A stretch of 64,000 nt of DNA from Candidatus Obscuribacteraceae bacterium (GCA_044226015.1 JBGAHS010000004.1:768001-832000); one strand, 5' to 3'; positions 1 to 64,000 are shown, counted from the first letter of the stretch. Notes: generated by a model from the letters alone, not told the origin. Numbers and translations: made by a program.

Positions 1-1997
1 GCTGAATTTTCTGTCTCGGGCTCAGCTGATTTTGTCTCAGCTGATTCGCTGCTCACGGCAGAAGCTTGCAGATCATATAGATCGTCCTCATCTACAGGTG
101 TTGTATGAGGAACAAACATGACTGTGCGCCCAAGCAAGAAAGAACCCGCCGGAGGGCTGGCGCGGCGCAGTCCCTGTCGCCCGAAGCTTGCCATGTGCGA
201 AGCAATTTCATAGCAGCTTCTTGCTGCTCGCCGTCCGTTGTTTTTTGCCAATAAGGCGCGAGCGCTTATCTTTTCATTCTTCTTTATGGAGTCTTTCTGC
301 TCCTGGCGTTTTTCCATCAGTGCATTGATCTGGTCGCTGACCTTTTCTTTCAAGGTTTGCTCGCGTTTTTGATCCCCCTTCTCTGCGATGCCTTCGAGGC
401 TGCGTCGCAGGCTAGCTATTTCTTCGTCGATTGAAGCAATATCTTTAGTTGATTGAGCGATATTTTTTTGCATGCGCTGCACTACTGTGTCAGCTACTTG
501 CATTGTTTCAATTCCTGCTATGTTCGTTTGGTACAGCCTATTCAAGAAATCCATCAAAAGTTCTTGATCGAAATCGTTTGCATGAGGCATGCGAACAGAA
601 CCATCGGAATCAATGAGCAGTGGAAATGTGGAGTCGGGCATGAGTTCGCTAATCTTTTTTCCGGAAAACGCGGCAGCGACGGCTTTTTGACCCAGTCCTC
701 TGAATTGTGATTGCCGGTTCAACGTGAAGAGTGCAGCTCCGGTGTCCTTGAAAAAACCGCTGTTTAGTTCGTCGGATTCGTCAGCTTCATGATCCGCATG
801 CAAGGAGACGCTCGATATGGGTTGCTTGAGAAGTTCAACTAATGTTTCTGGTACCAGACCAGGGCCAGCACTGAAAATAAAACTGTAGAAAGTGTCAAGG
901 GCTGCCAGGTTAGGCGCTCTGTGTAAGCTCGGGTTTGGCTTTGCTGCAGTTAGATGTCCCGGTCCTGGAACCGCAGCAAAAGCTGCCTGAAGCCAATCAC
1001 CGTCTGTGGTGGTATAACGTTTGCTATCAAAAAAATCGCCAAGACTCGCAAAACTAGAAAGATAGCCTTGTGGAAAGCTAAACATCAGCACCGAGTTCTC
1101 TATGGCTAAATTAGGCGCACCTACGAGCGCACATGATTTCATCTTCTGCAGTTTTTGCGGGCTGCCTCGATCTGATACATCGAACTCCGCTTCTATGTAA
1201 ACTGCTGAGGCCACCGCTGTTTCACTTATAGGTACAAACTGCTCGGGGGGCACGAGAATAATCTGGTCAGCTTGCTCGTAAAATTCGTATTTGCTATCTC
1301 CGATTTCGACCGGAATATGGGTCTTGTAATTGCCTTTGAGTCCGTAGACCACTGAGGCTGGAGTTCCTGCAGGCAAAAGCGCTTTGCTGGAGAATTCCTG
1401 ATTGCTAATGCCCCCGAGGACAATCTTCAAATTGCGAAGTCTGTTTTCTGTTCCGCTTCGTGAAAAAACTTTGTGGGCCAGCGCTTTCAACGATTGATGA
1501 CCAAGGATGTTTTGTTGGGAGGTAGGTTTTGCCAGTTCCCTTTCCATGCGTGCAAAACTGCTAGCCAGTGAGGCGGCATCACTTATGTCATTTGCTACCA
1601 GCATTTTCAGGTGCGGAGAATGAAGTGAGTCTGCAATTATGTTGTCGAGCGCCAGGGTCGCATGAAGATAGTTCAGCCCTGTTTGTTGCCGCTGATTGTC
1701 CCGCACCTGTAATAGTCCTACGTCGCCAAACTTGCTGTGCTTTACAGTTAAAGTGCTCAGCTCGTTTGCCAATACCAACGCGGCTTTATCAAGATCGCTC
1801 TGGCTTGCCGCAGGGGCAAGGTGTTGTACAAGAATGATTGCATAAATGCTGATCAGCACACTTGACAAAATGACGTGCCAGCAAATTTGCAGGAACTCTG
1901 TTCGCCTTTTTCTCGTTTTGGCACGAGGGTCTGGCTCGCTGAAAAGCAAGTCTGAGGGAAGATTGGGAGTCTCTGGCTCTGGGCTGCTGGTTGTCAT
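1..1997 (-). CDS. Membrane-anchored hypothetical protein, runs off the left window edge (>665 aa); possibly TadG-like
   Basis: Not in the ORF track because it has no stop in the window. Hand translation from the ATG at 1997 gives MTTSSPEPETPNLPSD...ICWHVILSSVLISIYAIILVQHL (one TM). The same frame reads a coiled-coil (IASIDEEIASLRRSLEG) and ...SAEPETENS at the window edge. I translated the two ends, not every internal codon. Confidence 0.75.
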   Translation of the reverse strand, partial: MTTSSPEPETPNLPSDLLFSEPDPRAKTRKRRTEFLQICWHVILSSVLISIYAIILVQHLAPAASQSDLDKAALVLANELSTLTVKHSKFGDVGLLQVRDNQRQQTGLNYLHATLALDNIIADSLHSPHLKMLVANDISDAASLASSFARMERELAKPTSQQNILGHQSLKALAHKVFSRSGTENRLRNLKIVLGGISNQEFSSKALLPAGTPASVVYGLKGNYKTHIPVEIGDSKYEFYEQADQIILVPPEQFVPISETAVASAVYIEAEFDVSDRGSPQKLQKMKSCALVGAPNLAIENSVLMFSFPQGYLSSFASLGDFFDSKRYTTTDGDWLQAAFAAVPGPGHLTAAKPNPSLHRAPNLAALDTFYSFIFSAGPGLVPETLVELLKQPISSVSLHADHEADESDELNSGFFKDTGAALFTLNRQSQFRGLGQKAVAAAFSGKKISELMPDSTFPLLIDSDGSVRMPHANDFDQELLMDFLNRLYQTNIAGIETMQVADTVVQRMQKNIAQSTKDIASIDEEIASLRRSLEGIAEKGDQKREQTLKEKVSDQINALMEKRQEQKDSIKKNEKISARALLAKNNGRRAARSCYEIASHMASFGRQGLRRASPPAGSFLLGRTVMFVPHTTPVDEDDLYDLQASAVSSESAETKSAEPETENS

Positions 1998-2218
1998 AAG
2001 TATGATTCTGCTCCCATCTATAATAGGAGAAATCCAACTATTTTTCAGCAAGTGCGGACTAATGATGATACCTGACTTGCAGAAGGAGGCAAAGTTTGGG
2101 TATTTCTCAATTCAACACAGCTAGTGCCATCTCTTTTCCTTGCTACTGTATATGGTGCCTTGCGGGGTCGCCTGCGGGGCGCTTTTTTAGAGGCAAAAAC
2201 TAAAATGAACTAAGCTTG

Positions 2219-2758
2219 CTAGATTCGCAGGCTGCCGACTTTGCTAGCGCTCACTGATGTTTCCCCCTGCGCGATAGCTTTAGCGAAACTCTCCAGTTCT
2301 ACACTACTCAGCATGTACAGGGGATGTCTTGGCTGCAGCTGTTTTGTGATGCCCATGCACATTAGTTCTCTTGTGCTCAAGTATTTCAGAACAGACTTAG
2401 CGCGTTCTTGTCTGGCTATTGGCAAATTTCCCCAGGCGAGCACGCAAACCTGGCTATGGGAGACTGTTCTCTTTATGTGCATGTCATTGTGAGGACCGAC
2501 GGGATCTTCCGCTTGCCAGAGATCTCTGGGCTTGGTGCTGCGATAAGCAAACAGGTTTACCACTTCTAGCCCACCAAAGCCCCAGCTGTTAGCCATGTTC
2601 ACACAACGAGTGATTGTGGGGTCATTTGCGGTGGCATCTGCGGTGCTAGGGTTTAGCATAATCATGCAAACTGAGGGAAGTTTTGCGTTCCATCGGCGCC
2701 AGAGTCTATATCGGTATTTTCCGCTCTCATCAAATACGGCGCCGAATGATTCTTTCAT
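2219..2758 (-). CDS. DUF1643 family protein
   Basis: Motifs YRYRLWRRW, MLNPSTAD, DPTITRC, VNLFAYRST, AWG, PRHPLY. Confidence 0.9.
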   Translation of the reverse strand: MKESFGAVFDESGKYRYRLWRRWNAKLPSVCMIMLNPSTADATANDPTITRCVNMANSWGFGGLEVVNLFAYRSTKPRDLWQAEDPVGPHNDMHIKRTVSHSQVCVLAWGNLPIARQERAKSVLKYLSTRELMCMGITKQLQPRHPLYMLSSVELESFAKAIAQGETSVSASKVGSLRI

Positions 2759-2851
2759 TTGCCTGTTCCGAAAGGATGCCGCTTAAACCATAACATGCCT
2801 TCAGAAAATTGAAAGAGTATTTGTTATGGATGTTAAGGCGAAAGTCCCAAA

Positions 2852-3508
2852 TCAGGTCCACAGGTGAGTATTTCGAAAGTAAGTAGCTTGTTGCTCTGGG
2901 TGTTTTTTTCGAAATTCTTTATAGCGTTTTAGTAAGCGCTGATAGCGTGCTTCCGGCGTGGAAAGGGAATCGTGTCTGATAGCCAGAAGGTATTTTTCGA
3001 GTTTCCAGAGGTTACGCTTTGAGAAGCGCCAATCATAATTGCCCAATTCGCTTAATTCGACGACCTTGAAACCAGTGATTCTTCCGGAGAAATCAACATA
3101 GGGGTCTATATAGCTTGCTGCCAGAGCCCGTGCTGTTTTGAAAACCGGTTTGCGCCCATGAAGTCCCTCATCACGAGATCTGGCGATAGAGCCCCATAAA
3201 CCATTCTTCTGATAAACATAAATAACGTGATCGAGATGATCGATCGATTCGAAACTTATTAGACGAGGTGGGTAGCCGTGTTGTTCAAGTATTGCAGCGG
3301 CTGTGAGTGCTGCTTCCAGGCAGTGAGCAGAGCCTTTGCTAACTACGGTTCGGAAAGATCTCTGGCTGTCACCCTCTTCTTCCTTGTTGTAGACCAAGCT
3401 TCGCAAGTACTTTTGCACCTGAAGCGGGGTTCTGTGGCTTTCAATGATTTTCCATTCTTTTCGTGTGAACGCTGATTTCTCTGGTTTCATTGTCATTGCG
3501 TCTTTCAA
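2852..3508 (-). CDS. Conserved hypothetical protein, possible transglutaminase-like (Cys/His) fold
   Basis: 218-aa ORF abutting the upstream gene; AHCLEAA and DHV motifs. The true start may be one of the ATGs a few codons in. Confidence 0.65.
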   Translation of the reverse strand: MKDAMTMKPEKSAFTRKEWKIIESHRTPLQVQKYLRSLVYNKEEEGDSQRSFRTVVSKGSAHCLEAALTAAAILEQHGYPPRLISFESIDHLDHVIYVYQKNGLWGSIARSRDEGLHGRKPVFKTARALAASYIDPYVDFSGRITGFKVVELSELGNYDWRFSKRNLWKLEKYLLAIRHDSLSTPEARYQRLLKRYKEFRKKHPEQQATYFRNTHLWT

Positions 3509-4936
3509 TTATTGTCGGTACTTTGTCTGAAGATAAGGCATCAACGCACCCAAATCAGCTCTGATAATTTGAGTAACTTGTTCTCTACTTTCTATGTACG
3601 AGCGCGGGCGGAAATTGAACAATGCCGCCCAGCTGAGCCCGTTGCCCTGGTGCTCTACCAGCGCCATTGAGCCGGGCAGACTGCCATGTCTCGAAAAATA
3701 TAGCAAGTTTCCGTTTTCGTCTTTAGAGACTTCCCAACCTTTAGCGAAATACTCCGATGCATTTTTCCAGCATTCTATTTTTGGACGTTCAAACATTGTC
3801 TCTGTGGTCTTGGCGTTTAAAAGAGATGGAATCTCGCTGCTTCCTGAGACAATGTCGACAAGTTTGACCAGGTCTTCTGCGCTTGCAACCCAACCAATCG
3901 AACCCGGCGCTGATTCCAGTACGAAATAGCCACCGTAAGCTAGAGACAGTGGACCCCTCTCGTTAGGTAACATGCTATCTGATTTTTCGTCAGAATCGGC
4001 ATAGTACCTCACCTCATCAGGAAGGTGCTTTCTCTCTACTGTAGCACCGGGTTTGATACCACTAAGTTTCATCGGCTCAAGCACATTCTTGCTTATGAAG
4101 TCGTAGTAGCTCATCCCGCTGACTCTTTCAATTATCTTTCCGAGGATGATATAGCACGAGTTTGAGTACTCATAATTAGTACCTGGGTCAAAGTCCAGTC
4201 TGTCGTTTAGTAGATAGCGAATTATTGATGTTGGCGTCGGTCGTAGCGATCTCGAGCAATTATTAGCTGAGTCGCTGAGCATAGTTCCAAACATTGGGTC
4301 GCCATGCACATCCTGATTCCAGCCAGCGCTACATTCCAAAAGATGTCGTATTGTTATCAATTTTATGCGTGGGTCAGGCGGCACAGCCGGGTTGCAAGGC
4401 TTCATTTCATTGAGTATGTCAAAGGCTTTTTGATCAAGGGAGAGCTTTCCCTCTTGAACCAGGCGTAAAATGCCTATCGCCGTGATCGATTTTGAAATAC
4501 TTGCTAATCTAAAAAGGTCTTTGGTCTTAGCAAACCTTTTCGTCGACCAATCAGCCATACCAATGGCGCGGGCAAATAGTAACTTGCCGTTATATGAAGC
4601 TGCAATGGAAACACACGGTATGTTCCACCGGTTTAAGAAATCTCGCAAGTCAACATCAAGTCGTTTAATCTCCGACCGATTGTCTAGCGCATTGGGTTCA
4701 CTTTTCTTGTCTAGGGTTTTGCCCGCAGCTGTCGGTGCAGAATCAGTCGCCTCATCTGCCGGGACGGTGCCGGTCGTCCTTATCGGCTTTTTGAGAACTG
4801 CTGAGCTAGCTGACTTGCTCGCGCTTTTTGCAGTTGTATTTTTGTCTGCTTTGTTATCTGCTGCGTCTGCAGAGCTGAATCTCATGGAGAGACACAAGCA
4901 AATCATTGCAATAAGTTTTGGAGACCGTTGGTTCAC
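3509..4936 (-). CDS. Secreted serine hydrolase (beta-lactamase class C / DD-peptidase family)
   Basis: Signal peptide; FRLASISK (SxxK), YSN, HGSLPG. Confidence 0.9.
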   Translation of the reverse strand: MNQRSPKLIAMICLCLSMRFSSADAADNKADKNTTAKSASKSASSAVLKKPIRTTGTVPADEATDSAPTAAGKTLDKKSEPNALDNRSEIKRLDVDLRDFLNRWNIPCVSIAASYNGKLLFARAIGMADWSTKRFAKTKDLFRLASISKSITAIGILRLVQEGKLSLDQKAFDILNEMKPCNPAVPPDPRIKLITIRHLLECSAGWNQDVHGDPMFGTMLSDSANNCSRSLRPTPTSIIRYLLNDRLDFDPGTNYEYSNSCYIILGKIIERVSGMSYYDFISKNVLEPMKLSGIKPGATVERKHLPDEVRYYADSDEKSDSMLPNERGPLSLAYGGYFVLESAPGSIGWVASAEDLVKLVDIVSGSSEIPSLLNAKTTETMFERPKIECWKNASEYFAKGWEVSKDENGNLLYFSRHGSLPGSMALVEHQGNGLSWAALFNFRPRSYIESREQVTQIIRADLGALMPYLQTKYRQ

Positions 4937-4986
4937 TTCGCAGCCGACCTGCTAATAAAATTGCATCCGAGTTTAGGCTATTATAG

Positions 4987-5583
4987 TTGAGTTGTCTTGA
5001 ACTGAACGCCCCGATGTTTTTCAAAATCAAAGTATTTGAAAAAAAAAGGCATTTTAAAGCAATGCTGTTATCTGCAGCCTTGCTGCTTTCGGCCGGGTGT
5101 TCGAACCATAGCAGCGAAGACCTTATTTCGAGAAATTCTGAATCAGACTATATGCGAGACGAAATTGTGCAACGCAACATGGCGAATGTACAAATTGCAG
5201 CAGAGCACTACTGCGCTGATCATGAGCCTGATAAGTTTCCGACAAAGCTGGACGATGCGTTCTTGACCTATCTTCCGGGCGGCACCGAAAATAAGGTGCC
5301 TTCAAGCACGGGTCAGCCCAATCCATTTACAGGCAAACTTGAATTTCCAATAGTCATTAAAGCCGGAAGCAAGGAATTTCCAGAACTTCCTGTGATTAGA
5401 ACCCCAGACGACGTTCGGCAATTACGCGATGGAAAGCGCTTCAAGATTGGTCAAGGTGTAATTGTGTACTTTGCACTCGAAAATGCTGCCGGTTATGCCA
5501 TCGTTGGTGGTGCTCATGATTGTTATTCTTTAATGGACCACCTTAACGATGGAAAGGTTCTGGTCTTTAGTAACATCGACTAA
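4987..5583 (+). CDS. Lipoprotein with pilin/pseudopilin-like globular domain; paralog of 38635..39129
   Basis: Lipobox LSAGC; NMANVQIAAEHY..D...FP, NPFTG, VLVFSN. The start may be the ATG at 5014. Confidence 0.75.
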   Translation: MSCLELNAPMFFKIKVFEKKRHFKAMLLSAALLLSAGCSNHSSEDLISRNSESDYMRDEIVQRNMANVQIAAEHYCADHEPDKFPTKLDDAFLTYLPGGTENKVPSSTGQPNPFTGKLEFPIVIKAGSKEFPELPVIRTPDDVRQLRDGKRFKIGQGVIVYFALENAAGYAIVGGAHDCYSLMDHLNDGKVLVFSNID

Positions 5584-5740
5584 TTCTGTCCTTGGTCACG
5601 AAACCTCCACTTAATTTTTGTACTTTTAAGGACAAATTGAGTGTCTTGAGATTAAATTACCAGTTGCGTTGTCAGGAATATGACCGCTTTTGTGTATATA
5701 AATTTTAAGACTCGGGGAAAAGACCGGTGCGGCTGAAGTC

Positions 5741-8700
5741 TTGGATTCTTTCGGAGCAGGAATGAAAGAAACGAACAACGAATCCACAAAGTCTGAAAAC
5801 CTGGTTCCGCAAGCTAAAGCGGACGAGAGGCTGATTTCTGAGGTTCTTGGCGGGAAGACCGAGCCCGAGTCGACAGGCAAGCATGAAGGTACTGAAGGTG
5901 CCGGTCATTCCTTGTTTCTCAGCGTTATGATGAATAAGGAAGCTGGCTCTGGAAAGTCCGCTGAGACTGTCGCGGACGGAAAAGACGGTAAAGACAAAGA
6001 TTCGAAAACCGGCAAGGATAAGAAGCGTTCATCTGACCCTTCCGAGTCCATCGACGACAGAGAGCATGATAAAGACCCTTCCAGAGAGTCCAGAGAGAAG
6101 GATGAGAAAGCTAAGGACAACGGTCTTGGTTCGGTCGGCCCTAAGCCAACCGAGGTAAAGGCGGATAATTCCGGCGGTTTGCTCGCTCGAGCATCTCTTC
6201 TGGCTATGAATTCGGCGGGCGATTCGATATCTAGTGGCTCAGCAGTAATGAGAGCTGTCGCTTCCGGTGCAGCTGAAATCGCCAGTAAGCATGAGTTCGG
6301 GAAGAATGAAATCGCAGCTAGTCCAAATGAGGGAATTGCTGCTCCGAAAATTGACAATGTAAATATTCCACAAGCATCCGACAAGCATGAAATGCGCCAT
6401 GGATCGGAGATTGATAGCAAGCTGATTGACGTAACAGTTAAGACTGCCGCTCTGGATGTGATGGGAGGCGCTGCGGCATCCATTTCCATTTCAAGGTCTA
6501 TGGCTGCTGATCTCTCTCGAAAAGATGGTGGCGCGCTCGGTGAGCGGAAGATCACTGCACTTGAATCTAGTGTAAGTGCTGCCTTCAATCACGTTGAACC
6601 AAGCTCTAACATGATGAGCCATACGAAGCTCGTGGACGCTGTTGCTCCTGCCTCTGGTCCTGCTGTGGCTTTTCCACCTAAGGTGACTGAGCTAGTCATT
6701 CCTCGCCCGGACACAAAATCGTATAACGAAAATCTTTCGACTCTGCATGTTTCAACACCTAATGTCGGTGATTTCTCTCCCCACATGGTGCCGAAGTCAA
6801 TCGAATCGTCGCCCGCAGCGAATGTATTTGTTCCGCTGAGCAATTTTCATTCTGCAGACATGGGACCGTCTTCGGTGCCGCCAGCTGCTACGCGTGAGCT
6901 TATCGCATATAACTTTCACGACATTCGCGGCAGCGCAAACGATATTCATCCGTCGGTTATCGGTCCAATTATTAGTGGTCCGATTGAGAAACCTCCAGTT
7001 GTAGTGCATGTTCCGACGCCTGATGTGGTTCAGCCCATAGTAAAAGGCGGCACAACGGGCATAGTCGTCAGCGGAAATGGCAGCGACAATTCGTTCGGCA
7101 AAACTCAGATGGCTTTTATTCCCAACTCACAGAAAAACTTCTGGGAGCCAGACCGCCAGGCGGATCAGTACAAGGCTGACAAAGAAGCAGCTGATCGTCG
7201 AACACAAGATGAGAAGGCAAAAGAAGCAAAGGCTGCTGAGCAGAAATTAGCTGAGCAGAAGGCTCTTGAACTTGCAAAAGAGCAGAAGCAGCAAGATCAA
7301 ATAAAAGCACAAGAGCAAGCAAAGTCGCGCGACAAATCAGCTGAGCCAAAGCACAATGCTGAGCTTAAGAATGAACCGGCGAAAAATGAGCCGGGCAAGG
7401 TGCGTGAGGAAACGGTTAACAAAATTCTTGATGCTGCTGTGAAATCATTTCAGGCATCAAAAGCAGGTCATACAATTGATTCCAATAAGATCGAGAGCAT
7501 GACCTTAAATCTTGCGCACCTCAAGAATGCTGAGAATGCTCGCTCGTCTAGTTCTGGCGTGCCAATTTCACAGATAATTTCATTGGCTGGCGGAAAAGAG
7601 CCTGAGAAATCAGGAGTCCACAAGCCCGCAGATGCTGGTCAGCAACAAGCTAAAACTGAGTTGCCGATGGGTCCGGTTGCTTTAACCAAGAATGGTCTGC
7701 CTCAAGAAAAGTCGGCCGCGCCTCTTGAATCAAAAGCTGTGCAAAGCAACCTGGCTCAGTCCTCCGTTGTTTTGAAAGCCATTGAAGCAGGTGCTCGCGG
7801 AACGAACTTAAATATCGAGCAAGCCACTGCAAAAACACAAACAAACAAATCACTTGAGCAAGCTGCTGTTAGTCAACGCACCACTGATGGTATCTTGGGC
7901 GTCAAAAATATCGAGCCTCCCAAGACTCTCTCTGCCACCAAAAATGGTGAATCTAAGTCCGATGTTCTTGTGTCTAAATCAACGGATAGAGTATCTCAAA
8001 TCGCCAAATTTGCAGGCTTGACTGAGGCTAGCGCCAGGCTGTCCAGTGAAGTGAATATCAAGTCTGCTTTGCGTATTAGCCCAGCCGATTTATCTGGAAG
8101 CACTCTTCGTTCATGGATGGGAGACACGGCGAAGTTTAGACCAGATGCTCTGCCACGCGTGACAGAATCTACTCTTGCTGCGCAAAACAGCGCTTTGGGA
8201 CAGCTTAAGATGAACCTCTCTGTTCCTCCAGAGCAACGCAACATACTCAGCGGCAGCAACAAGCAAGTCAATGAACTGAACACGAAAGCTGCTAGCGCTA
8301 ATGCCTCTTCCGAGCTTGCTATCAACGCGGCGAAGAGGCTGAGCGAAGAGCCCCGCTTGCTCGTAAACAAATTGGCAGATGCCTTAAGCAATAGCAAAGC
8401 CTTTGACACATCACTTTCTGCAGCCTCGCCAAGCAACATTGTGCGTGCTAACTCATTGCGTGGCTCTGAGCTTCCAAGTTCTGCAGGATTGGTCAATCTG
8501 GATTACGTAAATCGCTCTCTGGATTCTCTGAAGACGTGGCAAGCTTGGGCTGAGCGAACCCAGGGTTCGCAAAGAAAAGTGAGTTCGAAAAATCGAATTC
8601 CTGAAGATAGAATCGACAGAAGCCTGCTCAAAACTGACTTTTACGACATACCTGAAATCGCCGGTATTGATGCAGAAGACCAGAAACCAGTTGTGCCCAA

Positions 8701-9253
8701 TAAATCTGCTTTCTTGATTGCTCTAATATTGAGCATGTCCGGAGTCAGCCGTCGTCGCGGTTCCACTGTGTCGGCTGAAAATGTGCAAGGACTGTTGAGT
8801 TCTTTCAGCAAAGTTACAGGTTCTGAGGACAACGGAAATTCGTTCAAAAATCTGCATCGTAGAACACACCTCGTTGAACCAGGAGACACCTTGCAATCGA
8901 TAGCTGAGCGCTACTTCAGTGATTCTAGAGTTGCCTGGCTAATTGCCGATTTGAATTCTGCAGCAATCGACGAGCATGGGCTTGACGTTAAGCGAGTAGT
9001 TGAATTGAAGGCAAGGCAATCGCTTGAGCTTCCTGAAGCAGAAGAAGTGCAAGTCTTTCTAGCTGGCATCCCCAGAGATTTCGATATCGATCAGCGGCTG
9101 GTTACTATCGTTAATGACACTATGATTAACATGGAAGTTCTGAAACAATTCCTTGGTCCAATTATCGGCAGTCTGAACGCACAAGACCAATCTGCTGATC
9201 AACAGAAGGAATTGCTTGGAGAATTCACTATCCTCGGAGCCGATTGCGCCTAG
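5741..9253 (+). CDS. Large low-complexity protein with C-terminal LysM domain
   Basis: 1170 aa; HLVEPGDTLQSIAERYF...LIADLN is LysM-like; a hydrophobic helix (FLIALILSMSG) lies just before it. Confidence 0.85.
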   Translation: MDSFGAGMKETNNESTKSENLVPQAKADERLISEVLGGKTEPESTGKHEGTEGAGHSLFLSVMMNKEAGSGKSAETVADGKDGKDKDSKTGKDKKRSSDPSESIDDREHDKDPSRESREKDEKAKDNGLGSVGPKPTEVKADNSGGLLARASLLAMNSAGDSISSGSAVMRAVASGAAEIASKHEFGKNEIAASPNEGIAAPKIDNVNIPQASDKHEMRHGSEIDSKLIDVTVKTAALDVMGGAAASISISRSMAADLSRKDGGALGERKITALESSVSAAFNHVEPSSNMMSHTKLVDAVAPASGPAVAFPPKVTELVIPRPDTKSYNENLSTLHVSTPNVGDFSPHMVPKSIESSPAANVFVPLSNFHSADMGPSSVPPAATRELIAYNFHDIRGSANDIHPSVIGPIISGPIEKPPVVVHVPTPDVVQPIVKGGTTGIVVSGNGSDNSFGKTQMAFIPNSQKNFWEPDRQADQYKADKEAADRRTQDEKAKEAKAAEQKLAEQKALELAKEQKQQDQIKAQEQAKSRDKSAEPKHNAELKNEPAKNEPGKVREETVNKILDAAVKSFQASKAGHTIDSNKIESMTLNLAHLKNAENARSSSSGVPISQIISLAGGKEPEKSGVHKPADAGQQQAKTELPMGPVALTKNGLPQEKSAAPLESKAVQSNLAQSSVVLKAIEAGARGTNLNIEQATAKTQTNKSLEQAAVSQRTTDGILGVKNIEPPKTLSATKNGESKSDVLVSKSTDRVSQIAKFAGLTEASARLSSEVNIKSALRISPADLSGSTLRSWMGDTAKFRPDALPRVTESTLAAQNSALGQLKMNLSVPPEQRNILSGSNKQVNELNTKAASANASSELAINAAKRLSEEPRLLVNKLADALSNSKAFDTSLSAASPSNIVRANSLRGSELPSSAGLVNLDYVNRSLDSLKTWQAWAERTQGSQRKVSSKNRIPEDRIDRSLLKTDFYDIPEIAGIDAEDQKPVVPNKSAFLIALILSMSGVSRRRGSTVSAENVQGLLSSFSKVTGSEDNGNSFKNLHRRTHLVEPGDTLQSIAERYFSDSRVAWLIADLNSAAIDEHGLDVKRVVELKARQSLELPEAEEVQVFLAGIPRDFDIDQRLVTIVNDTMINMEVLKQFLGPIIGSLNAQDQSADQQKELLGEFTILGADCA

Positions 9254-9283
9254 TGCCAGGCTGTGTGAAAGCTAAGACTTTCT

Positions 9284-10471
9284 CTAGTTGCGGCTCGACG
9301 CCCGCAGCCCGTCTTGAATGGATGCGCCGAGGTCTTCAATTGATTGTAGCCTTTTGTTGGGATCTTTCCGCATAGCTTGCTGAACTATATTCACCATCCA
9401 TGGTGGTATGTTCAAGTCTGGAGGTATTGGTGCGGGCTCTGCATTCAAGTGCATAGAGAGTGTTTCGATAACATTCTTGCCCAGGAACGGAGGCTCTCCC
9501 GTCAGGCATTCATAGATGATGCAAGCGCAAGAGTAAACATCAGTGCGGCGGTCAACAGCTTGTCCCTGGCATTGTTCGGGAGACATGTACATCGGGCTTC
9601 CAAACACTTCCCCTGTTGAAGTAAGCCTTGCGATGTTGTCGGGGTCATTTACCTTCACCAGTCCAAAGTCCACCACTTTAGCGACAACGTTGCCCTTGTC
9701 GGGCACAAGCATAATATTTGCTGGTTTTAGATCTCGATGGATAATTCCCTTAGAGTGAGCATGACTCAAGCCTTTGCAAATCTGGACGAAAAAGTTGGCA
9801 GTGTCACGCCATGAAAGACGTCCGACGCGCTTTAATAGCTGCTCAAGGCTCTCTCCTTCGAGGAATTCCATCACGATGAATGGAACTCCATTTGCAGAGA
9901 CCATGAAATCTTCAACTGCCACCAGATTCTCGTGAGAGAGTGTGCTCAGCGCTTTAGCCTCACGCTGAAATCTCTGTACCGCAGTATCATCGTTGGCAAG
10001 GTGCGAGTGCAAGAGTTTTATAGCAACTTCTTTTCGACTTGAAATATGTTTGGCAAGAAAAACGTTGCTCAAACCGCCGCTGCCAAGGGGGCTGACTATT
10101 TCGTAGTATTCTGAAAACTTGCTTCCAGGTGCCAGATAATCAGTGATTCTTGAAAGTTCAAGACCATCTTCCGGGCACTTTCCTGAGTAATCATCAGGAA
10201 ATTCTCGCGCACATACCAGGCAAATCTTTTTGTATTTTCTGGGACCAGAGGACTGTGTTTTTGAGGGCGGACGTACATAGGACACTGTGTCTTTCGCACC
10301 CGGTTTGCTTACTTCACCAGTGGGCTTCGCGATTGCATGCACCGAACTCTGATTTTGATCAGTGACTATATTCGTAGCTTCTTCTTTTTTCTTCTTAAGC
10401 GAGATCACCAAAACTATTGCAATTACTACAACTCCAAGCAATCCGGCGATAATCGCTATTGGTAAACTCAA
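9284..10471 (-). CDS. Membrane-anchored Ser/Thr protein kinase
   Basis: N-terminal TM; CxxC...CPEDG knuckle; LGSGG, VAIK, HRDLKPAN, DFG, YMSPE. Confidence 0.95.
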   Translation of the reverse strand: MSLPIAIIAGLLGVVVIAIVLVISLKKKKEEATNIVTDQNQSSVHAIAKPTGEVSKPGAKDTVSYVRPPSKTQSSGPRKYKKICLVCAREFPDDYSGKCPEDGLELSRITDYLAPGSKFSEYYEIVSPLGSGGLSNVFLAKHISSRKEVAIKLLHSHLANDDTAVQRFQREAKALSTLSHENLVAVEDFMVSANGVPFIVMEFLEGESLEQLLKRVGRLSWRDTANFFVQICKGLSHAHSKGIIHRDLKPANIMLVPDKGNVVAKVVDFGLVKVNDPDNIARLTSTGEVFGSPMYMSPEQCQGQAVDRRTDVYSCACIIYECLTGEPPFLGKNVIETLSMHLNAEPAPIPPDLNIPPWMVNIVQQAMRKDPNKRLQSIEDLGASIQDGLRASSRN

Positions 10472-10518
10472 AATCTTTTCCCTGACACCCCAATCAAATA
10501 TACTACATTAATGAGTGA

Positions 10519-12966
10519 CTAGCTTCGCTTTCTGGCAACTATCTCAAAAACTTGCCCGTGCCGAAATCCAGTTGGAACAATCGGGATCGGACCTTCAACT
10601 TCATTGAACCATTCAAGTTCAAAATCAATAAAAAGCTCTTTTACTTCTGCTTGAGATAAAAATGTCATTCTCTTATTAACTGACCAATCGTCGTTTTTGC
10701 CGAAGAAGTGTCCACTAAACCTTCCGCCTGGCTTGATTGCCCTGCACACATTTTGCCAGAGCCTGCCGAAGTCTTCTGGTGCGCAAAAGGGCAGCGAAAC
10801 ACCAGCGTTTACTAAGCTCACCTCTGGTAACTCGGCGTCCTGCATTTTTCCGAGCCATGTGTCTAGCTGTGCTCGCTCCCAGCTTCCCGTGGCTTCTAAG
10901 AGGCAATTGAGCGCATCCTGGCTTTGATCAACAGCCAGCACCTTCCAGCCCTGCCGGAGCATCTCTTTTGCGTCTCTACCAGAGCCACAACCAAGGTCAA
11001 CTGCATTCTGTGCTTTGTCGAACTTGCTCAATGCGACGATAATCGTGTTATGAGCTTCCTCTCTGGCGACTGCTTTGCTGTATTCGGCCCAAGAGTTCTT
11101 GTATTCAGCAGGTATGCATGCTGTAAAAATCTTCTCGTCATGCAGTTCCTGAAAGCGTTGTATGTAAATTGCAATTGCCTGCACAGAGTTGCGTTGCTCG
11201 TCACTCATTGCTTCTGCAATCAATTGAGAATAAGACCTGCTGCAGCTTCTAGCTCGGTCTATGAGCCATAGCGACAGATGATCTAGTTTCAAAACCCTGG
11301 AAGACCAACTTCTCGGCAGGAAGGCAAAGACTTGTGGAGCTGCTGTAGGAGCAGTGTTGAACTCCGTTCCCGCTTTGATGGCATCGCATATGGTATCAAT
11401 CGAATAGGTGAAACTCTTGATCATCAATTCGGGGTTTACTATTGGCTTAAATGACTTAATTTGTTCTGTTTTTCCGAGATAGATGTCACCAGAAAAGTCG
11501 GTATGTTGATGAATTCTGCCTGCTTCTTGTTTCATTTGTTCGAATTCTGCAAGTTCAAAAATGTAAGGGAAGCTGGCTTGATATTGCTTGCCATGACGGC
11601 GCAGAAATTCGGGAAATCTATCGCCCATTTTCGAATTGTCATTGTAGCGATTTTGAAAAGTGTGAAAAAACTGCAAAAGAATCTCGGACCAGTCGTCCTT
11701 AAGTAAGGCGAAGCACGCAGGGTAGAATCTGCGCATTAATGAATCTCTATTACTATCTCTCAGCCAGGAATAGATGCTGATTGCACGCAGGTCGTATCCA
11801 TCAGTTTCATCTAGCAGCCTGGACGAACGAGGTGCAAATTCAGGTTTGTCCGCTTGTATAGGATCGGTTCCTATAAGTTCGTTCCAGAGAGTAAACCACT
11901 TTCTCTCGTAATTTCTGAGCGTATGCCTCTTAATGTTTGCATCTGTCCCAGGGGGCTCTTGAGAGCTGCTTTTATCTGCCTTTGTTATATTCAAGACTTC
12001 AGGCGCTGCAGCCAGGCTGGCTAGTTCTGCTACTGCAGGTGGTGGCGCTACATCGAACTGTACCTGCGTTGATATTTCGATAGGGCGCTCACGCTCAGGT
12101 TGAATCTGATTGGCTTCAGAATTAGAGTGCTTCTGCCAGATGGACCTGATCTTCTCTAATTCAAACAACAAGTCGGCAAACGAGGGAAAATACTGGTCTC
12201 GTTCAACCATTATGGCTTTAGGTTCAATCATTTTTGAAAGGGCGTGCTCAAGTAAATCGAAAACCGTGTCTGGCACAGGCGAGCCATGTGTATCAATTAT
12301 GCGATTGCCAAATCTTCCAGGACCTGCCAGGTGAATCTGTACAGTTCTTTCAAGCGGTATTCTGTCCAGAAATTCTCTGGCATCAAAACCATGATTTATT
12401 GAATTGACGAAGAGATTGTTGAGATCTAAAAGCAAGCCGCAATCAGCTTCCTCCAGTACTCTGCTAATGAATTCGGCTTCGTCAAAATCGCCAATTGGCA
12501 TCTTTGAGTAGTAAGGAATGTTTTCCAGAATCAGCGGAAATTCAACTGTTTCTTGCGCTTGCTTGACCCGTGCGGCGACATGTTTAACAGCTTCATCAGT
12601 CCATGGTAAAGGGAAGAGATCATTTCCCATCATACCGTCCACGCCGGAAAAACAGAGGTGATCGCTCCACCATTTGAGCTTGAAGTTCTTTGCAAAAAAT
12701 CGGGTCGTCTTCAGCAGTTCTTTGTCGAGTGGGTCAACGCTGCCTATGGAAAGCGAGACGCTGTGCGAAACCAGTGGGAAGTACTCGGCGAAGCTCGCCA
12801 ACCAATTGATGGTGGCATTGTTGGCACGATAATTCTCTGGGGTGAATTCCAGAAAATCGATTGCACTTCTATGTGCGAACGTTTCCTCGCATAGTTCGCC
12901 TCTTAAACCAAGTCCGACTCCAAGTACCGGCATTGCGGACTTCAGTCGCAAGAACTCGCTAACCAT
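10519..12966 (-). CDS. Fusion of DUF692 (MNIO) oxidase, DUF2063-like partner domain and class I SAM methyltransferase
   Basis: MNIO motifs GLGLR, HSVSLSIGS, SDHL, LENI, LDLNN, QIHLAG, DTHG, ERD; middle region YPAC...GDRFPEFL...ELAEFE; C-terminal VDLGCGSGRD and VLAVD. Confidence 0.88.
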   Translation of the reverse strand: MVSEFLRLKSAMPVLGVGLGLRGELCEETFAHRSAIDFLEFTPENYRANNATINWLASFAEYFPLVSHSVSLSIGSVDPLDKELLKTTRFFAKNFKLKWWSDHLCFSGVDGMMGNDLFPLPWTDEAVKHVAARVKQAQETVEFPLILENIPYYSKMPIGDFDEAEFISRVLEEADCGLLLDLNNLFVNSINHGFDAREFLDRIPLERTVQIHLAGPGRFGNRIIDTHGSPVPDTVFDLLEHALSKMIEPKAIMVERDQYFPSFADLLFELEKIRSIWQKHSNSEANQIQPERERPIEISTQVQFDVAPPPAVAELASLAAAPEVLNITKADKSSSQEPPGTDANIKRHTLRNYERKWFTLWNELIGTDPIQADKPEFAPRSSRLLDETDGYDLRAISIYSWLRDSNRDSLMRRFYPACFALLKDDWSEILLQFFHTFQNRYNDNSKMGDRFPEFLRRHGKQYQASFPYIFELAEFEQMKQEAGRIHQHTDFSGDIYLGKTEQIKSFKPIVNPELMIKSFTYSIDTICDAIKAGTEFNTAPTAAPQVFAFLPRSWSSRVLKLDHLSLWLIDRARSCSRSYSQLIAEAMSDEQRNSVQAIAIYIQRFQELHDEKIFTACIPAEYKNSWAEYSKAVAREEAHNTIIVALSKFDKAQNAVDLGCGSGRDAKEMLRQGWKVLAVDQSQDALNCLLEATGSWERAQLDTWLGKMQDAELPEVSLVNAGVSLPFCAPEDFGRLWQNVCRAIKPGGRFSGHFFGKNDDWSVNKRMTFLSQAEVKELFIDFELEWFNEVEGPIPIVPTGFRHGQVFEIVARKRS

Positions 12967-13027
12967 TTGTCTTCTCGTCTCGTGCAGCTGAAGAGGCTAT
13001 GCCCTGAAACTCGTGGCTGGAAACGCC

Positions 13028-13456
13028 CTAAATGTCGTTGTAACGATGGCTGAGCCCAGCACGAAGCGGTTTGTTTTCGTCAGTTCTTTCATTGCGGCGC
13101 GGTGGGCGCTCGTCGCTGCCTGTTCCTATTCTAAGTGGCGGTAACTTATCGTCAGTTTTAGGAGGTTCCGGTTGTGTCGCTGACTTAGCTTCAGTCCCTT
13201 GAGCAGGTTTAGCCTCTGGCTTTGCTGGAAAAGCTGGTATTGACCATGAAAATTGTGGAAGAACGTCAGTCTTGCTCTCTTGCTTGTTTTCAGAAGGCTT
13301 TGGACGGTTCGAACGATCTTTGAACAAATCTCGGAGATGTCCAGAGCCGGTTTCACTTGAGGACTCAGTTCTAGCGGGCTTGCCCCATGCTTCTGCGGCC
13401 AGTCCTGTGGGCGCTTCGCTGGTCTTATTTCCGCCAAAATTGAAATTTGAGTCCAT
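13028..13456 (-). CDS. Disordered hypothetical protein directly upstream of the MNIO fusion
   Basis: 142 aa, Pro/Ser/Glu/Lys-rich, no Cys; GGAGG RBS before the ATG; 61 bp from the next gene on the same strand. Confidence 0.75.
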   Translation of the reverse strand: MDSNFNFGGNKTSEAPTGLAAEAWGKPARTESSSETGSGHLRDLFKDRSNRPKPSENKQESKTDVLPQFSWSIPAFPAKPEAKPAQGTEAKSATQPEPPKTDDKLPPLRIGTGSDERPPRRNERTDENKPLRAGLSHRYNDI

Positions 13457-13591
13457 ACTAAACCTCCGAGGGGTTATATTTTACCCTACGCAGCCCATTG
13501 GTGACCCTTAATTGGAAATATCCGGATATCCAAGGTTTTGGACAGAATGACAAAATTTGCTAGCATAAACAAAGTTATATCTTGAGACCCC

Positions 13592-14629
13592 ATGGAAGTT
13601 ATTCGACGCTTTTATTCGCCACTGTTAGCTTTTTCGGTTTTTTTGCTGGGTATCGCACCAGTTTCGTCCACATTCGCGCTCGACCATAGTGATGCAAGGA
13701 AAATGGCTAATACCTCTGCTGCCAGTTCGTCGAAAGAGAATAGAGGCGCAGAGAGCGTTGCTACAGAGCCGGAAAAGTCCGTTGACTTAAGCACTGTGAC
13801 AAAGTGGATAAAAGACCATCACTACAAACAAGCTGAGTCTGCCCTTACCGCAATGATTAAGGCGAAGCCTGCTGATGCGGTCGTGCATCAAACCTATGGG
13901 CTACTTTTGCGCGAAACAGGGCAAATCGACAAAGCTTTAAGTGAGTATGCCAGAGCTGCTGAACTGGATGCGTCGAGCTCTGTTCCTTTAATAGCGCTCT
14001 CGGAACTGTCGCTCAAACAACTAGATCTTGATGGCAGCTTGAGTTATGCAGAGCAAGCCGTTGCCTGTGAGCCCGCCTCTAAAGCAGCGAGAACAGCTTT
14101 AATTGAGGCGTTGCTTCAGAGTGAACAAATCTCAGAGGCAGAACGTCAGCTCAAGTACATTCAAGAAAAGGATTTGCGAACTCCGTACATGGAGATGCTT
14201 CAATATAGATTGATGCAGAAGAAGGGTGATTACCTATCTGCTAGAAAGCATATGCAAGCGGCACTCGAGTCGCCGGGTAATGAAGTTCCTGTGTCGTTGC
14301 GTCTTGAGCAATCTGACTTGCTTCAAACTCTGGGCGAATATGCTGCTGCAAAACGTGAGCTGGAGAAAATTCTTGCTGGTGATCCTGATCTACTTGAGGG
14401 GCGGCTAAAGTTGGCTCGCCTTATGGAAACACAGTTTCATGATTACGCAGCAGCAATGCAAAATTACAATGAGGCACTCAAGTTAGATCCACTGTCGGCA
14501 GCTGCCATGGCTGGAATCGAACGCTGTCAGACAAAACGGCAAAATCTGGCTCTGCAACTGAAAATTTGCTTTCGTGATTTCTGGGCTTGGTTAGATGCCC
14601 AATCACGCTCAAATAGCGATAAAAAGTAG
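13592..14629 (+). CDS. Secreted TPR protein
   Basis: Signal peptide; multiple TPR-like helical repeats. Confidence 0.85.
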   Translation: MEVIRRFYSPLLAFSVFLLGIAPVSSTFALDHSDARKMANTSAASSSKENRGAESVATEPEKSVDLSTVTKWIKDHHYKQAESALTAMIKAKPADAVVHQTYGLLLRETGQIDKALSEYARAAELDASSSVPLIALSELSLKQLDLDGSLSYAEQAVACEPASKAARTALIEALLQSEQISEAERQLKYIQEKDLRTPYMEMLQYRLMQKKGDYLSARKHMQAALESPGNEVPVSLRLEQSDLLQTLGEYAAAKRELEKILAGDPDLLEGRLKLARLMETQFHDYAAAMQNYNEALKLDPLSAAAMAGIERCQTKRQNLALQLKICFRDFWAWLDAQSRSNSDKK

Positions 14630-14635
14630 TTTGCT

Positions 14636-14917
14636 CTATTGTAGTCGCGAGCGACGTGTTGCCTTTTGTTCTGGGCAGAATGGCAGCGTTCCGTCTTGGG
14701 GAATTAGCATTACACATCTGCATGCTTCTTCTGGAATGAGTGCAATGCATTTTGCATCAAGCTCTGGCGCAAGCTTACTCAAATCTGGCATAACTCTGGG
14801 GTTTCTGCTGTTCTCCATAAGCAAATCAAGCGCTTGTTGAATCAATGCGTTTTCTAGATCACCAACGCCCACTCTTTCTGAATGCTCTCTTTCTGAGACT
14901 CTAGATTCTTGCTGCAT
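14636..14917 (-). CDS. Small hypothetical protein with Cys-containing C-terminus
   Basis: 93 aa from the ATG at 14917 (MQQESRV...); C-terminus KCIALIPEEACRC...FCP. Confidence 0.6.
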   Translation of the reverse strand: MQQESRVSEREHSERVGVGDLENALIQQALDLLMENSRNPRVMPDLSKLAPELDAKCIALIPEEACRCVMLIPQDGTLPFCPEQKATRRSRLQ

Positions 14918-15067
14918 TTTTCTGAACCCCTTTCCCTGCAAATGGATTTTGCTGGAAATTAACCCGTGTTCATATCTACACGCGAAGCGAAATTTGTAGA
15001 CAGTAAAACGCTTGTCCCGCAAGGATTTAAGCTGGGCCGCTAATTAATTGAATGATTCCCTGAACGC

Positions 15068-15106
15068 AAAAATGGAGGGCTAAACTTTCAGCACCTCCAT
15101 TCTTTT
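15068..15106 (-). terminator. Rho-independent terminator downstream of purA
   Basis: AATGGAGG...CCTCCATT stem with A/T runs on both sides. Confidence 0.6.
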
Positions 15107-15140
15107 GTATTGGATCTGTTGTTTGTGATTCAGCCCGAGC

Positions 15141-16493
<1,353 letters not shown>

Positions 16494-16679
16494 TTATCGC
16501 CTCAAGAAGTTAAAACAGCACAAGTTAAGTCAGCACCGAGCGGGAACTGCGTTCCATCGGACTTAGAGCCTCTGAGCCCAGTATTGACCGACATAGTCTA
16601 ACGCCTTGTTCTCAACAGTGTCAAACCATTTGCAATTACATAATGTTCAGAACTTTCAACATGCAGGCTAGCCAATGAA

Positions 16680-17783
16680 ATGCCTGTGTTGTTGCGTGAT
16701 ACGCAATGTGAAAAAGCAGTCCCTGATAGTCAAAAATGTTATCCTAAAAGAGGAGGATTGCGTGTGACTGAGACTCAGACCGCGTCGCATATATTTGACA
16801 GCGCTTTGCAAGAGCGTCAGCCTGTCGTATCCAGGTTGCTAACAGCCGCATTAGAGCGCAGAGCGCTAGGTAATGCTTACCTGCTAACTGGTAGAGCTCT
16901 TTCTGACAAGTGGGCTCTGACGCGGCAATTGGCTGCGTTTCTTAATTGTCTTTCTCGCAACGATTCGGAACATTTTTCTTGTCTCAGTAAAGGCGTAGCT
17001 ATACTTTGCCAAAACTGTCAGTGGATTTCTCAAGGCGAACATCCGCAAGCGTGGATGGTGCTTGAGGGGCAAGGCGCAAGCGGAATGATACCCGTTGATA
17101 AGGCTCGCCAGCTTGTTGAGGAAATGAATAAAACCTCCAGATATATGCGAGTCGTGGTGGTTCCGAATGCTGATCAGCAAGTCTTACATGCCGCGCCCGC
17201 AAACGCTTTATTGAAAAATATCGAAGAACCTCAAGCAAATGCGCTCTGGGTGCTTTTTGCAGCGTCCGAAAAGCAAGTTCTGCCGACAATAGTGAGTCGG
17301 TCTCAAGTTCTGCCAATGGTTGGGCAGTTCAAGCCTGGTCTGTGGATCGATGAAGAAGCCATTCTCAAGCAGACCAATGAAAACAGTTTGCCCGAGCGGG
17401 CCATGGCTATCAAGTCTGAATTTATTCATGCCGGACGCAAGCGATTGCAGGGCTCATCGGGCTTGCATGGTTCCTTGATTAAAGCTGTCACGGAAAGCCA
17501 GGAGACAAGCAGTCGTTTCCTAGAACTTTGTGATGACGATTCGATAGAAGCTGAATTGCTTCTAGATATATTTCTTGCTGCCGAAATGGAAGTTCTAAAT
17601 GCTGAGTCTGGTGGAAACCCGCAGCTGAGCTTGTATTTGAGCAAATTAGCAGAGCTGACCGAAAGTGCAAAAAACGAACTGTCACACTACGTCAAGAAGA
17701 ACAATGTGCTAGAAACATTTGCATATTCTCTGACAGAATTGAGATTGAAATATCTAGGAGACTTTCATCTTGCAAAGAACTGA
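16680..17783 (+). CDS. holB: DNA polymerase III delta-prime subunit-like protein
   Basis: AYLLTG, Cys cluster C..C, HP, ANALLKNIEEP, LPTIVSR. The start is probably the downstream GTG (VTETQT). Confidence 0.8.
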   Translation: MPVLLRDTQCEKAVPDSQKCYPKRGGLRVTETQTASHIFDSALQERQPVVSRLLTAALERRALGNAYLLTGRALSDKWALTRQLAAFLNCLSRNDSEHFSCLSKGVAILCQNCQWISQGEHPQAWMVLEGQGASGMIPVDKARQLVEEMNKTSRYMRVVVVPNADQQVLHAAPANALLKNIEEPQANALWVLFAASEKQVLPTIVSRSQVLPMVGQFKPGLWIDEEAILKQTNENSLPERAMAIKSEFIHAGRKRLQGSSGLHGSLIKAVTESQETSSRFLELCDDDSIEAELLLDIFLAAEMEVLNAESGGNPQLSLYLSKLAELTESAKNELSHYVKKNNVLETFAYSLTELRLKYLGDFHLAKN

Positions 17784-18798
17784 ACGCGGACAATCTTTAA
17801 TCTCGGGAATTCTGTCGATTCAAAGTTTGCTGGCTATTTTTGCCATGATCTTATTTGGAATGAGCATTTCACATCCTGATAAAGCGACGATAATTGCTTC
17901 AAGTGCTCCGGTGAAACCAGGCATTGACATAAATAGCTATGAGGTCATCAAAGAAGCGCGCAAAATGAAGGCATACCAACTCATGGAAAAGCACAACTTA
18001 ACAGGTGCTGTTACCGAGTTGAACAAAATGATGGAATCCAGTCCCAATGATGTTCCAAGCATTTATTGTTCTGCTGTGGTTTTACTAAAAACTGGCAGCA
18101 AAGACCGCGGCTTTACTCAGATGAAGCGTGCACTAGCAATGGCACCGCAAAACAAAGAGCTGCGCTTGGAGTATGCCCGTTTCCTGGTTGAGCAAGCAAT
18201 GACAGATGATGCTGTTATGCAGTATCACATGGTGATTAACCAGGCACCGAAAATGGGTGATGCTCGAATGGAGCTTGCGCAATTATTCCTGAGTTTAGAG
18301 AAAAATGATGACGCTGTGCATGAGTTGGAAGAGCTTGTGAAAGTTTATCCGAACAATGCATTAGCGCATAAAGTGCTCGGCGTAGCCCTCGCCAGAGCGG
18401 GTAAGCCACAAGAGGGGTTAGACGAGTACATTGCGGGCATCAATGCTGAAAGTATCGGTGGGCAGCCTGAAGCCGTTAAGTTCATTGTTTCATCCTGGGG
18501 AAATATCGATAAGGCTAAGTACAGTCTTGAACAAGAAGCTAACCGAAACCCAGATGATGCATTGCCAAAGCTGAGGCTTGCTGAAATCGCACTCTACAAT
18601 GGCGATCTCGCAACGGCAAAGACGTATTTGATCGATGCGCGCAAATTGCAGCCGAACAATCCGGAAGTGCACCGAAGCCTGGGCGTTACCTTCAAGCGTC
18701 TCGGAGACAACAGGCAGGCTTTGACTGCGTTTATGCAATCAATTGCGCTTGAGCAAGAACAAAACAAGAAATTGAAGTCCAAAGTTTTGATGAACTAG
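17770..18798 (+). CDS. Membrane-anchored TPR protein
   Basis: N-terminal TM followed by TPR repeats; overlaps the holB stop. Confidence 0.85.
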   Translation: MQRTERGQSLISGILSIQSLLAIFAMILFGMSISHPDKATIIASSAPVKPGIDINSYEVIKEARKMKAYQLMEKHNLTGAVTELNKMMESSPNDVPSIYCSAVVLLKTGSKDRGFTQMKRALAMAPQNKELRLEYARFLVEQAMTDDAVMQYHMVINQAPKMGDARMELAQLFLSLEKNDDAVHELEELVKVYPNNALAHKVLGVALARAGKPQEGLDEYIAGINAESIGGQPEAVKFIVSSWGNIDKAKYSLEQEANRNPDDALPKLRLAEIALYNGDLATAKTYLIDARKLQPNNPEVHRSLGVTFKRLGDNRQALTAFMQSIALEQEQNKKLKSKVLMN

Positions 18799-19014
18799 TT
18801 TTCGATTTCCAGTGAGTCGTTTCTGTGAGAATTGCGCTGTTTTGCGCTTTTGAGCCAATCTGCAGATGAAACTAAAGCTAGTTAGTGCACCGCATTTGGT
18901 GCAAACCACTAATTGCATTAGCTGTTGTTGGGGCGAACTTGGGCCGCCGTCGAATCGGACCTTAGCGCGGTGCTTCCATCCGCGCTGTCATGATAATTCC
19001 GTGTGTGTCAACTC

Positions 19015-19980
19015 TTAAGGAGTTCCTTCGGTCTTCTTATTCTTTTCGCTTTGCAAAATCTGCTCCCATGCAGCCTTTTCTTCGGGGCTCAATGCAGCGC
19101 TGGGCAAGCTGATTCTCAGCTTCACGAGATGGTCGCCGCGAACTGATTGTTTCAATTTAGGCAGACCACGCTCTCTCAGGCGCAACAATCTGCCGGGTTG
19201 GCTAAGCGGTGGCACGTTGATGGTGACGGAGCCATCGAGCGTGTTTACTGTAGCTTCGCCCCCAAGAACTGCCAGAGCAGCGCTTATCTGCAACTCGCTG
19301 ATTATGTTATCGCCTTCGATTGTCAGATAGGGATGCGGCTTCACGCGCACCTTTAGAAAGAGGTCTCCAGGTGCTGTACCCATGCCAGCCGTGGGCGCCT
19401 CGCCAGGCACTCGAACCTTGCTACCAGGACGTACCCCAGCGGGAATTTTGACCTGCAGGGTTTTCATTGCTTGACCTGGTCTAGTGATTTGAATATTTCT
19501 TGCTGTACCGCGAGCTAACTCTTCGATGGTAAGCTCAATGTCTGCTTCGTGGTCGGCATTTCGAGCCTGTCTTGCTTGCTGCTGTGCAGCTGCTCCGGGG
19601 TGCCCGGCACCTTGTCCGAAGGTCTGTCCGAACAAGACATCAAAGAAATCGGAAAATGGCGAGGATGCACCTCCAGGTGCGCCTTTTCCAAAACTACTGA
19701 AGTCGAAACTAAAGCCCCCAAAGCCAGGCGGCGGTGTGAAGTCAGAGCCAGCTTTCCAGTTGTTGCCCAACATGTCATAACGCTTGCGTTTGTCGGGGTC
19801 TTTCAACACCTCGTAAGCTTCTGTCAGCTCCTTGAACTTTTCTTCGGCTTGCTTGTTTCCAGGATTTGCGTCTGGATGCAATTCACGCGCCAACTTACGA
19901 TAAGCAGTTTTGATCTCCTTATCGGTGGCGGTTCTGGCGACTCCGAGGGTTTGATAATAGTCTTTGTACTTTACGGACAA
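19015..19980 (-). CDS. cbpA: J-domain co-chaperone, CbpA/DnaJ class II (no Zn finger)
   Basis: KDYY, HPD, G/F-rich linker, DnaJ C-terminal domain; GAGGAG RBS before the TTG at 19980. Confidence 0.85.
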
Positions 19981-20301
19981 ATTGAATGCTCCTCGAGCTA
20001 TTTTTGAGGGGACATTTTTCGCCTGTGTTTCAGGCTGGCTAAACATAATTCTAGTACGATCAATATGGTGCTGCTTGAATTTTTTGCATTCCAAGTGCTC
20101 AATCGATTCTTTTCTACAAGAGTTTAGATTAAGCCTTGGTTTTCTCAAAAGTTTTTAGCTTGGAAACCGAATGAAATACGCCAATCAGGGTAAATAGATC
20201 GCGGGGAGGTTCTTGACATCAATTCATCTTTGGGTCTGAAAAGGTGAGCTGTATATCTCGGAACCTTGGGGCGATTGCAAAAAGGAATTGGAAAATTCTG
20301 C

Positions 20302-21303
20302 ATGGCAACCAACTTAAATTGGACTGACCTCAGCCGAACCGGTTATGAGGCGCTGACCCAGGGAAATTTCGAGAAGGCAGAACTGCTTTTTCGGCGCGCA
20401 ATTGACCATTGCGGGTTCGAACAAGAAGACCTGCGCCTGGCATACAGTTTTTTGGTACTTGGACGCTGCCTGTCACAGAAAGGTGATTGGGTTGGCGCTG
20501 ATCCTATGTATCAGAAGGCGATGGTAATCTACGAGAAGGTTCATGGACCCGTCCATGAAGACGTGGGCTACTCTTTGTCAGGTCAGGCTAAGTGCAAACT
20601 TCAGACAGGCCATTATGAGGCTGCGTCGAATTTGTACAAACGTGCTGTGACCATTTACGAACAAGTGCGTGGTCCAGAACATGAGGACACAGGGAATGTG
20701 TTGGACAATCTCGGTCAGAGCTATATGGCTCAGCGAGAATATGAGAAAGCAATCGAGTGCTATGAACGTTCGGTGAAGATTTTCACCAAGGTTCGTGGAC
20801 CTTACGACGAGAAAGTTGCTGACGGTTTGTTCAGTTTGGGTCGCTGTCATGACGAACTGAATGAAGACAAATTGGCTGCTCCACTTTTTCATCGTGCGCT
20901 AGAGATTTATGAGCAGCAGGCAGAGCCCGATCGCGAGCAGTTAGCGAATTGCCAGTACAACCTGGCGCGTTGCTATCAAGGCTTGCGTGAGTTCCTGAAG
21001 GCTGAACCCCTTTATCATCGAGCGTTAGATTATTTCTTGAAGTCAAAGGACAAGAGCCTAGAGCGCAGTGCGGCATACTGCACTTTTGCCCTATCAACAT
21101 GCTACATGGTATCTGGTGATTATCGTGCGGAGGAGTATTTGAAGAGAGCTAAAATGCTCTATGAAAAGATCTTTGGACCTAATCATTTGCAAACCGCATA
21201 CCTTTTGGATGCGTATTCACGTCTGTTGAGCAACACGTGTCGCTCAGCTGAAGCCAAAAGACTCGAAGAGCGAGCTCGCGAAATTCGCGAAAAGTTCAAT
21301 TAG
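20302..21303 (+). CDS. TPR protein (kinesin light chain-like 42-aa repeats)
   Basis: Repeated A..LY.RAL.IYE...GP.H units. Confidence 0.88.
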   Translation: MATNLNWTDLSRTGYEALTQGNFEKAELLFRRAIDHCGFEQEDLRLAYSFLVLGRCLSQKGDWVGADPMYQKAMVIYEKVHGPVHEDVGYSLSGQAKCKLQTGHYEAASNLYKRAVTIYEQVRGPEHEDTGNVLDNLGQSYMAQREYEKAIECYERSVKIFTKVRGPYDEKVADGLFSLGRCHDELNEDKLAAPLFHRALEIYEQQAEPDREQLANCQYNLARCYQGLREFLKAEPLYHRALDYFLKSKDKSLERSAAYCTFALSTCYMVSGDYRAEEYLKRAKMLYEKIFGPNHLQTAYLLDAYSRLLSNTCRSAEAKRLEERAREIREKFN

Positions 21304-21325
21304 GAGTTTTTTCCGTAGTGACGGC

Positions 21326-21365
21326 AAGAGTCCCTTCCTCAACAGAAGGGGCTCTTTCTCTTTTT
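21326..21365. terminator. Terminator hairpin between convergent genes
   Basis: AAGAGTCCCTTC-loop-GAAGGGGCTCTT followed by a T-rich run. Confidence 0.65.
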
Positions 21366-21447
21366 GTGCTGGGTTTGAAGCGCTAGCAAAGCCGAGAAGG
21401 TAGAAATCAAATCCTCCTCCGGGTGCGACGCTTTGGCACTGCGGTTT

Positions 21448-21723
21448 TTACTTAGCGGATGTTTCTTCCTTGCAAGCTTTGTCTCTGGCTTTCGCCATGG
21501 GGTTAAAGTTGTCATACGAAAGATAGATGCTAATTGACTCGTAGCCTGTGCCATCGTTTCCTTCTGAGGACATGGTTATCCCAAAAGGTGCGTTCCGTTT
21601 TGCCGACTCAAATACTTCCGACCAGTGACAGGAGCCAACTGATTGCATCAATCGTGATGCATCAAGCCCATTTTTTCTTACTAAGGCGTCGCCTAGCTCG
21701 TTACCTTTTTGCTTGTAATCCAT
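21448..21723 (-). CDS. Small hypothetical protein
   Basis: ORF MDYKQKGNEL... with a purine-rich RBS. Confidence 0.6.
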   Translation of the reverse strand: MDYKQKGNELGDALVRKNGLDASRLMQSVGSCHWSEVFESAKRNAPFGITMSSEGNDGTGYESISIYLSYDNFNPMAKARDKACKEETSAK

Positions 21724-21929
21724 ATTTCTTTCCCCAACCAACCAGTTACATATTAGGGTAATGCTGTCTACCCTTGGATGTGGATGACTCCACTTTTGGT
21801 CTGCACTTATGTGTGATGCTCTAAATCAAACTTTGGACACGATGCGTTTACTAGTGTGAGACTGCCTGCTATTCTGTTCAGCACTTTGATTAGCTCGCGA
21901 GTAGCTTTTCTCATAGGATAGGCTAAAAA

Positions 21930-23009
21930 ATGGATTCCATTCAAAAATTGCAAGATGCGCTTGAACTCAGCTTTGACCCCAACAGTCTTGCTCAAAAAGA
22001 CTCCAATATTTTCGGATTGCCTTTCACAGCACAAACTGCTCAGCAGGTGATAATTCCAGTGCCTTGGGAAGTGACAGTATCTTACAATGCAGGCACTGCG
22101 GAAGGTCCTGCGTCCATATTCGACGCTTCCAAGCAAGTTGACCTGTATGACCCCGATGTGAAAGATGCATGGAAGCTTGGGCTCGCTATGCTCGATATGC
22201 CAGAACGGCTAGTGGAATTGAACCGGGAGATGCGCTGCAAGGCCGAAGAGTACATTGATGCGCTTGAGGATGGAAAATCTGCCACTACAGATGGTGCGTG
22301 CGCTGGTCTGCTGCAAGAAATAAATGAAAGCTGCGAGCAGATGAATACCTGGGTTTTTGAACAAGCTGATGGCTTGCTCAAGCAAAGCAAGCTCGTTGGC
22401 TTGATTGGTGGCGACCACAGTACTCCGCTTGGATTAATGCGAGCGCTTGCGCTGAAGTACAAGGAGTTCGGCATTCTACACTTTGATGCGCATGCGGATC
22501 TCCGTGATGCTTATGAAGGGTTCAAATACTCGCACGCATCAATAATGTTCAACGCTCTCAGTATTGGTTCTCTAACTAGACTTATTCAGGTTGGTATCAG
22601 AGATTTTTGTGAGCAAGAAGCTGAGCTGGTCAAAGATTCACAGGGACGTATAGTCTCGTATTATGACCGCGACATAAAATCGCGAATGTATGGTGGCGAA
22701 AGTTGGAAGCAAATCAGTGACGAGATCGTGAGCCATTTGCCTCAGCATGTCTATGTAAGCTTTGACGTTGATGGGTTGGATCCGAAACTTTGTCCGAATA
22801 CCGGAACGCCTGTGCCGGGCGGCTTGGAATTCGAGCAAGCTGTTTATGTAGTGAAATGCCTGGTTGAAAGCGGAAAGTCTATTATCGGTTTTGATGTGAA
22901 TGAGGTCGCACCGGGTGAAGATGAGTGGGATGCCAATGTAGGTGCGCGCCTTGTTTATCGATTGGCGAACCTGGCAGCATTGAGCCGTGGACTAAAACCT
23001 ATAGTCTGA
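21930..23009 (+). CDS. speB: Agmatinase (ureohydrolase family)
   Basis: GGDHS, DAHAD, SFDVDGLDP, TGTPVPGG. Confidence 0.88.
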   Translation: MDSIQKLQDALELSFDPNSLAQKDSNIFGLPFTAQTAQQVIIPVPWEVTVSYNAGTAEGPASIFDASKQVDLYDPDVKDAWKLGLAMLDMPERLVELNREMRCKAEEYIDALEDGKSATTDGACAGLLQEINESCEQMNTWVFEQADGLLKQSKLVGLIGGDHSTPLGLMRALALKYKEFGILHFDAHADLRDAYEGFKYSHASIMFNALSIGSLTRLIQVGIRDFCEQEAELVKDSQGRIVSYYDRDIKSRMYGGESWKQISDEIVSHLPQHVYVSFDVDGLDPKLCPNTGTPVPGGLEFEQAVYVVKCLVESGKSIIGFDVNEVAPGEDEWDANVGARLVYRLANLAALSRGLKPIV

Positions 23010-23133
23010 GCTACTCGTTGACCAGCATTGGAAGTAAAGACCGCAGAGTGAATATTAGTGGTTCTAAATGCAATGGTTTGCCTAATTTTGCCGAGCTAAG
23101 CGTAGCCCAAATACACTACATCGGATTGGTCTT

Positions 23134-23616
23134 ATGAGCACGCGAAAAAAGAAAGGGCAGTCTCTAGCAGAATTGGGTGCTGGCATGATGGTCTTCGTCC
23201 CAGTGATCCTTCTACTAATAGATTGCGCCGTCATCATGATCGGAGTTTCAACAAACGAAGCGCTCTGCCGAGACGCGGCTCGCGCTGCTTCGTCTGGACC
23301 ACCAGGTGCCATGTCCTCTGGAAATCACACAGTTGGCTCATCAGGATTGCCATATAAACGAGCACTAGCTGTTGTAAAAGATATCTACAATCTCGGTGGA
23401 ATGGTCAAAGTAAAAGAAACGCTTCTGGTTAATGAAGAGCTTCACGAGCCACTTCCGCAGGTTCCTCAAGGAGGACCAGTAATTGGTCAGGTTACAGTCG
23501 AAACAACGATTGATGTTTTCCCGCCATTCTTAATCAAGATCTTTGCGGAAAATGGAACTTATCAATTTAAGAACACGCAGTCGTATCCTTACACTTACGT
23601 GATGCCTAGCAGCTAA
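23134..23616 (+). CDS. TadE-like pseudopilin
   Basis: Prepilin-type RKKKG|QSLAE followed by a hydrophobic helix and RDAARAA. Confidence 0.8.
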   Translation: MSTRKKKGQSLAELGAGMMVFVPVILLLIDCAVIMIGVSTNEALCRDAARAASSGPPGAMSSGNHTVGSSGLPYKRALAVVKDIYNLGGMVKVKETLLVNEELHEPLPQVPQGGPVIGQVTVETTIDVFPPFLIKIFAENGTYQFKNTQSYPYTYVMPSS

Positions 23617-23731
23617 CGATCATAGCTGAATCCACCAAATATTTTGCTTGATGGATCGCTCATGAACGACCCATCAAAATATGATTGTGCCTGAAAATTT
23701 GCGAAGGCACATGGGGCAATCAACCAATCAA

Positions 23732-23959
23732 CTAACTGAAGTAGACGCCGACGGCGCCTGTGACTCGACGCAATAGTCTAACTGAATCAACTTCAAGTTC
23801 TTCGCCATAATCAAGCTCTTGCTGTCCTCGAAGTTTCAATAAATCAATCAACGCTTTCCGCTCTTGCTCGGAAAGTTCGATTCTTTTGTTGTGATTGTCT
23901 GCTGCGACTCTCATCAGATCAGTTGTGCTCATACTTGAGTCATAGGTGGCCACTAGCAT
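23732..23959 (-). CDS. Small hypothetical protein
   Basis: 75-aa ORF with a GGAG RBS. Confidence 0.65.
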   Translation of the reverse strand: MLVATYDSSMSTTDLMRVAADNHNKRIELSEQERKALIDLLKLRGQQELDYGEELEVDSVRLLRRVTGAVGVYFS

Positions 23960-24213
23960 AATTTCTCCAAGTCCTTGCGAACATCAAACCCCATAATGGA
24001 ATCATTATGTATACGACTTTCTTGCTCTGCAAGATCAAATGACCGCCTGAGCCTGGGATTTCCACGAGCAAGATCGACCTGCGCGTGGTGAAAACCACAA
24101 TCATGCCCAGAAAAGACCGTAAACACTCAGTACCCCTTGGAAAGGTTGCGGGGCGCGTCCCCCCGGAGCACCACCCTCAATCCACGTCGTGCTGTCACTC
24201 AACACGTACACTT

Positions 24214-25038
24214 TTAGCAAGCAACGAACTCATCTTCCTCGTCAGAAGCGTTATTCTGTTGGCGAACTTGAATCTTTGTTTCTTCGATTAGTTTCTGGAA
24301 CAACTCCATGCAGGTGAATTCCACCATACTTGGTGTCAACGATTTTCCATCTTCCAGTTCCCAGAAAACATGGTTGCCGACTAGTCGGGTGTTCAATTTT
24401 GCGATTGTATGAAAGTGTTTTTCAGTTTGGCTGAGACCCAGTGCACGTTCCACTGGAATGAGATAGAACTGGATGCCTTTCTTGTCGCCGCGCAAGACGA
24501 GGCTGAAAGAAGGTGTTGAGAGGCGAGCACGGTAGTAAGTTACAGTTTCTTCTGCCTGTCGCAGTTTGTTGAATTTAACTACTTCTGTAACTGGTTGAGG
24601 GCTAGTTCCTGCAACGTGAAGAGGTCCGTATCCTAGAGCGCTATTAAGTTCGTAGCTGTATGCTTTCAAGATTTCAAAAACATGTTCAATCATCGCTGCC
24701 ATTGAAGCTTGACACAGTGTTTCTTCGCGATGCGCTTTTTCCATTTTGGTGCGCTGTTCTTTGATGAAGTTCATTGAGTCAGAAGCCATCTGATTCAAGA
24801 ATTCGCCGCGCTCTTCGCTTGCTTTGGTTTGTGGTTTGGCTTTGTAGAGAACAAGAATTTGTTCGTTGATCTCAGCAGTGCCATCAGGCGTTTCTTGCGT
24901 GTAGTCTGCTCTGTCGATTGTTTTTTTGAATGCGGCATTGTTGCCCCATTGTCTGTCGAAAAACGGCTCCTTGGTGATGTGCGCTTTCTTCGAATTTTTA
25001 GCAATAGCCTGAATGTTATGTAGTAATGCGTGCAACAT
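24214..25038 (-). CDS. Hypothetical protein sharing a domain with the input region of the nearby histidine kinase
   Basis: 274 aa; aligns by eye with the N-terminal half of 25823..27310. Confidence 0.8.
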   Translation of the reverse strand: MLHALLHNIQAIAKNSKKAHITKEPFFDRQWGNNAAFKKTIDRADYTQETPDGTAEINEQILVLYKAKPQTKASEERGEFLNQMASDSMNFIKEQRTKMEKAHREETLCQASMAAMIEHVFEILKAYSYELNSALGYGPLHVAGTSPQPVTEVVKFNKLRQAEETVTYYRARLSTPSFSLVLRGDKKGIQFYLIPVERALGLSQTEKHFHTIAKLNTRLVGNHVFWELEDGKSLTPSMVEFTCMELFQKLIEETKIQVRQQNNASDEEDEFVAC

Positions 25039-25423
25039 GATTCCAAACCCCAGAAAAGTAATGCCAATCCATTCCTGTCAGCAAGATCCTGCCTAATGGA
25101 TCTCGTTGAAGCCCTTAACTGACTAAGCAGTATTCAAATTCCCGAACTTTCTAGTAAATTCTGCCTTTTGGGCAGATGTCAATATCATAGCTTGACCATA
25201 AATCCGTGTAAATTAGCTAAAGCGCGTAAGCATTGTTGAGTTGTTTCGCTCTTCAGATTTGACTCAGTTTATTGATCCTTTCTGAAAAAAAGTTGAGTGG
25301 ATCGGTTTTAATTGCATCGGTTCCGGGTACTGCCCAGTACCCTCGCTATGAAGCGTATCAGATAGGTTATATTTGAGAAAGAGCAAATATGCCCAATTTC
25401 GATAAAAAATCAGGAGCATCTAA

Positions 25424-25624
25424 GTGAAAAAGTACAGTCCCTATATCTTTGGTGTGCTAGCTCTGGTGCTCATTGTGACCTCATTTATACTTCGAAATGG
25501 ATCACCAGACGTAGATCTTGTGATCACCAATCTTGCCAGCACGTTCATGCTTTTTGGTGGTGGCATATGTGTGATCGTGGCTGTGGTAGCTTTCTTCAAG
25601 CGTGACGATCCTGAGGAGTGGTGA
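25424..25624 (+). CDS. Small two-TM membrane protein
   Basis: AGGAG RBS, GTG start, two hydrophobic helices. Confidence 0.75.
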   Translation: MKKYSPYIFGVLALVLIVTSFILRNGSPDVDLVITNLASTFMLFGGGICVIVAVVAFFKRDDPEEW

Positions 25625-25822
25625 AACTTCGTGCCATCGCTGCCGGTGAAGCGTGCTGAGAGTATATGTACTAGCGTAGTGCGTGAGCTGCGCTAACCGT
25701 TACGCGGCGGAGCTGTGCACTCTCAGCTTATAGCTCAACCGGTACCGTTTCAGTTTCCGGGAAAATCTCCGTGCAAGTACTTGCGCAGAGAAACCTTAGA
25801 ACTCAAACGCTACCGTTTCGGC

Positions 25823-27310
25823 CTAACCGAATCTGGACAGGCTTATCTCCAGAGTTACCCTGGTGCCTTTGCCCGGGGCCGATTTTATTCCGAACTTGGT
25901 TGGGAAAAATGAACGAATCAGGTCCGCACGTTCTTTCAGGCTGCCCATTCCATATCCGCCTTTTCTATTGCTTTTATCGCTAGCTGCTTCCATATCAAAG
26001 CCCTTGCCGTTGTCGGCAACAGTGACCATAAAAACTTCACCTTCTCGTTCCATGGTGACTACCACGCGGCTGGGTTCCGCATATTTGGTGGCATTGTTTA
26101 CCGACTCTTGCACAATGCGGTAAATGTGTAGTAGCACCGCAGATGGCATCACTGGAATATCCATTTCGCTGATTAATTCGCAATCAATTCCTGTGCGCTG
26201 CGAAATTTGATCCAACATGTCCTCAATAACAGTGGAAAGCCCCCAGTCGCTGAGGTCTCTGGGAGAAAGGTCATAACAGATTTCCCGCAGCTTTCGGACT
26301 ATGCCTTCAAGCGAGTCCATCGTTTCGTGTACAGAAATTCTTGAACTAGAACTCAAATTTCGCTTAAGCGCCATCACATCCGAAATCACTGCATCATGGA
26401 GGTCTCGCGCTATGCGTTTTTGAATTTCTTCCTGTTGAATAACTACTTTTTGTGCAAGGTGCTCGCGCTCGATTACAAGCTGCTCGATCGATCGTTTCAA
26501 TCGTGGATCGTCCACTCCTGAGCCGTGCCCCATCTGGGTAGGTTGTTCTTGTTCTTGAGTTGCTGAAACAAGATCGCGAAACAACATTCTCATTTTTGAG
26601 CGCAAATCTTCAGCTGAAATAGGTAAGCCGTCACTGGTCCATACGCGCCTGCCACCAACTTTTAATAACTCAAGCCTTACCTTCAGTCGCAACGGAACTT
26701 CTGCTTGTGACAGAGCCATAAGATCTGACGAAGGCAAAAGAAAAAGTTCGATAACCGCGCGTCGTGATCGGCAGGAAAGAGCCCATGAACCGGTGGACGC
26801 GCGCCATCGAGTATAAGTTATTGTTTCTGTGATTTCTGAGCCAGGTCCCTTCATGACCTTTCTGCGCTCATTTACATCCGAGGGTGGTGTCATGCTTATG
26901 ACAACTTGTTTGCCAATATCGTTATATTCAGCAGCCAGGTGGGAGGTGAAATCGCATAGTCTGCTAGTCAGTAGTTGCACCGAGAGCATTGCTGGTTTCT
27001 TGTCAGATTCATCGAGTTGCCTCATGATCTGCCATTGATCAACTCCTCGCAGGCATGCGAGCCAGCCTCTATCCTTAAAAACCCGCGTATCAAGAGTTTC
27101 AGCAAGCTGCTCATAACCCTCTATTTCGCTTAAACCGCGAACATCAGCACTCGATGAATAGGGACCCGACCCTTGAGGAGTTGATTGCGGTGCAAGCGAC
27201 TGACTGCTTATCGGTGCCCTGGCATCTTTTCCTGAGCGATTGCCTGAGTGCCTTATTCTTACACCGAAGAACCAGAGTACCCTGTCAACAGCCTTGACTA
27301 CGGGGTTCAT
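25823..27310 (-). CDS. NarX/HisKA_3-type sensor histidine kinase, apparently cytoplasmic
   Basis: RIARDLHD, RIVQESVNN, DNGKGF, GYGMG, PGKGT. Confidence 0.93.
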   Translation of the reverse strand: MNPVVKAVDRVLWFFGVRIRHSGNRSGKDARAPISSQSLAPQSTPQGSGPYSSSADVRGLSEIEGYEQLAETLDTRVFKDRGWLACLRGVDQWQIMRQLDESDKKPAMLSVQLLTSRLCDFTSHLAAEYNDIGKQVVISMTPPSDVNERRKVMKGPGSEITETITYTRWRASTGSWALSCRSRRAVIELFLLPSSDLMALSQAEVPLRLKVRLELLKVGGRRVWTSDGLPISAEDLRSKMRMLFRDLVSATQEQEQPTQMGHGSGVDDPRLKRSIEQLVIEREHLAQKVVIQQEEIQKRIARDLHDAVISDVMALKRNLSSSSRISVHETMDSLEGIVRKLREICYDLSPRDLSDWGLSTVIEDMLDQISQRTGIDCELISEMDIPVMPSAVLLHIYRIVQESVNNATKYAEPSRVVVTMEREGEVFMVTVADNGKGFDMEAASDKSNRKGGYGMGSLKERADLIRSFFPTKFGIKSAPGKGTRVTLEISLSRFG

Positions 27311-27930
27311 GTTGTGGAATCCAGGTTGCCATAGCCGTTTTGCACCGCCCAGGCAATAAGTTCCTCACGTGTTTTCAAACCCAGTTTCAGCAATAACAAT
27401 TCACACTGTTTTCGGACCGTAGCGGGCGAAGTCAAGCGCTCTTCTGCCATGTCCTGATATTTCATTCCTCTGGCAAGCATTCGTAGCACTTCTTGCTCAG
27501 ACTTCGTCAATTTTGTGTCATCGCCTGTAGCAAGCGAATCGGAAACTATTGGATGCTTGCCATTGGATATTTCGCGGATTACTTCGGCAACCCGTGAAAC
27601 GCTTTCTGATTTTAGCAAGTAGCCGTAGGCGCCGATAGCCAGAACCGCTTGAACGAAGGCAAGGCGGCTCTCACCAGAAAAAACAAGAACCCTTGATCCT
27701 GGCAGATCGCAGAACTCTTTCACCATGCTTTTTGGTCCAAGCGATCCGGGCAAATGCAAGTCAAGCACTATGATTTGCGGTTTCAGTTCTCTGGCGAGCC
27801 TGAGTCCTTCATCGGAATTTGGCGAAGCTGCCACCACCTTGATGTCTGCTTCTTGGGAAAGCCCAAACCTCAAGCCGTCAAGAGTCACCTGGTGGTCTTC
27901 GAGTATTAAAACTGTGATTGGTTCTGACAT
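27307..27930 (-). CDS. NarL/LuxR family response regulator
   Basis: EDH, LDLHLP, GYLLK, LTKSEQEVL HTH; 4-bp overlap with the kinase. Confidence 0.93.
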   Translation of the reverse strand: MSEPITVLILEDHQVTLDGLRFGLSQEADIKVVAASPNSDEGLRLARELKPQIIVLDLHLPGSLGPKSMVKEFCDLPGSRVLVFSGESRLAFVQAVLAIGAYGYLLKSESVSRVAEVIREISNGKHPIVSDSLATGDDTKLTKSEQEVLRMLARGMKYQDMAEERLTSPATVRKQCELLLLKLGLKTREELIAWAVQNGYGNLDSTT

Positions 27931-28028
27931 GTGATTATTATAGGATGCGACTTAGAAAAGAGTAATCTTGGCAAGATAATGCATTTGCTTATCTCCGGGT
28001 CATATTCTCGCAGAAACCTTACGCTAAA

Positions 28029-29057
28029 ATGCTTTTCGAGGCAGTTGCTTTCAGGAAACTTTCGAGGTTATTCATGCGTACTATTTTCTCTGTTGTCTCA
28101 TTGGCTCTGACCTTATTGTTTGCATCTCTTCCATCCGTTGAAGCTGAAACCACCAGTGGCGAACGTCGACCGAAGATCGGCCTGGCGCTTGGTGGTGGTG
28201 GCGCCCGTGGTGCTGCCCATGTTGGGGTACTGAAAGAACTCGAAAAAGAAGGCATTCCGATAGACGTTATCGTGGGTACCTCCATTGGCTCTGTCGTCGG
28301 TGGGCAGTACGCTGCCGGTGTTCCTCTCGATCAAATCGAGCAAGAGTTTACTTCCACCTCATTGATGCATGCATTTATGACAGTTCCGCTCTGGTTTAGA
28401 GTTGTCGTGGCGCCAGTGATGGTGCTTCCTCGACTTCTCGGGCATCACCCGTATGATGGCTTGTATAAAGGAAACAAGTTTAGAAACTACCTTCTGAGTG
28501 AGGTTCCTTCGTCTGAGCGGAATATTGAAGAACTTAAGATTCCTTTTTCGGCAGTTGCAGTTAACCTGGTCGACGGAAATCCTAAGCGTATCACCAAGGG
28601 AAACCTGGGATATGCCATGCAGGCTAGCTGTGCAGTTCCAAGTTTGAGAAAACCCGTAGAAATTGAGGATGGATTGTATTGCGATGGGGGCATAGCTGCT
28701 AACGTACCTGTGCGACTTTGCAAAGAAGCTGGCGCTGATTTCGTTATCGCTGTTGATATTGATGAACGCGTTCTTCCAGTTGAGAAGGATAGTTTCAGAA
28801 AGATTGGTAGCGTCGCAGAACGCCTTCTCAAGCTTCAACTTCGTGACACTGATTCTCCCCAGATTTCGGAAGCCGATGTTGTAATTCATCCAAATGTAGA
28901 TGGTATCAGTCTAATCTCTACCAAGAAAGTAGATGCATTCCGTGGTCTTCAATCCGGCAGGGATGCTGCCCGAGCGGTGCTTCCAGGTTTGAAGAAAAAA
29001 CTAGCTGAAAGGGGCATCAATCTCAGCGGCGTAGCCTCGTCTACAACACCTAACTAA
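28029..29057 (+). CDS. Patatin-like phospholipase, probably secreted
   Basis: GGGGARG, GTSIG, DGG; signal peptide. Confidence 0.93.
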   Translation: MLFEAVAFRKLSRLFMRTIFSVVSLALTLLFASLPSVEAETTSGERRPKIGLALGGGGARGAAHVGVLKELEKEGIPIDVIVGTSIGSVVGGQYAAGVPLDQIEQEFTSTSLMHAFMTVPLWFRVVVAPVMVLPRLLGHHPYDGLYKGNKFRNYLLSEVPSSERNIEELKIPFSAVAVNLVDGNPKRITKGNLGYAMQASCAVPSLRKPVEIEDGLYCDGGIAANVPVRLCKEAGADFVIAVDIDERVLPVEKDSFRKIGSVAERLLKLQLRDTDSPQISEADVVIHPNVDGISLISTKKVDAFRGLQSGRDAARAVLPGLKKKLAERGINLSGVASSTTPN

Positions 29058-29089
29058 GGTCGGCACAAGATGGTAGACGTGAAATAGAT

Positions 29090-29764
29090 ATGTTCAGAAA
29101 AACAGCTTTCAGTTTCGTAGGATTTCCAGTGATACTGAGCTTGTGTTGTTCGTATCCCATCTGTGCGAAGAAATCGTCAGAAGATAGCAAAGCTGCAAAG
29201 TCACACTCATCAGAAAAAGCAAGCAAAAAAAAGTTGCCTCAAAAGGCGCTCAAAGACCTCTCAGGCAAATCGATTCAACTCCTGGTCGATACTGAAGATG
29301 TCGTCGTAAGAGGCAAGCACGGGCTGAGAATTCATGTGCAGAACAAGTCAGACCGTGCAGTGATTTTCAATGGCGACGATGCCAAAGCAATACTTAATGG
29401 TATGGAATACCCAAGCAACATAATGGGTGAGTTCGAGGACCTTTCTGGCAGTCAGCCCACTTTTATTAGTGACCTTGATGCGACAGATGGCGGCAATCCC
29501 ACTGCTATCTCCATAAAAGGAATTCAGTCATATAACGACCTCCTGAGGAAACCCAAGCCAACGCTTGATCGCTTTAATCGAGACGACTACCAGCGTAAAG
29601 CGGAAGATCAAACTCGGTTTGGGCAACGTATTCTCTGGCCCGGCGACTCCTCGTCAGGCACCATAATATTCCAGTCTTCAGAGGCTCTGGGCAATGCTCA
29701 AGTAAAGATACCAATTTGTTCTTTCTTTGATGCTGCCGATAAGGCTGAGGCAAGCAATAAATGA
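29090..29764 (+). CDS. Secreted hypothetical protein
   Basis: Signal peptide; sits within an operon. Confidence 0.75.
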   Translation: MFRKTAFSFVGFPVILSLCCSYPICAKKSSEDSKAAKSHSSEKASKKKLPQKALKDLSGKSIQLLVDTEDVVVRGKHGLRIHVQNKSDRAVIFNGDDAKAILNGMEYPSNIMGEFEDLSGSQPTFISDLDATDGGNPTAISIKGIQSYNDLLRKPKPTLDRFNRDDYQRKAEDQTRFGQRILWPGDSSSGTIIFQSSEALGNAQVKIPICSFFDAADKAEASNK

Positions 29765-30663
29765 ATTTTGCGAATAACTCAAGGCTTGTCTTTTCTGTTT
29801 TTGCAGCATCTTTGTTGAATAGCGCACCATGTAATGCAGAAACAAGCGAGCTGCCTTTTACTTATCGCGGCGGCCACATAATTTGTATTCCTGCGACTCT
29901 TAATTCAAAAAAACAGAGTACTTTTATTCTTGATACCGGGGCTGGTGTCAACATTCTTTCTGATAAGTTGCAGAAAGAACACGCCTCCGCAGCCACTGCT
30001 CGTCATTCAGGCAAACGAATGTCTGGGCAGGCGCTGCAGATGAAAATAGCAACGGTTCCGGAGATCAAAGTTGGAGCTGTGCAGCAAAAACTCTCGAAGG
30101 TGGCAATCTGGAATACAGAGGATTTGTTTGGGCACAGCAAAGAGTTTGCTGACATAGCCGGAATTCTCTCGCTGAACTTTTTCAGAAAAGTTCCATTTAC
30201 TCTGGACTATAAGAGAAAGGTACTCATTCTCGAAGATAGCGAATCGTTGAAAAAACGTGTCGCAACCGGCATACGGGTGCCGGTCAAAATCGAGAGCAAG
30301 GGTGATGTGGAACTTTCAATCAAAGTACCAATAAGCATTGATAAAAATCCTCGGCTGTTCGCTGAAGTCGACACCGGCAGTGATTCTCTTATTCTGGATT
30401 TGAGATACATGAAATCTCTCAACATACGCAATGCGAAAATCAAACGGGTCGTCGGCAAGGACGAAACGGGGCACAGTTTTATTCGCTATTTTACTGAACT
30501 TCCTGGGAATATATGCTTAAAGGACGCCCCATCAATCTCGCAGAAGAAGCCCGACGTCATGTTTCAGAAGATAATTCATGATGGACTCATTGGGAATTCG
30601 TTCTTGAAGCAATTTACGGTTACCTACGACCTGGCCCATTCCCAGATGATTTTCAGCAACTAA
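29761..30663 (+). CDS. Two-domain retropepsin-like aspartyl protease
   Basis: FILDTGA...GILS and EVDTGS...GLIG; signal peptide. Confidence 0.88.
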   Translation: MNFANNSRLVFSVFAASLLNSAPCNAETSELPFTYRGGHIICIPATLNSKKQSTFILDTGAGVNILSDKLQKEHASAATARHSGKRMSGQALQMKIATVPEIKVGAVQQKLSKVAIWNTEDLFGHSKEFADIAGILSLNFFRKVPFTLDYKRKVLILEDSESLKKRVATGIRVPVKIESKGDVELSIKVPISIDKNPRLFAEVDTGSDSLILDLRYMKSLNIRNAKIKRVVGKDETGHSFIRYFTELPGNICLKDAPSISQKKPDVMFQKIIHDGLIGNSFLKQFTVTYDLAHSQMIFSN

Positions 30664-30667
30664 TTCA

Positions 30668-33031
30668 TTGATGAGCAGCTTAAAAGTTGGCGAGCTATTT
30701 CAAGAGCGATACTTGATCAAAGCACGTCTCGGCGCTGGCGGAATGGGTGATGTATATCGCGCTACTCAAGTTGATGTAGGACGAGATGTCGCGCTGAAGC
30801 TTTTGCGTTCCGACAGTATTGGCGATGATGAAACGGTGAAGCGGTTCTATCGTGAGTTCAAAATTTTGTCGAGACTGCAACATTCTCATATCGTGACCAT
30901 TTACGGACTGGCGCTCGATGAGCAAAATGTTCCTTATGCCGTCTGCGAATTTATAGAGGGTAGGAGTCTTCGCTCTGTTTTGCAACAAGGAGCACTCGAT
31001 TGGCAGAGAGCTTGCAAATTACTGATTCAAATCTGTGATGCAATGCAATACGCTCATGAACAGCAGGTTGTGCACCGAGATCTTAAGCCTGACAATATCA
31101 TGTTGCTTGATAAACCTGAGGCAGACTTCGTCAAAATAATTGATTTTGGATTGTCTCGTGCCGCCATCGTTGAACTTGATGAGTCACAAAAGCTTACTTT
31201 CACAGGGCAACTCTTGGGCACCCCAAACTATATGAGCCCAGAAATGACGCCAAACAGCTTAAAGGCTGAGATTTACTCTCTGGGATGCATTATGTTCGAA
31301 ATGCTTGCTGGAGAGTTTCTATTTGACGCCGACACCGCTGTTGGAACCTTGTATTTGCATGCAAATACTGACCCGGCGACTCGTTTTGGAAAAATCAAAG
31401 CTGCACCTTTTGCACTTTACCATGTGATGAAAAAGGCACTCGCGAAAAGTCCTGACGAGCGGTACGCTTCAATGAAAGACTTTCAAAAAAGCCTCGAAGA
31501 AATCATGAAAGACCCAAGCAACATTATTGCTGGAGCGGCTTTTAATGAGCACAAACGTGCGCCCCTAAGAATCAATACAAAGCTTCTTGTTGGTGCTTTG
31601 ATAGTAACTTCGATACTAGCAATTGGCTCTCTCGCTCCCAGAAAAAATGAAAATGTAAGCAAGATGTCCGAAGGATTTGGTAGTTTGAAATACACACCAA
31701 TTTCCAAATTACCATCAAGGCTTTCCAATAACATCGATCTTATAACCAGCGAAACATGGATTAAAGAGAATCTCCAATCGACCCGCGCGAGTTATGAGGA
31801 CATCGCGACGATTGCTTGGCACAGCCTCAGATATCGAAGAAATCATGGAATGTCAATTTCTCCTCCCTATGCTGAGGAGCTGCTTGTGAAAATCCATGAT
31901 GCTGCAAGGCACGTGAGAAATTCAAAGCAAAAAATGCTTCTTATTCTGCGCGAGGCTCGTCTGTGTGTACTTCTAAAGCAACCTGATAAAGCACTGGAAT
32001 TGGTCAAGCAAGTTATACCTCACGGGCTATCTGATGACCTGATTTATACTGATGAGCTGAAGTTGATCATTGACCTGTCAACAGAGTTCGGTGAAGACCC
32101 CAAGCCATTTCTAGCTTTGGTCAATAAAGTCGGTCTTGCATCAACGAACTATATGACCATTGCTTCCGTTTATTTGCTCGATGCCAATTTCTCAAGCAAT
32201 GAAAATGAGCGCAAAACTCTGGCTTTGAAGGCCTATCATGAATTAGTGAACGCTGACATAGCCGGTATGTCTTCCAACCCCTCGCTCGTTCTTGAGTGCA
32301 TCGAGCAATTGCGGGTAGTGGGATGCCATCAAGAGGTAATTCGCCTGGGCGAGAATGTTAGCGCCTACTTCGAAACCATCTCAGAGGTTTCATATTTGAT
32401 TCAGCACCTGGTGGCGCAATCTTACCTCGATAGTGGTCAGACTTCTAAAGGTCTGCGTTTGGCAAAATCTCTGCGCGAGAAATTGATGATGCGACCTATA
32501 GACAATCTTCTCGACGATTCCGAATGCGTAGTGATAGAGGCTCTCTCGGGACGTGATTTCGGCTCTAACGTTGCAAGAGATGAAGCAAAGAATTATTTTG
32601 ACTCAATCTACGCTAACTATCCAGGGCACCTGCACGAGTCGATGCCAAAAATTTTTGCAAAGCTGGACTCAAGAAAAAAAGCTCGTTGGAGGCTGAATTA
32701 TCTGGTTGACGAATACGCAGACAAATTGGCTATGGGCTATCCTGAAACGAGTAGGGCTCTGCGCATGTTTCGCATTCGCTTGATTATGAAGGACCGGCTT
32801 GATCATGTTCCAGATCCGCTTACCAGACAAGGAAAGCAGGAGTCCATGAGTAGAGCTAGAAACTTGCTCAAGGATTTTAGTTCTTCCAATTTGGTGGGAG
32901 CGATTGATTTGAAAACACTCGATGATTTATCTGAATTCTTCGCTAAGTCAGGGCTGGAAAATGAGTCTAAGCAGTGTAAGAGTATGAAAGCCACTCTGGA
33001 GGCGGGTCTCATAAAAAATATACGCAGATAA
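30668..33031 (+). CDS. Ser/Thr kinase with TM and helical C-terminal domain
   Basis: LGAGGMG, VALK, HRDLKPDN, DFG, YMSPE; TM LLVGALIVTSILAIG. Confidence 0.93.
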   Translation: MMSSLKVGELFQERYLIKARLGAGGMGDVYRATQVDVGRDVALKLLRSDSIGDDETVKRFYREFKILSRLQHSHIVTIYGLALDEQNVPYAVCEFIEGRSLRSVLQQGALDWQRACKLLIQICDAMQYAHEQQVVHRDLKPDNIMLLDKPEADFVKIIDFGLSRAAIVELDESQKLTFTGQLLGTPNYMSPEMTPNSLKAEIYSLGCIMFEMLAGEFLFDADTAVGTLYLHANTDPATRFGKIKAAPFALYHVMKKALAKSPDERYASMKDFQKSLEEIMKDPSNIIAGAAFNEHKRAPLRINTKLLVGALIVTSILAIGSLAPRKNENVSKMSEGFGSLKYTPISKLPSRLSNNIDLITSETWIKENLQSTRASYEDIATIAWHSLRYRRNHGMSISPPYAEELLVKIHDAARHVRNSKQKMLLILREARLCVLLKQPDKALELVKQVIPHGLSDDLIYTDELKLIIDLSTEFGEDPKPFLALVNKVGLASTNYMTIASVYLLDANFSSNENERKTLALKAYHELVNADIAGMSSNPSLVLECIEQLRVVGCHQEVIRLGENVSAYFETISEVSYLIQHLVAQSYLDSGQTSKGLRLAKSLREKLMMRPIDNLLDDSECVVIEALSGRDFGSNVARDEAKNYFDSIYANYPGHLHESMPKIFAKLDSRKKARWRLNYLVDEYADKLAMGYPETSRALRMFRIRLIMKDRLDHVPDPLTRQGKQESMSRARNLLKDFSSSNLVGAIDLKTLDDLSEFFAKSGLENESKQCKSMKATLEAGLIKNIRR

Positions 33032-33116
33032 GTGTATTTGACAGCAATCGCGTGAAGGACTCAAAACGCTGGCCAAAAGATGCAATTTCGGGAAATTAGT
33101 TCAATATTTTGAGAAC

Positions 33117-33151
33117 AAACTAACAAATATTACACAACTCACTCACATAAT
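33117..33151 (+). promoter_or_regulatory. Conserved upstream motif, copy 1 (ends in -10-like CATAAT)
   Basis: AAACTAACAAATATTACACAACTCACTCACATAAT; 29/35 identical to the minus strand of 44938..44972. Confidence 0.7.
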
Positions 33152-33265
33152 GGGTAAATACTTAGTACATAGTGCTCTAGGTGTGCGCGGCCGTAGTTGG
33201 CACTGCAAATCACATTCGAGCGATTCTAACCGGGACAACAAAACGATCGCCTATGGGGGTGCGTT

Positions 33266-35044
33266 GTGTCATTACTAAAGAAATTGTCGGGTTGCAGCAT
33301 ACTAGTCTCACTAGCGATTGGTTCAATCGGCTTGCAAACACCAGCATTCTCACAAGCAACTCAGGCTTATAGCCCGGTGCAAGCTAAAAAGCAATATAAC
33401 CAGGAGTCCCGAAACGAGGAACTTCGCAAATCAGAAGCGAAGAATACCAAGAGCAAGGCCGCAGTGCAGCCTGGACAGGGAATGGGTTCGCAGAATTCCT
33501 ACGGTTTCGGTATGAGTGAGTCAAGCCAGCAAATGGCTATGCAGACGAACCCCACAGGTGGGGGCGGTGGCTCTGGTCAGGGCGGTGGTGCCCAGGTCAT
33601 GGTCGAAATGCTCGACACTGATACTTACTGGGAGAAAGGTCAATACAACGGTTCTTCAGCTGGTGAGGAAAACAGTTACACTGGCGTCTACGATTCATTC
33701 TTGAAACGTACAGAGCAAATTGAAGCGATGAAAATGCCTACCCCTGGCGACAATGATCTCTCCGCAGGCGACTTCCAGATGGGAGGTGGCGGAGGTGGTG
33801 GTGGCGGCGGTGCCGCCGGAAACAGTAACGCAGACGGTAAAGAAGGCGGTAAGCCGCTGACAGCCGCAGGCGATGCCGTGGCGAAGGCTCACCAGGCTGG
33901 TGTCGGAGCGCAAAAAGCCGGTGACCCGGCCGGCAGTTCTAATCAGTCAAAGTGTAATTCACAAGGTTGCTCGTCAGCTGCGGCAAGTTCTGCCGGAGAA
34001 GATGCTATCCAATGTTTGATGAATGCAATGGATGGCATGACTCTCAATCTTATAAATGTAGCGAACGAAGATGCCGGCACTCCTTGTGCCTCCAATCAGA
34101 TTTCCAAAACTTACTCGAATGCCGTTTGGATGGTTCAGCGCATGTACAAAACATGCTTCCTTCCAATGGCGATTTTGTTCTTGCTTCCAGGAGCGCTAAT
34201 CACAAACATCAAAACCTTCATCGGTTTTGGCATTCTCCACAATAACAATGATGAAGATGCTGTGAGCCCCTGGACTGGTATTCTGCGCTCGATAATTGCA
34301 ATCTTCTTGATTCCAATGACTCAAGTTGTAGTCAGCTACATGGTAGACGTTGGAAATTCACTTCAAAATGCTTGCCAGCCCTACGTCAACGTACCGTTGA
34401 TTATCTTGTGGGCCGAAGAACAGGTGCAAATTTTCAAACCTGAACAGCAAGGTAGTCCTATCAAGAACTTGCCAAACATTCCTTTCGCTCCATGGAGAGG
34501 TAAGTTTGCTGGTATGCCTGTGGGCGGTGCTGTGATGGAGCAGATCAGCGGACTTGATGCTGCATTGAGTGAACTTGCAAATGAATGTACCCATATCCTT
34601 TCTGAGGGGCTGACTATAGCTCACGCTTTCCAGGTTGTGATGGTCTGCTATTTACTCTTACTTGGTCCGCTGGCGGCTGCCTTTTTCGCCTGGCCATCGG
34701 TAGGGCGAGACCTCTTCCGAAAAGCCTTTGCTTCATGGGTCGATGGCGTCGTCATCTTGAGTCTATGGAAGTTCTGGTGGAACATCGTTCTTATTTGTAT
34801 GACTGTTAGATGTGAGTCTGGTGCACTAAATCCATTCGACCCATTCGAGGTTTACTACCTTGCAGCATTCCTTTGTATTTTGATGTTCGTTCCCTTCAAT
34901 CCATTCGACTTCAAACCGGGTGAAATTGTAGGTAACGCAATGAAACACGCAGAAGCTGTTGCGTCTAAAGTCGCGCAAGGTGGCAAGGGTGGTGGCTCAG
35001 GCGGTGGCGGTGGCAAAGGCGGCGGCAAAACCATGCCTGGCTAA
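33266..35044 (+). CDS. TrbL/VirB6-like polytopic membrane protein with Gly-rich N-terminus
   Basis: Signal peptide, poly-Gly, then FLPMAILFLLPGA, RSIIAIFLIP, LLLGPLAAAFFAWP..F.SW. Confidence 0.7.
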   Translation: MSLLKKLSGCSILVSLAIGSIGLQTPAFSQATQAYSPVQAKKQYNQESRNEELRKSEAKNTKSKAAVQPGQGMGSQNSYGFGMSESSQQMAMQTNPTGGGGGSGQGGGAQVMVEMLDTDTYWEKGQYNGSSAGEENSYTGVYDSFLKRTEQIEAMKMPTPGDNDLSAGDFQMGGGGGGGGGGAAGNSNADGKEGGKPLTAAGDAVAKAHQAGVGAQKAGDPAGSSNQSKCNSQGCSSAAASSAGEDAIQCLMNAMDGMTLNLINVANEDAGTPCASNQISKTYSNAVWMVQRMYKTCFLPMAILFLLPGALITNIKTFIGFGILHNNNDEDAVSPWTGILRSIIAIFLIPMTQVVVSYMVDVGNSLQNACQPYVNVPLIILWAEEQVQIFKPEQQGSPIKNLPNIPFAPWRGKFAGMPVGGAVMEQISGLDAALSELANECTHILSEGLTIAHAFQVVMVCYLLLLGPLAAAFFAWPSVGRDLFRKAFASWVDGVVILSLWKFWWNIVLICMTVRCESGALNPFDPFEVYYLAAFLCILMFVPFNPFDFKPGEIVGNAMKHAEAVASKVAQGGKGGGSGGGGGKGGGKTMPG

Positions 35045-35085
35045 GGTAGAATCTAATAAGCATTTGTCTTGTTGGAGTTTGACTG

Positions 35086-35673
35086 ATGAAAAAATGGTAT
35101 CATTTGCTGGCTATTCTCCCGCTTTTGATTGCTGTTTGCAGCTGCTCAGAAGCGCCTAAGGACAAGGAAGACAGTTCGAAAGGAACTGGCTTGTTTACCG
35201 AAAGTTCTGATAATCCTAACGGAATTGCATCGGGGATGAGCGGTTTCAATGCTGGTGCCTTTAATCAGGAACCAGAAGGTCCGCAGTATCAGCAACCTAA
35301 TATGGATGTCTTAAAAGGAAAGCCACAGCTTTTTCCTTCTCGATATCCGATCAAGCGTTACCCAGGCGCCAAAGTAACCATGGTTGATGTTCGACCCAAC
35401 CGACCACCTGGCTACAAGAATTTGGTGATGATGGCTACTGCTGACCCTAGCAAGCGCATCTCAGGCTTCTATCAGCATCAAATGATTGGCGAGCAATGGA
35501 AGAAAGTTAGTGAGTATCGAAACGATATATATGAATGCTCTCGTTGGGTTAAGGGAGATCTGGAGGCAGAGGTTCGAATCATGCCTGATCTCGTAGCCAG
35601 CAACAGCGATAAAAAATATGTGCAGATCCTTTACGGACTGAAGGGAAAGAAAATAGCTCCACCAAAGATGTAA
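35086..35673 (+). CDS. Lipoprotein
   Basis: MKKWYHLLAILPLLIAVCSC lipoprotein signal. Confidence 0.8.
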   Translation: MKKWYHLLAILPLLIAVCSCSEAPKDKEDSSKGTGLFTESSDNPNGIASGMSGFNAGAFNQEPEGPQYQQPNMDVLKGKPQLFPSRYPIKRYPGAKVTMVDVRPNRPPGYKNLVMMATADPSKRISGFYQHQMIGEQWKKVSEYRNDIYECSRWVKGDLEAEVRIMPDLVASNSDKKYVQILYGLKGKKIAPPKM

Positions 35674-35727
35674 TCTGGAGTCCGAGCCGAGCCCGGCGGA
35701 TTCTTGCGCATCAACAAATTGTGGACT

Positions 35728-35789
35728 GATTACGTTTAGCGAGATCGAAGCGGATTACTTGTAGTAAGATCGGATTACTTGTAGCGAGC
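35728..35789. repeat. Three degenerate ~20-nt direct repeats at the 3' end of the TPR gene
   Basis: GATTACGTTTAGCGAGATCG / GATTACTTGTAGTAAGATCG / GATTACTTGTAGCGAGC. Confidence 0.6.
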
Positions 35790-37304
35790 AACACTTCTGT
35801 TGTCTTGTTCGTTTATGTCATTAAGGTTAGGCTGATCACTGCCTGTGCCAGGGTCGAGCTTGATGATAGTTGATGCTTTGGAGTTTGGCTCTCCAGGAAG
35901 AGACCCGGCTTTGGATTGAACCTCTGGTCCTTTAGATGGGCTCTGAGCCTGTGCTGTTTCATTTGGATCTTTTGGCTGGGCTTCCTTTTGCTGAGCTTCT
36001 CTTTGCTGAGCGTCAGCCAGTTCATCTGGTGTCTGTTTATGCTCTGCCACCGCCTTTTGGCTTTCTCTCAGTCGATGAACGAGCGCTACAACATTGTCGT
36101 TTTCTTCTTTCGATTTAGTTAGTTCGTGGGCTTTCTGCAGGCAGAGTGTTGCCTGGTCGAAGTCTTTTGCTTTTATACTAATCGCCGCACAGTATGCCCA
36201 ACTACTGCAATTCTGATTCTTTGGGTCATTAAGTATAGAAAGCAAGAATTTCTTCTCTTCATCGTATTTCTTTTGAAGCTCAAGCACCTTCACGTAGACC
36301 CGAACTGTGCGGCTTTCGAGCGGGTCAATTGCAAGAATCTTTTTGAAGGGCTCTTCTGCCTGTGCATATTTCTTTTGAAACATACGCGTCAGTCCAAGAT
36401 TTAGGAGGTACTCGGTGTTTTTCGCGTCTAGTTCAGAGGCTTTTGCGAAGCCCTCCTCAGCCTTGTCAAAAAGATTTTGCCGACGCCAAACTTCGCCCAG
36501 GGTTGCCCATAGGCTTGGATTGTAAGGGTTCAGGTAGCTTGCTCTTTTCAGATAATGGTCTGCTCCATCAAGATCATCCCTGTTGTATAGCAACATTCCG
36601 ATTGTGATCCAGTGTTCCGGGTTGCTTTTGTCCAGGTCTGCTGCCTGCCTGTATTCCATTTCCATTCTTTGCTCATCGCCGAGCAGCTGATGGTACTTGC
36701 CAGAGAGAAACCAATATCTAGCATCATCCTTCTCAAGCCTGGCAGAGCCGTTGTAAGTCTTTTTTGCTTCGTCTGTTTTGTTTTCTAGCTGCAAAATCAA
36801 TGCAAGTTGCGCGCAGGCAACCGAGCTGAGTGGGTCCAGCGAAAGGGCTGTTTTTGCTGCTTTCTCCGCTTCTTCCAGGCGGGCTTTATCGTGGGAAAGG
36901 CAATCAGCCATAGCCAACCATGCATCGAAATTGTTCTTTTGCAGTTCAGTGACTTTTCTAAAATCGCCCTCTGCTTCTTTGTACTTATGTTGCTTCAGCT
37001 CTACGATGCCGAGCGCCTTGTAGAATCGCCAGTCGGCCGGATATATAGAGATAGCAGTTTTGAACCTTGCTTCTGCATCTGTCAACAGATAACGCTGGCT
37101 AAAACCAACTCCGGCATCATAAGCCTCTCGAGCCTTTAACCAGGTAATCATGTTGCCATTCCATGGGTACTCGGAAAGCAACATTGACGACGACATGCCG
37201 ATGATAACGACAAAAAGAGCACCAAAGACGAGCGCTCTGCGACGTGTGCTTTTCGAGGCAGCTTTGAGGTCTTTTTTGCGTTCTAAAAGTGCAAATATTT
37301 TCAA
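35775..37304 (-). CDS. Membrane-anchored TPR protein
   Basis: N-terminal TM, many TPRs, disordered tail. Confidence 0.88.
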   Translation of the reverse strand: MKIFALLERKKDLKAASKSTRRRALVFGALFVVIIGMSSSMLLSEYPWNGNMITWLKAREAYDAGVGFSQRYLLTDAEARFKTAISIYPADWRFYKALGIVELKQHKYKEAEGDFRKVTELQKNNFDAWLAMADCLSHDKARLEEAEKAAKTALSLDPLSSVACAQLALILQLENKTDEAKKTYNGSARLEKDDARYWFLSGKYHQLLGDEQRMEMEYRQAADLDKSNPEHWITIGMLLYNRDDLDGADHYLKRASYLNPYNPSLWATLGEVWRRQNLFDKAEEGFAKASELDAKNTEYLLNLGLTRMFQKKYAQAEEPFKKILAIDPLESRTVRVYVKVLELQKKYDEEKKFLLSILNDPKNQNCSSWAYCAAISIKAKDFDQATLCLQKAHELTKSKEENDNVVALVHRLRESQKAVAEHKQTPDELADAQQREAQQKEAQPKDPNETAQAQSPSKGPEVQSKAGSLPGEPNSKASTIIKLDPGTGSDQPNLNDINEQDNRSVARYK

Positions 37305-37308
37305 GGGT

Positions 37309-38619
37309 CTACTTCTTTGTTAGTTTGCTTTGTTGTTTCAGCCAGGCTCGATGTGTGTGAAGTTGGGTCTCTATAAATTCATCAAGCGCATTCTGAAATG
37401 AGGTGGACATTTTGGGTCGTAAATTGAAGGCGATTGCGAGGTTGCAATTGTCCATTTTATGCACAACAGTGGTCGTGAGACCAGGTAATGACCCTTCTTT
37501 TCTTATTGTAAGGTCTTGATTTTTTTGTGGCTTCCGGACCTCCCAGCCCATGCCAAAGTAAAAGTCTTTGTCTCGCCACTGATCGATTTTTGGTCTTCCA
37601 AGCATTAGTTTAACCAAATCTGGCGACAGAATCTGTTTCTCTTTTCCTTGCTCACCGAACAGGCAAGAAACAAAATTTGCTACATCTATTGAAGAACCTA
37701 CCCAGCCACAATCAGCAGTCATTGCCTCTAAATAAAAATCACCTCCATATTCCAGAGGGACATAGCCCCGTACATTAGGCATTATGGCAGGACCCAATTG
37801 TTCACCATCATATGGAAAATAGAAAACCTCTCCCTTAGCAGCAACCCGTGTTTTTCCAGGCACCATGTCAATTTGCATAGGCTTGAGCAGCTCGTCTTTT
37901 ACATATTCAACGTAAGGACGACCAGAAATTTTTCGGACTATTTCGCCCAGCATACAAAATCCTAGATTCGAATAGTGGTATTTCGTGCCCGGATAAAAAT
38001 CTAGCCGACGGCAAGCCTCATATCTGATGATTGCCTGGGGGGTAGGGCGCATTGAATTGCTGTATTCCATTGCTGCCTGTTGAGCGATTGGTTGAAACAT
38101 AGGGTCGCCTGTTGCATCTCTGTCCCAGCCGCCTGTACCTTGCAGTAAATTGCGCACAGTAATGAGCCAGGCACGAGCATCCGGTCGTCGGGAGGGATCT
38201 GGCTCTTGTGGCAAATTGAGAAGTTTGAATGCAGATGAATCTAAATCCAGTTTTCTTTCTTGTACAAGTTTCAAGACTGCGGCTGCTGTTAGCAATTTAG
38301 AAATGCTACCGATTCGAAACTTGGCATCAGGTGCCATTTTGACAGTCTTCTTCTCATCTGAATATCCGTAGCCGCGTGCATAGACAAGCTTGCCACTTTG
38401 TACTATCGCTACAGTTGCGCCTGGCACCTGCCATTTTTTCATCAGTGCAACTAGCTTTTCATCAAAATCCTCCATCTCTGGGGCACCAATACCAGAAATG
38501 GGGAGGATATCTTTTGCTTGAGCTGATGCAAGGGAAAAGCAAGACATTACAAAAAGCATGAGAGAGACTAATATTCTTGACGTTCTGGCTTGTGAATTTG
38601 TATGATGCATTCTCGACAT
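37309..38619 (-). CDS. Secreted serine hydrolase (beta-lactamase class C / DD-peptidase family); paralog of 3509..4936
   Basis: FRIGSISK, YSN, KEGSLPG. Start moved to the ATG at 38619 to remove the overlap with the divergent gene. Confidence 0.9.
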   Translation of the reverse strand: MSRMHHTNSQARTSRILVSLMLFVMSCFSLASAQAKDILPISGIGAPEMEDFDEKLVALMKKWQVPGATVAIVQSGKLVYARGYGYSDEKKTVKMAPDAKFRIGSISKLLTAAAVLKLVQERKLDLDSSAFKLLNLPQEPDPSRRPDARAWLITVRNLLQGTGGWDRDATGDPMFQPIAQQAAMEYSNSMRPTPQAIIRYEACRRLDFYPGTKYHYSNLGFCMLGEIVRKISGRPYVEYVKDELLKPMQIDMVPGKTRVAAKGEVFYFPYDGEQLGPAIMPNVRGYVPLEYGGDFYLEAMTADCGWVGSSIDVANFVSCLFGEQGKEKQILSPDLVKLMLGRPKIDQWRDKDFYFGMGWEVRKPQKNQDLTIRKEGSLPGLTTTVVHKMDNCNLAIAFNLRPKMSTSFQNALDEFIETQLHTHRAWLKQQSKLTKK

Positions 38620-38634
38620 TGCTGTTTGAAATCT

Positions 38635-39129
38635 ATGTTGCGTAAAGTTCAAGTCACTAGTTTATTGCTTTCTTTCCTGCTCTGCTCATGCGCGGAAAAT
38701 GCAACGCGTCAGCTCAGCGAAAATGAAGCACAGAAAGAAGTCGAACTCAAAGAGTCTATGCACAGAGTGCAAATGGGTGTTGAACATTACGCTGCTGACC
38801 ATGGTTCTGATAAGTATCCTACCGAATTGAACAATGAGTTCAAGTCTTATTTACCCGGTGGCGTAGAGGGCACCGAACCTGCTGCTTTTGGAACTATCAA
38901 TCCATTCACGGGCAAAAATGAGTTTATAACTGTCAACAATTCGCTAAAAGACCTTCATTCTGCTCGCTTTGGTCCAAGAATAGCTCTTAAACCTGGTGAG
39001 ATTTTGTACTGTCCAATTAATGGTGGCAGTGCCTATTTGCTGCTTGGAGGCGGGGTTGACGGAAAAGCCCTGCCTGATGACAAAAATCCTGGACAGGTTC
39101 TCGTTCTCAGCAACATCGATGAATACTAA
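38635..39129 (+). CDS. Lipoprotein with pilin-like domain; paralog of 4987..5583
   Basis: LLCSC lipobox; MHRVQMGVEHYAADH..DKYP, YLPGG, NPFTG, VLVLSNID. Confidence 0.78.
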   Translation: MLRKVQVTSLLLSFLLCSCAENATRQLSENEAQKEVELKESMHRVQMGVEHYAADHGSDKYPTELNNEFKSYLPGGVEGTEPAAFGTINPFTGKNEFITVNNSLKDLHSARFGPRIALKPGEILYCPINGGSAYLLLGGGVDGKALPDDKNPGQVLVLSNIDEY

Positions 39130-39731
39130 GCTGGTTTCTTCGCCCAGACGTGGAACGAGTCGAGAAACTTACTGCTCGAAGGTCCTGAAATTTTTGCTTT
39201 GGGACCCTGCACTCCCACGAGGAAGAAGCGTTTTCCTGGCGGATCAATGAAGATATTTAAGATGAACGCACCACCGTCTGTCTTGTTTCCTTCAATATGT
39301 CGTCCTGGATATTTTCCGCCCTCTAGCCCAATTGAATAGTGGCTGTTCTCCCTTCCTTTAGCCCATCTTTCCACATTTTGTTTTGAGAGTTCCTCAAAAA
39401 TCAGTTCTTGCTTTGAGTATGGATCTGGCATGCCGAAGGGATCTATGCCTTCTGCAACAGAGTATTGAACTCCATCTCGCGTTGTGCTGTATTGGTTACC
39501 GCCATTTCCAAAAAATGTCTCCATATAGAATGGTTCTGCAGGAAAAGAGCAGATGTAGTGTTCTTTCCAGCTAAACGACTTCACCTTTTCGTCCCAGCTA
39601 GGGGCATTATTTTTGTTGTTTCCAAGCTTTGATTGAATTCCGGAGAAATCCACGCAGGCTGAAAGTGCAAGACCATCAATTTCAAGACTAGACCTCCAAA
39701 AGTGGAAAATATCATAGCCGATTGACTTCAC
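39126..39731 (-). CDS. Hypothetical protein, possible lipoprotein (PsbP/DcrB-like pattern)
   Basis: LSAC, FP..P, terminal KFLDSF; start uncertain. Confidence 0.6.
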   Translation of the reverse strand: MKSIGYDIFHFWRSSLEIDGLALSACVDFSGIQSKLGNNKNNAPSWDEKVKSFSWKEHYICSFPAEPFYMETFFGNGGNQYSTTRDGVQYSVAEGIDPFGMPDPYSKQELIFEELSKQNVERWAKGRENSHYSIGLEGGKYPGRHIEGNKTDGGAFILNIFIDPPGKRFFLVGVQGPKAKISGPSSSKFLDSFHVWAKKPA

Positions 39732-39743
39732 GTAGATAAGAGA

Positions 39744-39767
39744 AAGGAGTCGATTTCTCGACTCCTT
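39744..39767 (-). terminator. Terminator hairpin after the 1690-aa gene
   Basis: AAGGAGTCGA-TTTC-TCGACTCCTT, perfect 10-bp stem. Confidence 0.7.
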
Positions 39768-39790
39768 CCATAGCTTTTTGCTCTTTCAGA

Positions 39791-42700
39791 TTATTGCTGA
39801 TCGCCTGTCATCTTCTTGAGTGCATTGAGGTCAGCTGCCTGTTCTGCGTCGGTCTGTTTCTTGATGCTTCTAGACCTGCGCTTGAGGTTAGCGATGGACA
39901 ATCCGCTGGTCCAGTCTTGTGCAGCCTGCTGCTTGCTGTGTTGGCTGACGCCACGCTGGCTTGCAGGAATTCGTGCATTCGGTTGACCTTGCTGTCCTGG
40001 TACTGGTCTGCCAGCGGCTCCGCCATTGCTTGAGCGTCCGAGATTTCTCGAGACGCCATTCATCTTGGCTCCGAGGCGACCTCCACGACCTTGCTGCGAG
40101 TAACCGGTTCCTGGAACCGGACCAAGCATGCCGTTCTTGCCACCGATGAGAGCTTGCGGTCCAGTGATTGCCTCGCGAGCACGCTGACCTTGCGCCTGTT
40201 CGCGCATTTCTTTCTGGCGTTGCTCTTGTTGCATGTGCTGGGCAGCCTGCTTCTCGGATTCTTTCTGTTGATGCATTTGATATGCTTCTTGTTGCTGCTG
40301 ACGCTCAACGGCTTGTTGATAGTAGCGCTCAGATTGCGGACCATTCATTTGGTTCATAATCTGTTGTTGCTGGCTTTGTTCGTAGGCGACATTAGCTGCT
40401 TGTTGAGCCGCTGCCGCTTGCGCAGCCTGTTGCACCTGGTTCTCTATCACACTGTTGCCAGCGCCGATAGCCTGTGCTGCGGAGGGGTCAACGGAGCCTG
40501 ACGACTGATAGTACATGTTGTTGTTGCTGCCGTCATAACTTACGTTGCTGTTTACGTTGCCTGCGCTGGCTATACTTCCACTGATGTCGGTGGAGTTATC
40601 GGCGCTGTAGTACGAGCTGCTGCTACCGCTATAGCTGTAGTCATCACCGTAATCGATACCGGCAACATCCTGATCTCCGCCAGAGCTGTAGTCGTAAGTT
40701 ACGCTGTCACGTCCCATAGCGGTGTAAGTGTTTGAGTCGAAGCTATTGCTGCCTAATCCACTTCCAGCGGTGAAGCTGTTTCCAGCTGAACCATCATAAG
40801 AATAGTTCGCGGTGTTATTGTAGTTGGCCGCATTGGCTGCGCTTGCCACCTGGCTTGCAGCTTGAGCAGCAGCTGCATCCGTGGCTTCTCTGGCTCTTGC
40901 ATCCATTTGTTGCTGAACCATGCTGTTAGTAGCGCCGGCGTCAGCCATCAGCGTTCCACCATTAGGTGCTGCGTTGTTGCTGCTGTCATTGCCACCACCT
41001 AGACCCTTCGCTTGCGATGGGTCAAAGTTGTTGCCATCACGGGCTGCCACTGATGGATGTGGATGCCCACTCATGTCACCACCACCAGCTTTTACAACCG
41101 TGTTGGTGTCGAGCGATGCGATATTGTCTCTTGCTAGCATGCCGCTCTGTTGGCTACCCGCAGGTATCTGCCCACTCTGGATTGCCGCGACTTGAGCATC
41201 TTGCTGAGAGCGTAATGCATCTTGCTTGGCCGATACATCTGCTTGAGCCTTAGCTTCTGCAAGGTGCATCTTCTCGGCGGCATGGGCCTGCGCCTGAGCC
41301 TGAGCCTGAGCGTGTTGTCCGTGTCCACCATGAGAGCCGTGTCCACCATGAGAGCCGTGTCCACCGTGAGAGCCGTGTCCTCCGTGAGAGCCGTGTCCTC
41401 CGTCGGAGCCATCTGCCCCGGCTAGCCCAGGAGCTTGTGCTGTGCGCGGTGGCATAGACGCGTCACCTGGGGCAGCTACTGGCGAGATCTGTGCGGATAC
41501 TTTGCCTAATGCAGCATCAATTTCACTTGAGCCAGGAGCTGCACTGTCATCAGCGCCTTCATCGAAGCCCTGGAAGACATCGCCGTCACCACCGTCACCA
41601 CCGTCACCACCGTCACCACCATCACCACCCTTAGAGCCGGTACCAGCGGTTCCATCTTTCCCACTTACAGGTGGAGGTGTGTGTGCGCCGCCATGTCGTC
41701 CGTCGACACCAGAGCTGCCATGTGCGAAGGCCGCAACTGATCTAGTGTTGGATTCACTGGAGTTTTCCAATTTGTCTTTTCCACCGGAGCCGGCTAGCGT
41801 GTCACTGCCTTCTCCACCGGTAATTGTGTCTTTTGAAGATGTAGGATTAACCACTCCGACGGCTTCAGTTTTTGGGGCTGATGGATTCGGATGATTATCA
41901 CCCTTAGGTGCACCTTTATCGCCTTCTTTGCCACCACCTTCTTTGCCGCCGCCTTTGCCGCCGCCACCGCCGCCGCCACCGCCGCCACCACCACCACCGC
42001 CTTTAGCAGCAGCTTGTGCAGCTTTCTGTGCCATGCTCATGGCTTCACGACCAGCGTCTTTGACGAGACCCGTAAAGTCAAAAGCAAACTTGGCTGAACC
42101 GATTGCAAGGAAGTTCAACGCGGTGAACATGATGGTGCCGGTGTCATCAACTCCATGGAAACATGCCATAAGAAGGATGGTGACGCTCCAGAAGAGACTC
42201 CAGCAACAGAGGGTGACAACACCTTCAATCCAGCTTGGGAATGCTTCACGCAACTGTCTTGAGGGGTAGACCCAGCAGGCTGCAATGACTGGACCAACCA
42301 GCCATAAGTAGTACAAGTATGCTTGTTGAACAGCGCAGAGAATTACCCACGCCATGGTGAAGGCTGCATTAGCCTGGTTGTATGCTAGTCTTTGCTCGTT
42401 GACCATGTAAGGAACGTTGTCGTTGTTACGGTCTGGAGGAACTATGTACAAGCCTACGCAGGGGTCTGCGTATTTAATGGCGAGTGTCTTTCCTTCAAGT
42501 CTTGCAAGTGGAGTATTGCCGAAGTAGTTGAACATTTGTGCTTCCTGGTCAGTAACCTGTCCAGGGTTTTCTTCAGGCTCACGAATTGGAAACGCACGAA
42601 TATGTCCGCAGAAAGCGTCTGTGTACATATCGGTTCCAAAAAGATTGTGATAGCTGGTCGCTACAGTATCCGTCAATGAGTTGGCAATATCGATGCCATA

Positions 42701-44863
42701 GTTGACCACTAAATAGGTAGCTGGAATGAGGAATATTCCAACTATGCTGCGGAAAATTCCTTCAAACGGGTTGATTTCACCAAGGACAACGAATCCCTGG
42801 GAAACGATTGATTTCAATTGGCAGATTACGGCGCCTGGAAGCAGAAGCAGAATTGCCATAGGAATAAAGAGTCGGTCGCGTATCTGGTTCCATCTGTTGC
42901 CACCATCTACGGTGAAGTTCTCGAGGAAGCTGCGTACCCAGTCGATTGCTGCCGCTGCGTGATAACGTTCCATCGCAGCCAGGTTATCTGCACCAGACTG
43001 CTTTTGTGAGTTTTGATTAGACTTAGCCTGTCCCTCGTTGGCACCCGGGGTCATTTGCATCTTCTGCCCCATAACAGCTGCAGCACCAGATGCAACACCG
43101 TTTGCAGCACCACCAACCATGTTTCCGGCTGCCTGACCTACTGCACCGACACCTTTGACGAAGTCAGATACTCCGTCGGTTTTAGGGAACTGAGCCTGTC
43201 CTGGTGGTGATGGGTGTGGTTCACTGTGCGGGATTGCAACGGTGTCAAGACCCGATGTCGTGTTGGTCGTGCCGTTTCCGCCACCACCGCCACCTGGCTG
43301 ATTGCCGCCAGTGGGTTGTTTGTATGGTGGATTTTTTTGAACAGTGGTTGGGGTTGGGTCTACCCAACCGAATGGATCTGTTGGCGGTTTCGAACCATCA
43401 TCTGTGGGGTGACCTCCGTGTGGAGGCGTATTGAAGCCGTCGTTAGGACCGCCTTTGGTGTTCGGCGTCTTGGTAATAGTCGTTCTAGGATGGTTCGGAT
43501 TTGTGTGGTCGAAAGGTCCACCACCACCTGTTCCTGGCTCTTCTTCTTGTGTTCTGGGTCCTAAGCGAGGAACGTAATTGCCACCACCTGGCCTTGAAGA
43601 GCTGTTGTGTGGAGTTCCCACGCCTCCACCCGGGTTACCCAGGTGACTGCCCATGTCTATCGAAGATGACTGACCGATGTTAACTGGAGTGAGTCCACCA
43701 CCTCCATGCGGAGTGGTGCTTCCAGAGCCACCATAGTAAGGGCTTATGCCCATCGGTACAGAGGAATGTGAACCACTCACACCGGTTCCGACCACACCTC
43801 CAGACGAGCCGGTGAATGCACCGCCGACGCCCGTTCCCGTGACACCGTGTCCGACAGGACTAGTGCCACTCTGACCTGTGTGGATGCCTGAGATGCCGCC
43901 TCCTATGCCTGAGCCGCTCACGCCACCACCGGTGTGTCCGCTGCCGACTCCTCTGACACCACCTGAGGTGCCTGCTCCTATAGTCTGTGAGCCGTTGCTG
44001 CCGATGTTGAAGCCTGCGACTCCTCCACCGAATGGGCTGCTTCCACTTTGAGAGCTTCCGTGAGTACTGCTATTAAAGTACCCTCCAGTGCCTTTGCTGG
44101 TAGTGCCTTCAGCATTCAATGATTGCGAGCGACTCTGACCTGCATGTGCTGTGCCCACGCCCTGGCTGCCGCTTCCGAAATATCCGTTACCATCAAGCTT
44201 CTTATTGCTGTTGCTACTAAATGTGTCACCAAATCCCTGAGTGCGAGGATTGCTTACATGTGATGTATCGACTAGTGGTGCTCCACCGGCGCCACCTGGT
44301 CTGTAGGAATTGACGTGTTTTGTTGAGAATTTATCGCCCTTGCTGTCACCGCCACCACCCATTCCGGAGGTGGAATTCTTCCCTCCAAATTGAGAGAATG
44401 ACTGATGCATCATGCCGTTCGGATGCGTTGGTGAGAACTTGAGTTGAGCTGCGCCTTGTTTGGCCTCGGAGACCGGCGATTGCATCGAGCCACCAGAAGA
44501 GCCCTGGCCACCGCCACCACCACCGCCACCGCCACCTTTGGAACCGCCGCTGTTGTCGCCGCCCATTGAGGTGTCGCAAATATGGTTTTTGTAAGGCATG
44601 CCCTGAGCTTGCCCAGCATAGTTGTTGTAGTGCTGCAGATAGTCTCTTTGAGTTCCTGTCGGGTTGCCGACAGTGTTCGGGTCGAGAGCCAAGGCGCTTG
44701 GCGAAGAAACAGCCAACAGCGTCAACAACATCAGCCACTTCTGACTGTTTGCTGTCGCTCTGGCATCATCGAGTTTTACTCGATTTTTGCGTTTTGAAAG
44801 TGCGCTCTTTTGGTGGAAATCTAGACTCATTGATGGATCTTCCGTGGCCGACGACATTCCCAT
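39791..44863 (-). CDS. Giant TrbL/VirB6-like membrane protein with long Gly/Ser-, His-, Tyr- and Gln-rich low-complexity regions
   Basis: 1690 aa; central FIPMAILLLLPGA, RSIVGIFLIP, LVGPVIAACWVYP..F.SW match 33266..35044. Confidence 0.75.
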   Translation of the reverse strand: MGMSSATEDPSMSLDFHQKSALSKRKNRVKLDDARATANSQKWLMLLTLLAVSSPSALALDPNTVGNPTGTQRDYLQHYNNYAGQAQGMPYKNHICDTSMGGDNSGGSKGGGGGGGGGGQGSSGGSMQSPVSEAKQGAAQLKFSPTHPNGMMHQSFSQFGGKNSTSGMGGGGDSKGDKFSTKHVNSYRPGGAGGAPLVDTSHVSNPRTQGFGDTFSSNSNKKLDGNGYFGSGSQGVGTAHAGQSRSQSLNAEGTTSKGTGGYFNSSTHGSSQSGSSPFGGGVAGFNIGSNGSQTIGAGTSGGVRGVGSGHTGGGVSGSGIGGGISGIHTGQSGTSPVGHGVTGTGVGGAFTGSSGGVVGTGVSGSHSSVPMGISPYYGGSGSTTPHGGGGLTPVNIGQSSSIDMGSHLGNPGGGVGTPHNSSSRPGGGNYVPRLGPRTQEEEPGTGGGGPFDHTNPNHPRTTITKTPNTKGGPNDGFNTPPHGGHPTDDGSKPPTDPFGWVDPTPTTVQKNPPYKQPTGGNQPGGGGGGNGTTNTTSGLDTVAIPHSEPHPSPPGQAQFPKTDGVSDFVKGVGAVGQAAGNMVGGAANGVASGAAAVMGQKMQMTPGANEGQAKSNQNSQKQSGADNLAAMERYHAAAAIDWVRSFLENFTVDGGNRWNQIRDRLFIPMAILLLLPGAVICQLKSIVSQGFVVLGEINPFEGIFRSIVGIFLIPATYLVVNYGIDIANSLTDTVATSYHNLFGTDMYTDAFCGHIRAFPIREPEENPGQVTDQEAQMFNYFGNTPLARLEGKTLAIKYADPCVGLYIVPPDRNNDNVPYMVNEQRLAYNQANAAFTMAWVILCAVQQAYLYYLWLVGPVIAACWVYPSRQLREAFPSWIEGVVTLCCWSLFWSVTILLMACFHGVDDTGTIMFTALNFLAIGSAKFAFDFTGLVKDAGREAMSMAQKAAQAAAKGGGGGGGGGGGGGGGKGGGKEGGGKEGDKGAPKGDNHPNPSAPKTEAVGVVNPTSSKDTITGGEGSDTLAGSGGKDKLENSSESNTRSVAAFAHGSSGVDGRHGGAHTPPPVSGKDGTAGTGSKGGDGGDGGDGGDGGDGDVFQGFDEGADDSAAPGSSEIDAALGKVSAQISPVAAPGDASMPPRTAQAPGLAGADGSDGGHGSHGGHGSHGGHGSHGGHGSHGGHGQHAQAQAQAQAHAAEKMHLAEAKAQADVSAKQDALRSQQDAQVAAIQSGQIPAGSQQSGMLARDNIASLDTNTVVKAGGGDMSGHPHPSVAARDGNNFDPSQAKGLGGGNDSSNNAAPNGGTLMADAGATNSMVQQQMDARAREATDAAAAQAASQVASAANAANYNNTANYSYDGSAGNSFTAGSGLGSNSFDSNTYTAMGRDSVTYDYSSGGDQDVAGIDYGDDYSYSGSSSSYYSADNSTDISGSIASAGNVNSNVSYDGSNNNMYYQSSGSVDPSAAQAIGAGNSVIENQVQQAAQAAAAQQAANVAYEQSQQQQIMNQMNGPQSERYYQQAVERQQQQEAYQMHQQKESEKQAAQHMQQEQRQKEMREQAQGQRAREAITGPQALIGGKNGMLGPVPGTGYSQQGRGGRLGAKMNGVSRNLGRSSNGGAAGRPVPGQQGQPNARIPASQRGVSQHSKQQAAQDWTSGLSIANLKRRSRSIKKQTDAEQAADLNALKKMTGDQQ
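41318..41403 (-). repeat. 18-nt tandem repeat encoding (GGHGSH)x4
   Basis: Plus-strand unit GTGTCC(A/T)CC(A/G)TGAGAGCC, four copies plus a partial copy. Confidence 0.9.
41583..41629 (-). repeat. 9-nt tandem repeat encoding (GGD)x5
   Basis: ACCGTCACC units on the plus strand. Confidence 0.85.
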
Positions 44864-44937
44864 TGCTCACATGAACCACTTGCGTGGGGGCGCGAGTCCC
44901 CCTTTTTACACAAATTGTCAAGATAGTAATGGTCGCA

Positions 44938-44972
44938 ATTATGCTGGCGATTTGTGTAAAATTTGTTAGTTT
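44938..44972 (-). promoter_or_regulatory. Conserved upstream motif, copy 2
   Basis: Minus strand reads AAACTAACAAATTTTACACAAATCGCCAGCATAAT; a 12-bp inverted partner TTTTACACAAAT lies at 44904..44915. Confidence 0.7.
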
Positions 44973-45168
44973 CTACGCACATGCGCCACCAGACTTGCTT
45001 CCATTCTGTTCCCAAAAATGCCATCTGTAAATCGATGTCTAAAGGATGAAAAGTAGCTTCTGGTAAAGCTATTCAGTCTCGAAACCGGCGCTGAACAAGA
45101 ATTCGTCCCCTGCGCCACGCCCCGCACGCCCGGAAGAATTAATCTAAAACCTCGAAACCAAGACCCCG

Positions 45169-45198
45169 CGATACGTACACGAATTAGCGTACGTATCG
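45169..45198 (-). terminator. Hairpin immediately after the stop of 45200..48592
   Basis: CGATACGTAC-N10-GTACGTATCG; no clear U tract. Confidence 0.5.
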
Positions 45199-45199
45199 A

Positions 45200-48100
45200 T
45201 TATTTGTCTTCCTCTCTGCGAAGCTGCTTGTAAGCTTCCAAGTCTTCGAAGCTTGATGTCGAAATCTCTTTCATCAGGTCTCTGGCCTCTGCGCTATTTT
45301 TCGCAAGTTTGTGCAAAAGAGTGCGTGCCTCTGTGTTTGGTGGATCAGTCTCCATGGCTCGACGAATGGCTGCTACTGCGTCTCTGTTTTTGTGCTTTGC
45401 CGCCAGAGAATTCGCATTTGACACCAGCACTGCCGCTAGTTTCTTTGCAAGCTGGCTGGCTTTGCTCGTGCAGAAATCGGCGCCTTGCATGTCTCCTTTT
45501 CGCTGGTAAATTTTTGCCATCAAGCGCATGCCTGATAAATCATCGCGTCGTATTTTCAAGAAAGCCTGCATGAAGGGTAGTGCGTTTTCTGGGTCATCGA
45601 GCTGAAGATAGGCATCTCCTATCATGCCGAGTGCGGTTGGATTTTGCACAATGAAATTTGAATTTGAGATATAGGGAGTCAAGATATCAATCACTTTCTG
45701 TGGGTCGCTATCAGCTTTTCCAATGTCTGGAAGCGTTTGATTAGCAATCTGATACCAATCTTTGATATCGGGACAATATGTTTGGGCTAGCCTGAACTTA
45801 TACACGGAACTGTTCGGTTCAAGCTTTAAGACTGCCTCAAAATCTTTACGAGCCCGCAATGGTGCTCCAGCTAGAAGTGATACCAGACCACGAACGCCCA
45901 GAGGTTTGGTATCAGCAGGAAACTCCTTTACCGCCTTCTCTGCGAGGGCAAAAGCCTTTTCGAAATTCGCCTTTCTCTGTGCGTTTATGAGCGCCTGCGC
46001 ACACAGAGCAAATGAACTCTTTTCTGTTTTGTATGACTCTATCGCCCATTCTTCGGCTAAATTGCTGTCGAGTACCATGGCTCTTTCGGAAATTCCAGCC
46101 ATCTTCATTGCGATTTGAGTTTTGCTCATGCCAGTCCAGTCAATCGCATCCCAAACGTTTCCAGAGTTATTCAAGAACCATTTTGCATTCTCAGTTACAT
46201 AACCCATCTGCTCGTATGTTCGAGAAACATCAAATTCAATGTGGTTGCGATCATCGGTGTTGGGCTCGACACCACGAGTTACTTTCTCAATGCCCTCATC
46301 AGTCATTATCACTTTTATAGCAAGGTCTTCCGGCACGCTTATGGCACCATACTTAGCGAGATGTTCGCGTAGGTTTCTTGATTGCAAAGCATACTCAACC
46401 TTCTTAAAGTCAATTTTCAGCTCTTCATCAGAAGCGCAAGCGGCGATATCTCCTGTATATGTCTGGAACACAAGTATGTGTTTGAAGACATTTTTTAGAG
46501 CCTTAAAGACTCTCGCCAAATTGTCGTGGCTCACTTCATTGCTTTGCCACCAGAGGGTGAAGATGCCACCATCTTTCAATCTGTCATGGCAAACCTTGAA
46601 ATAGTCTTGTGTGTAGAGATTGCATACTCCAGCCTGCCATGGATTGGAAGGCTCGGAAGTTATGACATCGAATTTTTCATCTGTGGCAAGCAAGTAATTT
46701 CTACCATCGTTGTATTCGATTCTAAGGCGGGGATCTTGCTCAGGCGCCAGATTGACGTTATGGAAATACTGAGATGTTTCCACCACCGCTGGTTCGATTT
46801 CAGCACAAACCATATTTTTCACCTTGGGAAACATCAAAGCGTAACCCATGGTGCAGCCGCTGCCCCAGCCCACATCTGCTATGTCGGTGGCTTCTGGCTT
46901 AAGTAGTAGCGGAATGGATGGCAGCATTGCTTGAGTGGGCATATCGGTAGGACCATCAGATGCATCGATATGACCGTTGGTGAACAAGGAAACTTGCTGG
47001 TCTCTGAACCGCACTACTGCTACGTTTGCGCAAATTCCGTCTTTCCAGAACAGTATGTCGAACGTGTTTGCTATTTGCTCAGCCCATTTTCCGAAATCAG
47101 AAGTTGGTTTGCTACTAGCAAAACTCATCGCTCGCCGCAATTTTTGTGACGCCGTGATTAAGTGAAGATTCCATACCTTCGGCTGTCCCAGAGCCCATAT
47201 GGCGAGGGCACCAGTGACTACACAGCCCACCGCCTTTAGTGGCATCTTTCCTTCGACAGATGTGAGCAAAACAACTACACCGATTAGCGCGTTGGTTAAT
47301 GCGCAGTCCACTAGGGTTTGTTCCGTACCTAAGTAAGGGATGATGGCAAACCCGGCAAGAAACGAGCCTACGATGGCGCCCAGCGTGTTAACCGAGTAGA
47401 GAGTTCCAATTGAATTACCCAGCTTTGATAGTTCTTTGGCACAAGCTTTAACAGCTAGAGGAAAAGTCGCCCCCAAAAGAAGTGCAATCGGCACCATAAT
47501 TGCCCCGGCCAGTAAGAACCGATTGTTCATACCAACCGTCGGATTATCAATGGCTGTGCTGTTTGCAATTACGTTCCAGTATGGAAGGTAGTTAAATAAG
47601 ACCAGGGAGACAACCCCCATGCCACCCAGTATTATTTGAAGCACAGCAAACCATAAGCAAGGATTCTTCGCGCGGTCTGCAAAGCTGGACATCAACAAGC
47701 TGCCAATAAAAATTCCGATAAGGAATGTCGACAGCATTATTGAAAATGCATATGTTGTCGAGCCGATAATTAGTAGAAGACTGCGTGTCCACGAGACTTC
47801 GTATATCATCGCAATCGCGCCAGAGAAGCCAAAGGCAAGCAGCATGATTCTTGCTTCTTTTGAAATAGGAGTTGGCTCTGGGCTGGGCTCCCAGTCTTTT
47901 GCTGGCTGTGCTTGCAGGGCAGTCCAGAATCGACTCAGCACCAAGACGACTAGCATTAGAGCAATGTTTGTAAGCGCTGCTATCATTGTGCTGGTCTTCA
48001 GCCCGTAAAGTGGTATCAAATAGAAGCCACCGCTCATGGCACCGGCTACAGCACCCAGGGTGTTTATTGAGTAAAGTGTTCCGACTCTGGCACCTACCAC

Positions 48101-48592
48101 GTTCAGGCTGCTTGTGATGAAGCGGGAAAGTAAGGGCAAAGTGGCGCCCATACACGCTGTAGGAACGAGAAGAATTGCAGATACGACTGCAAAACGAAGC
48201 AACGAAAACGGTAAGATTTGCAAGTGTAATGATTGCCAGAATGCTTTGTAAATCGGTAGAGCCGCATCAAACATGGATGGCGCCGCAAACGCCCAGAGTC
48301 CGATGATACCTTCGAGAATTCCGTACAACAGGAACGGGTTCTTGAACTTATCTGCAATTTTTCCTGCTACAAATGAACCCAGTGCAAGACCGCCCATGAA
48401 AGCACTTAAAACGGTAGCTGAAGCAAAAGTGCTTGAACCAAACACAAAAACCATTTGCCTGGTCCAGATGACCTGATAAATCAGGCTGCTGGCTCCTGAA
48501 AAGAAGAAGAGCAAAGCAACTATTAAGAGTTTAGACAGTGGAGTCTTTTCATCCGTAGATGTGTTGCCAGTCAAAGCAACTCCTTTCTGCAT
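45200..48592 (-). CDS. Fused membrane domain / spermidine-synthase-like SAM-binding domain / TPR protein (copy 2)
   Basis: Two TM repeats (SG...IY.V.WTR...GS.T), NGHIDAS, GWGSG, AEIEP, DGRNYL, SEPSNPW. Confidence 0.9.
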   Translation of the reverse strand: MQKGVALTGNTSTDEKTPLSKLLIVALLFFFSGASSLIYQVIWTRQMVFVFGSSTFASATVLSAFMGGLALGSFVAGKIADKFKNPFLLYGILEGIIGLWAFAAPSMFDAALPIYKAFWQSLHLQILPFSLLRFAVVSAILLVPTACMGATLPLLSRFITSSLNVVGARVGTLYSINTLGAVAGAMSGGFYLIPLYGLKTSTMIAALTNIALMLVVLVLSRFWTALQAQPAKDWEPSPEPTPISKEARIMLLAFGFSGAIAMIYEVSWTRSLLLIIGSTTYAFSIMLSTFLIGIFIGSLLMSSFADRAKNPCLWFAVLQIILGGMGVVSLVLFNYLPYWNVIANSTAIDNPTVGMNNRFLLAGAIMVPIALLLGATFPLAVKACAKELSKLGNSIGTLYSVNTLGAIVGSFLAGFAIIPYLGTEQTLVDCALTNALIGVVVLLTSVEGKMPLKAVGCVVTGALAIWALGQPKVWNLHLITASQKLRRAMSFASSKPTSDFGKWAEQIANTFDILFWKDGICANVAVVRFRDQQVSLFTNGHIDASDGPTDMPTQAMLPSIPLLLKPEATDIADVGWGSGCTMGYALMFPKVKNMVCAEIEPAVVETSQYFHNVNLAPEQDPRLRIEYNDGRNYLLATDEKFDVITSEPSNPWQAGVCNLYTQDYFKVCHDRLKDGGIFTLWWQSNEVSHDNLARVFKALKNVFKHILVFQTYTGDIAACASDEELKIDFKKVEYALQSRNLREHLAKYGAISVPEDLAIKVIMTDEGIEKVTRGVEPNTDDRNHIEFDVSRTYEQMGYVTENAKWFLNNSGNVWDAIDWTGMSKTQIAMKMAGISERAMVLDSNLAEEWAIESYKTEKSSFALCAQALINAQRKANFEKAFALAEKAVKEFPADTKPLGVRGLVSLLAGAPLRARKDFEAVLKLEPNSSVYKFRLAQTYCPDIKDWYQIANQTLPDIGKADSDPQKVIDILTPYISNSNFIVQNPTALGMIGDAYLQLDDPENALPFMQAFLKIRRDDLSGMRLMAKIYQRKGDMQGADFCTSKASQLAKKLAAVLVSNANSLAAKHKNRDAVAAIRRAMETDPPNTEARTLLHKLAKNSAEARDLMKEISTSSFEDLEAYKQLRREEDK

Positions 48593-48695
48593 GGGAAATT
48601 GCAGTTCTTGCCGTGTTTAAGAGAGGCTTTCGCCTGACCGGCACTATCTTACACCCGATAGCAAGAGGGCGCACTGCTTGAGAATATGCACAGCT

Positions 48696-51600
48696 CTATT
48701 TGCTTCTATCTGGTGCAGCAGGCGGAGCTTTGTCCATCGAGTGCTTTTCTAATTCGGTTTCTAATTGACCAGCTTCTTCATTGGTTTTTGCCATCTTCTT
48801 CAACAAATTCCGTGCCTTGAATGAATTTGGATAGTAGTCCAAGCCCCTCTTCAGGGCGGCCAGTGCTAGTTTCTCTTTTCCTAGATGCAAGAGGTTGGAT
48901 GCATTTTCAGCATAAGTATCAGCTTTCTGCATGGAGAGTTCCAATATTCTTTGCTTGGCAAATTCTTCTCCAGCCTTATTAGCTGTCTTTTGATAAGCTT
49001 CCAGCAAAATTTTGTATGCTTGCAAACTGTTTGGTGCATACATCGATTGATACTGTTGTATTGCCGCGATGCCAGGTTCGGTGTGTCCCGTGCGAAGCAG
49101 TGCAAGCCCCATCGTGGCCGCTACTTCAGGATTTTTTGGTACAAAATTATTAGGGTCAAGAGCCATTGAGCTTCCTAAAATCCCTAATGCCTTATCTGCC
49201 TGCGTATCAGCTTCTCCATCATCTTTCATTGGAGTGTTAGAGAGTTGGTACCAGTCTCTTGCTTCCGGTAAGTAGGACTGCGCGAGGCGGTAAGCATGGT
49301 TGGGATCTGTCTTATTGAGAGCATATGCTTTTTCGAGATCTTTTCTCGCTCTTAATGGTGCTCCACCAGTCAGCGCTATCAAACCACGAATGAAGTAGGT
49401 CTTTGGATCAGAAGGATAGTCCTTAATGGCTTTACTGGCGATTTCATATCCCTTTTCCCAATCGCCACTTTTTTGTGCCGTTGTTATTGCTTGAACACAA
49501 AGCGCATAGGCGTTTGGTGCAACACGATAAGACTCTTCTGCCCAAAGCAAGGCATTTGGGTTGTCTTTGGCCATACCGCACTCAGCAATTAAAGCCATTC
49601 GCAACGCCTTCTCATCTTTGCTGGTATAACTCCAGTCGACAGAGTCCCAGAGCTTGCCGGAATTTTGCATGAACCATTTGTAGTTCTCTTCGGCATAATT
49701 TTTTTGTTCGTGCGTCTTCGATACATCGAACTCAATATAGTTTCTGTCATCAGTGTTGGGGGGAACGTTTTGGATAAGCTTGTTTATGCTCTCGTCTGTA
49801 AGCAGAACCTTAAGGGGCAAATCCTCGACCACTGAAATGCCCCCACTTCGGTCAAGGTAAGTTCGGAGTCTCTGATTACCCAAGACCCCTTGAACTGCGT
49901 TAAGGTCGATTTTCAGTATTTCGTCAGATGCACATACAACTATATCTCCGCCGCCGCTTCGAAAAACGAGGAGATGCTTAAAGACAGACTTCAGCGCTGC
50001 AAACACTTTAACCAGGTTATCGTGGCTTACTTCATTGCTTTGCCACCACATCGCAAAAATGCCACCAGGGTTAAGTCTGTCATGGCAAATCTTAAAGTAC
50101 TCTTTTGTGTAGAGATTACAAACCCCAGCCTGCCACGGGTTTGATGGCTCTGACATTATGACGCCAAATTTTTCATCAGTGGCTAATAGATAGTTTCGTC
50201 CGTCATTGAGCTCAACACTTAATCGCTTGTCCTGTTCTGGTCTGAGATTAAACTCCCCAAAGTATGCGGCTGCATTTAAGACCTCTGGTTCAATTTCAGC
50301 ACAAGTCAATTTATCGATAGGAAAAGCCAGTGCGTAACCGAGCGAAACACCACTGCCCCAACCAATGTCAGCTACCGAACCTGCATCTGGTTTTAGAAGT
50401 AATGGAATTGCCGCCAGCAAGACCTGGGTAGGCATATCTTCTTTGTTACTCGATGCATCAATATGCCCATTTGTGAAAAGTGAAAGGGAATTGTCTTGGA
50501 ACCTTGCAACAGCGACATTAGCAACAATACCGTCCTTGAAAAATTCCAGTTTGAATAGCTTTTCGACTTCCTTTACCCATTCAGAATATGATGCTGGTAT
50601 GGCAGGCATTTCTCCGTCAACTGCTGAAAGCAGAGCCCTGCGCAATCTCTGTGACGTGGTAATGAGACTGTTGTCCCATGTCTTAGGAACTTGCTGAGCC
50701 CACATCAGAAAAATCGCTGCTGACGCGACTCCGAATATCTTGACAGCAAGCCAGCCCCTACTCAAAATCATCAAAATGCCGCCAAATACAGCATTTACAG
50801 CTGAGCAAGAAACTAGAGTTTGCTCATTGCCTAGATAAGGTATGATAAAAAATCCTGCCGCGAATGCGCCAACAATTGCTGCCAGCGTATTTAAAGAGTA
50901 GAGGTCAGCAACTGAGCGCCCAACACGGTCGAGTCGATCATTGCATACCTTCACTATCAACGGAAACGCAGCGCCAAGTGAAAGCGAAATTGGCACCATG
51001 ATTGCTGAGGCAAGAAAGAAGCGCATCGCCATTCCCATGTTGGGGTCGGATGCGAACTGGGCATTCGCTTTCAAGTTCCAGTAGGGCAAGTAATTGAATA
51101 GATTGATGCCAATGTACGATCCTACTGCAAGGGTAAACTGCGTGAAACCCAAAGCCATCACGGGATCTTTCAACTTGTCCGTAACACGAGAAAGTAGGAA
51201 GCTGCCCAGGAATATGCCAGTTAAAAAGGTAGCCAGCATTATAGTAAATGCGTAAGTAGTCGAGCCAATAATCATTGTAAGCGCGCGTGTCCAGGCAACT
51301 TCATAAATCATGGAAAGTGCGCCTGAGGCACAAAATGTGATTACGGCAAAAATAACGGCGATTTTTCGCGGAGAACTGTTATCTTTATCATCATCTTCTT
51401 CAAGGTTTTCATAGATGTATTCGGGCTCTTCATTCTCTGAACCATCCTCCATTTGCGCTGGCTCTGGCTCTGGCTCTGGCTTCAACTCTTCAACTGGTGG
51501 TATATATGGTGGCATCGACTTTGCGCTAAGTACTACCGCTGTTGCAAGCAAGAGGTTTATTCCAGCGGCAATCACTGAAGTGAGGTGCAGCCCCATCGAA

Positions 51601-52208
51601 GGAATGAGAGCAAAGCCACCTGCGAGAGTTCCGGCAACACCGCCCACGGTATTAATGGCATACAGCTGTCCGACTCGCTTACCTACACTGCTAAGACTGC
51701 GAGTGACGAAGCGGCTCAGCAGTGGCAATGTTGCCCCCATACAAGAGGTAGGCACGAGCAATATCAAACTCACTATTAGGAAGCGCAGCAAGGAAAATGG
51801 CAGCACCTGTAAGTGATATTGGTGCCAGAACATTTTGTAAATTGGTAGTGCTTGCTCAAAAAGCACTGGTGCAAGTAGCGCCCAAAAGCCAATGACCGCC
51901 TCAAGAATCCCATAAATCAGGAATGGATTGCGAATCTTATCAGCAAACCTTCCGGCTACGAATGAGCCCAAAGCAAGCCCGGCCATAAAGGCTGATATGA
52001 CTGTAGCCGAGGCAAAAGTGCTCGAGCCAAATACGAAAACCATCTGTCTTGTCCAGATGACTTGATAGATAAGACTTGAAGCACCGGACAAGAAGAATAA
52101 GAGCGCGATGATTTTTAGATGTTTTGAGGAAATTTCCTCAGCTTCAACTTGTGATTGATCTACCGAATCAGTCAACAGTTTGCTCCTTCCCTCAGAAGAC
52201 AACGACAA
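48696..52208 (-). CDS. Fused membrane domain / spermidine-synthase-like SAM-binding domain / TPR protein (copy 1)
   Basis: Same motifs as the downstream tandem paralog. Confidence 0.9.
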   Translation of the reverse strand: MSLSSEGRSKLLTDSVDQSQVEAEEISSKHLKIIALLFFLSGASSLIYQVIWTRQMVFVFGSSTFASATVISAFMAGLALGSFVAGRFADKIRNPFLIYGILEAVIGFWALLAPVLFEQALPIYKMFWHQYHLQVLPFSLLRFLIVSLILLVPTSCMGATLPLLSRFVTRSLSSVGKRVGQLYAINTVGGVAGTLAGGFALIPSMGLHLTSVIAAGINLLLATAVVLSAKSMPPYIPPVEELKPEPEPEPAQMEDGSENEEPEYIYENLEEDDDKDNSSPRKIAVIFAVITFCASGALSMIYEVAWTRALTMIIGSTTYAFTIMLATFLTGIFLGSFLLSRVTDKLKDPVMALGFTQFTLAVGSYIGINLFNYLPYWNLKANAQFASDPNMGMAMRFFLASAIMVPISLSLGAAFPLIVKVCNDRLDRVGRSVADLYSLNTLAAIVGAFAAGFFIIPYLGNEQTLVSCSAVNAVFGGILMILSRGWLAVKIFGVASAAIFLMWAQQVPKTWDNSLITTSQRLRRALLSAVDGEMPAIPASYSEWVKEVEKLFKLEFFKDGIVANVAVARFQDNSLSLFTNGHIDASSNKEDMPTQVLLAAIPLLLKPDAGSVADIGWGSGVSLGYALAFPIDKLTCAEIEPEVLNAAAYFGEFNLRPEQDKRLSVELNDGRNYLLATDEKFGVIMSEPSNPWQAGVCNLYTKEYFKICHDRLNPGGIFAMWWQSNEVSHDNLVKVFAALKSVFKHLLVFRSGGGDIVVCASDEILKIDLNAVQGVLGNQRLRTYLDRSGGISVVEDLPLKVLLTDESINKLIQNVPPNTDDRNYIEFDVSKTHEQKNYAEENYKWFMQNSGKLWDSVDWSYTSKDEKALRMALIAECGMAKDNPNALLWAEESYRVAPNAYALCVQAITTAQKSGDWEKGYEIASKAIKDYPSDPKTYFIRGLIALTGGAPLRARKDLEKAYALNKTDPNHAYRLAQSYLPEARDWYQLSNTPMKDDGEADTQADKALGILGSSMALDPNNFVPKNPEVAATMGLALLRTGHTEPGIAAIQQYQSMYAPNSLQAYKILLEAYQKTANKAGEEFAKQRILELSMQKADTYAENASNLLHLGKEKLALAALKRGLDYYPNSFKARNLLKKMAKTNEEAGQLETELEKHSMDKAPPAAPDRSK

Positions 52209-52244
52209 TATTACACCGGGCTCAGTTTCTTCGCCACTTCAGAC

Positions 52245-52280
52245 AAAAGAAGAAGGACCCCGATTAAAGAGGTCCTTCTT
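52245..52280 (-). terminator. Rho-independent terminator after rplA
   Basis: AAGAAGGACC...GGTCCTTCTT stem followed by a T run on the minus strand. Confidence 0.75.
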
Positions 52281-52301
52281 GAAATGTTATTTTGTCACTG
52301 C

Positions 52302-53030
52302 CTAAGCAATCAAGTACTTGTGCAAGTCTTGGAGCTTGTAAACATCGAGTTTGAGACCAGGTCCCATTGTCGAGCTCAAGTAGCAGGACTTGATGTAGAC
52401 ACCTTTGCAGCTTGCCGGCTTAACTTTGTTGACCTGATCAACAACTGCAGCCAGGTTCTTCAAAAGGCGGTTATCTTCGAAGGAGATTTTGCCGATGCCC
52501 ATTTGGACAACGCCACCATCTTTTTCAGCACGGAAAGAAACCTTTCCTGCCTTCAATTCGTTTACTGCTCTGGCTACGTCTGGTGTGACGGTTCCATCTT
52601 TCGGGTTTGGCATCAATCCGCGAGGACCAAGCACCTTACCCAACTTAGATAGCATCACCATGCAGTCTGGAGTTGCGACGAGTTTGTCGAAATCCATGAA
52701 ACCTTCGCTGATTTTGGCAACCAGTTCTTCGGCTCCGACTACATCTGCGCCAGCGTCTTGAGCTTCTTTCTGCTTTTCGCCTTTGCAAACGACTGCAACG
52801 CGAACTTCTTTACCGGTTCCACCAGGAAGGTTTACGGTAGAACGAACTTGTTGGTCGTTCAGTTTCGGGTTGACACCAAGTCTGAAATGAATTTCTACTG
52901 TCTCGTCAAACTTGCTGTTTTTCGAGCTTTTCAAAAGCTTGACTGCATCTTCTGCAGCGAGAAGCCCTTGTTCTTTGGCTTCCGTGTTCACCTTTGATAG
53001 TTTTTGTTGTCTTTTGCTGAGCTTAGCCAT
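52302..53030 (-). CDS. rplA: 50S ribosomal protein L1
   Basis: KFDETVE, LGPRGLMPNPK, SSTMGPG. Confidence 0.98.
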   Translation of the reverse strand: MAKLSKRQQKLSKVNTEAKEQGLLAAEDAVKLLKSSKNSKFDETVEIHFRLGVNPKLNDQQVRSTVNLPGGTGKEVRVAVVCKGEKQKEAQDAGADVVGAEELVAKISEGFMDFDKLVATPDCMVMLSKLGKVLGPRGLMPNPKDGTVTPDVARAVNELKAGKVSFRAEKDGGVVQMGIGKISFEDNRLLKNLAAVVDQVNKVKPASCKGVYIKSCYLSSTMGPGLKLDVYKLQDLHKYLIA

Positions 53031-53074
53031 TTGACTAGTTCCTTATTCTCTTTTTGGTTCAATTGTTTGTGGGC

Positions 53075-53497
53075 TTAGTCAACGACTGTGATGCCCATGT
53101 TCTTAGCGGTTCCAACAACCATGCTTTCAGCTGCTTCCAGTGAGGTCGCATTCAAATCTGGCATCTTGATTTTGGCGATGTCGCGGATTTGTGCACGGGT
53201 CAAAGTAGCCACTTTGTTTTTGTTTGGTTGAGCAGAACCCTTCTCTATGTTTGCTGCCTTTCTGAGAAGAACGGAAGCTGGAGGGGTTTTGAGAATGAAA
53301 TCGAAAGACCTGTCTTCATACACGGTGATTTCAACAGGAACGATCATCCCAGCCTGGTCTGATGTCTTAGCGTTGTATTCTTTGCAGAACTGCATGATGT
53401 TGACACCATGCTGACCCAGCGCAGGACCAATTGGCGGAGCCGGATTTGCCTTGCCGGCCGGGATTTGCAGTTTGATTTTTCCGACAGCCTTTTTCAC
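53075..53497 (-). CDS. rplK: 50S ribosomal protein L11
   Basis: [24 protein letters not shown]. Confidence 0.98.
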
Positions 53498-53565
53498 GAG
53501 CGTTATTCCTTAAATCGTTCAGAATTACTGATCATATAAGCAGCGGGCAGCTGCAGCTATGACAT

Positions 53566-54126
53566 TTACACTTTTATAACCTGGTTGAACTCCAGTTCAA
53601 CTGGCGTAGCACGACCGAAAATGATGACCGAAGCCTTGATTCTTTCCCGTTCCAGATTGACTTCTGTGATTTCTCCTTCGAAGTCTGCAAATGGTCCGCC
53701 AGTGATCTTGACTTTGTCACCAACCTTAACATCAATAACAACTGGCTTCTTGCCCTTGCCGCCAGCGATTGACATCTGCCTGCGGAGAATCTTCCTGATT
53801 TCCTGGTCTTGCACAGGACTTGGCTTCTTGCCAGCGCCCACGTACTTGGTCACACCAGGAGCTTCACGAACAACTCTCCAGGAGTCGTCGTCAAGAATCA
53901 TTTCCACAAACACATAACCTGGATACTCGCGCTCTTTCTTTTCGACGCGCTTGCCATCTTTTACCTTTGTCACCATCTTCTCTGGAACGATGACGCCAAA
54001 TATCTTGTCCTGAGCGCCCATAGTGAGGATGCGTTTTTCAATGTGCTCCTTCACTTTGTTCTCATGACCTGATGCGGTCTGCACCGCGTACCAGCGTCTT
54101 TGTCCATCGCTATTGATGAATGCCAT
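53566..54126 (-). CDS. nusG: Transcription factor NusG
   Basis: WYAV, PGYVFVEM, KOW motif GPFADFEG, IFGRATPVEL. Confidence 0.98.
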   Translation of the reverse strand: MAFINSDGQRRWYAVQTASGHENKVKEHIEKRILTMGAQDKIFGVIVPEKMVTKVKDGKRVEKKEREYPGYVFVEMILDDDSWRVVREAPGVTKYVGAGKKPSPVQDQEIRKILRRQMSIAGGKGKKPVVIDVKVGDKVKITGGPFADFEGEITEVNLERERIKASVIIFGRATPVELEFNQVIKV

Positions 54127-54147
54127 CTGTCTTGCTCCGCTTCCTTA

Positions 54148-54558
54148 TTAGTGATGCACACCGATGCCACCGCCCATATGTCGGGCTAGTTTGTCGAGTG
54201 GCTCGAATACTGCTTTGGCAATTCCGTAGTCAAAGGCGAGAACACAGCCAGTAATCAGTGCTACCAGCACTATTACGCTGAGTGTTTCCCTTATTACTTG
54301 ATTTCGATCTGGCCAGGTGACTTTCTTAAGTTCACCGAGCGAATCAGCGATGAACTGGATAAGTCCAGCCAGCCCTTGTTTTTCGGTTTGAGCATTGCTG
54401 TTTTTCTTAGCCTGCGCCGAACCCGGGTTGGGATTGGGATTTTGAACTTCTGTTGCTGCTACCACTGTCCCACTGTCCTTGCCCGCTGCGTTCTGCGAGT
54501 CCGAGGCTGGTTGCTCGCTCTCGTCAGTTGGGTCTTTGAATTGACCGTTCGCGTTCAC
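54148..54558 (-). CDS. secE: Preprotein translocase subunit SecE
   Basis: ELKKVTWP followed by a TM; position upstream of nusG. Confidence 0.95.
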   Translation of the reverse strand: MNANGQFKDPTDESEQPASDSQNAAGKDSGTVVAATEVQNPNPNPGSAQAKKNSNAQTEKQGLAGLIQFIADSLGELKKVTWPDRNQVIRETLSVIVLVALITGCVLAFDYGIAKAVFEPLDKLARHMGGGIGVHH

Positions 54559-54587
54559 TAAACTTGCTCAAACTGAAGAATAAAACT

Positions 54588-54658
54588 CGCGCCCTGAAGG
54601 AATCGAACCCTCACCAAAGGTTTTGGAGACCTTAGTTCTACCATTAAACTAAAGGCGC
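54588..54658 (-). tRNA. trnW: tRNA-Trp (anticodon CCA); 3' CCA end not encoded
   Basis: GCGCCTT acceptor stem, AAGGT-CTCCAAA-ACCTT anticodon arm, GAGGG-TTCGATT-CCTTC T arm, discriminator G. Confidence 0.95.
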
Positions 54659-54712
54659 GTACGGTAGCTAGTGCCACCACGGGGACTTACGGCGTCCCCA
54701 GACCGTTGAAAC

Positions 54713-54880
54713 CTATTTCTTGGTTTCTTTGTGTTCCGTATGCTTGCGGCAACGTCCACAATACTTGCTTAAATTGAGTCTGTCTGGATCATTCTTTTTG
54801 TTTTTCATGGTTGTGTAATTGCGTTCTTTGCAGTCATTACACGCCAGAGTAATGATCATTCGATCGTCTTTCTTAGCCAC
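54713..54880 (-). CDS. rpmG: 50S ribosomal protein L33, Zn-binding (C+) form
   Basis: Hand translation: [55 protein letters not shown] (55 aa, absent from the ORF track). Confidence 0.97.
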
Positions 54881-55260
54881 GTTAGTACTCTCCGATACAC
54901 GAACTATCCTCGTCCGTTCTATTCAGGTCTTTTGCTGGAGAAAGTTTCCAGAAAAAAAAGACCTCTTGCGAGGTGTTGAATGGAGTATATCTTAAGGAAG
55001 GAAAACGCGTCAACGTCAGCCCCAGTAGTCTTAAGGCTTTTGAAGCAGCTCCTCAGGCATGAAACGGTATGCTTTCCTTGCCTCTGTGGCGTAAAGTTAA
55101 TGCCATCAACGTGTTTGGGACTTAAGGCTGAAATCTGGGCGCTACATATATGAAATAGATTTTCGTAACTTTGCGTTATCTTCTTGAAAAGTGGGCTCGT
55201 GTATTCGTTTGTAGAATTGTGCTCAATCGATGATACCCCCTGTAATTTCAGAGGATACTC

Positions 55261-56403
55261 TTGTCGGACTTTCAAATTGGAAAGCTTGAGGAAACTGTGA
55301 GTGACAAAATAGCAAAACGCATAGCCGACGAGTTGGGTGTCGATTTGACAGAGCTTTTAGCTGAGAATCTCAATGGTTCCGATTTGCATTCGTTGCTTTT
55401 GGCAGTGCTCAAGCGCCGTGTAAGTAAGCTTGATTCTGCAGTCTTGCGCCAGTCCTCAGCTGTTTCGCGTGCCTGTTCGCTCGACGGGCGCCTTCTCAAC
55501 AAATTGGAATCAATCGCTTTCGAGCTGGCTTCTGATTTTGAAGTGATTGACCTTTCGCCCCTTAATGCTCTTGGCTCTGTGTCTATCTTGACTGGCTTAG
55601 ACCAGGGGAATGTATTGAGCACCATAAGACCATTTGAATGTGCCGCTGATCCCACTATTGGCCTTGCAATTGAAAGCGCACAGCGGAGGAAGCGCCAAAA
55701 TGATCGAAAGACCCCTGTGCGACTCTGCAGCAGCCAGCGAGTGCTCAGATTTCCTTTACCTACAAATCGAGAATACAGTGCTCATTTCAAATTATTTGCA
55801 ATGCTAACTGCCGGGAGAGACTCAGGAAGTTTCGGATTCGAACTCGCAGCGCTAAAAGAGCAAATAGATACTTATTTAAGGCTTTTGTCCGAGCTGAGCA
55901 AGAATGGTTTTGCTTTTGATGAAATTCGAGTCGAGCTTTCTGATACAAGAGCAGTTTCACATCTTTGCACCATGTACGGTGTCAGTCGCGACGAAATTAA
56001 ACTGAGCGTTCGCGCACGCGACTCAAGCAGCGCAGCAAAGTTGCTTGGACAGCATGAGAATATCTGGCCCGAGAAAATGGCGAATCCTGCCATCGAGCTT
56101 GCGGCTTATGGACTTCCAAATCACCTCATTTTGCATTTGAACTCTCTTGTGCAGAAGGTGTGTGCCCCGCTTTCTGCTGAACATGGCACTGTGAGATTCG
56201 ACTTCAACATGCATCGTTTGACCGGGCTAGGTTATTACAGTGGTCCGTGCTTTCACATCAAGGCAAGAAACGCTGAGGGGCAGAGTTTTACGATCGCCGA
56301 TGGTGGCATGCTTGATTGGACGCAGAAGCTTTTGTGTGACAGCAAAGAGCGCTTACTAAGCAGCGCGATTGGAATCGAAATGCTCTGCCGAATGTTCCGC
56401 TAA
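55261..56403 (+). CDS. Hypothetical protein resembling a class II aaRS (HisRS/HisZ-like) catalytic domain
   Basis: QRVLR...HFKLF, RLTGLGYYSG, IADGG, SAIGIE. Confidence 0.6.
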   Translation: MSDFQIGKLEETVSDKIAKRIADELGVDLTELLAENLNGSDLHSLLLAVLKRRVSKLDSAVLRQSSAVSRACSLDGRLLNKLESIAFELASDFEVIDLSPLNALGSVSILTGLDQGNVLSTIRPFECAADPTIGLAIESAQRRKRQNDRKTPVRLCSSQRVLRFPLPTNREYSAHFKLFAMLTAGRDSGSFGFELAALKEQIDTYLRLLSELSKNGFAFDEIRVELSDTRAVSHLCTMYGVSRDEIKLSVRARDSSSAAKLLGQHENIWPEKMANPAIELAAYGLPNHLILHLNSLVQKVCAPLSAEHGTVRFDFNMHRLTGLGYYSGPCFHIKARNAEGQSFTIADGGMLDWTQKLLCDSKERLLSSAIGIEMLCRMFR

Positions 56404-56427
56404 TAACTCTTGAGAGTTCGTAATTGC

Positions 56428-58743
56428 TCAGTGCGTTCTGTTCGCTTCAGCAAGTTCTCTCAAAGTTCTCCATCGCGTGTATTGCTCAGCTTTCTCTGGG
56501 GATGGGTCTTCGTGCTCGTTCAACCAGAAATCGAACCAATCAATATTCGTCTCTATGCTTGCGTTGATCAGCTTAGGTTTAGAGTTTGTGTGCGCTCCGT
56601 TGCGAAAGTAAAGTAAGTCGACGGGTTTATTCATCATTCTCAAAACCGGGTATGTGCTCCAGTCCAATAATCCATAAGGGCTGTTTACTTGCACCAAAAC
56701 CGGTGCCTGTATCTTATCTAAATTGAAGCCGCTCGCTTTGTCGATCCATTTTCTCAGTCCGGCACCGAAGGGCTTGCAGCCGTAATCTCTATCTAAGTAG
56801 TTGCCGCCAGAAGAAATATCGAGATTGCGCAAATATTCACCATAGCTGCTGGAATTGGCATCGACAATCGAGGCTGCTCTGATGTATCGTGGTTCCTTTA
56901 TTAGTGTGTCCAATACATACCAGCCGGTTCTGCTGTACGCAACTATGCCAACTCTAGTGGGATCGACCAGTCCTTCTTTTTCTAGTTGCTGAATGGCTGC
57001 AACATAGCAGTCCTTGCCGTCTTTTTCTGATTCAAGTTCTGTGCCTCTGAAGTTCGAGCCTCGGCGAGGTTCTCCCGTCTGCAGCACAAGCATTCCTCGC
57101 GAAACGGCTACACGACCCGGTGTTGTTGAACTACTCTTGTTGAAGAATTCATACTCGCTTAGTGAATGTGTTTCAATCAACAGAGGATAACGTTTTCCTC
57201 TTTGAAAATCTGGTGGTTTCAATAATGCACCTTTGCATTCCCTGCCCTCCTTGTCTTTCCAGCTGTAGAAGGATGTGCTTCCGAAATCTACGTTGGCCAG
57301 GTATGCGTTTGGGTCGAAAAATATTTTTCCTTTATTTGTCTTCAATAGCTCTGGAATGTCGAGCTGCTCTTTTCCCGTGTATCCAATCAGAACTGTGGGG
57401 CGATCAAAATCCTGATATCGATAAATGGATAGATCTTCTTTTGTTTTTTCGTTTGCCTTTTGTGCATCACCGTTTTTTGTCCAATCACCATTTTTGTTTA
57501 GCTCATAAACTTGTTTGCGACCGTTGCCTTCTATTTCAAGAGAGGAGCCCTTCAGCCAGGTGATGGAATAAGTTGGAAACCGATCCTTATTACCATATTC
57601 GGTGCCAGGCAATAAGTGGGTTTTGCAGTTGTCCTTCACGTCCACAACTACGGTGCAGGGGCGTAAGATCTTTGCGGACGAATCGCTGATAGGCAAAAAT
57701 GTGCCTGACACAGCTACCTTCGAACTGTCGGGCGACCATGCAATTGTAGGCTCGTCTTCATAGGTGTATCCCATTAAGCCAGCCGTTGGAGCGTCCAATA
57801 AGGGGCGTTGTTCGCCTGTGCTCAGGTCTTGCAGCACAAATTGTTCGATTTTATGAATTTGGCTTTTGTCTTGCGCAGAGCCTCTGCTCTTTATGCGTGA
57901 ATAGTCTTTGGAGTTAGGTTCATATTCTTCCCACTGCGCAGGTATGGTTTTCGCTTGTGCAATTGAAACGGCATATTTTGCATCTGGAGATGCGCTGAGT
58001 GTGGGGGAAAGACTGTAAAATGAGGTCTTTCCTTTGATTCCACTGAGCTTCTGTTGTTGCTCCGACTTATTGAGATCAATAATACCGATCGTTAATGGTG
58101 CCAACCCATATTGAGATTGCGTAAAATTTGGGAAGGCTAGTTGCGTCGAGGAGTATCCTGCTCCTCGCACTATATCTGGTGCCCCATCCGAACTTCCAGC
58201 TTGAAACCAAGATTCGGGAGCCGGCGATTTAGAGCTAAGGTAAATTGCGGAATGTCCTGTTATTTGAAAGCTTGCGATGTCTTCTCTTTCTGGACTAATA
58301 AAACTGACCTTCCTCGTTTTGATTTCACAGCTACTTATTCGTCTTTCCCAGTGTTTTCCGCGTTGGAGAAAATAGATTTTGCTTCCATCGCTTGACCAGC
58401 ATATATTTGTGATAGTCCGTGGGTAACCAGTGTCATCAAAGGTATCAGCTGCAAGGGATACAACCTTTTGTCCGAGCGAAGCTTGTTTAGTTGAATTGTC
58501 TGCGCAGAAACCTTTTACTTCGGCGGTATTGAAAAGCCAGATAGAAGATTCGATCTGGTTCGTATCTAGCTTACCTCTAGAGCTACACGTGACGAATTGC
58601 TTCCTGTCTGGTGAATATATTGGATACTCAAGAATTGCAAGTTCAACGCTGTCTTTTACTGTCCATGGTCTTGCGTGTGCTTCACTACAAAACGAAAACT
58701 GCAAAAGTCCAAACAAGATTAGCAAGAGACAGACCACTTTCAT
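56428..58743 (-). CDS. Secreted S9 prolyl-oligopeptidase-family serine peptidase (AtxE2 isopeptidase-like)
   Basis: Signal peptide; beta-propeller (SPD/WSPD) repeats; RYPLLI, VDPTRVGIVAYSRTG, GAH, WFDFWL. Confidence 0.82.
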   Translation of the reverse strand: MKVVCLLLILFGLLQFSFCSEAHARPWTVKDSVELAILEYPIYSPDRKQFVTCSSRGKLDTNQIESSIWLFNTAEVKGFCADNSTKQASLGQKVVSLAADTFDDTGYPRTITNICWSSDGSKIYFLQRGKHWERRISSCEIKTRKVSFISPEREDIASFQITGHSAIYLSSKSPAPESWFQAGSSDGAPDIVRGAGYSSTQLAFPNFTQSQYGLAPLTIGIIDLNKSEQQQKLSGIKGKTSFYSLSPTLSASPDAKYAVSIAQAKTIPAQWEEYEPNSKDYSRIKSRGSAQDKSQIHKIEQFVLQDLSTGEQRPLLDAPTAGLMGYTYEDEPTIAWSPDSSKVAVSGTFLPISDSSAKILRPCTVVVDVKDNCKTHLLPGTEYGNKDRFPTYSITWLKGSSLEIEGNGRKQVYELNKNGDWTKNGDAQKANEKTKEDLSIYRYQDFDRPTVLIGYTGKEQLDIPELLKTNKGKIFFDPNAYLANVDFGSTSFYSWKDKEGRECKGALLKPPDFQRGKRYPLLIETHSLSEYEFFNKSSSTTPGRVAVSRGMLVLQTGEPRRGSNFRGTELESEKDGKDCYVAAIQQLEKEGLVDPTRVGIVAYSRTGWYVLDTLIKEPRYIRAASIVDANSSSYGEYLRNLDISSGGNYLDRDYGCKPFGAGLRKWIDKASGFNLDKIQAPVLVQVNSPYGLLDWSTYPVLRMMNKPVDLLYFRNGAHTNSKPKLINASIETNIDWFDFWLNEHEDPSPEKAEQYTRWRTLRELAEANRTH

Positions 58744-59046
58744 TTTGCTTCTCCCTGCGCTCATAATTCCGGGGTTTTCAAACCCGTGAGTGCAAAAACG
58801 AGTTTTCAGCAATCACCGTCTTGGAAATTATCGGAGAGTTCTTGTGAATTCGTTGTTAATTGCAATCAGCATATTTCCACAGATCCACACTGCTGTTTAC
58901 ACGCCGCAATGCTTCTTGAGCATAGCTAATCAATCTGAATCAATCTGATCATCATTAATGCGGAAGTCTTGATTTATAAAAAATGTGGCTGAGGAATAAC
59001 GATTATATGTTCAGGCGATCAACCAATTGGTTGGAATTGGAAACTA

Positions 59047-60030
59047 ATGGATCTATTTTTGAAAGGATTGGGCTGCGTCGCAGTTCTTCTCGTTATTGGG
59101 GTCATCTTCTTTATATTCAAATTGCGGCAGTTTTCCAAGCAGTTGAGTAGCTCTGTGAGTCCTGCCGAAATTCACGTTCATTCTACAACCGAGGACAAGT
59201 GGTCTGATAAGAAAACTCGTGATGAGACAGTCGCAGCATTAAGCTCCAAAGGATTCATAAATCTGGGCATGTATCGCATCGATGAGATGCCACTGATACC
59301 TGTGATGGCCATGTCCCATGGGGAAAATCGTTTACTTGCAGTGCTCTATGAGCATCCAAAACTTGGAATTTGGATGGATTTTGTCGTGAAGTACCCGGGA
59401 GACAAATCGCTTACTGTGAGCAATGCTTCGATGGGCGGGCAGCTTGAGCACCGCCCAAATCACGACAAGGAATATATGCCAAAGGTGTCCATGGCTGACT
59501 TGTACACGAAAGTCATTGCGCTAAGTTCGGGCAAAGAAAAGGAGCCTGTCCCAACCGATAATGCCGGGTTTATTGAGGCAATGCAGAATTCCTACAGAGA
59601 CGACATGCTCTGGAGAAGCAGTCGTGGTGGCGTCAATGCTGAGGAGTTGAGGCGCCTGGCTGAGTCTTCTGGGCAGAAGGTTAATGATGAGATTATTCAG
59701 TCTGCCCTCGAGATTGAGCAGGGCAAAGCCTATTCCCGACTGGCTTCACAGTTGATTCCGCGTCTAGAGGCAGAAGGCATCATTCCATCATCTAGAAGCG
59801 AGGATTTTGATTCGAGCCTGGTCTTTGTGCATGATCAAATGGGTAAGGAGACTCTCGGCGAGATACTCAATCGCTTCGGCTTCCCGGCTATAAGTTCCTC
59901 TGAATCTCTGCGTGAATCTTTTGCTTCCTGGAATTCCTCTCTCTCTCCTGAAACCCGCTTCCAAAAGTTAGGGGCTCTCAAAACACCAGTTGAAATTGAC
60001 GTTTATAGGTCTCGGACGGCAATGCTCTAG
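59047..60030 (+). CDS. Membrane-anchored hypothetical protein
   Basis: 327 aa with an N-terminal TM. Confidence 0.8.
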   Translation: MDLFLKGLGCVAVLLVIGVIFFIFKLRQFSKQLSSSVSPAEIHVHSTTEDKWSDKKTRDETVAALSSKGFINLGMYRIDEMPLIPVMAMSHGENRLLAVLYEHPKLGIWMDFVVKYPGDKSLTVSNASMGGQLEHRPNHDKEYMPKVSMADLYTKVIALSSGKEKEPVPTDNAGFIEAMQNSYRDDMLWRSSRGGVNAEELRRLAESSGQKVNDEIIQSALEIEQGKAYSRLASQLIPRLEAEGIIPSSRSEDFDSSLVFVHDQMGKETLGEILNRFGFPAISSSESLRESFASWNSSLSPETRFQKLGALKTPVEIDVYRSRTAML

Positions 60031-60243
60031 ACTCGCAGAGCCCTCAAAGTTCACTGGTATGATGAGGACTGTCGCGCGGCTTCGCCGAATATGTAAGTCT
60101 TGGAGATCTTTAAGCGGACAAGCTCTGCGTCAAGATCGTCGGGGCGCTACGCCTCAAGCCGAAAAGAACTGAAGCGGAGGCTCAGATTGCAGTCAGACAG
60201 CCCTGCTGGTTCTTAAGTGTTGGTTTAAGAAAGCTTCGTCGAA

Positions 60244-62832
60244 TTAGTGAGCAGCGCCGCCACCATTTTTTTCGGCTTGTGCGTGATCAGACGAAATTAC
60301 TTCTACAGAGCAATTCGCCCAGACTGCGATTGCTTCTGAAACGCTACCTACAACGATTCTCTCGGCCAGATTTTTTCCTGCAGAACCGAGCACGATTAGA
60401 TTTACGTTTTCGTTTTCTGCAAACTCTAGAATTGCATCACTGGCATCGCCATCGATGACTGCATAACGTGCCCTTGCTTGCGGAATGTTCGCCTGCAGCT
60501 TTGCGACCGCTTTCTCCAGGCGTTGTTCTGCGAGCTGAACCTGCTTGTTTCTGTTCGATTGCAGTTCGTCAATTTCATAGCAGTCTGTATAATCTTGCAA
60601 GAAACCAGCAAGATTTGGAATTGCTGAGACACAAATGAATTCTGTATTCTCTTTCCACGGTCGTCTAGCGATTTCGAGCAATGCGTGAGCAGAAAATACT
60701 GAATCATCCAGTGCCACCAAAACCTTTGTTTCTGCAGTTGATTTCTTCTTTCTGCAGATGCGTACAGAGCAATGTGCTGAGAGTAGCAATGTGTGAGACA
60801 GGCTTTCCATGCGCTTTCTTGACCTGGAACCTGTGACTAACAGTTCTGTCCCACTTTGGCGAAGCAGTTCATATATTTCGGTTTTGATATCACCATTTAC
60901 TACCATTGTCTCGATGCGATGAAGTGTCTTGTTCGCGTCGTAAATCGAGCTGGCAACGTCTTGTACGAAGGCTTCTGCTTTGTCACTGTGTTGGGACGAA
61001 ACGGCTACGCTGAAAGGCACGTCTACTACATTTACGATAGTCAATTCAGAGCCCGCTGGCCATTGTGCTTCTTTGACTTCTTCGATTGCAACCCGTGAGT
61101 GCTCAGAGTCATCCACAGCCAATACAATGCTCAGTCCGTGAGACGGCGGAATAACCACTGATGGACGGTATCTCAGTGACGAGCTGTCTGTGGTTCTCGG
61201 TACAAGTGCATCCATGCCATCGATGCTGAACAACAATCCATTGCGAGCGCAGTCGAGTTTGAAAATTTGCAGAAATGTTGAACTTGAGTGATCCACCACG
61301 TTAACGGAATTCAGCAAACGAATGTGAATCGGCTTTCTATGTGCAAATGCTTTCTCACATGCAGAGCGAAGGTAAAGGGAGTTGAAGCACGCGAGTGAAC
61401 CAGAAATGTCTATGTTTGATGATTTTTCACCTAGTTCTACAGAGCTAATGGGGTTCGTCACCAAATTTGTGATGGTGGATAGTTCGAATTTGCCTGAAGA
61501 GCGAGAGTTGTAGTAAATGAGAAGGATGAACTTCAGAATTATTCCTGCAAGAATGCCGATTAACAAATCTGTGCTCACGGTTACGAGAATCGTCACCACA
61601 TAAACTAGTGTTTGCTCGGCCCCCATCGACCACATGTAGCGCCATTTGTGTGGACCTGCAAGCTTCCAGCCAATATGTACAAGCACGGCAGCCAGTGCCC
61701 CGAGCGGAATCATCTTAATGACCGAGCTAGCAAGCAGCAAGAACGTAATCAGGAAAAGTGCATTGTAGAAGTTAACCCATGCAGTTCTTCCGCCAGAATG
61801 AATACAAGTGGTGCTTTTGATAATGCCAGGAATGATAGTTAGGCCGCCGATCAAGCTTGAACAAATATTTGCGATACCCATTGCAAACAAGGTGCGATCT
61901 GGGCTTGATTTGCGATGCCACGGGTCAATTTTGTCTACTGCCAAAATTGTGGCGAGCGACTCGGTTCCATCAACAAACGTCAGTGTGAGTACCGTTACGA
62001 TGATCGAGCCAACAAGCGATGGGTCTGAAAACAAACCTTTGAAATCGGGCATTACTATGCCATGCTCTATCAAATTGGACGGAACATGAACCAGATATTT
62101 GGCATCAAGATGCCAGGCTGCCCCCAACAAGAGCGCAACGACCACTACTATTAGCTGAGGCGGTAAGGCATTGAGCCGCGGTAATTTCAGTTTCGGAATC
62201 AAGAATAAAAGCGCAAGGCTTGTCGACGATATTGCAAAAATTTGGGGTTGGAAATGCACCATTTCTTGTGGTGTTTCCATCACCATTCCCCAGAACTCAT
62301 GCGCTTTGTAAGAGTGACCGATGAAGTTGGGAATTTGCTTTGCAATCAACATGAATCCTATTGAGGAGAGCATGCCTTGAATTGCAGCGCTGGGAAACAG
62401 GTAGCTGAAGCGTGCAGCCTTCATGTAGGTCAGAACGATCTGCAAGAGTCCAACAAACAAAATCACTGCTGTCACGAGGTGATAGCCAGTGTCCATGTTG
62501 CCTTTGCCTAGCGTCAAAATCGAAGAGTACAAAACCGGAGCCAGTCCAGCTGCCGGTCCGCAAATGGTCACAAAAGAACCGCCTAGAAACGGAAATACTA
62601 GCCCAGCGATTATCTCGGAAGTTAATCCGCACAGAGGCGGTGCTCCTGACGATAAGGCGATACCTAACGAGAGAGGAACCGAAACGAGGGCGACAACCAG
62701 ACCCGCCAGCATGTCCTGTTTCCAGTTAACCAGCCCTTTTAACCCATTTTGCGGAATTATCTTGTTGACTTGGGAACGGGAAAATTTCGAGGTGGTGGTG
62801 CTGGTACTGGTGGTGTTGCTAGCCGTGGTCAT
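60244..62832 (-). CDS. SulP/SLC26 anion transporter fused to a STAS-like domain and two universal stress protein domains
   Basis: QDMLAG..VALVSVPL, GPAAG; USP motifs LAVDDS, VALDDS, LIVLGS, GSVSE. Start set to the ATG at 62832. Confidence 0.9.
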   Translation of the reverse strand: MTTASNTTSTSTTTSKFSRSQVNKIIPQNGLKGLVNWKQDMLAGLVVALVSVPLSLGIALSSGAPPLCGLTSEIIAGLVFPFLGGSFVTICGPAAGLAPVLYSSILTLGKGNMDTGYHLVTAVILFVGLLQIVLTYMKAARFSYLFPSAAIQGMLSSIGFMLIAKQIPNFIGHSYKAHEFWGMVMETPQEMVHFQPQIFAISSTSLALLFLIPKLKLPRLNALPPQLIVVVVALLLGAAWHLDAKYLVHVPSNLIEHGIVMPDFKGLFSDPSLVGSIIVTVLTLTFVDGTESLATILAVDKIDPWHRKSSPDRTLFAMGIANICSSLIGGLTIIPGIIKSTTCIHSGGRTAWVNFYNALFLITFLLLASSVIKMIPLGALAAVLVHIGWKLAGPHKWRYMWSMGAEQTLVYVVTILVTVSTDLLIGILAGIILKFILLIYYNSRSSGKFELSTITNLVTNPISSVELGEKSSNIDISGSLACFNSLYLRSACEKAFAHRKPIHIRLLNSVNVVDHSSSTFLQIFKLDCARNGLLFSIDGMDALVPRTTDSSSLRYRPSVVIPPSHGLSIVLAVDDSEHSRVAIEEVKEAQWPAGSELTIVNVVDVPFSVAVSSQHSDKAEAFVQDVASSIYDANKTLHRIETMVVNGDIKTEIYELLRQSGTELLVTGSRSRKRMESLSHTLLLSAHCSVRICRKKKSTAETKVLVALDDSVFSAHALLEIARRPWKENTEFICVSAIPNLAGFLQDYTDCYEIDELQSNRNKQVQLAEQRLEKAVAKLQANIPQARARYAVIDGDASDAILEFAENENVNLIVLGSAGKNLAERIVVGSVSEAIAVWANCSVEVISSDHAQAEKNGGGAAH

Positions 62833-62996
62833 CTTTGAATCCGAGTCAATAGGGTGCCAAAAACGGAATTGCCTTTTTGAGTTTATTGATAGATTGTGAT
62901 TAAATTGGGTTCGATATGGTCCTTGTAAACTTTCGTGGATGCGTATTTGTAGCGTTTCGGAAGTTAGAGTCATCTCCGCCCTGCTGTTCTTCGAAC

Positions 62997-63122
62997 GGGA
63001 GCTCCGCCATCCTGGCGTTTCTGGTCACTAGATGCCGGCATCCTGTGGGCATCGAGAGAAGCATTATCTTGCTGTGCTTGCTTGCGAATCTGGGCGAAAG
63101 CAGCCAGGATGGCTGCGCTCCC
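62997..63122. repeat. Inverted pair of REP-like palindromes (REPIN-like)
   Basis: GGGAGCTCCGCCATCCTGGCG ... GCAGCCAGGATGGCTGCGCTCCC. Confidence 0.6.
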
Positions 63123-63453
63123 AGATCCGTCAATTCTCTAGGCTCTAGGGCTGCTCACTTCGGATCTGGCTCCATGATTCTTCATGAATCATCGGAAATT
63201 ACGCATATTTCAGACTGCTGGAAAAACTCCGTTCGGCTATCGAGTTCAATCTCGAAAGATAACCATGTCAGTCCTTTTCAGAGACGGATTGCTGAATGGT
63301 GTCAAATCGGTAAGAAACATTTGCGGCTCAGGGGTCGGAAAAGTCTGATATTACGTATTTTCACCGATTTGAAAGTGTGACCTCTCATCTATATTTGAAC
63401 GACGGTGCTTGGGTCAGTACCAAAAACTTCGACCGTTTCCTGGAGATTCTAAA

Positions 63454-64000
63454 TTGAAAAACTTCAAAACCAGCAGAACTCATGGTTATTTAGCAGTTGC
63501 ATTAACCATGACGATTGGTTCGAGCTATGCATTCCAGCCATGCTTAGCGCAGACAGCTCCGGGACACTCGCCGTTCAATCTTGACCTGACCTCGAAGTCA
63601 GCGATTCTAAGTCCTGGGCACCTGGTCGATAAAGGACCGATTACCATCACGGTTGGTTCACAACAAATCGTCGTAGACCCCAGTTCTAACCTGACACCAG
63701 CTGAGAGATTGGCTGTGTATCAGGTTTTTTCGACAGGGCAACAACAAATTATTTTGGGACCACAGGGAAATGCTATTGGAGGCTCGCTGAATATTGGCGC
63801 AAATTTCAGCACCTATGTTTCTGGTCTCACAGTGCCGAAGAACGTCACCGTGGTTACAAACGCTGGTGTCGCACCAAACTTGAATCTGACCGGTGCACTC
63901 GTTAATGCTGGAAAAATATATGCTTATTCAAGTGTACCGGCGGTAAACACTGCAAACATTTCAGCGCTGAGCATCTACAACAACGGAACTCTTTCTTCTG
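63454..64000 (+). CDS. N-terminus of a secreted, probably large beta-strand-rich adhesin-like protein (partial)
   Basis: GGAG RBS, TTG start; MKNFKTSRTHGYLAVALTMTIGSSYAFQPCLAQ...NLDLTS...LTPAERLAVYQV...LNLTGALVNAG, open to the window edge. Confidence 0.75.
   Translation, partial: MKNFKTSRTHGYLAVALTMTIGSSYAFQPCLAQTAPGHSPFNLDLTSKSAILSPGHLVDKGPITITVGSQQIVVDPSSNLTPAERLAVYQVFSTGQQQIILGPQGNAIGGSLNIGANFSTYVSGLTVPKNVTVVTNAGVAPNLNLTGALVNAGKIYAYSSVPAVNTANISALSIYNNGTLSS

Follow-up and report, generated by a model that had tools for sequence, protein, structure and literature searches.

A single-chain MNIO-partner-methyltransferase fusion as a candidate maturation enzyme of cysteine-repeat proteins in Obscuribacterales

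The window, a stretch of 64,000 nucleotides from a Candidatus Obscuribacteraceae genome, contains a gene (10519..12966, minus strand) for an 815-aa protein that combines an MNIO domain, a partner domain of the PME/HvfC-like kind and a class I SAM methyltransferase. Judging from sequence, this fusion may act as the only maturation enzyme in a RiPP-type system of two genes in Obscuribacterales, converting cysteines to 5-thiooxazoles and then S-methylating them; we assign this reading a probability of roughly 0.47. Its partner domain would recognise a multi-Cys precursor, long and without signal peptide, by binding the leader helix. The MNIO domain, by its kinship, would carry out a four-electron oxidation of each core cysteine, most likely to 5-thiooxazole (-4 Da), and the TehB-like methyltransferase would use SAM to S-methylate the heteroaryl thiol so released, yielding 5-(methylthio)oxazole. 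The predicted net shift is +10 Da per cysteine, and the product would be unreactive to iodoacetamide. We infer the sequence of oxidation and S-methylation from the HvfB/BufB-like character of the MNIO, the internal, single cysteine of each repeat and the attachment of a TehB-like domain through a junction that is short and fixed. It appears quite probable that the enzyme modifies the Cys-repeat proteins described below and that they are also what its methyltransferase works on.

The reading frame, listed as one 815-aa ORF in the preliminary description, has zero internal stops. A contig from run X2, a separate study from X1, the possible source run, covers positions 9200-15760 without a gap and differs by 7 substitutions in a comparison made at the level of contigs rather than raw reads. 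Because this gap-free contig crosses the whole region, neither domain junction is an assembly artefact, which disposes of a doubt raised together with the original description. Strain differences within the ORF number four among the 40 of 53 differences listed, and all four are synonymous. Promoter and terminator scans stayed at chance level (10 against 6.2 +/- 2.5 and 8 against 7.4 +/- 2.6).

The MNIO domain (12136..12921, minus strand; residues 16-277) matches PF05114 (DUF692) with 288.6 bits against a Pfam cut-off of 25, over model positions 1-262 of 263, and it matches the PDB entry 3BWW (E 7e-52). Every metal-ligand motif listed in the preliminary description (HSVS, SDHL, LENI, LDLNN, IHLAG, DTHG, ERD) is present. 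Ten residues to which roles as putative iron ligands or base are assigned by motif (H68, H103, E148, D181, N184, H212, D225, H227, E255 and D257) are invariant in 25/25 aligned fusions. By position and motif rather than alignment, the ligands agree with H65/H102, D179/H210 and D228/H230 of DybH (PMC13733907), and the ERD base D257 is by motif the equivalent of FonB D249. The Gln that follows the base (Q258) was considered as a determinant specific to methyltransferase-bearing enzymes and ruled out, since ERDQ is also found in some relatives without methyltransferase. The NCBIfam models rank HvfB (254 bits) and BufB (245) ahead of ApyH (123), ChrH (58) and MbnB (46). All of these matches fall below their cut-offs, with equivalog thresholds of 360 for HvfB and 310 for BufB. 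Membership of the ChrH/DybH group is contradicted by the ChrH score, 58 bits against 600, and by the absence of CPxCGxG from the precursors printed. The domain is a PF05114 family member with putative iron ligands and a putative catalytic Asp, and would bind iron and oxidise peptides with O2.

The MNIO is followed by a variable linker (11923..12126, minus strand; residues 281-348), described as flexible at the outset and found to vary between 34 and 132 aa among the aligned homologues, against 11-20 aa for the junction of partner and methyltransferase. Its dN/dS is 0.28-0.47 where computable. Median identity of homologues to the query is 21% in the linker, 68% in the MNIO, 49% in the partner and 56% in the methyltransferase.

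The partner region (11107..11922, minus strand; residues 349-620) consists of a DUF2063-like helical part and a putative RRE-type part. The preliminary assignment of a DUF2063-like middle segment stands as a similarity: DUF2063 matches residues 394-455 with 20.7 bits, below the Pfam cut-off of 27.2, and the NCBIfam HvfC model aligns to residues 388-614 (E 3e-11) over positions 18-234 of 237 with 43-47 bits, likewise below its cut-off of 142. HvfC is matched by 17/17 partner domains in an alignment of fused and stand-alone partners. The best PDB match of the partner-family profile, 3DEE (E 3.5e-4), covers the N-terminal half only, and the C-terminal half, with its putative RRE fold, reaches PqqD at E 0.93 only. 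In the terms of PMC12452194, the partner could be called PME-type 2.

The methyltransferase (10528..11097, minus strand; residues 624-813) bears out the preliminary call of a C-terminal class I enzyme, with Methyltransf_25 (residues 656-748; 40.5 bits, cut-off 27) and TehB (residues 636-790; 29.5 bits, cut-off 20.4) both above their Pfam thresholds. The DxGxGxG motif I residues D657, G659, G661 and G663 are invariant in 25/25 fusions, and the acidic residue after strand 2, D680, is D in 24 and E in one, features by which class I SAM methyltransferases are defined. The best PDB matches of the family profile are TehB structures (4DQ0 and 2XVA, E 4e-14), with the family profile aligned nearly in full (positions 27-203 of 205). 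TehB, a tellurite/chalcogen methyltransferase, is therefore the best solved relative of the family, but a distant one: single-sequence similarity to its structures is at E about 0.003-0.03, and the NCBIfam equivalog score is 25-39 bits against cut-offs of 218-303. A search of the ESM Atlas returned only generic class I methyltransferase/TehB clusters. Stand-alone relatives are widespread (179 short homologues at E<=1e-10), many of them named tellurite methyltransferase in their source, and no close member is characterised. The domain is under purifying selection, with dN/dS of 0.11 (L116 against L117) and 0.09 (L116 against L057) in the two informative comparisons; most pairs are saturated and one is too close to inform.

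Candidate substrates form a family of signal-less Cys-repeat proteins of 160-375 aa that share a leader helix and are encoded at related loci; at the fused loci of relatives, one or two genes of 200-375 aa lie immediately upstream of the enzyme. These proteins start out acidic, continue with a helix resembling L-D-x-x-L-I-x-Q-A-L and then carry one-Cys repeats, with 4-19 cysteines spaced mostly 14-28 residues apart. A crude hydropathy test gave peaks of 0.2-1.4 in 15/16 precursors, against 2.6-2.8 in four signal-bearing controls; the remaining precursor, read from an upstream start, peaks at 2.18. NCBIfam models of RiPP precursors matched none of the 9 precursors compared (7 linked to a methyltransferase, 2 not).

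In the window, the family is represented by a short candidate precursor (14636..14917, minus strand) of 93 aa with four cysteines, one or two units that resemble the core, an acidic start, the leader helix ALIQQALDLL, a second leader motif LAPELDAKCI and no signal peptide. It occupies the position taken in locus L036 by a 312-aa ORF with 11 repeat cysteines, and the gene order of the two loci is the same: purA, precursor, TPR protein, fusion, kinase. We considered whether the local precursor is frameshifted or collapsed in the assembly and rejected this, as neither an indel nor a joint is seen at this position in contigs X1, X2 and X3, although rare variants would be lost in contigs. Trained on L035 and L036 alone, with sequences of the window's own genome left out, a leader HMM found two matches among the 45,558 frames of that genome: the local frame (E 1e-8) and G000:C1:887044-888081 (E 1.3e-7), the next best frame being at 0.13. 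The second match, missed by an 11-row leader alignment, encodes a precursor of 345 aa with 11 Cys, ten of them within repeats. It has no MNIO neighbour, and the four MNIO genes of the genome are on other contigs. Probably this orphan is the main substrate in its genome, and the local copy a shrunken second one. Further substrates without the leader are possible, because a strict Cys-core pattern missed even the orphan. The preliminary description had called the enzyme self-contained; this holds for the enzyme only, and the dedicated precursor genes had been overlooked.

Other genes of the neighbourhood appear to be extraneous. The TPR protein gene (13592..14629, plus strand) lies between precursor and enzyme, an arrangement found also in L036 only, and is probably outside the system. 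The Ser/Thr kinase gene (9284..10471, minus strand), 47 bp downstream of the fusion, is rejected as a core part on the same grounds: it is shared with L036 and absent from the other fused loci with a visible downstream side. A low-complexity ORF of 142 aa directly upstream of the fusion (13028..13456, minus strand) has no family and no second copy in the genome, and as a substrate it is excluded by having no Cys, no leader and no homologue in other loci. No PEARL enzyme or short scaffold peptide was found among the 19 window ORFs scanned, and no conserved transporter, protease or DoxX in the loci examined.

The core consensus of the repeats is [D/E/G]-[V/I/L]-[F/Y/V]-[A/L]-Cys-[V/A/S]-[A/S/E]-[R/K/I]-I-P, in which only the Cys is invariant and the residue after it is most often Val (30%). 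This invariance speaks against methylation of the precursor at nitrogen, oxygen or carbon, either in the MNIO product or in a neighbouring residue, an alternative that we regard as decidedly improbable. It has a precedent in the aminopyruvatide pathway, where, much as proposed here, the product of an MNIO-RRE pair (ApyHI) is passed on to a methyltransferase, ApyS, which C-methylates the resulting keto acid (PMC10635010). That pathway differs in its C-terminal Asp, its MppJ-like C-methylation, its separate genes and its need for a P450. Weak matches of our domain to peptide N-methyltransferases exist (daptide MTase, E 1.6e-9; cypemycin MTase) but are weaker than those to TehB on the family profile.

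The precursors of the two kinds of MNIO locus differ in their cores. Cys is followed by K/R in 1/146 cases in 16 methyltransferase-linked precursors, against 60/65 in 7 methyltransferase-free ones; the latter were hand-picked and the genomes are related, so that this is a pattern rather than a statistical test. Two of the 7 are likewise signal-less and paired with MNIO-partner fusions. Such tracking of core type by the methyltransferase counts against a peptide that serves as a cytoplasmic thiooxazole sponge for metals or metalloids, in which the TehB-like domain would methylate captured or released Se, Te, sulfide or a small thiol. The closest solved relatives and the names of the stand-alone homologues lend that idea some plausibility, as do the copper-binding free thiols of captophorins (PMC13097082) and the TOBE, SBP_bac_11/ABC, TauE, 4Fe-4S and cysteine-synthase-type neighbours at many of 23 loci from a phylum search. 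A detoxifier of small molecules, on the other hand, needs no short-junction fusion to a peptide-binding domain, and no metal-resistance gene is conserved in the loci, the only efflux pair being beside L035. We consider a sponge improbable.

The association of methyltransferase, MNIO and precursor extends beyond the fusion. Whereas an MNIO is present in 100/104 genomes of the family, methyltransferase homologues at E<=1e-15 occur at 27 places in 25/104. Among the best 16 places, ten are fused, five adjoin an MNIO-partner gene and a precursor, and one (G022:C8) is a stand-alone gene without an MNIO. In the five adjacent loci (G029, G019, G106, G070 and G074) the methyltransferase is a separate gene beside an MNIO-partner fusion; the precursors of G019 and G106 are identical, so that these two loci amount to one. 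A precursor is found within about 2.5 kb in 8/10 fused and 5/5 adjacent loci. Only 178 bp separate the start of the G104 fusion from the end of its contig, and its precursor sits on a different contig; for the G096 fusion, in a genome 66% complete, no precursor turned up. Locus L118 holds a fusion with no precursor in 14 kb. No MNIO lies near the 11 weaker methyltransferase places (0/11, within the 6-11 kb examined, several ended by contig ends), and no MNIO, partner or leader lies within 1.5 kb at any of the 23 further loci of the 301-genome phylum search. Because the genomes are related, the loci cannot be counted as independent cases.

Phylogenies point in the same direction, with SH-aLRT supports from quick searches. 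Eleven fused and four adjacent methyltransferases and one context-less protein form one group (85), and in the MNIO tree, where L040 and L041 have no firm position, the fused enzymes form a group of 15 rows (95) whose sister is the split pair G070/G074 (92). The fused group is nested among family MNIOs with Sec/Cys-Lys precursors, and includes L038/P0024, which has neither a methyltransferase nor a nearby precursor. This exception and the lone G022:C8 gene would fit a passenger fused by proximity, acting on an unrelated substrate while the MNIO and partner work alone. Such a role is nonetheless very improbable for a domain that stays beside the MNIO in three gene orders (methyltransferase-precursor-MNIO, methyltransferase-MNIO-precursor and fusion at the C-terminus) at 35-74% identity and with a dN/dS of about 0.1. 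The earlier suggestion that oxidation and methylation are coupled on one substrate thus draws support from genome context: the five split loci with a precursor, the tree grouping and the dN/dS of 0.09-0.11.

The leader is not confined to complete systems. At the orthologous kdpDE locus, L116 holds the system, and three genomes (L194-L196) lack the fusion and have a leader ORF with 0-2 Cys and no Cys repeats, an observation that favours the proposed link. One deletion could explain the loss of both the fusion and the repeats, and these ORFs indicate that leader ORFs can persist alone. Others persist without Cys or enzyme in L165, L167, L168 and L176, and the leader may have another job. Such Cys-free ORFs count against the proposed system, as do the L038/P0024 and L118 exceptions, the shortness of the local precursor (93 aa) and the wide occurrence of the methyltransferase family by itself.

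The expectation of a 5-thiooxazole comes from captophorins. The MNIO-PME1 systems characterised so far are all reported to turn Cys into this group (-4 Da), with a thiol that alkylates easily and with products that aggregate and bind copper (PMC13097082). FonABC, HvfABC, NgoABC and BufABC resemble our system in their HvfB/BufB-nearest MNIO, HvfC-like partner, multi-Cys repeats and ERD base. They differ in having two chains instead of one, in lacking the SAM methyltransferase and the Gln after the ERD base, in DoxX, of which we saw none, and in their precursors, which there have a Sec signal and EGKCG, Cys-Lys or DUF2282 cores and here a leader helix and hydrophobic-Cys-small cores (PMC13097082). 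By the sequence features that define captophorin precursors, ours fall outside the group, with no Sec signal by the crude test in 15/16, K/R after Cys in 1/146 cases and cores of another type than DUF2282, Lys-Cys or Cys-Lys. The minimal captophorin substrate is two repeats, and FonBC prefers Gly or Ala after Cys (PMC13097082), which counts against a thiooxazole in cores where Val is commonest. The thiooxazole outcome is an extrapolation, as both MNIO and partner score below the curated equivalog cut-offs.

The same substrates and order of steps might yield a different MNIO product of Cys, such as a thiohemiaminal, a thioamide, an enethiol or a rearranged backbone of the kinds made by TglH/TmoH and ChrH/DybH, with the methyltransferase trapping the sulfur. 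ChrH/DybH-type and TglH-type MNIOs do yield other Cys products (PMC13733907, PMC13056109), the ChrH product is S-methylated with the same +10 Da (PMC13056109), the cores resemble none of the captophorin motif classes in PMC13097082, and long branches lead to the fused MNIO clade. We nevertheless find a different product unlikely, as the MNIO sequence is far nearer HvfB/BufB than ChrH, ApyH or TglH, and as TmoH and ChrH use a C-terminal Cys or CPACG, whereas here the Cys is internal, single and repeated.

MNIO action followed by S-methylation by a separate enzyme is already characterised in TmoHI/TmoS (PMC9303977), and this serves as a precedent for a different Cys product as well as for a thiooxazole. 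In the Tistrella mobilis 3-thiahomoleucine pathway, TmoABHIS(D), an MNIO with an RRE partner precedes the SAM enzyme TmoS, which methylates only the MNIO-made thiol and not unmodified Cys. Unlike the fusion, that pathway has separate genes, a single C-terminal Cys added by a PEARL and beta-carbon excision; it depends on TmoB, TmoD and a protease, and we saw none of the three here; TmoS is likened to our domain by description (PMC9303977). The ChrH/DybH systems share Cys oxidation with S-methylation, net +10 Da (PMC13056109, PMC13733907), and action on proteins of >30 kDa, including a Melainabacteria example, MelA1; their CPACGMG motif, macrocycle with hydantoin, dispensable partner and lack of a dedicated methyltransferase gene, for which an E. 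coli enzyme may substitute, set them apart (PMC13056109, PMC13733907). An engineered HvfBC fusion, artificial and without a methyltransferase, is active as a single MNIO-partner chain and beats the co-expressed subunits (bioRxiv 10.64898/2026.07.17.739211). By analogy, the thiooxazole system proposed here would work like a captophorin maturase with a TmoS-like step added, and would be neither a ChrH nor a pearlin system.

A methyl cap would take away the thiol that binds copper and would keep disulfides or metals from causing aggregation in the cytoplasm. Having lost that thiol, the product probably falls outside the standard copper captophorins. Still tentatively, the system might represent a new RiPP class, in which one chain processively converts up to about 19 Cys of a cytoplasmic protein of 20-40 kDa to S-methyl-thiooxazoles or another S-methylated heterocycle, copper-binding thiols are deliberately stripped, the leader is recognised even from elsewhere in the genome, and the TehB-like family gains heteroaryl-thiol methylation. 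Characterised MNIO-PME products are all reported to retain a free thiol, and in general they bind copper; a capping methyltransferase would mean that this group, the largest among MNIOs, has further uses for its products. The fusion may also bear on the question, posed in PMC13056109, of what methylates MNIO-made thiols. The proposal involves two genes, named substrates and a clear predicted mass shift, and peptide engineering could profit from an oxidase and methyltransferase in one chain, directed by a portable leader.

Neither the three-domain fusion and its Cys-repeat precursor family nor an S-methyl-thiooxazole modification was found in the openly accessible MNIO literature searched. In the accessible portions of the MNIO survey PMC12452194 the word methyltransferase does not occur and the sole enzyme fusion named is MNIO-nitroreductase; the supplements of this paper and of PMC13097082, as far as available, contain neither the two fused-protein accessions nor the taxon names. 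The survey's adjamnio precursors, signal-less and Cys-rich with PME-type 2 partners, might overlap with the Cys-repeat family (Fig. S3, judged by description). The available text of PMC12538549 has no relevant passage, and the Obscuribacter and RiPP literature, in the parts accessible, comprised ecology and phylogeny papers only.

Among 36 matches of 448-1427 aa, out of 8,000 candidates scored, 24 are full-length homologues of the fusion at 35-74% identity, each with both the MNIO and the methyltransferase families. Those with a name all come from Obscuribacterales/Melainabacteria-type genomes, Cyanobacteria bacterium SZAS-4 and Candidatus Obscuribacterales, and the ten full or near-full-length matches in a genome collection are all titled Melainabacteria, Obscuribacterales or SZAS-4. 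The best 150 representatives of a 50%-cluster library comprise 2 three-domain proteins, 26 with MNIO and partner (called with lineage-specific HMMs) and 122 with MNIO only, many of the last measuring 500-630 aa. The MNIO-partner half of the architecture is thus not rare: the two-domain fusion is common and the three-domain fusion narrow. A single bacterial family displays the fusion at its split, its two-domain and its three-domain stage.

The genome of the window contains an orphan precursor of 345 aa (contig C1, 887044-888081, plus strand; locus L155), which shares its leader with the precursor family and carries ten Cys repeats of two types. All MNIO genes of the genome are distant from it, and the orphan is probably a substrate of the fusion enzyme in trans. 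Beyond the fusion, the genome (G000) encodes three MNIO genes (C10:13054-13845, C4:278083-278850 and C8:704299-704928; loci L052-L054): one is accompanied by a separate partner and a signal-bearing precursor with SCK repeats, one, of 455 aa, comes after a membrane protein that has a tail of Gly and Cys, and one, of 422 aa, is divergent.

Precursors without a signal (L042:6115-7005 and L045:8492-9475), with 16-25 Cys in Lys-Cys-Lys repeats, adjoin two-domain MNIO-partner fusions that have no methyltransferase, and together these constitute a sister system. At L165, L167, L168, L176 and L194-L196, leader-bearing ORFs of 219-340 aa are intact with no enzyme nearby; their bodies are rich in Gly and Ala, and each ORF has 0-2 Cys. 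At L170 and L171 a partner-only gene comes directly after a leader-only ORF, with no MNIO found within the 3 kb of sequence examined: leader and partner are retained there as a pair. P0024 (625 aa; L038), a member of the fused group, terminates at a stop codon ahead of the methyltransferase, and no precursor was found nearby. Loci L040 (G019:C22) and L180 (G106:C32) share an identical precursor and the same gene layout in genomes assigned to different genera, which probably reflects recent transfer or misbinning.

The methyltransferase family of the fusion seems to be uncharacterised. Stand-alone homologues in other Cyanobacteriota (L197-L215, L217, L219, L220) often lie amid TOBE and SBP_bac_11/ABC (molybdate-uptake-like) genes, and often also neighbour 4Fe-4S ferredoxin, FeoA, TauE, CBS and PALP genes; in four loci an ARD-family gene adjoins the homologue. 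Five metagenome proteins (P0090, P0128, P0142, P0144, P0145) join the family to a membrane dipeptidase domain (PF01244), an architecture that would fit a route of thiol-conjugate breakdown and S-methylation.

The window also encodes a low-complexity protein of 1170 aa (5741-9253, plus strand) that contains just one Cys and matches LysM weakly at its C-terminus (E 0.008).
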